From the human T2T-CHM13v2.0 reference genome, Homo sapiens, in the NCBI RefSeq assembly GCF_009914755.1, contig NC_060944.1: a stretch of 64,000 nt of DNA. One strand, written 5' to 3'. The notes under the pieces are model-generated. The model did no database searches. It worked only from the letters and a program-made list of their open reading frames with translations, and was not told where the DNA came from. How positions within the stretch are numbered: the first letter of the stretch is position 1; each line of letters begins with the position of its first letter. Shown in pieces: positions 1-64,000 of this stretch. Made by a program: the position numbers and the translations under genes.

Positions 1-309
1 TGAGAGTCCAGGAGCATCAGACCTGATGCCCACGGCTGGCAGTTTTGCTCAATAGTGACCTGAAATCACTTTCTTCCTATAAGATAATTCTTTTGGATGC
101 CGGGAGAGTGAACCTGGGATCATAATCTTTATCAGTGGGTCCGGGGTGCGCTTGTGCTCTGTGGTTCAAGATGAAAAGGCCTCCCCTGTCACAGACTGAG
201 GTTATTGCTGCTTCCAGGACACACGGCTGTAAAAGGTTCTCTTGTGAAGTTCGTCTCTCCAGCTCTGCTATTTAAACAATGCATTCCTTTGTAGAACCCT
301 CTTCAGTAG

Positions 310-8939
<8,630 letters not shown>

Positions 8940-9017
8940 TTGAGCGGTTGCCATGGCTGGTCTCCGTGGGGCAGGGTTGGGCCGCATGTGGAAGGGCTCT
9001 GAGCTGTGTCCTCCTTC

Positions 9018-9023
9018 ATTAAA
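9018..9023 (+). terminator. PRPF6: PRPF6 polyadenylation signal (ATTAAA)
   Basis: ATTAAA about 80 nt after the stop codon, followed by T/GT-rich sequence. Confidence 0.8.
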
Positions 9024-9475
9024 AGTTTTTATGTCTCGTGTCAGAACAGGCAGCCTGCTGGTTTTCTCTGGGGCCCTTCTCTGGCTCCTGCTTCTGCTGC
9101 CCCAGTCTGGCCTGTCCTGGCCTGTCCCATGCCGTCCTGGGGTGGCTGTGATCGCCCTTGCTTGGACAGAAGCCTCTTGCAGACAGCCGGTGTCTCACAG
9201 AGGAGGCACTGTGGAGGTGCCCGGGTTCCCCAAGACTGTGGAGAAGGTGGTAGGGGTGCAGATGTTCTGGCCAAAAGCCCTGTGAGGACAGCTGGAGACA
9301 GTGGGGACCAAGCTGCATGCAGGACGCAGGTGCTCGCAGGAGCCTGGCAGCCGCCTGCAAGGGTCTTGGTCAGGGGACAGCTGGGGCCTCCCTGGGGTCT
9401 GAGTGCAAACAGGAGAACCCAGCTCTGCGCAGGGCCTCTCCACACAGCCTCCCGGGCCCCTCAGGCATGTGCTGA

Positions 9476-9752
<277 letters not shown>

Positions 9753-10653
9753 GTGAGTTTATCTTTGCTAATTTATCATTCGCAGTTTAACCCTAAAGCC
9801 CTTGTAATGGTTCTCATCTCCAGGTTGAACAGTGATGGTTCTCATCTCTAGGTTGAACGTTGATCACCCGAGAGACTTGGCTTCTCTTCAGCCTTAGCTG
9901 TGTAAGGATAAAGGACGTCCTCAGGCCTGGGATCATGTGTGTGCATTCAGTTGGGAGCCAGCTGGTTCTTGTGTAGGCCGGGGCTAGAGACATCTGGCTG
10001 GAGGTCATGGCTGGCCCAGAGGGTGTGGGTGGACAGTCGTTGAGGCCAGCGGGCGGGGAGGAGGGCGCTGTCATGTGGGCTGAGGAGGCTGCTGGAGAGC
10101 AGCTGTCCCTGGATGTTCCTTGTGAGAGGGGAGCCCTGGAGGGTCCCGGCCTGTCCTGTGGTACCGATGGCAGGGCCTGTGGTGGTGGTCAGTCACTGAC
10201 CCACAGCTCTGCCCACCTGCACATGGGGGCCTGTGCTAGGCCTTGTGGTCTGCCTGCCCTGCTCCTGACGAGTGAGAATGGCTGGGGTGGGAGATCCCTG
10301 CCTGCACGTGGGGCGGTCCTGGTAGACCAGAATGTGGGTGTGGGTCCCCCTTCCCTGTGGTTCTGGGGACCTTGAGGACATGGTCAATCCCGGGCAAGGG
10401 ACCTGCCACCCCTGTATGGGGTCAGGAACTGCTGGTTGGTCTCTGCTGGGCAGGCAACCTGGGGTCCAGCTCAAATCGTTGGAATGTGGAAGTCCTTCCT
10501 CTCGCCCCGTCCTGAGGAGCAGCTGCAGGAGCTTCATGAGTGTTTTCACTGGAACTTGTGGAGGAGTTTCCTTTGATCCCTCATGGAGAGACGGAAGCAT
10601 GAGGGAGCCCTCAACATTTATTCTGAAGATGAAGAGAGTCCTGCAGCTTTTTG

Positions 10654-10853
10654 GAGTTTGTGAAGTCAGCCCGGCCCTGTACAGATGTGGAAACCGAGGC
10701 CCAGGAAGTTTGTGAGCCAGCCCGGCCCTGTACAGGTGTGGAAACCGAGGCCCAGGAAGTTTGTGAGCCAGCCCGGCCCTGTACAGATGTGGAAACCGAG
10801 GCCCAGGAAGTTTGTGAGCCAGCCTGGCCCTGTACAGATGTGGAAACCGAGGC
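10654..10853 (+). repeat. 51-bp minisatellite, about 4 copies
   Basis: Unit gaagtttgtgagccagcccggccctgtacagatgtggaaaccgaggcccag; 'acag' anchors at 10681, 10732, 10783, 10834. Confidence 0.92.
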
Positions 10854-11071
10854 GTAGGAAGGAAGCCCTTCTCTGACCTCAGAGCTGAAATGGCCAGTGC
10901 TGGGTGGGCATTGAGGGGTCACACAGAAAAGAATGTTTCAGGCCATGTTCAGGGGATACTTCCTGCAGGGCCCTTGGAAAGTTCCGGAGCGCTTACATTG
11001 TCCATGTGTGAGTGTCTCCTCTTTCTTGCCTGTGTGGGGTTTTCTCAAATGCTTTGAGTTGGCCAAACCAC

Positions 11072-11370
11072 AGTTGTGCGCCACTTAACAGTGCGGATAC
11101 ATTCTGAGAAAAACCTCGTTAGGTGATGTCGTCTTGCAAACATTAAAGAGTGCATTTACACAAGGCTGGCAGGCACGGCCTCCTGCACCCCCAGGCTGTG
11201 TGCCCGGGTGCCAGAGCCTGGGGCTCCTGGGCTGCAGACCTGCACAGCCTGTCACAGCATTTAATCACATCCAAACACGGAAAAGGCAAAAACGTAAAGA
11301 TGCAGTGTTACAATCCTAGGGGACTCCTGTCACCTGTGTGGTCTGTTCTTGACTATTGTGAGTCACTGAC
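11072..11370. mobile_element. Degenerate Tigger3/MER7-like DNA transposon
   Basis: cagttgtgcgccacttaacagtgcggatacattctgagaaa...gttaggtgat...agagtgcatttacacaa resembles the recalled Tigger3 terminus. Confidence 0.55.
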
Positions 11371-12269
11371 TTTTCCCCCTGGGAAACTACCTTAACTTGT
11401 CTTCAACTGAAATTTTTTCAGCCTGCAAAGATGAGTTGTGCCTCAGAGGTTGCTCGTGTTCTGAGGTGCCTCTTCACCACTGCCTGTCAGGCTGCTAACC
11501 AGAGTGCCCCAGACCACAGCAGAAGCGACAGCAGCCAAGGATCGGGGGAGCCCACCCTGCTCCTGGGTATCTTTACGGCAGGCAGCAGAGTAACAGCCTC
11601 AGACTTACCTCTTCAGCCAGAGACCCCTCAGCCCAGGAGGAGTGAGGCCGGGCCAGCAGCGGGGGCCCGGGAAGCCCCATGTCTTGGGACCTGCTGGGGC
11701 AGGGCCCCCTGGATGTCAGGCTGCAGGTCCGGCAGCTGGGGAGGGGATGAGGGCCTCCCACCAGCTCTGCCCATCAGCCAGATCCCTGGGAGAGGCAGCA
11801 CTTGCTGGCCACAGAGTCGGCCCCAGTCTCACCTGGCTCCCCTCCCCCACCAGCTGGGCCCTGCACTGCCCCAGCCCACGCGGCGCCTCACCCCTCCTTG
11901 ACAGAACAGTATCTCTGGGACGGACAAGTTAATCCAAGACCCACAGTAGCCCTGGATCCCCTGGGAGAGGTGGCTGCCCAGCTCCAGGGCCAGGTTAATT
12001 GAAGTGATAGGGAGTGGAGAGAGGGAGGGGGCAGGGCTGGGATTGCGTGGCCTTTCCTTCCCTCTCCTGCTCCCTCCCTCAGCTTGGAGGAGCCAACTTC
12101 AAAAGCCTCCGCCTGGCCTGCCCCTCTGCAGTCCTCCAGGCAGCCTGTCCAGGGAAGCGGTTGGCTGGTGTTGGACCTGGTGCGGCAGTGCACACCCTGC
12201 CCAAGGACCCCAGGATCATGTGCGTGGCCTGCTGGCGGGAGTGAGGGAGGGCAAGACCCTGAAAGGCCC

Positions 12270-14705
12270 ATGGTGAGCAGCTGTGGGCCTCCTCTAGGGA
12301 GGGGGCTTACTTGGGTGGAGGGGCTGGGGGTACACACAGCTCAGGAGACACTGCTTGTTCCCCTGAGCCCCACCAGGAAATCTCCGGTTGGCTCTGGTCA
12401 CTGCGTCCCTGTGGGTGGCACTGGGTGCATGTGCCCTGGCTTCTGGCAGTTGGGGGAGGGGGGCTCCTGGGTGCCGGGCAACCCTGTTCTAAGCTGGGCT
12501 GAGGCTTGAGCCTGGAAGTGGTACTAACAGGCCAGTTGGGACTCCCAGGGCAGCCAGTCTGCCCCACCTGGGTGGGACACAGCAGGTGCTGGACATCCTT
12601 GCAGCTCCAGCTGGCCTGCTCAGGAGTCAGGCTCTGGTTCTCGCTATGACCTCTGACCCAGAGCAGGCAGAGGGAATGACGTGGCAATTCTGAGCCCACC
12701 AAGTTGGCTGTGGCGTGTGTGGTTGGGGGGGTCAGGTTTCAGGAAGGGGCCACAGCAAGCCATCTGCTCTTCCAGCCATTGCTGCTTTGTGCTCTGAGCA
12801 GGAGCTGCCACCGCCCACCAGGCCCCCAGCTCTATGCAAGGGTTGGGGTGCTGCTTGTTCAGGCTCCCCTGACAGGGCTAGGAAGCCGAGTCGAGTCCTC
12901 TTATCTTGGTTGGGTTCGCATGATTAATTTCCAGCCCTAGATCTGCTGTCTGACTCCATCCTGGGGGCCCAGGGGAAGGGTTGGGGCTGGCCCCTTTTGG
13001 GTGGCTGGGAACCTGGGGGCCGTCAGCTGTCTCCTTGATGTTTGGGCTTTATCCCTGCGGGCGCAGGCCCTCCATTTTGGGTCGGGGGAGGCCTGTGGCA
13101 CAGGCTGCCCGGAGGGATGGCGTGGGGCGGCTGGTACAGGCAGAGGGGCCTTTTGCGACTGTTGGTTGGGGCTGGATGTGGTGGCTCCTTCCTCCTCTAT
13201 AGCTTCTGGGTGTCCCCCTAGCTTTCCCCTTCCAATAGGGTGTGGCTTGGAGCTCTGAGCCCCTGCCCCAGTTGGGTTGGGGGTACAAGGAGTCCCCAGT
13301 TCCCACGTCTCTGTGAGCTAACCCAGAGGGCGCCAGTATGGGAGGTGTGGAGTTGAATGGGCATGGCCATGAGTGAGACAGGCTGTACTGGGACAACTTC
13401 CTACTGTACCCCCAAGAGCCTGCAGACCAGCCCCACTAGAGCTGTACGGGGCTGGTGGGGGGCCCTGCTCTGTGCGGTCCTGAGGGTGCTCCACCCCTTG
13501 CTGGCCCCACTCCCACGTGGACCACAGAGCCAGGCTCTCCTGACTCTGGGCCTGCCCCCTCTATCTCCTGATGGGTTCTTCAGGACTCAGTGACATCGCC
13601 TCCCAGCCGACATCACTCACCCCTTTCACATCTTTGCAGGGAGCATAGAACTGTCTGGTTTGCAGACCTATCTCTTGTGTCTCCTGATTTATCCCGCCAG
13701 GCCTGTGCCTACAGCCTTTCTTGATTGGTGACACGTCCATTTCATTCGCTCAGAGATCCCGTGGGGTGGGGCAGGGGGTGGGGCTTCTACGGAAACAAAG
13801 TGCAGGTGGGCTGGCTGCTCCCTGTGCTGGGAACACCCCCCAGGCCTAACCCCAACCTGCTGTCTCCTCCAGGTACCCCCTAAGCCTGCACTCTGGGCGC
13901 TCCTGCTGGCGCTGCTGGGGACCGCGCCAAGCCGCGCCTATTCCCCGGCCTGCAGCGTCCCCGACGTGCTCCGCCACTATCGCGCCATCATCTTCGAGGA
14001 TCTGCAGGCCGCCGTGAAGTGGGGCGGGGCGGGGGCCGAAAAGACCAGGCCAGGCTCCAGACACTTTCATTTCATACAGAAAAACCTGACTAGACCCGGG
14101 AGCTCGGGACGGCGGGGACGGCCTCGGGCCTCCTGTGGCGCCCAGAAGGTATGGAGGAGGCGCCCCTACCCAAGCTCGCCGGCCTGCTCCTCTCTCAGTT
14201 TCCCCCCACCCCCACCCCGCCTTCCTCCCTTCCCTCCCCAGGAGCACAGTATCCTCCTGTCCATCTCGTCCCTGGGTCGGACCCTGCGCGGGGCGGTGGC
14301 CGGGGGCCGCCGCGGGGCCCTGGAGAGAGCTGCTTGGACCGTGGCTGTGCGCACCGAGGCGGTGATGCGGCGCCACTGCAGGACGCTGCGCCAGGTGTGC
14401 GTCCCTGAGTGCACCCAGAGCCAGACCTCCCTTAACCCCCACAGGGCCGCCGCGCGTCCCGGGGCTCCACGGCCCTAGGCTGAAGTCGGGCTGGGTCGCG
14501 TCTCCCTTCCCGGGCCGGGCCGGGCGCGGGGGCCGTGCGCATTCGCTGACCGCCCTGTCCCCGACAGCGGAGCCGGCGGCCCAAGATGCGCCCTGCCCGG
14601 CGTCGCGGCGGCCGAAGGCAGCTCCTGCTGCGCGCCCTGGACGCCGTCGCCACCTGCTGGGAGAAGCTCTTCGCGCTGCGCGCCCCGGCCTCCAGGGACT
14701 CCTAG
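12270..14705 (+). CDS. C20orf204: C20orf204 (formerly LINC00176/PRR17), 189 aa, predicted secreted IL-7/TSLP-like helical protein. Coding exons 12270-12272 (ATG only), 13873-14148, 14242-14394, 14568-14705
   Basis: ATG|gtgagc donor at 12270-12278, pyrimidine/AG acceptors, all introns phase 0. Product MVPPKPALWALLLALLGTAPSRAYSPACSVPDVLRHYRAIIFEDLQ...CGAQK|EHSILL...RHCRTLRQ|RSRRPK...LLLRALDAVATCWEKLFALRAPASRDS*; AATAAA at 14917. Confidence 0.88.
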
Positions 14706-15200
14706 CGCGGCCCGTCCTGGCCCTGCGCGGGGAGGAGAACCAGCGGGGCCGCGGCAGAGCCTGGAGACGCGCCTCGTTCTGTAGACTTGTTGGTGACCTC
14801 GGCCCCTCGCTCGACGCAGCCCGCGCTCCCCGGAGGGCCCAGGACTTGGAGAAGGGAGCGCGCCTGGCCGCCGCTGGGTCACGGAGGAGGCCCGCCCTCC
14901 ACGCGCCGAAGGCCTCAATAAACGGAGCTGGCGCTGCGGGTCCGGCACTCCCTTCGCCTGCTTCTCTGTGGGCCTAGGACCGCCCCGGGATCTGCGCCTC
15001 GGTGGCGGGGGGCGGTGGAGGGGGAATGCGGAGACCCGCACTTCCTGTGGCACCTGGACGGGGCGGAGCCGCCGCTCCCAGCCTCGGGCAGCAGAGGGCG
15101 GACGCGGGACGCTGGGCGCGCTCCGGCTCTGTCAGCGGCTCCCGGCTGGGCGGAGGGCAGAGCGGGGGACTCCTGGGGCCCCTAAAACGTCACGTATCCG
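13900..15200. promoter_or_regulatory. CpG island over the C20orf204 coding exons and 3' end
   Basis: Very high CG dinucleotide density by inspection. Confidence 0.75.
14917..14922 (+). terminator. C20orf204: C20orf204 polyadenylation signal (AATAAA)
   Basis: Canonical AATAAA about 210 nt after the TAG in otherwise GC-rich sequence. Confidence 0.8.
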
Positions 15201-18148
15201 TCCTGCTCCACTTTGGACCGGGGCCGGGGGTGGAAATTGAGGGGAGGGGAAGGCTGGACTTGGTGAATTCGGAGCAAAACAACCGGATAAAGGAAACGGG
15301 CCCGAAGGGAAGCGGGAGCTGCGGGCCTTGGCTGTGAGCTTGGCCAGGCTATTTCCTGCTGCCTCCGGAGGGGTGACCACGGCCTGGGCTCAGAGACTGC
15401 CCAGCCCCCTCTGCAGGACTGGCCAGGCTGGGGCCCGCTTTCTGGCCCCTGGAACCCTCCATTTGCTGGGGGACTGTCCCCTGGTTCCCCCATCTGATGC
15501 GCAGGTCTGGGAGTCTGTCACCCCCCTCCCCCAATCTCGGCCCATGGAGGAGCAGGGGAGGTAAAGTACCTGACACCTGTTACCCTCCCCTTCCCGGAAA
15601 GGCCGCGAGCAGGCTGTGCCTCTGGCATTCTGTGGGATCAGGGGCAGCAGCAGAAGAAAGAAGTAACCTCCCAAGCTGACCCTGACCCAGCCCCACACTC
15701 TGTGTTAATGTATTTAGTCTGTGCAACGGGAGCTACTGTCTCTGTTTTATAGATGGGGAAACTGAAGCACGAGGAGGCTGAGACTTGCCCCAAATCACAG
15801 CCAGCAATGTAAGAGCTGGCCTCAGACCCAGGCCCAGGGCATGGGATCTGCCACATGTCCCCTGCCTGGAGGCTGGGGGCCAAGCTTCCTGGACTTCAGA
15901 GCCTTGGATTCCCCTGCAGAGTTAGCACTTCTGACAGAGTCCCTGGCCATGCTCTGAGCACAAACACCTAGCAAGCATTCCCAGCCCTAGTTCTGCATTG
16001 CCTGCTCCGTGGGGGCCAGTGGGGGCAAGTGTGGGAGGGATGAGGGGGAGATGCAGGGTGCAGGAGCCCCAGCTGGAGCCAAAGCACTTGAGGGGGGTGC
16101 TTGGACTTATCCCGAGGCAGCGGAAGGTCTTTGGTGAAAGAGGGATGTTAGAGTTGGAATCTAGAAAGGTTCCCGTGACTTGTGTGGAGGGTTGGTGAGG
16201 ACAAAGGGGTGGAGAGAGGTCCAGGCTGCCCAGGGTCCTGGCTGGAGTACCTGGGTGGGTCTGTGGGGAGCCTGAACATGGGAAGCACTAAAGGGGGAGT
16301 GGGTCGGTTTGAGGGCCCTGAGGGAGCTGGGGAACTGTGGACGTGGCTGGGCTCAGCTGGGCGTGCTGGTGTATGGAGCATAAGGTATGGACAGCCGAGC
16401 ATGGCTGGGAGGCAGCTGAGTTGGGGCCTGGAGAGAGTCCAGGGTTCTGGGCTGGGCTCAGGGACAGGATGGGGACAGGCCCTCCATGAAGGCTCCCACT
16501 GTCACATTGCCCCAGGGGCAGCTGACTTTTGCACTTGGACCTGCCCCAACCCCTGGGCCATGGGGAGGGCACTCCTCTCCTGTCCATGCATGACCTCCTG
16601 GGCGGCCCCTTGGCTCCTGCCCACCCGCAATGCTCCCGTTCTGCTGTTGAGAGCAGTCAGAGGCTGGGGATGTGGGTGGGCAACAGAAACAGCTCCCTCT
16701 ACCCTGACTGAGAAAGGTTCAAACAAACCACAGCCTCTTGGGGGCAGGAGGAGGAACAGAGGCCTCAGGATTTTGGGGACACATGTCGGTGCCTAGTCCT
16801 GGACCACGACCACGTGGGTGGGTGAGAAGTCCTGCATCCTGGCCCATGGCTCCTCTCCCTCATGCAGAATGGGAGCAAGGTGGGCTTTGGGCTTCTGGGA
16901 CAAAGTTCACTTGTCCAGGGTGGGGACAGCCCAACCAGACTAGGTCTAGGGGCATGTGTGGAGCTACACGAAGCGGCCCAGAGCTACCGAGAGCCACAGA
17001 GACTAGGAGAGAAGCCGCAGGTGCCTGCTCAGACCTGAGAGGCTCAGGTCCTCTTTGGGCTCAGCACTGGGACCGTAGCTCTTCTGTAGCTCCATGAGGA
17101 TAGAGGCATGTCTCCCTCAGCATGATACACCAGCACCTGGCCCAGGCCAGCACACGAGCTGCTCAACAAATGTTTGTTAGCTGGAACTGACCAGAACCAA
17201 CCCAGAGATGGAAAGAGACTCACTGGGCCCACGGCTGATAGGGACAGAGCCATTGGCCACGGAACCACTGAGGGCAGATCCCATGGACTGGCCCTGTATG
17301 TCTCTAGACCGACTGGTGGTGCCTTCCCTGCAGAGGCCCAGGGCAGGTGGCCTGAGCCTGGTTCTTCGTAAAATACTGTTTCTGGGTTGGGGCTGCACAC
17401 AGTACTGTCCCGTCCCACCCTCATGCCTTTTCAGGGCTTGGCTGCTCCAGGGAGGTGGGGGCTGTGCCAGGGTAACAGATGGAGCCTGCAGGGCGCTGGC
17501 TGGGGTTGTGCAACTTCCCACAGCCCAGGAGCCAGGCCCCTCCATGTGCCGCACTGGGAGGAGGGGGCCGGGCAGGCTTTGAAGGGGACCTGGGTCCCGA
17601 GGCCTCCCCAGACTGGGAGTCTTTGAAAGAACATCTGGAACTCGGGCAACTGGCTGACTAGTGTCTGGATTTGCAAAACCAAAAGTTAATCCCGACTTTG
17701 CCTCCTGTGTGTTCCCCACCCCTGCCCCCAAGCTCCTCTCTCTCCCCACCCCACCTCCACCCCTTCAGCGGTGGGGCGCGCAGCCTCTCAGGGTCTCCCA
17801 AAGCACCTTCCCCCACCACCGCCACCGGCCCCCACCCCAGCCTGGGAGTTTTGCCGAAGCTGACCAGAGGGAGGTGGTGGGGAAGATGGATGTTTTCTGA
17901 GTGCCTGCCATACCCAGGCCCTGTGAGCGGACGGGACAGACCGTCACACCGCGGCTGGAGATGGCTGGGGGGCAGTGTGAGTGGTCCTCAGAGGAAACAG
18001 CTGCGCCCAGACCTGGGAGGTGCCCGGCCTTGCGTGGGCTCTGAGCCCTGCAGGTGTGCAGGGAGGCCCCCCTGCTCCAGCTGTGGCTGACTCGGAACCA
18101 AGTCCCCCCAACTCCAGGAAACACATACTCACTGGTGGGGGGATGTCA

Positions 18149-19580
<1,432 letters not shown>

Positions 19581-19689
19581 TTAGTTTTGAGGGGGCCTGT
19601 TTGGGATTGGAGGTTTGCAGCTCTGGACCCCCCTTTCCAGGGCAGCTGTTCTAGCATGGGTTCCAGGTACTTAACATATTGTTCAGACT

Positions 19690-20550
19690 TTGTTATTAGA
19701 GATACGCATTTTTGTAATTTTAATAAAAACACATCTACACAAAACATTGTACACAAATGTTCATAGCAACATTATTCATTATTCATTATCATTATCAATA
19801 ACACTATCATTATTCATGATAGCCGAAAAGTAAAAACCATCAGTGTCCATCAGTCGCTGAATAAATAAAATGTGATATATTCATACAAGGAGGGGATGTT
19901 ACTCAGCCACAAAAGGAATGGAACGCTGACAGGCCACCGCATGGGCGAACCTTGAAAGTGTGCAGGGTGAACCAAGCCAGACACGAAAGGCCACATATAG
20001 TATATTATCCCACTTACAAGAAATATCCAGGCCAGACACTGCAAATCCACAGAGACCAAAAGCAGTTTAGTGTTTATCAGGGGCAGGGGGCAGGAAAGAA
20101 TAGGGAGTAATGGGTTTCTCTTGAGGGTAATGAAAAGCTCTAAAATTAAAGATGGGTGTGGGGGCGCACGCCTGCAGTTCCAGCGAGACAGGGAGGGTCA
20201 CTTTTCGAGGCTGCAGGCGCTGAGATCGTTTCTGTGAATAGCCCCTGCACTCCGGCAGCCTAGGCAACATAGCAAGACCCCTCTCTAAATAAATAAATAA
20301 ATAAATAAATAAAGGCCAGGTGTGGTAGCTCATGTCTATAACTCCAGCACTTTGGGAGGCCAGGTGTTCAAGACCAGCCTGAGAATCATAGGAGTCTCTA
20401 CAGCAAACCAACAAGGAGCATAGCTCCGAGGTAGAGCATTTGACTGCAACAGACAGAATGCTCTAAAATAAGACAGTGGAGATGGTTTCCAGCCTTGTGA
20501 CTACAACAAAACCACTCCATTGTATCCTTAAATTTTATGTAGGTTTTGTA
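19690..20550 (+). mobile_element. Old L1 (L1M-type) 3' region, interrupted at about 20150-20458 by Alu-monomer fragments and a tRNA fragment
   Basis: tacacaaatgttcatagcaacattattcat...aatatccagg...aaatccacagagac resembles recalled L1M 3' ends. Confidence 0.65.
20414..20448 (+). pseudogene. 5'-half tRNA-Cys(GCA) relic
   Basis: aggagcatagctccgaggtagagcatttgactgca vs recalled tRNA-Cys GGGGGCATAGCTCAGTGGTAGAGCATTTGACTGCA (31/35); ends at the anticodon, no 3' half. Confidence 0.7.
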
Positions 20551-22706
20551 GAACGTAAGTGGAGCGGTTGGGTTTTCTGGGGTGCTTTTCCTGCTGAGAG
20601 GTGGGGGCGGAGTGGTGGGGGGCTAAGGTCTTCACATGTGCCCTCCTTGCCTGCCCCAGCAGGACCTTGCTGGGGTGAAGTGTGCTCTTCGTCTGGTGTG
20701 TGGCTGGGTGTGTATGTGTGTCTGTGCTGGTGCTGGGAGAGGGGTGCACCATAGCCGCTCTCAGCCCCCATTTTCTCTGACTCTGCCCCTGGGCTGCCTG
20801 CTGGGGAGAGTTCAACACCTCGCTCAGTTCACTCTAGGGACAAGCTGGGTCCTGGGCATGGGGGACGGGAGGGGAGCTGTGGCCAGTGCCAGGCAGGGCT
20901 GCTAGAACTTCTCACCAGGATCTAAGGCCTGACTCAGCAGGAGGAGGGTGGAGACTTCCCTTGGAGCCTCAGGGAAGAAGGCAGACAGGGCCAGGAGCGG
21001 GAGGGGTGTGCAGCTGGTGCCAGGGATGGAGCACCCAGGCCCTGGGGCTGTTCAGCCTTTGGCGGGTAGAGGGGAGATAGATCCCTGGGCTGGGCCCTGG
21101 GAGAGGCCCTGTAAGGAGACCCCACCCACCGCTGCCGAGGAGCCGCTATTGGAACCCGGTGCCCTCAGTGGAAGCCTCTTTCATGTCCCCTTCTGATCCT
21201 TCTCCTGGGCATTTCCAGCCTCTGGGCTGGGACTTGCTTCAGCTCGGGCCCCTCACTAGCCCCCCACCCTGGCACTTGGGGGAGGGACTTCTCACAGGTA
21301 CCCACTCTGTCCCCTCCTCACACAGACCATGAGGCTGTGTTGCCACCCAAGGTATCTTCCAAGCTCTCCACCCCATTGGCCTAGAGGGGGTTGCAGTGGG
21401 GGTGAGGAGTCCAGAATAGGGGATGTGTGCTGGCCATGGGACTGCCACTGTGGCCTCCCCAGGCTGTCTGTGTCTGTGGGAGTTGCCGGGGAAGGCGTGG
21501 CTGGGGAGATGCCCAGCCCAAACAGGGAGGCACTGGAGGCCGGGGGCAGGGGCTGTCCACATGAATTTAGGCAGCAGGACAGGCTGGGTCTGTTGTCTCT
21601 CCTGCCTTGGTTGGGGGTTGGGGGAGGGGCAGGTGGTCTCATGCCTGGGCCAGCCACTTGCGGATTCTGGCTGCTGGGTCGCCCTCTGGCTGAGGTCCCC
21701 ATGGAAGGGGGTGCATCTTGGGCTTGCTGACCCCAGGGCTCCAGGGGGTGGGCCAGAGCAGGAGTTGGTGGGCACGAGAGCTGGGTGTGGCTTGCATTCT
21801 CACAGGTGTGAGCATTTATCTCATGGTATGATCCCAGGAAGAGTCCATGTTGGTGCCTCAGAGACCCCCCTCCCCCCGCCTCCACCGAAAGACAGATGTG
21901 GCTTGTGTCCCTTTGGGTCTCACCGTCTCTGCCTCCCTGCTGTGTGCTGGCAGACTGCTTGGAAGACATGGGCGATGACCTCGGTGTCCTGTGGGCTGTG
22001 TCTGCCTGCCTGGTGCATCTCTGTCTACCTCTGAGCCTGTCTCCTGCCCTCTTCAGCGTGTCTGTGTCTGTCCCCTCTGCGTGTCTCTGTTCCTTTGTCT
22101 TTGAGTTCTGTGTGCTCTGCTGCCAATGGGGTGGGGAAGGGGCCCCAGGTGCAGCCCCTACTGGGGGCCCATCTGAGGGGTGGCACTCATGCTGATTAAC
22201 ACAGAGGTGACATGCCCTGCTTGAGGGGAGGGTACCTGTAAAATAGCCCCATCCCACCCCCTCCACACACACACTCAGGTAGCAGGCACATGTCCATCCC
22301 GCCCCAGGCTTGCTGCACATCCATATGCCACACACACACTGTCACCTGCATGAAGGGCCACACTGGGAGTCTCATTCACACGCATGCAGAACCACAGACA
22401 CACTCTCAGAGGCGTGTGCTCCCCCGTACCTGGGAGGCTGAGCCGCGAGTGAGTTTCCACACCAGGGCAGTAAAGGTTCAGCTCTCCCCACCGACTCCCC
22501 ACCTATGCAGAGGGGGTGCTGGGGCAGGATATGCCCTTCCCCCAGGAGGGAGGTGCATGCCCCTCCTCTTGGCTTATACCTGCCAGGCCCTAGGGAGTGT
22601 GTCTGTGTCTGGGTGTTCACTTTTGGGGGTGATTACTCCAAACTTCCCTGAACACGTGGGTTTGAGGTCGAGAGGACCAAGAGGTCAGCATGGAAAGACG
22701 GTGTCC

Positions 22707-23010
22707 AGGCCGGGCGCTGGGCTCACACCTGTAATCCCAGCACTTTGGGAGGCCGAGGCGGGCGGATCACGAGGTCAGGAGATCGAGACCATCCTGGCTA
22801 ACACGGTGAAACCCCGTCTCTACTAAAAATACAAATTAGCCACGTGTGGTGGTGGGCGCCTGTAGTCCTAGCTACTCAGGAGGCTGAGCAGAATGGTGTG
22901 AACCCAGCAGGTGGAGCTTGCTGTGAACCGAGATTGCTCCACTGCACTCCAGCCTGGGTGACACAGCGAGACTCCGTCTCAAAAAAAAAAAAGAGAGAGA
23001 AAGAAAAAGA
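22707..23010 (+). mobile_element. AluY-like element
   Basis: gatcacgaggtcaggagatcgagaccatcctggctaacacggtgaaacccc (AluY-diagnostic) with A/GA tail. Confidence 0.92.
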
Positions 23011-23769
23011 AAGAGGGTGTCCAGTCCTCCTGGGGGCTAGTGAGATACGACTCCAGAGTTGGGGGGTCTTGGGATGTGAAGCCTGTGCTCTCCTGCCTTG
23101 GCCATCGGACCTGTCTCTGGGCAGAGCTGGACAGGTCACCCGGGTGGGGGGAGCGCTGTGGGTGTAGCATGGTGCTGTCCTCCCTGGGGTGAGTTAGAAC
23201 AGCTGACGGAGACCCTGGAGTCTGTGTCTGCATGTGGGCTGCCAACCTGCCAGCCTCCCTCAGGAAAGGGGGCCGTACTGGGCAGTCCTTGGGCATGGAA
23301 GTTTTAAGGTGGAGGCAAGGGCGATGAAACCCTAGCGGGGGTGTGACAGGATTGCTGGTATAGTCTGACCTCCGATAGGCTTGAGTTAACCTGGGGGTGG
23401 GACAGGAGGGGAGTGGAGGGCTGGGGGGGAGTGTGGACCCATGCCTGCTACCCACGCTCTCTGGGATGTGTCACGGAAGGATGAAGGAGTGCTATGAGGT
23501 TCAAGCTAGGAGTCAGGCTCCCTGGGGGCGATTCGGAGGGAAGGGGCGTCCAGGGCTATTTGGGGAACTGCTTTTCCCTCCCTGCAAACACCACAGATGT
23601 CAGTGTGCAGAGGAAAGGCCCGAGGATTTATTGTGGCCTCTCCGTCCGGGGACCCAGCTCCAGGCTCCTCCTTTATAGAAAGCAAACATCTGTATTCCTC
23701 ACATTGCAAAAGTCTTTGCCACAGTGACGCTTCTGATCACTGAAACTTCTTGGAAGAAAAGTTTAAGAG

Positions 23770-23775
23770 TTTAAT
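23770..23775 (-). terminator. SOX18: SOX18 polyadenylation signal (ATTAAA on the minus strand)
   Basis: tttaat on the plus strand at the end of an AT-rich 3' UTR block. Confidence 0.6.
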
Positions 23776-24189
23776 TAAAAATTAAATATATTGTATTAGG
23801 TATATTTTTTAAAAGGACAAAGTAAAAAATATTAATACAATCTGGTTGTAGAAAATACACTGCAAGAAAAGGAGCAGGTGCTTCAAAAATGTAACCCTGG
23901 CAACTCTGCCAACAGGTCCTGGGCTCGGGCTTCCTGGAAAAGCCCCGGGACACGTGGGAACTCCAGGCACCCTCGCAGGGGCCCCCCGAGGGCAGGTGGC
24001 CCAGAAGCCCAGGAAGGGTGGCCTGGGAGGTGGAACGGGCGCAAGGCCGAGCATCACTGGCTCCTAGGGGGCTGTGACATGGAACCAAACATACACGCGT
24101 ATGAGAGAGCAGAGCGGCAGCGACGCGGTCGGATCGGTCGCGGGGGCTGCGGGAGGAAGCGCTGCAGGGACCCGGGCGGCGCCGGCGGC

Positions 24190-25541
24190 CTAGCCGGAGA
24201 TGCACGCGCTGTAATAGACCGCGCTGCTGGCGTCCGACAGCGCGGAGATCAGGCTGCTCTCCTCTGGGCAGGACATGGCGCGCGGGCCCAGTTTGGCCAG
24301 TGCCACGTGGTACGGGAGCCCGGGGGCGTCGGGCCGAGTCCGGCTGCAGTTGAGGTACTGGTCGAACTCGGTGAGGTCCACGTCGGCCCACAGATCGGCG
24401 GCGGGCCCCAGCGGCTCGGCGCTCTCCAGCGGCGGGGCCTCGGGCGGCGGCGACAGCGGGCCGGGGTACGGGCCGGGCGTGCCCAGGGTGCCGTAGTACA
24501 GGCCAGCGAGCGGCGCCGCGGGGGGCGCGGTCCTGAGCGCCTCCGCCAGGGGAGCCCCGTAGCAACCGCCGGGGTCCCGCGACAACTCGGTGGGCGCGTA
24601 GGGCGCGCGGAAGGGCCGCAGCGCGCAGTCCTCGGGCGCCGCGGGCGGTGGGAAGAAGGCAGCCTCGCCGGGCTCCAGGCCGTCCAGAGGCGAGCGCTCG
24701 GGCGTGGGCAGCCCCAGGCCGTCGAACTCGGCGCCCAGCGGGGGCAGCTCGCGGAAGGCGCGAGCCGAGCCAGACGCCGCGGGGAAAGGCTCGGGCGGTG
24801 GCTGCGGGGGCGCTAATCCCGGGAGCAGGAGGCCGGGCTCCAGCCGCCGGGCCTTGCGCGCCTGCTTCTTGCGGCGCGGCCGGTACTTGTAGTTGGGGTG
24901 GTCGCGCAAGTGCTGCACGCGCAGCCGTTCGGCTTCCTCCACGAAGGGCCGCTTCTCCGCCGCGTTCAGCTCCTTCCACGCTTTGCCTGCGGGCCGTGGG
25001 CGCCAGTGAGTGGAACGCCGTCGGGCGGGTGGGCGCCGAGCCCTCCGTGCGCCCGGGACGCCCCGCGAGGGTTTGGCGCAGCCCCCGCACCCCGCGGCCC
25101 GGGACCCCTGCCCCCCCCCGCCCCACCCCGGCCCGAGCCCCCCCCGCCCTCTCCCCCTTCTCTGCCGCCCTCCCGCCGCTCACCCAGCATCTTGCTGAGC
25201 ACCGCGTTGTGCAGGTCCGGGTTCTGCTGAGCCAGCCGCTTGCGCTCGTCCTTTGCCCACACCATGAAGGCGTTCATGGGCCGCCGGATGCGCGACTCGT
25301 CTGCCGCCTGGCGTTCCCCGCGGCCGGCCGGGCTGAGGCCATAGCGCCCCGGCTCGGGGCTGCGCGGGGGACTGCGCTGCGGGCTGGGCGGCGAGGCGGG
25401 CGCGGCGGGCGCGGCGAGGGCGGCGGGGCCGGCGGCGAGGCCGCGCGTGTCAGCGGCGGCCCCGTGTCCCGGGGCCCATGCACAGTCGCGGCGGGCGGGC
25501 GGGTCGTCCTGTGCGCCGTAGCCGGGCGGCGATCTCTGCAT
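24190..25541 (-). CDS. SOX18: SOX18, SoxF HMG-box transcription factor, 384 aa. Exons 25541-25184 and 24986-24190
   Basis: [11 protein letters not shown]...; HMG box [37 protein letters not shown]|KAW...[12 protein letters not shown] split by a phase-1 intron; SoxF motif EFDQYL; 358+797=1155 nt. Confidence 0.98.
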
Positions 25542-25684
25542 TCCAGCTGGGCGCGGCCTGGGCGGAACGGAGCGCGGGAGCGCGGCGGGCGGGCGGCGGG
25601 CACTGGGGAGCCGGGCGCAAGGGCAGGCCAGGCCGGGAGGGCGGATGGCGGTGGGGACGGCGGTGGCCTCGGGCCGGGCGGGCG

Positions 25685-25760
25685 CCCAGATATAGCGGCT
25701 CAGGGCCAATCGGCGGCGGGGCGGGCGGGCGGGGGCGGGTCGGGGCCGCCTCCTCCCCGG
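25685..25760 (-). promoter_or_regulatory. SOX18: SOX18 core promoter within a CpG island (about 24000-26000)
   Basis: TATA-like gctatatc (minus, about 25689-25696), CCAAT at 25706-25710, several GGGCGG boxes. Confidence 0.7.
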
Positions 25761-28700
25761 GGGCTCCCTTTCTTCTCAGGCCGGGCGGGATTCCGCTGAG
25801 GCCTCCCCCGCGCACAGCCCCCCCACCTCCCCCGCGACCTCTCAGAAGGAGAGACCCCCCGGGTGGGAAAGAAAGGGCTGCTGATGAGGGCCGGTGCTGC
25901 CAGACTTTCGGAGGCGAGCTGCCACCCACCCACGGAGTCGGACCCCCGGGCAGTAACTGGGGGAGGGCGGCAGTGTCCCGCTGGTTGCCGTTCCCCGCCC
26001 CCCGCTGGGAGGCTCCATGGGGAGGAGAGGGCCCTTTTTCACACCAAGTTCTGGGGAGGCTGCCTTCCCAACAGCCGGTAAGTCCTTCCTGGAGTGCAGC
26101 GCCTTCAGAAAAGGCCCCGTCTTTGGGGAGGCGCTCTGAGTCCCCAGGGGCGCCCATGCTGGAAACTCTACACCCATGTGTAACCGTCAGCACCAGGGAC
26201 TTTGAGTGCCTTTATGGGACAAGATGGTCTTCTGTCCTCACTCCCAAACCAACTCTGGCACAAGGCAAAGCTGACACAGGGAGGGAGAGAGCAGAGGCCC
26301 TGGACGGAGCCCACAAAGAGAAGGGGGAGCAGGGACGCAGAGGCTGTGGCGTCCTCCCTGCCCCCCAAGGGCCCTTGGGGAAGGGGCTGGGACCCTCAGT
26401 GGCTTGCTGGCTCCCCTGCCCAGCCCAGGCCACCGCTGCAGCAAGAGGCAGGGCCTACCTGGGTCCTTCCCACTGGCCCCTCCCTGGACCCTCTGACCTG
26501 GGCGGGGGCGGGTTCCGGAGGAGCGTCCAGCTTCCTGAATTTTCACTGTCCCCTTCCTACTCCATCAGGAGGGGATCTGGGCTCCAGAGCTGAGGGTCTC
26601 CCTCTGGAGGTCCTCCCCTCCCACTGCCACGCATGGTTCTACTGGAGAAGGGTTGGGTGTCCCCAGCAGCCCTCCAGGCAGGGTCAGAATCTCGCCACCT
26701 CGCGGCACATCTCCTCATAGCCTGGAGGCTCCCCAGCTCCCCCCGCCACACTATGCCGGGAGCCCCATGGGTAGAGGCCACAGGTCTTGTGACCCTGAGC
26801 CTGTGTGGCCAGAAGCTCTTGGTTCTCTGTCCCTGCCAGCCTCGCTAGGCCACATCCAGCCTGTGTTATGAATGGGGTGGGCCCCACGTGGGCCTTGCAG
26901 TGCCCCTTAGAGGCTGTTCCTGAACTGTCCCCAGGGGCACTCCTGCCCTGAGGCCAGCACCCCCACAGGGGCACTCCCACCGAGGGCTGTCGCGGTCGGT
27001 GTTCAGCCCTCCCCAAAGCCCCACATCACAGTCTGTCTCGACGCCCATCGTCCCAGCATACGGGGCTGGGTCTCCCAGTCTGGTCTCCAGATCTCCCGTC
27101 CCTCCAGTTTGCCCCACGGGCCTAGCACCTCGTTCACAGACACTGAGCCAGTGCTGGCTAATGGGGGGCCCGTGGGGCACCAGGAGGTGCGGCCCCTGGC
27201 TTTTCTGGGGAGGCAGGCAGGGTTGTGGCCACAGGGATGGAGGGGCTCACAGGCCTCTGCCGGATGCTGCTAGTCCTCCTTTAATCTCAGTATGGGTGGC
27301 TGGACCCTTGGCCGAGTCTCAGTGTGGGTGGGCCTCCTGGGCAGCTGGCAGGAGGGTGCAGGGGGGGTGGGGAGCCGTGCGAAGACCCCAAAGGGCTACC
27401 ACTTGGCGGAAGCTCTTTCTACTCACAACCTTAGGGTTGCAGTCAGGGGTCACCAGGGCCTGGCTCAGCCTGGGCAGTGGCTGGTCACTGTGGCCTGGGA
27501 AAGAGGTCCTCGGGGTCCTCTGCAGTAGCCCTCACACGTGGGGAAGGATTTGCAGTTCCCTGGGGGCCCTGCTTGGTCCTCTGCCACCCCCGAGAGCCCA
27601 GAGTCACTGGAGCTGCTCTAAACATAGTGGCAGGCAGTGTCCGGCATGACCTCATCGCCTCCACGTCCCCCACAACACCCACCAGCAGCCGCCTTGCCTG
27701 GCGCCAGCCAGTGACCCACCCTCTTGGCTGGGCTGTGGACTCAGGTGTCCGGCTGTCATGTCCTGTGAGTCGGGGCTGGGCGGGGAGCCTCCTGAGGTGC
27801 TCCTCTCCCTCTGCGTGGCAGGGAGGAGGCTGGCAGCCCTGGCCCAGTGTCCAGATGGGACAAAGTGGGGGTAGGGACCACAGCCAGGGTGGCGTGATCT
27901 GGAGCCGCAGGGCTGGGGGGACTTGCCAGGGCTGTAGAGGGGATGGTGTGGGTGTGGCCAGCTGTGCTGAGGGAGGGGCATCCGATGTGTGTCTGTGCAT
28001 CTGTGTGTGGCCTGTGTCTGTCTGTCTGCCTGGGTGTGGGGTGAGGGGGACTCTAGTGCTGGAGGCTGCCCAGGGCCTTGAGAGCCAGGCAAGCTGGACG
28101 TTCCCAGGAAGAGATGAGGACCCATAATAGGTCCAGGACCAGGGGTCCTGCTCCGTGAAGTTTGGAGGGTCCCCAAGGCTTCTCTGGCCACTGAGCTTGG
28201 GCCCCAGCATTCTCCAAAAGAGGGCAGGCAGTTCATGAGTCTAGGGGCATTCCTCTGCCTCTGGAACCCCACCTCAGTCTGTCCTGGACTAGGTGGGCTA
28301 TGGCCCACCCTTGGGAAGGAGCCTATCTGTAGCCCCCAAGCCCCAGTCAGAAAGGCAGAGTTTGGGGGCAAGCTTTCTCTACAAGGGTGGGGCTGGCCTG
28401 GGCACTGAGTGGACACTGTCCTCCTGCCTGCCACCTGCCCCTCTCCCTCAGCTTGGACAGGAACCCCGGCCTCCAAGTGAGGTCTGCAAAGGATGCTGGG
28501 TAGTCCCCCTCCGTGGCTCTGGGTGGGAGCTTGGCTTGGCGCGGCTCTGGGCCGCGATGGCAGGACCTCCCAGCCACTGCCTGGGCACAGACCTCCCAGG
28601 ATCCCACCAGCCCAGCCCCTGCGGCTGCAAGAGCAGCGAGGCTGGGACCAATTACCGAGTCCCGCAGGGCCTGGACCCTCCTGCTCCTCAAGGGTGAAGG

Positions 28701-30856
28701 TGGGGGTTCCTGTTGGATGCAGTTTCAGGTGGAGGGGGCTCTCTGGCCTCCCGAACCTCGGCTCTCTCCAGTTCAGATCCTACCTTCTGCCCACAGCTGA
28801 ACACCTCTTCCTACAGGGAGCCCCCGACCTCCCAGCCACTGTCCTCCAGAGGCCATAGCATCTTGGTCTCCTTCTGTCTGCTGCCTCGGTAGGCTTCCTT
28901 TGGGACCCGTGGAGGCATGTCTGACTCCTCAGGAGCTCTGTATTTAGTGGGCCTCGTCCTGGGGTGGCGGCTCCAGGCCTAGTGAGACATGGCAGAGGCC
29001 AGGGCAGGGAGAATGTGAAGCTGGGGCGAGGGTCTGTGACGAGGCCGCCTGACGCCTCAGCACCAGGTGGACACAGTTGTGTGCATGTCCCTCTTGGCCA
29101 ATGACAGGTCCGGTTCAGGTGGCCCTTGCCCAGGGACAGAGGCTTCTCCTGGCTCCGTGCCTTCCAGCTCTCAGTCCTGGTGTGCACAGCGTCACCGGGC
29201 TTCCGATAGCTGCCGGCCTCAACTCTGGGAGAGGGCAGGTGGGGCGGCAGGAGGTGCCTGTGCTTTCCTAGGCATGAGCAGGCATGAGAGGTGCACATGC
29301 TCCTGCTCACCTGGGCGGCGCCTCTCAACTGTTAGGTGTGGGGTTAGGGTTCACCTGACGATTTGCCGCAGTCCAGCGGACCCGAGAGTTGCATGCAGAG
29401 CTGGGGTTGCGGTGCGAGTGGGGAAGGGTCTGAAGGTGTGGGTGCAGGGGGCTGTGCTGGGGCCTGCAGGCTGGGGTGTGCGGTGTGAGTGGCGTGCTTT
29501 TGTAGTCTAAGGGGTGATGTGCCAGTCGTCGTGTGGTGTCAGGTGTCAGTCATCGTGTGGTGTCAGGGTCTCTTCTACTCGGTGCTAAGGGCCAGCAGGA
29601 CCGAGAGGGGTAGGGGCTTCTCTGGGTCGAGGGCCACAGGGGGCTGGTGGGGGTGGGAGTGCTGAATGCACAGGGTGATGCTGGGCTTCGGGTAGCAGAT
29701 GTGCTGTGGACAGTCGGGGTCGGGTCATCTGCGGCGAGCGGGGCTTCTGTAGGTGCTCCCAGGGCCCTGGTGATGTGGAAGCTGTTCTCAAATTCTGGGG
29801 TGTTGTGCTGTGGTGGGCATGTACCTAGGGTGTTATCAAGGGCTGTGCCCACTTTTAGGGGCACTGGGCAAGAGTCGGGGTGTCAGAGCAGCTGCTTGAG
29901 CTCCGTGGGGGCCATTGTGTGGCCCTTGGGGTGTCCTGCCCTGGGGGCGGCTGCAGGGCCGCTTGTGTCCCTGGGTGTTGCTGCCTGCTGTGCGGCCTTC
30001 CCAGTGATGTTTGTGTGTGTGTGTGTGTTGGGGGGGTTCCATGGGAAGCAGGCTGGGGGGCTGGGCTGCTCCGGGTTTCTGAGGCAACAGCAGGGAGGGG
30101 CCAGGAAACTGCAGCTCAGGAAGGAAGGCCGGCCTTGCAGGAGGGGGCCTGGGGCCAGCTTGGGCTGAGCAGGCGCCAGACATTCTGTGCTGCGGCCCCG
30201 GCCCCCACTGGCTGGGAGCTCCTGCCCAAGTTCCGCTGGCCCCACCCTTGTCTCCACCTCCATGCTTGTATGGCTGCCTTTATTCAGACCGTGGTGACTT
30301 GGGCTTGGGTCTGTGGGTGACCTGGTCCTGTGCTTATGTGAGCCCCAGTCCATTTGTGGCTCTGTAGAGGCCCAGATGGGGCTCTCAGTGTACCCTGCAC
30401 CGTGGGGCATGTGTTAGCACACTCCGGTCCCCAGGGTCCCTGGAGGGCAGTGTCCACTCTGACTACCCTGTCCTGGGCTGGCCCAGCCTCCTTCTCCCCT
30501 GCCAGGCTGGTAAGTCGGGAGAGGGAGAACATCCTCAGGGGTCATCTGTCTCCCAGCCACGGAGGGGCACTGCAGGGCCGGATGCCTGAAGCTGTGTGTT
30601 TCTTTTTGTTGCTTGTCCTGGCATTGGTGACAGCCAGCTGGGGCTGCCACATAGGCTGGAGGGGGCAGGCCTGTGTTCTGGGGGCTCATCCACCCCTTCT
30701 TGCTCAGGGACAGGCAACATCTATCCATCCATTTGTTATTGAGCACCTGTTGTGTAGTAGACCCTGTTTTAGGGGTTAGGAATTTGGCAGAGAACAAAAC
30801 AGACAGGTCCCTGCCTGTGGGAAGCTTCCATTATGGTGAGAAGAGACAGACAATCA

Positions 30857-31951
<1,095 letters not shown>

Positions 31952-34883
31952 TCAGGTCTCTAGGCTTCACCCATAGCCCCGACCCCACGGCTGCCTGGGG
32001 CCTCTGGGGAAGGGGAGGGTGGAGTGGCCGCCAGGCTGGCGGGCTGGCAGGGCTGCATTTCTGGGAATTGTGTGGGGGAAGTGCATTGTTAGAGCAAGCC
32101 TGGAGCAGGCCGCCAGGGCCGCCACTGGCCTCTGGGGATGCCTCTTGCCTCCCCCAGCGTTGCTTCTGTGGGAGGGAGCTGGGACTGGGCCAAGGCTATG
32201 GGCTGGGCTGGGGACTTTCCGAGAGACGCTGCCCTGGGCAGGTGGCTCTTCCCATTCTACAGACTGGGCGACTGAGGTCCAGAGAGCCGGGTGCTGCAGT
32301 GGCATAGCCAGGAGCAGTGGGCCCAGTCCCCATCCCCTGCCCTCCTCTGCTGGCGCATGGGACAGGGGAGCACTTGCTGGACCTAAGCCCCGTCGCTGCC
32401 CTGCTGGTGGGGGCATCCAAGGGAGGCCTGGGTGGGGTCCACTGGGGTCACAGCTCGGCAGAGCCCCCAAGGTGGGCTGGAGGGTCTGATGGAAAGGGGC
32501 GCAGAGACGGCTCCTAGGTGCTTGGGCTGTGGGAGGGCTGCCCATGGGGTGGCAGGGGGTGGGGGCTCCTGGGGCTGCAGGATCCCCCAGCCCCCGCTCT
32601 GTGGTTGCAGGAAGCAAGGGGGGCTCCGTGTGAGTTTGGCAGCGGGAGCCTTCCCACCACGGCGCTGCCTCAGCCAGAGGGGAAGCATGGATAGCGGCCA
32701 CTGGGGTCATGGCCGGCTTTGGGCGGGCAGGGGGCAGGGGACACAAATAGAAAAATAAATGGCCTGAGTTTCCGACGTTTCCTGGACTCAGGATGGGGGA
32801 GGGGCAGGCCTTTGGGCCAAAGGTGCGGCTGGCCCTGTGGGGTGGACCAGGGGTTTCTCCCCAGACGCCTGTTGGGGCCAGGGCTGCCCCCTCAGACCTC
32901 CAAGGTGGGTCACATCTCCCCCTTAGAGCCCTCAGGACAGGGCCCCGTTGCCCACAGAGAATTCCTAAAGGCCTATCCATATGTCCCTGTCCATAAAGAC
33001 GTCGAGTGTGGAGGACACCCTGGAGGAGGAGACGGAACCCTCCTGTTTGCTGGGGCTCGGCCCCCGGTGAGGCTGGCCGCAGGTGACCACAGAGACCTAG
33101 CCTGGTGTCGTGCGGCCGCTGGGTCCGTGAAGGGGAGTGAGGCACTCCTCACCCTGTGGCACCTCCTAGTCAGGAGGCCTCTCCCCTCCACCTGCACGTC
33201 ATGTGGCTGTGGCTCCCAGGACCAGCGCCTGGAGCGGGTGAGTGAACGTCCCTCTCCTCCGTGGGCACTGCCTCCGCTGTGAGCCACCCTTCAGGCTACG
33301 TGCATTTCCGCCTGTTCTCAGGGTTTAACCGAAACCGAACATTAACCGTAGCCCTAACGCGGCTGAGGGATCCAGGCCTTGCCTCTGGGCCGGGTGAGAG
33401 ACAGACACTCGCCAACCAGTCCGCAGTGGCTCCCCGTGTGTGCGAGGCTCCCGCCTGCGTGTGTGCGTGTGCATGTGTGCCTGCGCACAGGGGAGGGAAA
33501 GTTCTTCAGCTGCCGAGGGCGGGAGTAGGGGCTGGAGCAGCACCCTGCGGGGAGGCCCCACAGGAGAATCGATGGTTCTGATGCTGTCAGCCTCTGGGTG
33601 CAAATTCTGAGGGCCCGGGAGCGTCTGGCGGCCCTGAGCAGCTTGCTGGGGAAGCTCCGTGGAGGAGGAAGTCCGGAGGTCGGTAAGCTCCAGGAGGGGT
33701 CTGCTGGGGGCCGAGAATGCTCTGAGCAAGGTCCCAGAAGTCCAGAGCTCCTGAGGGACCCGGGACCAGGGGCACTGGGGAGTTTCAGGGTTGGTCGCCG
33801 CCACAGCCCTCACAAACGAGGCCACTCTCTAGGACTGGCCACCTTCTCACCTCGGCCACTTCACAGTCCTGGGGGGCAGCTGTGGCTCTTGCTGGGAACC
33901 ACCTGGACCTCCCTGGGGCTTGGGGGTGGGGTGGTGGTGAAGTGAGGCCCACCCGTCCGTGGCTCACTCCTGCCACCTAGAGGCCACTGTTCCTCACAGG
34001 CTCTGGGGCCAGTCACCTGCCTCTGCCCGGGGGCGGGACCATCCCACCGGATTGCAGGTTCCCTGATCACCAGGATGGGCCTACACCTCTCCGCCTGCAG
34101 TAGTTGCTTCCACGCAGGACTAGAGCATGTCAGGGTTCGGGGCTCCTGTCATAGCGGAGTGGCTGCGGCCCGCAGGTCAGAGGCACCCGACCTCTTCTGC
34201 TAACCCCCTTCCCTGCCTGTCCCGTCCACTCCTTTCTCTCCATCACCTGCCCCTGCCATGAACCAGGCCACCAGTGACCCCATCCACACCTGTCCGACCA
34301 GGCTCCCCACGTGCCCTAATGCAGCCCCGTAGGCTGGGCCCACGGCTGACACCCCTTCCTGAGGGATCCCCGACCTGCCAGCCGTTGTCCTTAAGACGCC
34401 ACAGCATCTTGACCTCCCCGTCTGCAGCCTCTGTGGGCCTCCACTGGGACCCACTGAGACATGTCAGGCTCCTCACGAGCTCTGTCTTGTGTGGCCATGC
34501 CCAGGGCCCCAGGACGTAGAAGACCACCTGGCATCTCATGGAGGAGGAAACAGGGCCCAGAGTGGGACCTCCACTCAGGCTCAGCAAGGGCCGAGTCCCA
34601 GTTCCTGGAGTCCTAGTTGAGGCCCCTCCTACACAGAGCACAAGGTGGAATTCACGGGGTCATAAAGGCAGCCAGTTCTACCAACACACAGTTATGCAAA
34701 TATTTTCTTAAAGTGTGATATCAAAACCCAAGTGCTTCTTTACCAATCTGCTGAACAAGATGTGACTCACTGAACAGCCTCTGCAGTCCCAGCAGCAGCG
34801 AGTGTGGGGGTGCGAGGCAGTTCCCATCTGTGCCGGGTCAGCCACGGGCCCAGCTGACCAGATTTGGTTCATGGCCTCGTTCA

Positions 34884-35267
<384 letters not shown>

Positions 35268-36818
35268 TTATTTTCTGTCAGGGGTTTGGTCTCTGGGTCT
35301 CTGACCCCCTGGATTGTTGAGACGCCTCGCACTGTTCCCTCCCATCTTGCCCGACTGCCCCCCACCAGCTCCCAGGCCCAGTATGTCTCTGTCCCACCCC
35401 ATCGTCTCTATAGGCCCTGTCCTGCAGTGGGTTCTGTCCCTCCCTGCAGCTTGGTAAGGTTGTTGAGGCTTCAATACACACTCCAGACCACATCCCTCTC
35501 CCTCCCAACTCTGGGACACTCTCTGCACCTCTGAAAAGAAACTCCCAGCCCTTCTTGTGCCTCTCCCTTCCTCTGGGCACCCCTTGTTCCTTATCCATCC
35601 TGGCTGGCCTGTGGCCTGTACTTCTGATCTGCACACAGGTATCACAGAGGACAGAGACCCCAGGGCCCCAGCCCCTGGTGGGGGCGGGGAGTGCAAGGGG
35701 GCAGTCGTCTTTGTTCTCGACCAGCTCCCAGCTCCCTAGGTAATGCTTTAAGAGTTACCGTGCTAGGGGATCTTTGTGGCTGAAAACATTCAGATGAACC
35801 AGATATTTAAAAGCATCCCTCATGCAAAGTCCCTCCACTGGTTGGGCCGGCCTGGGGAGGGTCAAGGCTGGGTCTCTAGTCTGGTTTTCCGGGGGCGTCT
35901 GTGTGCACTCCTTCCCCAGAACCTTGCGCTTGTCCATCCCAGGGAGAAATCAGGTGGGGAGCGGCCTCACTGCTGGCTCCTTGATGGTGACTTGCTCCAG
36001 AGGTCCGTGCTGATACCCCAGACCCCGCCCCACCAACACTTCAACTGGGACTGCGGCGTATGCACAACTGCACAGCCTCCTCTGGCAGCTCCTTGATGCT
36101 TCTGGGACGTTGACCCTCTCTCCTTTGCACCTCCACTCTTAGGAACTTGCAGCTCTCTGGGGTTAGTTCTCCTCTGTGCTGTCTGGGCTGCACCTCCTGC
36201 CCAGGAGGGGCCTCTCTGTGCTCCAGCCCTTACCAGCATCTCAGGATCTGCAGTCCTGATACTTGGAGGTCTCCCCCCCACCCCCAGCTTGAGGGCTGGC
36301 TTCCTTTCGGTGGTCTTCAAATCAACTCACACTCGGCCGTTGGAGAAGCCTATGTGTCTGGCCAGGCAGGCTCCATGGATGTGGCCAGTGTCTTTGTGGA
36401 CGGTGGGAACCAGCTTTGAAACCCTGGCCGCCCGGACCTCCGAAGCCAAACTTTCTGGGGTTCCTGCACAAGGGCAGTTCCAGTGTGGCTTCTACAGGAC
36501 CCTGACCAGCTCCTTGGTCTGGCTGTCAGCCATTGAGACAGTGGTTGAAGGCTGGGTGGCTCTAGCCTCCCCTCGTGCCTCTGATGAGGCTGGACCCTTC
36601 AAGTCTTCATATATGCCCAAACCATGGGATTCTGACCACGAGGACTTGCTTGGATGGTCTAGGCTGGAAGCTATGTCCCCAGCTCACTGTGAGGGGCAGA
36701 ATCAGTCAGTATGGAAACCGTGTTCATCTATTCATAATAATAATAATATAATATCGCGGGGCCTCTGTCTTAGAAAGGCTTTGCTCCTCACAAGGAATTC
36801 TATGCTTTTTCCCTATGA

Positions 36819-38123
<1,305 letters not shown>

Positions 38124-39340
38124 TGATTAGTGCCACAGACAGCCCAAGAAATGCTCAGCCCATTCCACCTGCCACCTGGCCTCATAGTTCGTTGGCCTGA
38201 ACTTGAATGACTACAGGCTCCTTGATCCACACCCTCCCCCAGGATTGTGCCCTCTCCAGGAAACCACCCAGCATCTGCATTACTGGGGAGCTGCCAGGCA
38301 GTGGTGGGGATGCTGGCCCTGCACCTGTCCCCGTCCTCAACCCTCCCTAGGCCTGGGCCATCTCTCTGGCTGCCTGCAGTCTGGCCCTACCTAGGGACCT
38401 CCAACAACAATGTCAATGAACACTAATTGTCATGCTCCATCCCCTCTCTGTTCTCAGGCATGTGATGTGAATCAGCTGACATCATCTTGACGGGAGCCCT
38501 GTGAGGCGGACACTTAACTCCAGTTTCACAGGTGGGGAGACTGAGACACAGTGGTCAACGTGCAGAGCCCAGAATCTGCTCCCTGGTAGCTGACTTTGCA
38601 GGCAGGGGCCTTGCCCACGCAGCCTCGGCAGAGGCCCCCGCACTTCGCGAACCCCAGCAATGGCCCCTTCCAGACGCCACGTCCAGCTACCGCGCGCTCA
38701 CACCTGCAGGGCCCCACAAGAGGCCTCCCAGTGTGCGCGGGCCTCTTGAAGAAGTAACTCTACTCAGAGGCCCGAATGACCCAAACTGGGCTCTGGGAGG
38801 CTGGGGACGGCCTTCCAGGCCAAGTGGGGCGCGCGCAGGGCTCAGCGGGGCCCAAGAGAAGGGCTGAGGGCACTGGGTCCTGAGCCACCCACCGAAGGAC
38901 GCCGCGGGACAGCAAGGCCCGAAGCAGGAGGAGAGAAGGGAGCAGATTCCTGGGCCTCCTGGGGCCCGGTCGCTCCGGGATGTCTGAGCTCTGGGAGGGG
39001 CGTGCCCGGGGCGCCTCCCTCGCGGGGTATTGTGGGATCACGAGTCACTGGCGACGGTGGGTCAGGACTACACTTCCCAGGAGGCTGTGCGCGCCGCGTG
39101 GCGCCTGGGAGTTGTGGTCCAGAGCGCGGGCGCGGCGGGCGCGGCAGGCGGGCGCGTGGACTACGCATCCTAGGATGCCGCGCGCGGCCGCGGGGCCGAG
39201 GGTTTGAACCGGGGGTCTGTCGTCCGCGGCGGGGCTGCGTCGGCTGCGGCGGGTGTGGGAGGTGGCGACGGCCGGGGCCGGGGTCCTGCCCGGCTGCGGA
39301 GGCGGGCGCGACGGGCGCGGGGGTCGCTGCTCCTGAGGCG

Positions 39341-48259
<8,919 letters not shown>

Positions 48260-49911
48260 CCCCTCGTGTAGATGTGCTGCAGCCTTGGGCCCTCCCCGGC
48301 CCACGTCCTCCGTTGACACAGCTTCTCTGGAGACCCTAGAAGGCGGCATGTCCTGCCCTCAACCTGCCTGCCTGGATTGCACCTTTCTGCCCTTTCCCCC
48401 TCATTATTAAATGTTTCTTTTTGCCATCTTGTTCTCCTCAGCCGTTACTCCTGGTGGGCCCCTGTCCCCCATGTTTGACCCGTTTCCACTGCTGTGGACA
48501 AGGCCCCTCCCTGGGGCTGGGCAGTGCTTGGGTTTGGCCCTGGTGGGTCAGCCCCAGGAGAGGAGCTTGGCTGACCTTCAGAGATCACCTGGGGCGGCTC
48601 TGCCTGTGAGGGCAGGTGGGGAGAGGGTCTTGTGTGCGTCCTGTGCAGGGCAGTGTCCTCCCCAACGCCTCAGGCATGGGCAGCTCGGACCTCTCGGCAC
48701 TTCAGGACAGCTTGTCCCCATGCTGCCTTCTCTGTTCTTGTGGGAGTTGTGGTCTCAGGGCCCTGAGCCAATTTCAGCTTCAACTCACTTAACTTCCCAG
48801 AAATGCAGGGGATGGGCTGGTGAGCACTCAACTCATGGGGCCTGTGAGATGAGAAAGATGACATTGGGCCTGGCACCAAGTGGCCCCTCCTGCCCCAGCC
48901 AGCCTGCCTCTGGGGACCCCGTCCGGCTGGGCCTGGGCGGCACCTCCTGTTGCCTCTCGACTTCTGAGGTGCTGTGGGTCACTGTTCTGGCCCGACTTTC
49001 AGCTAAGGAGGCTGAGGCCGAGGGCGTGGAGCTCATGCCCCGGGCAGGGTTAAGCATAGCCACCCACTGGGACCACTGTTCTGAGGAGGGGTCTGGTGGA
49101 GGCCAGGGCATGGGAAGAGGGCAAGCACACGGCTGTGTGTCCCCTCCAAGGGGCACTGGAGCCCCTGCCCTGGGACAAGGACACTTCTCCCCAGCCCTGA
49201 GTCTGGGGCCACTCATTCTCCAGTCTCTCCCCAGACTTGGACAAAAATGAGTAGAGACTTTGCTTTAAAAATATCTTCAATAATAAGACATCCTATTTTT
49301 GGGGGGTTAGGGATAGAGATAAATATGAAAACTTTTTTTTGATAAAACACCTAGTAAGGACATGTTTCCAGGTTTAAAGTTCATGAACATATAAAACAGA
49401 AATTGGGTCCTGCCACCTTGAGTGCAGGATTCTGAGGTCCTAAATCTGGTTCTGAGGTTCTGTGTTTGATTCTGGGGTACAGACAGCTCAAGTAGGAGGT
49501 CTCCTTATGTCACAAAACTACACGATGCGGAGGTTCTGTTCCCCACCAAAGGCTTGTCTGGGGCCCATCGGCTGCCTGGGGAGGAGGCCCCAGCGAGGCT
49601 CATGGGTCCAGCATGGCTCCTGGGGGGACCCCTACTCTCACCACGCAAGAGCCCCCAGCCAGGAGCACTGGGCCAGCCAGCTGCGGGCCGATGAGGGGGC
49701 TTCTGGCCCGCCCTGCACCTGGAGTTCCTGCTTGGCCACGGGTGGGCAGACCCAGGAGACACAGCACTCCCCACTGGGTCTAGGACCGTCTCCGCGGGTG
49801 GGGACCCCAGCCGGCCAGGCATGTGCCCTGACAGCCCTGCCGACACCAACACCTGAAGGGAACCCAGAGTCGGCCGTAGGAGGCGGCGGGGTCTGTGCTG
49901 CTGGGGGCGGC

Positions 49912-52941
<3,030 letters not shown>

Positions 52942-53009
52942 GGGTGGGCGGAGGAGGTTGCCCAGGCTCCGTGGTACCAGCTCTCAGACCCTCACCACAG
53001 CCTGGGGGT

Positions 53010-53065
53010 CTGGGGAGAGGGGCCAAGGTTCTGACTGAGAACCTGAAACCCCAGCCCCTGCCTAC
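53010..53065 (-). ncRNA. MIR6813: MIR6813 precursor, tailed mirtron at the 3' end of RGS19 intron 1
   Basis: Minus strand CAGGGGCTGGGGTTTCAGGTTCT (53060-53038) and AACCTTGGCCCCTCTCCCCAG (53030-53010) match recalled miR-6813-5p/3p; the 3p arm ends at the acceptor CAG. Confidence 0.8.
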
Positions 53066-55449
53066 CCCTTAGGAGGGGTCCTGAGAGGGTGTCTCCCTAG
53101 CGGGGCCTGCTCCTGCCTCTGGACCCAGCTCTGCCTAGGGCTTCTACCCCGACCCCAAGCTTACAGCAGGGCTGGGAGGGGGTCCAGGATCATTGAGGAG
53201 GGAGCTGCAGCAGCTTCTGGCCCCTCCTCCCAGGCTGGGCCCCAGATGAGGCCCCCACTGGAGGTTCCGAGACACCCCCATCCGCTCACTCCCTGGGAAG
53301 CCGGAAGCCTGGGTTCCTCTTTCTTGGTTTCCGGCTCCCAGCCCCTCCCAAAGGGGCCCCGAGAGTCTGGGGCTACCAACTGGTGCGTGCGGGTGGTGGC
53401 CAGACTGGCTTCTAGGGTGTCTGGGGTGGGGAGTGGGCAGAGTGGCTTCCCACCAAGAGTCCAGGTCTGTCTGTGGGTCCCAGAGGTCTCAGCCAGGGGC
53501 AGCAGGCTAGACCTGCAGCAGTGAGGATTTAAGTGGGACTCAGGCTGGACTTGCTGAGGGTGTGGGAAGGGGGGCAGGGCCCCGGTGAGGAGGGACATGC
53601 CCCCCAAACATGGTTCTTTGGTCCTGCTACCTCCCACCCAAGACTTCCCTCCCTCCTTGCCCACTGCCTCTAGGCTGTGAAACTGCTGTGGAACCAAGGC
53701 CCTACCACAGGGTGCGCCAGCCAGGGAAGTGGGGGTGGCAGGGGTGGGGGGCACCCTGCTCCCCAGTCGAAGCCTCGGAGTCCCTGAGGGGGGTGTGGTG
53801 TGGTGCATGTCCCTCCCAGCATTTGGTTGCACCGTCTGCAGGGGAGGTGCACCAGGAGCGCCAAAGCTGTGAGTGGCCCTCATGCCACCTAAGATGCCAC
53901 TTCGAATCCCAAGTCTCCTTGGGCGATGGTACAGGGGGGCCAATCAGTGCCCCGGAGGCAGTTGTGAACACCTGCGCCCACTTCTGCCCAGGGCAGGGAG
54001 GGGCCTCCGTGCACATCCGCCACCCTCCTCATGTGCCGCCACCCTCCCTGGCCAGGAAGCTCACAACTTGATTCTACTTTATTTTCTCAATCTTCATCCC
54101 CCCGCCACGCCTCCCCTAGCTCGTGGCCTTTGAATGCTTGTTTCTGGCTGGTTGGCTTCTCTTGGCCTCCTGGGACGGTGTGTGAATGGCCCTCAGAAGA
54201 GACAGTGCTGGAGTTCTGCACTCTTAGGGCCCCCAATACCCCCGAGGCCTGGGCATGCAGAGGCCACTGCCCTGGCCCAAGTCTGGGGCAGGTGCAGCAT
54301 CCCCTGGGACCTTGGCCCCTCACCACCGGCCCAGTTTCCTCTGAGACTGGGGGTCCCACGGGCTCCTAGCAAGTAGATGAGGAGACCGAAAGTAGCCCTG
54401 CAGCTGGGCTTTCTTTCAGGGGTCAAGTTTCTAGGGAAAGGAAGGGGCGTGGCAACCTGAGGTTTGGTAGCTGTACCCAGACGGGGCTGTCTGTGGCTTC
54501 CCCAGGCAGCAGTTCTTCCTCCTCTCTGTCCCCACCCAGGGTCCTCCCCCACACTCTAGCACCCCTGAGACTGTCCCCCTGGGCTACCATCTCCACCCCA
54601 GCTCTGAACTGGAGGAGGGGACGTGTTTAGGGGTGCAGGGCCGGGGTGCTAGGGGCTGCATTTGCTGCAGAGCAGGGAGCCAGCCCCTTCTTTCCCAGTT
54701 GCAGGCCCTGGACCTGGTCACCTGTCCCTGGACCTGGCTTCCTGTACCCTTCTCAGGTCAACTGGGGCAACCCATGTCCCCAGGCTACCCTCCCCCCGTC
54801 TCTCCTGGGGGATACAGAGTCTCAACTAGGGTCCTCCTGCTTGTCAACCTGGCATTGGGGACCCCCTTCCCCAGCCTCCCAGGCTTTGGCCCCCAAGTCT
54901 GGGATGGGATAGGCTGGATAGGCGGCACGTCTGCTCTCTGGGGATAGAGGATCCCTTGGGAGTGGCTGCCGCTTTGCTCCACAGAAGGAAAAAGAACGTC
55001 CCAGAGCCTGCCCAGTCCAAAAAAAGAATAAGAAAATGTGACAATCCCAGAAAAAAATGTCATAACCTTTGGGAGGGGGGTTGAAGAGGGGCTCCATTCT
55101 CAGTCCTTAGCTCCTACCCAGGGCCTTTCCCATCTGCCACCCTCCACATCTGGCTGGTGGGCGAGCCCTGGCCTGGCCCCTCCAGGGAAGGCCAGCTCTC
55201 CCCACCTCTGAAATGGTGGTGGTGGCCCACCCACCACGCTCCTCTCTCTGCTGTTAGGGTCCAGTCTGGAGAAGCCTGTGTTCTCCTCCAGGTGCCTCTT
55301 TCTTCAGCCTCTGACGCCCCCACCCCTACCTCAAAGCTCCCTACTCACCAGCGACCCAAAGGCGGGGTGGGGGCAGGAGGGGCCAGGTTGGGTCTGGGCC
55401 CCACCCTGGCTGCCGAAGGGGCGTGCACTGCAGCAGCAGGGACTCAAGT

Positions 55450-56450
55450 CAGACGGCAGGAGGGACTCCTGCGGCGCTCTGGAGGGAGGCTAGCGCCAGG
55501 AGCCCCCGATCGGCTGGGGCCGGGGGCGCAGCGCCTCCCCTACAGCTCGAAGGGCTGAGTGGCTGCCAGATCCAGCGGGGTGGGGGCGGGGGCGGACAGG
55601 GTGTCCCGCCCCGGCCCCTCCTCACCGGGCTGAGAGGGGGAGGGAGACGCGGAAACCTGGGTTCTTCCGGCCCCCACCTTTGAGCAATCACTTCCCCAGG
55701 CTTTGAGCTCCAGAAAAAGGGGAACCCGGCTGCGGCGCCCCCTCCCCCACGCGCGGGGGGCGGGCTCCACTTCCACTGCGGCCCAGGGTCCACGTGGACC
55801 TGGCGGCGGGAGCCCTTGGGGTTCGAGTCCCGTGCGCCGGCTCCCGAAGCTCCCGCCCAGCACGGTCCCCGGGCCCGGGCCGGGAGGGGCAGGGCCGCTG
55901 TCCCCGGCGCTGCGCGCGCGCACTCACCAGCCGCGCTCCCGAGCCACTCGCGCCGCCGCCGGCCCGCGCGCTCCAAGGTCCGGCCCGACAGTCGGGGAGG
56001 GGGCGCGGGGTCGCAGTGCGCAGGCGCCTCGGCGGCACTTCCCCAAAGCCAGGGGCCGGGACTTCCTCGCGCCGGCGGTCGCCGGGCCCGCCCCGCCCGC
56101 CGCGCCCCGCCCCGCGCTCGGCCGGCTCCGCACCCCACCCGCCCCGCCCGCGCGTCGGCCTCCACAGTCGCCTGGGGGTGGCCCGGAGAGTCGAGGTGCT
56201 CATAGTGGAGCCCTGGCTCCCGGGCGGACGGAGCCGCACGGTAGTAGATGGGGGTGTGGCCGTGGCCCCCGACTCTGCTCGGCGGGGCCGTTCCTGCTTT
56301 GCCATCCGTGTGGGACTTCCACGACAGTGGAGGCACGAGAGCTGGGCCCCATATGCTGCTTGCCCAGCTTGGGAAAGAGGAGGCTGCTGCAAAGGACCGA
56401 TCGGCGGGTACGCCAGCCCGGCCCACCCCTCGCCTCCGTGAGCCGCGTCT
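55450..56450. promoter_or_regulatory. Bidirectional CpG-island promoter shared by RGS19 (-) and OPRL1 (+)
   Basis: CpG island with GC boxes, minus-strand donors (ctcacc at 55621, cactcacc at 55921) and a plus-strand donor cgg|gtacgc at 56408; head-to-head layout is established. Confidence 0.8.
56130..56407 (+). other. OPRL1: Probable OPRL1 non-coding first exon (start approximate; coding exons lie beyond the window)
   Basis: Position opposite RGS19, donor at 56408, known gene order; no receptor ORF in the window. Confidence 0.55.
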
Positions 56451-59400
56451 GTAAAACTGGGTTAAGAGCCGCCTGTCTGTGCTGTGGGGGGTTCCCAAGG
56501 AAGGGGGAGATTCCTGTGCTGCGGGGCTGGGGAGAACTGGGGGTGCGGGTTCTTGCATCCGGAGTCATGCCGAATGTCTCCTGTGGGGCCTGGCAGAGTC
56601 CCTGCTGACCCGTGTGTCCCAAGATGTCCTAAAGCTTAAGGCCACACTGTCCCCTTTGCCACGAACGCCCTGTCCCTTTGGCCGACTCTTCTCATCCTTT
56701 ATGACTCGGTACAGACGTGGGTTAGGCTTCTCATCGCAGCATGCTTTGGCCCTGTGTCAGGGTGGCCCTGACCCTGCTCTGGAAGTGTCTGCAGAGCATC
56801 TGTGCCCCCCGCCCCTCCCCTGGCCCGGCTGTGTGCAGCTCCTGTCCTCCCCAGCACAAGCACTCCACCCGGATAGTTCCCAGTGTCGGGATCTGTTCAT
56901 AAAATGCCTTCCAGTTGCACAGGTCAGGTGCACACCTTACACCTTCACAGAACTCTGAGGGGTGCAAAGGCAGCTGGAGATTCTACTTGTATTCCTCATT
57001 CAACGGACAAGTATCAGTATCTGGGTGCCCCTGTGGGCCAGGCAGTAGGACCAGAAGCCAGCAACATAGATCAGCCTGGATCTTATGCTGGGGGGCGCAG
57101 AGTGAGTTGTGGGGAGCAGGCAGGGAAGGCCTGGGTGAGAGGGGGGAGGGCTGAGGAGGGGAGGGTATTGCGCTGCTGAGCGGGGGCGGGGGCCCGAAGG
57201 GGGAGGTCAGAGGTCAGAGGGCCCTGGAGGACAGACAGGCTGCCTCTCGAAGCTGTACCCAGAACCCTGTGACTGCCATGTTGTCAGGCCAGGCAAGGAA
57301 AGGCAGGGGCCAGGAAGCCCACAGGGACAAGAGGCAGGCTGCTACTTATTCAGCCCACATAACACTCCTGAGCGGTGGGCACAGGTGAGGTCAGGGAAGC
57401 TCAACGAAGATGGGCCAGCACCTGGCCCAGGCCACACACAACCAGGCTGACCCCGCTGAGCCGGCCTGTTGTCTCTGCTGTGGGAAAATGCAGCTGTGGG
57501 CAGCTGGCAGGGGGTGAAGGTCAGTGCCCTCCCTGCCCCCTCGGGTCACTCTACAACCCCCCAGTCATTCGCCCGTCTCCTCTGGCCCCTTGGGCCTGCT
57601 CTCCACCGCCCTGGCTTCTGCCTCTCGGCACACAGCATCCTGAAGTCCATGGGTGGGGCCAGGTGAGCTGGGCAGTTGATGGCGGAGCTGGGATTTGAAC
57701 CCAGGACCCTCTGCGCCCTGACAGCCCTCAATATATTGGGCTTTGGACCACATGCCTTCCTTCCCATAGAGCTTTCTACAGGCAGGCGTCCCTCCAGGCC
57801 CCATTCCCCAGCCTCCTTTGCACATCCAGCACCCCCTGCGCCTTTTCATGGGGATCAAAGGGCCCGAGTGCCGGCCTGACCCTGGTGCAGTCACTGAGGT
57901 CACTGTCTTGCTGGCCTTCTCTGGGTGCTGGGTCTGCTGTGCCTGTCTCTGCCCCTCTTCCCTCTTGCCTGTCTGATGCAGAGTGACCCATCCCCTTTGG
58001 AGCACTTGCTGCTGTGGGGTACTGCACCAAGACCCTTATTTTAAAGATAAAGAAATGGAGTCTCAGAGAAATGGTGAAATAATATGTGATTCTCCCAGTA
58101 GATGAACTCATTCTAGGCACTCAGTCAATCCCCAAGACACAGAATCCTGGGGTCCAGGCTGCAGGGAGTTTGGCCAGACGACACCAGGGCTGGCTGTCAT
58201 CACATGTCACAAGCACATCAGGGTGTGAGTGGCTGCCACTCCTGGACAGACTGCCTCCCTTCCCTGTCTGTCTGCCCCTGCTCAAGCCCCTTCTCCCTGG
58301 CCTCCTTCCTCTCTACCCTTCCCTTCCTGAAACCCCTCCTGTCATCTCTCTGTCCCCTCCTTGTCAGCTGACTTCTGAGCTCTGTATACAGTCTGGGCTT
58401 GGGTCAAGGCCAAGGGCAGCAACAGCCCAGAAAGAGTAAAGTGCTCGGTGCACGGGGAGAAGGGCTGGCTGAGGGGCGAGTGCGCAGGGCTCCACCCCCT
58501 GGCCGGGGCTGGGGAGAAACACTGGCTGCCATGGAGCAGGATCCCTTCTGGACACCAGTTCTGACCTCTGCCCCTCCTTCCAGTCAGCTGGAGCCCCCTA
58601 GCAGGAGGAGCGGTTTGTCTGAGTTCCTGCGGTCCCGCTTCTGTGCAGCCTGCTGGGCAGGGGGCTGGGAGGGAGGAAAAGGAAGCGGGGGCCTAGGGAA
58701 GCCCCAGCGTCTGCAAAGAGCTCACGCTGGGGAGAAAAGTAAGGTCTGCCCAGAAACCTCGGGGCTTTTCAGAGTCCAGGGATTTTGTAGGTCGTGGGCC
58801 TGTTTGTCAGAATGGGACAGGGGTGGCTTCCTTTCGTACTGCATGCGTGAGTGTGTGTGGGGTGTGTGTGTGTGGGGGGGTGGGTGTGGGGGTGTGGCAT
58901 GGGGCATTAAAGGGGTCACAGGAGGCTATTCAGGATGGAAAGGAAGGCCAGAGGGTGGGATTTTTGTCTGGGGGCCGCAGGGGTTCCCCTTGCCCAGTCT
59001 CTTGGTCCTCTTGGGCACAGCTGCTGCTTCTTCAAAGGCCAGCTTAGGTCACTTCCGCTGCCCACAGCACTGCCCTCTCCCTGGCCCCCTGGTGGGATGA
59101 CTCGCACTCGAGACCACTGCAGCCTGAGGCTACCCTTACATCTGGGGGTGACTTCTGCTGAAACAGGCTCTTTCTCCGTCCTCCCCAAGACTGGGGGCCT
59201 CCCATAGACCCACAGAACGCCAGGTTGCCAGTGGGGGGCAGATCGGGATTAGGGGTAGGCGTGTCCCTGACCTGTTACTTTCACACCCACCCACTTGCGT
59301 CTCCCCACTTTTTTGGGAGAGGCCCCACTCTCTGTACCCTGATGTCTGTGAGGTGCATGGGAGAGGCAGCGTCCATACTCCCCGCTTCCCTCGGGGTCCT

Positions 59401-59489
59401 GGGGAGTGGCAGCAAAAAGACCAGCGAGCCTTCGGAGAATTATAACTTTATGTGGGAGGCTGGGGCGCGTCGCACACTCTCAGTCGCCG

Positions 59490-60274
59490 TCACCGCGGGA
59501 AGATGGTGCCATCCACGTTCTCCTCCAGGATGGTCTCCACGCGCCTCCGCTGCCGGGGAGAGAGGCTGGGGTCCGGCGTGTGCGGAGGCGGGCAGGGCCC
59601 CTCCCCTTTCCCCGCCCCTACCGGGGCTTGTCTGCACCTCTTGGCGGTCCAGGGGGTCCGGGATCCGCGCGGGCTTCAGCTGCGGCGGCAGGAACAGCTC
59701 CAGCCGGATGGCGGCGCGCGCGGACTTCTGCCGCTGGATGAGCAGCGCGATCTCCTCGGCCTGCGGGGCCCGGGTAGCTGAGCGCGCGCCGAGCCCCGCC
59801 CCGCCCCGCCCCGGCCGGCTCCGCTCAACGCTCCCGGTGCGCCCCCTCTGCCCTCCGACCCCCTCGCCTCACCCGCATGCGGGTGTAGCGCAGCCGCAGG
59901 GCGCGGACTCGCCCGCGGGCCTCCGCTGCCTTGAGGACGCCGAGGAGCCGGTTCTGGCGCTCGGCGGGCAGCTCGAGCGACTGCGTCCACGGGCGCGGGT
60001 CGGGCATGCGGTACCCCGGTTCCACCGACCCGCACGGGAAGGTGGAGGCCGCCGCGCCCACGTCCTCCAGCAGGTCGCCGAAGAGCAGATGGCGGTGGCG
60101 CTGCGCAGGGAGCATGGCCGCCAGTCCCTGCGGCGTCAGGGCCCAGCCCGGCTTGGGGGGCTCTGTCGCGGGCGCCCCCTTGGCACGCTCCTCACCCTGC
60201 GCCGTGCCTGGCGCGCTCTTCCCGCTTCGCTCCCGCGGGCCCTTGCGCCCGCCCTCCTTCGCTGGCGGCGGCAT
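59490..60274 (-). CDS. LKAAEAR1: LKAAEAR1 (C20orf201), 194 aa. Exons 60274-59873, 59760-59638, 59549-59490
   Basis: MPPPAKEGGRK...LLGVLKAAEARGRVRALRLRYTRMR|AEEIALLIQRQK...LDRQE|RRRVETILEENVDGTIFPR*; contains the eponymous motif; phase-0 GT-AG introns. Confidence 0.92.
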
Positions 60275-61030
60275 CCTCCCGCCCTGCGGAGGGAGGAGGG
60301 CGTCCCGTCGGTGCCGGGGCTGGCACCGGGCCCTGCCCGCCCCTCGGCAGGGCCCCAACGTGCGCCCCAGCTCCCGCCCGCTGGGCTCTCCGCAGTCGGT
60401 TTTGAGTTCCGCACCCCCAGCCTCTGAGCTTTGCCCAGGCGCTCTCCCTCTCCCAAGCGCACGTCCCCAGCAGCTCTGCCATCGGCTGATCCTGCTCAGT
60501 CCTGCAGTCAACTAGGACTTTCTGATCAACTCAGTTGTAGGAAATATCTTTCCTACCCGATGGACTGTTCTGTTTGAATTGAGAAAATGCTGAGACCCCA
60601 CTGGGTTGATCTCAGGCCCTGCCACATGGAGAGCTCTAGGTGACGCCTGGGGGACCTTCGTTGTGCCCCTATGTCTGCGGTCCCCGACAGTCAGGGTCTC
60701 CCACCAGACAGCTCGCTCTTGCCCTTCGAGGCCTAGATGGTTGTGGGGAGCAGAGCCTAGAGGGCAGGTGACAGAGGAGGGAGGGTCCAAAAGCCCAGCT
60801 GGCTCCTCCCTTCCCGGCCCCAGCCTACAGCTGCCACCTTGTCCAGCCAGGGCTGGGCTCGCTGTGCCAGAGGCAGAGCCACGGCCAGCCCCAGCGGCGG
60901 CTAACGCCCCCGCCCCTCCTTAGCTCCTGCAGCCGAGGCCCAGCCCCCACCTCTTGGTCCCTACACCCCCTGCTTGCTGCCTTCTCTGGTCGGAAGAACC
61001 TCCGCCGTAGCCCAGACTCTTTGGGCTTGT

Positions 61031-61050
61031 TGACGCGGTTGCCCAGCAAC
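61031..61050. promoter_or_regulatory. Half-CRE (TGACG) next to an RFX X-box (GTTGCCCAGCAAC)
   Basis: ttgacgcggttgcccagcaac in a small CpG patch about 770 bp upstream of the LKAAEAR1 ATG. Confidence 0.55.
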
Positions 61051-63152
61051 CGGGAGTCCTGCCCCTCCCTCGACCAGGTGGGGCGGGTCGTGGCGGGGGG
61101 CAGGGTCCCCTCCGGAGGGCCCTGGGTTAGAGTCTGGGCGTGGACGCGCCCCTCATAGGGGTCATTGGGGCATAGAGGCATAGAGCCGGCTTCTCCAGCT
61201 TGGGTGAGCGTCCTTTCCAGGCGGCCGCAGACGCGCCATCCTAGGGGTTGTGGGCCCAGGTTCCTGGCTTGAGGGGTCTTTGGGGTTAGTTTTGTGGGTG
61301 GGGCCCTCGGCTATGAGGAGACCTTTGTGGTTAAGGCCCATTCCCTTCTGATGGCCAGGGGGCTCTGGCCCCAGCCACTGGTGTTCACAGAAAGGGATAA
61401 TGGGGCAGAACTCAGGACCCCTCACCTCTTCTAGGGCAAGTTTGGGGTCTCAGGGGTCCTGGTGTCCCCAGGACTAGAGCTGGGTTTTGCTGAACACTGT
61501 GTCTTGGGATCTTGGGTCCTAGATACTAGATTTTGGAAATCTATTTGTGCATTCCTTTGTTTTGTAACTAATTCTCAATTAACTACTTAATCATTTTATA
61601 ATTTCTTCAGGCACTCATAAGTGTGTTCTAGAATTTCCTAATTCACGTGCTTATTCCACAGTTTAAATTAGGCAAAAATTAGTGCAAAAAGTCCAATCTG
61701 TTACGTATCTATTACTTCCACGAGATGTCTGTACTCTCTCTATATTCACAGACCTGCCGCTGGGACACCTTGCTGGGAGTTTGGAACCTGTGAGTTTGGG
61801 AGTAGGGCTGTCCCAGCTGAGGAGCAGGGTCTTAGCTGAGCTTCTGGCCTTTTGGCAGGAGGCTGTTGGGTGTTCCCATTGTTTTTGGGAGACTGCCCTG
61901 GCCTCTCAGTAAGAGGGTAAATTTTGACATTCAGCCCTATGTCCCAGAGCCGGCACCCCATCCCACAGCTAGGCCCATCCTTCCAGCCCTCAAGCTTTTG
62001 CTGCTCCCCAGGAAGGCCCTTCCTGGTGCTGTTCCCTCCCCTCCTGCAGGTGCCTTTGGGGTCCTGCCTGGGCTGCAGCACCAGCTTGGCTTGAGGAAGG
62101 TCCCTGGTCTCCAGAAGCAGCAGTGACTGCTTAGGGATGCTCACCCAGCAGCCGCTTTCTCTGGGCAGCCTTTGTGCTCCCATAGGGGTGAGTCCTTTGA
62201 GACAGGGACCTGGGCCATCCTCTCAGCTTCCCTGGGTCCAGGCCAGGGGGACACATGGGTGGGGCACTTTCTGGCTCTTGGCGTTTGTGGGGGAGTCACG
62301 CAGGGAGTAGGGGAATATTCTTCTGTTCTGCAAGAAGGGGCTTGTAACCTCTTTTTATAGGACTGGAAAACCTTGACACCCCCTAGTCCATAATTTGCAG
62401 CAGGTACTCCCAGGGCCTACCTGGCTCACATTCCTCACCCCTACTGTTTCTCCACACGTTTGCAGTTCTGCAAGAAGGGAGGTGTTCTCTGTGTGTTTGG
62501 GGTCCAGCAACTGTGAGGGACCCAGCAGGCCGACACCTCCCATCTGTTTCTGTCCCCAGGATTCACGTGTTTTTCAAGGGCTAACGGAAATGCTGAGATC
62601 TAAAAGCATGTTTATTGCTGCCAAGGCCTGACGATGAAACTTCAAGTCAAATTAGTAAGCTTTATTAATGACTACAAAATTTAACATGATATTGAGAAGC
62701 TACAACTCAATTTTTTTTGTCATTGTATATAGATTTTGTAAAGTTAAAATCACAAGGACAAAGTAATTTATTTTGATGAAACTCAGAATTGTTAAAAATT
62801 CTTTCACTTTTTTAATAGCACAAATGTGCGGCCTGGTGACTGGCTTCCCTGGGGGATGGCTGCTCTGTGAGGGGCTGCCAGACCCTCTGCCTTGATTCCT
62901 GTTCTTGGCCAGCCCAGGGTGGTGAGCCTGTGGAAGGAGGAGGGTAGACTGTGCCTGCCCTGGGGGTGGGAGTGGGGAGGACAAAAGACAGTGTTCCAGC
63001 TGCCGTCTGGCGTTTGCTGATTCTGAGTCACTGGATGAGAGTGAGGTGTGTGTATTTGCCTGCTGAGTGGGTGTGAATCTCACCCCGGAACCCAGGCCTG
63101 CCCAAATACCCAGGAGCTCCAAGAGCAGCCTGTGTCAGGCTTTAATCTGTGG

Positions 63153-63747
63153 ACACAAGCTCTGTGCTGTCATTCGCGTGTCATCGTTCGTGTCTTGGGC
63201 TATCCCTAGTATCCTCGCACACAAGCTCTGTGCTGTCATTCGCGTGTCATCGTTCGTGTCTTGGGCTATCCCTAGTATCCTCGCACACAAGCTCTGTGCT
63301 GTCATTCGCGTGTCATCGTTCGTGTCTTGGGCTATCCCTAGTATCCTCGCACACAAGCTCTGTGCTGTCATTCGCGTGTCATCGTTCGTGTCTTGGGCTA
63401 TCCCTAGTATCCTCGCACACAAGCTCTGTGCTGTCATTCGCGTGTCATCGTTCGTGTCTTGGGCTATCCCTAGTATCCTCGCACACAAGCTCTGTGCTGT
63501 CATTCGCGTGTCATCGTTCGTGTCTTGGGCTATCCCTAGTATCCTCGCACACAAGCTCTGTGCTGTCATTCGCGTGTCATCGTTCGTGTCTTGGGCTATC
63601 CCTAGTATCCTCGCACACAAGCTCTGTGCTGTCATTCGCGTGTCATCGTTCGTGTCTTGGGCTATCCCTAGTATCCTCGCACACAAGCTCTGTGCTGTCA
63701 TTCGCGTGTCATCGTTCGTGTCTTGGGCTATCCCTAGTATCCTTGCA
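63153..63747 (+). repeat. 66-bp VNTR, 9 near-perfect copies, OPRL1 5' intron
   Basis: Unit acacaagctctgtgctgtcattcgcgtgtcatcgttcgtgtcttgggctatccctagtatcctcgc; period 66 (63153, 63219, ...). Confidence 0.97.
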
Positions 63748-64000
63748 TATTGTTTCGCCTGCCCAGAACATGTGTGTTTGAGGTTGTCTTGCTCTCTCAT
63801 ATAACATGTGCCTCTTGCTATCTCTTGTGTAACATATATGTTCTATATAGGACCCTGATTCTACCTTCCCCCTTCTGGAGGGACCACCCCACCCTTGGCA
63901 GGTTGGGGGAGGGCAGGACTCTATTAGGGGTCTAGAGATACCTGGGCCATTTCATCTGCACCACCAGTTCTCCTCCGTGGGAGCGTTTCTGGGTCCAGGG

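What the first reader, a model, noticed from the sequence alone, without database searches (positions are those of the whole stretch)
12270..14705. C20orf204 looks like an unrecognised IL-7/TSLP-family secreted cytokine
Seen in sequence: the spliced 189-aa product, which the ORF track misses because the ATG is a 3-nt exon end, begins with a signal-peptide-like segment (MVPPKPALWALLLALLGTAPSRA|YSP), has four amphipathic helix-like blocks, exactly four Cys (C28, C89, C139, C174; codons at 13951, 14134, 14377, 14655) and an N-glycosylation sequon N72-L-T. Recalled sequences align colinearly: helix A CSVPDVLRHYRAIIFEDL vs TSLP CDFEKIKAAYLSTISKDL; HFHFIQK...CGAQKE vs IL-7 EFNFFKRHICDANKE; helix C AVRTEAVMRRHC vs TSLP AMKTKAALAIWC; helix D LLRALDAVATCWEKLF vs IL-7 LKRLLQEIKTCWNKIL, keeping the receptor-relevant Trp (IL-7 W142). 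The four Cys map to IL-7 disulfides C2-C141 and C47-C92, and both partners of the third bond (C34-C129) are absent together. Inference: a third member of the IL-7/TSLP family, possibly an orphan ligand for a class I cytokine receptor. I recall this locus described only as a lncRNA or uncharacterised protein, but cannot verify novelty.
Basis: partly seen in the sequence, partly recalled or inferred. Interest (0 to 1): 0.95.

Follow-up and report, generated by a model that had tools for sequence, protein, structure and literature searches.

The report
Cytokine-like secretory protein C20orf204
This human gene, so far described as a lncRNA-derived nucleolar protein, encodes a mammal-conserved, signal-peptide-bearing four-helix protein that looks like a helical cytokine, with weak but specific hints of kinship to IL-7 and TSLP, so it is a credible orphan cytokine candidate that has not been tested as one.

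The parts
12218..12244 (+). 8-codon upstream ORF in the 5' leader, out of frame with the main ATG
   Evidence: ATG at 12218, ORF of 8 aa; no in-frame upstream ATG or stop in 12083-12269
12270..12272 (+). Initiator ATG, the last 3 nt of the first coding exon (donor GT follows)
   Evidence: context AGGCCCATG|G
13873..13938 (+). Rest of the predicted signal peptide (residues 2-23); predicted cleavage after A23
   Evidence: the -1 residue is small (A/T/S/G) in 83 of 94 orthologues; no SignalP run
13951..13953 (+). Cys28, just before helix A
   Evidence: kept in 93 of 93 orthologues; falls on TSLP Cys34 by the end-point register of the human TSLP rows
13957..14028 (+). Helix A (residues 30-53)
   Evidence: AlphaFold2 on the colinear Aotus stand-in; pLDDT about 81-82 over residues 31-50
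14029..14148 (+). Long AB crossover loop (residues 54-93), low-confidence; holds sequon N72-L-T (14083-14091) and Cys89 (14134-14136)
   Evidence: N72 in 86 of 93, T74 in 81 of 93, C89 in 92 of 93; EndoH-sensitive glycoforms in print
14242..14295 (+). Helix B (residues 94-111)
   Evidence: mean top-residue frequency 0.85
14317..14379 (+). Helix C (residues 119-138) followed by Cys139 (14377-14379); W125 at 14335-14337
   Evidence: C139 in 92 of 93, W125 in 89 of 93
14568..14603 (+). Exon-4 part of the strongly basic, low-confidence CD loop (residues 145-156; the loop starts at residue 139 in exon 3)
   Evidence: over alignment positions 140-162 there are 6-17 (median 10) Arg/Lys, and an R-x-[KR]-R motif in 39 of 94 orthologues
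14604..14693 (+). Helix D (residues 157-186) with the adjacent Cys174-Trp175 (14655-14660)
   Evidence: C174 and W175 each in 91 of 93; the C-W pair falls on IL7 profile positions 123-124 of 134 and on IL-7 chain residues 141-142 by the end-point register
14703..14705 (+). Stop codon TAG

Best explanation
C20orf204 is a genuine protein-coding gene at least as old as therian mammals. Its product is made with a cleavable signal peptide, enters the ER, is N-glycosylated at N72, and folds into an up-up-down-down four-helix bundle of the helical-cytokine type held by two disulfides. By analogy with TSLP and IL-7 these are most likely C28-C139 (N-terminus to the end of helix C) and C89-C174 (AB-loop end to helix D, next to a buried Trp175). 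It is most likely a very divergent, very basic relative of IL-7 and TSLP. I infer that it acts outside the cell, probably held on heparan sulfate or matrix by its charge, as a ligand for a class-I cytokine receptor. I also infer that the nucleolar, nucleolin-binding pool seen on overexpression is untranslocated or re-internalised protein. Shown here or in print: the coding structure, the conservation, ER entry and glycosylation, and the predicted fold class. Inferred: disulfide pairing, secretion, receptor use, and the family link.
Confidence: 0.5

Rival explanations
1. It is a helical cytokine-fold secretory protein but not a member of the IL-7/TSLP family. It is either a relative of the long-chain IL-6/IL-11/G-CSF/CNTF group or a family of its own, and the TSLP and IL7 profile hits are chance.
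Against: No Pfam model of any long-chain or class-II cytokine was hit by any of the 98 orthologues, while TSLP and IL7 were. The Cys layout (N-terminus, before helix B, end of helix C, helix D next to a Trp) matches what the read passages give for TSLP's Cys34-Cys110 bond and for the predicted N-terminus-to-helix-C bond and buried helix-D Trp of IL-7. Structural-alignment identity is highest for TSLP at 15-20%.
Confidence: 0.25
2. As published, it works inside the cell as an arginine-rich nucleolar protein that binds and stabilises nucleolin, binds rRNA and raises rRNA transcription. ER entry is a side route, and the cytokine-like fold has no extracellular role.
For: Nuclear staining in 14 of 20 primary HCC. 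Co-localisation with nucleolin and fibrillarin in three cell lines. Co-precipitation, and direct GST pull-down with purified nucleolin. Longer nucleolin half-life and more rRNA labelling. Knock-down in HepG2 about halves proliferation (abstract and passages read). A pI near 12 and 32 Arg.
Against: A hydrophobic signal-peptide core and four Cys conserved from marsupials to human are hard to explain for a nucleolar protein. EndoH-sensitive glycoforms prove ER translocation of N72. The localisation data come from overexpressed C-terminally tagged protein. Very basic proteins stick to acidic nucleolin and to rRNA and collect in nucleoli non-specifically (general knowledge, not tested here). The medium was never examined. 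The two roles are not mutually exclusive.
Confidence: 0.15
3. The four-helix model is an artefact of a shallow alignment. The protein would then be largely disordered and arginine-rich, and the cytokine matches would reflect only generic long helices.
Against: The secondary structure is the same in both runs. Helices are more conserved than loops. The top 26 of 48,161 chains are all cytokines covering residues ~20-189, while ferritin and Dps-type bundles come lower and cover only residues ~90-187. The sequence-only language-model search independently returns cytokines.
Confidence: 0.05

Closest known systems
Thymic stromal lymphopoietin (TSLP; Pfam PF15216; PDB 5J11, and 4NN5-4NN7, which I recall as the mouse TSLP complex)
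   Different: Scores stay below Pfam's 27-bit cut-off, and there is no hit from primates or marsupials. It has four Cys where TSLP has six. The AB loop is about 35 residues longer, judged by Cys spacing (111 against 76). The pI is near 12. Neither the buried water site nor the pi-helical turn could be examined. Receptor unknown.
Interleukin-7 (Pfam PF01415; PDB 3DI2, 3DI3)
   Different: Only 2 of 98 orthologues hit the Pfam model, at E 0.061 and 0.19. Identity is 12-13%. It has two predicted disulfides where IL-7 has three. The primary IL-7 structure and disulfide papers were not held, so IL-7's pairing rests on one review's wording.
Long-chain gp130-type and related cytokines (IL-11, IL-6, G-CSF, CNTF)
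   Different: About 10% identity in the structural alignments. No Pfam hit from any of the 98 orthologues. From recalled knowledge, their disulfides are local or absent, unlike the end-of-bundle cross-links seen here.

Membership tests
Class-I helical cytokine fold (four-helix bundle, up-up-down-down) | Four long helices with two long crossover loops (AB, CD) and a short BC loop | tested here: met
   AlphaFold2 helices at 30-53, 94-111, 119-138 and 157-186; AB loop 40 residues, BC loop 7, CD loop 18. The top 26 of 48,161 chains are all helical cytokines. Model confidence is only moderate (pLDDT 66, pTM 0.62).
Class-I helical cytokine fold (four-helix bundle, up-up-down-down) | Secretory protein: cleavable signal peptide and export | tested here: inconclusive
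   Signal-peptide layout and published EndoH-sensitive glycoforms and ER staining show ER entry. Cleavage and secretion were never tested, and the bulk of the overexpressed protein was nucleolar.
IL-7/TSLP family | Match to the curated family models (Pfam IL7 PF01415 or TSLP PF15216) above the gathering score | tested here: not met
   Best scores were TSLP 20.8 bits (cut-off 27) and IL7 13.7 bits (cut-off 26.8). TSLP was hit by 13 of 98 orthologues and IL7 by 2 of 98, all below threshold.
IL-7/TSLP family | Disulfide from the N-terminal Cys to the end of helix C (TSLP Cys34-Cys110; the predicted N-terminus-to-helix-C bond of IL-7) | tested here: inconclusive
   Cys are present and conserved at both positions (C28, C139), and C28 falls on Cys34 by the alignment end-points. 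The pairing itself could not be measured because no model coordinates were available.
IL-7/TSLP family | Conserved buried Trp in helix D (TSLP Trp148; the single Trp of IL-7) | tested here: inconclusive
   W175 is in helix D and kept in 91 of 93 orthologues. The end-point registers put it on IL-7 residue 142 and within 0-2 residues of TSLP residue 148. Burial was not measurable.
IL-7/TSLP family | Pi-helical turn or kink in helix A | not testable with these tools
   Described for both cytokines. It needs coordinates of a high-confidence model or an experimental structure.
IL-7/TSLP family | Binds IL-7R-alpha together with gamma-c or TSLPR (CRLF2) | not testable with these tools
   No receptor sequence could be obtained for complex prediction. 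It needs binding and STAT5 assays.

The most novel reading that the evidence does not exclude
C20orf204 is a third, still functional member of the IL-7/TSLP cytokine family in mammals. It may be the whole-genome-duplication sister of IL7: the window's SOX18-TCEA2-RGS19-OPRL1-NPBWR2-MYT1 block is the recalled paralogue of the 8q11 SOX17-TCEA1-RGS20-OPRK1-NPBWR1-ST18 block, and IL7 lies on the same arm at 8q21 (positions recalled, not tested here). In this reading it signals through a receptor containing IL-7R-alpha or CRLF2, and so contributes to the IL-7R-dependent but IL-7-independent lymphocyte biology seen in humans.
Probability: 0.12. Interest if true: 0.95.

Novelty: new member of a known kind. 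Interest (0 to 1): 0.7.

Why it matters
New human helical cytokines are very rare, and each one found so far has opened up receptor biology and drug targets; antibodies against TSLP and the IL-7 receptor are in clinical use or development. A conserved candidate of the cytokine fold is currently treated as a cancer 'lncRNA peptide' acting in the nucleolus. Simple experiments would settle the matter: check for secretion, and screen it against a receptor panel. If it used IL-7R-alpha or CRLF2, it would bear on why people lacking IL-7 keep T-cell lineages that people lacking IL-7R do not (PMC11444196; I saw only its title and the start of its abstract). It would also change how its reported proliferative effect in hepatocellular carcinoma is read, from a nucleolar mechanism to autocrine signalling. 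The locus also appears as a marker of LGR5+ gut epithelial stem cells and in T cells. If the cytokine reading fails, what remains is a well-conserved basic secretory protein of unknown role.

Tried and rejected
Each exon given by window reference returned 0 Pfam families and 0 PDB sequences at E <= 10.
2. Profiles of 28, 14 and 94 orthologues against PDB sequences returned 0, 0 and 2 hits; the two were spurious (ribosomal S15 at E 0.89 and Eap at 1.7). The single rodent protein returned only von Willebrand A1 domains at E 0.19-0.99. None were IL-7 or TSLP.
3. The first AlphaFold2 run on 28 sequences was too poor to use (pLDDT 42.8).
4. Foldseek against the PDB gave no hit at E <= 0.001.
6. Cys-Cys distances could not be measured: no model coordinates are in /data.
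7. Whether the gene is older than therians is unresolved. The exhaustive search used exon 2 only and found orthologues alone. The profile search lists only 120 of its 160 hits, and no vertebrate genomes are held.
8. Literature. 'C20orf204' with 'TSLP' gave 0 papers. 'Gm29797' gave 0. A recalled UniProt accession gave 0. 'C20orf204' with 'interleukin' gave 9, of which only the 2023 PNAS paper looked relevant by listing and I read passages only of that paper and the 2026 review. 'C20orf204' with 'secreted' gave 11, judged by listing only, except passages of the 2026 review. One six-term search was badly framed and uninformative. The paralogon search found nothing useful. The IL-7 structure and disulfide papers and the opioid-receptor paralogon paper are not held.
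10. Complex prediction with IL7R, CRLF2 or IL2RG was not attempted, because no receptor sequence could be brought in.
11. No shuffled-sequence control of the Pfam hits was possible, because altered sequences cannot be submitted.

Full report
OBSERVATION. The four annotated coding parts (12270-12272, 13873-14148, 14242-14394, 14568-14705) have GT donors and AG acceptors, and all junctions are in phase 0. Joined, they give 570 nt, which is 189 aa plus TAG. It has exactly four Cys (28, 89, 139, 174; codons at 13951, 14134, 14377, 14655), one sequon (N72-L-T), 32 Arg and a calculated pI near 11.9. The ATG is the last three bases of its exon, and an ATG-started ORF scan does not list the exon-2 frame. 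The leader holds one 8-codon out-of-frame uORF (12218-12244) and no in-frame upstream ATG. The N-terminus has the three parts of a signal peptide: K5, an apolar core at residues 6-17, and S and A at -3 and -1 before Y24. No signal-peptide predictor was available.

A REAL, CONSERVED GENE. A search with exon 2 returned 78 proteins, all named C20orf204 homologues or unnamed. A profile of 28 clean orthologues returned 160, of which 120 are listed. They cover primates, rodents, lagomorphs, bats, carnivores, ungulates, whales, pangolin, shrews, Afrotheria, Xenarthra and three marsupials. A gibbon model is 99.5% identical to the human product, and the 189-aa Aotus protein is 91.5% identical without gaps, so I used the Aotus protein as a stand-in. 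In 93 orthologues, C28 is kept in 93, C89 in 92, C139 in 92, C174 in 91, W175 in 91, W125 in 89, N72 in 86 and T74 in 81. The set included two visibly out-of-frame gene models. Helices are more conserved than loops (0.82-0.91 against 0.62-0.76), the -1 residue of the predicted cleavage site is small in 83 of 94, and every orthologue is very basic (pI 9.95-12.0). An exhaustive phmmer of exon 2 over 1.84 billion representatives found 35 proteins, all at least 52% identical, meaning orthologues only. Whether the gene predates therians could not be settled.

WHAT IS IN PRINT. Burbano De Lara et al. 2021 (PMC7969625; outline, one section and passages read) showed that the 189-aa protein is translated. 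They saw 22, 24 and 26 kDa forms, and EndoH removed the upper two. Some protein co-stained with the ER marker KDEL, but most overexpressed Myc-tagged protein was nucleolar and bound nucleolin and rRNA. Overexpression doubled HeLa growth, and deleting residues 1-72 reduced that effect and left the protein mainly cytoplasmic. The words 'secret' and 'signal peptide' do not occur in the paper. EndoH sensitivity at the only sequon means that this part of the chain was inside the ER. A 2026 review still presents the protein only as a nuclear lncRNA-encoded peptide (passages). Kilinc et al. [quoted passage not shown] The general likeness to cytokines is therefore already published. No paper in the searched library contains both 'C20orf204' and 'TSLP'.

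FAMILY-LEVEL TESTS. I scanned 98 orthologues against Pfam. Pfam TSLP was hit by 13: 12 of the 13 muroid rodents scanned at E 3.9e-4 to 7.3e-3 (16.7-20.8 bits), and one ground squirrel at 0.073. Pfam IL7 was hit by 2, a bat at 0.061 and a meerkat at 0.19. No other cytokine model was hit. The TSLP matches are colinear and nearly all start at the sequon region, running to helix C or into the CD loop. Three of them end at or just past the end of helix C (residue 144 or 149), so the basic loop does not drive the match. Both IL7 matches are ungapped and place the C-W pair at profile positions 123-124 of 134. This agrees with the structural alignments, whose end-points (model 185 to chain 152, and 180 to 147) give the same offset of 33.

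Against this, all scores are below the curated cut-offs. Primates, marsupials and most other lineages hit nothing. The rodent hits are effectively one lineage. An unrelated model, CEP76 peptidase-like, recurs in 18 of 98 at E 0.024-0.31. Family profiles found no IL-7 or TSLP chain among PDB sequences at E <= 10. Language-model neighbours of the stand-in are all vertebrate helical cytokines (EPO 0.90, IFN-lambda 0.89, IL-34 0.88, the IL-10 family 0.87). For a rodent orthologue, once those families are skipped, two IL-7 clusters lead (0.85 and 0.82), a level the tool calls a lead only.

DISULFIDES. Human TSLP has Cys34-Cys110, Cys69-Cys75 and Cys90-Cys137, and a buried Trp148 in helix D (passages of PMC5382266). 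A review says the untraced third bond of IL-7 joins the N-terminus to the end of helix C, and that IL-7's single Trp is buried in the core (passages of PMC7396566). All human TSLP rows pair model residue 26 with chain residue 32, so C28 falls on Cys34. All four Cys lie toward the same end of the bundle, so either pairing is geometrically possible. I could not measure distances because coordinates are not exposed. TSLP also has a disordered CD loop with seven basic residues, proposed as a furin site, and a positive receptor-binding face. Here the CD-loop region carries 6-17 basic residues, and 39 of 94 orthologues have an R-x-[KR]-R motif.

MECHANISM. Most likely (about 0.5), the protein is a secreted helical cytokine distantly related to IL-7 and TSLP. 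It would be made through the ER, glycosylated at N72, cross-linked by two disulfides, and held on cell surfaces or matrix by its charge, and it would act through a class-I cytokine receptor. The published growth effect and its reduction on removing residues 1-72 fit autocrine action as well as they fit the nucleolar model. The main rivals are a cytokine-fold protein of another or its own subfamily (0.25), a truly nucleolar function as published (0.15, and not exclusive of the first), and a modelling artefact (0.05).

NOVELTY AND LIMITS. The gene, its translation and its general likeness to interleukins are in print. The signal peptide, the conserved Cys and Trp pattern, the therian conservation and the specific IL-7/TSLP link are not in any passage I read of the papers opened, and no paper in the searched library holds both 'C20orf204' and 'TSLP'. 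Public databases such as UniProt, InterPro and the Human Protein Atlas could not be consulted. The human protein itself was never folded or scanned whole, and all whole-protein tests used orthologues. Receptor binding, secretion and the chr8/chr20 paralogy idea remain untested.

Noticed in passing
window 12218-12244 (+): An 8-codon upstream ORF sits 26 nt before the main ATG, which has a weak -3 position (C) but G at +4. This may limit translation of the 189-aa product.
   Followed up: partly
window 23606-64000 and beyond (hub annotation): The neighbours SOX18, TCEA2, RGS19, OPRL1, NPBWR2 and MYT1 form what I recall as the duplication partner of the 8q11 block SOX17, TCEA1, RGS20, OPRK1, NPBWR1 and ST18. 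IL7 lies on the same arm at 8q21 (recalled). If so, C20orf204 could be a duplication sister of IL7. The literature search found nothing usable.
   Followed up: partly
orthologue models P0007, P0019, P0035, P0084, P0042, P0077, P0071, P0091, P0022, P0053: Many automatic gene models of the orthologues are wrong. Some read through introns, some have out-of-frame C-termini, some have N-terminal extensions that bury the signal peptide, and some carry neighbour-gene names (one 'PRP6 factor', one 'TCEA2', the latter also with a TFIIS-type Pfam domain). This may have hidden the family from annotation pipelines.
   Followed up: partly
orthologue residues ~87-134 (AB-loop end to helix C): A weak match to Pfam PF24656 (CEP76 peptidase-like domain, profile positions 12-77) recurs in 18 of 98 orthologues at E 0.024-0.31. 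I treated it as chance, but it is unexplained.
   Followed up: no
window 14241-14310, 14411-14730 (hub annotation): RefSeq 'silencer' elements overlap coding exons 3 and 4 of C20orf204, and enhancer elements fill the large intron (12408-13595). I did not examine them.
   Followed up: no
literature on the locus: The locus, as LINC00176 or its bovine homologue, is reported as raised in CD4+ T cells in lupus, switched on in bovine WC1.1+ gamma-delta T cells in tuberculosis-positive cattle, and as a marker of LGR5+ intestinal epithelial stem cells. None of these reports distinguishes coding from non-coding isoforms.
   Followed up: partly
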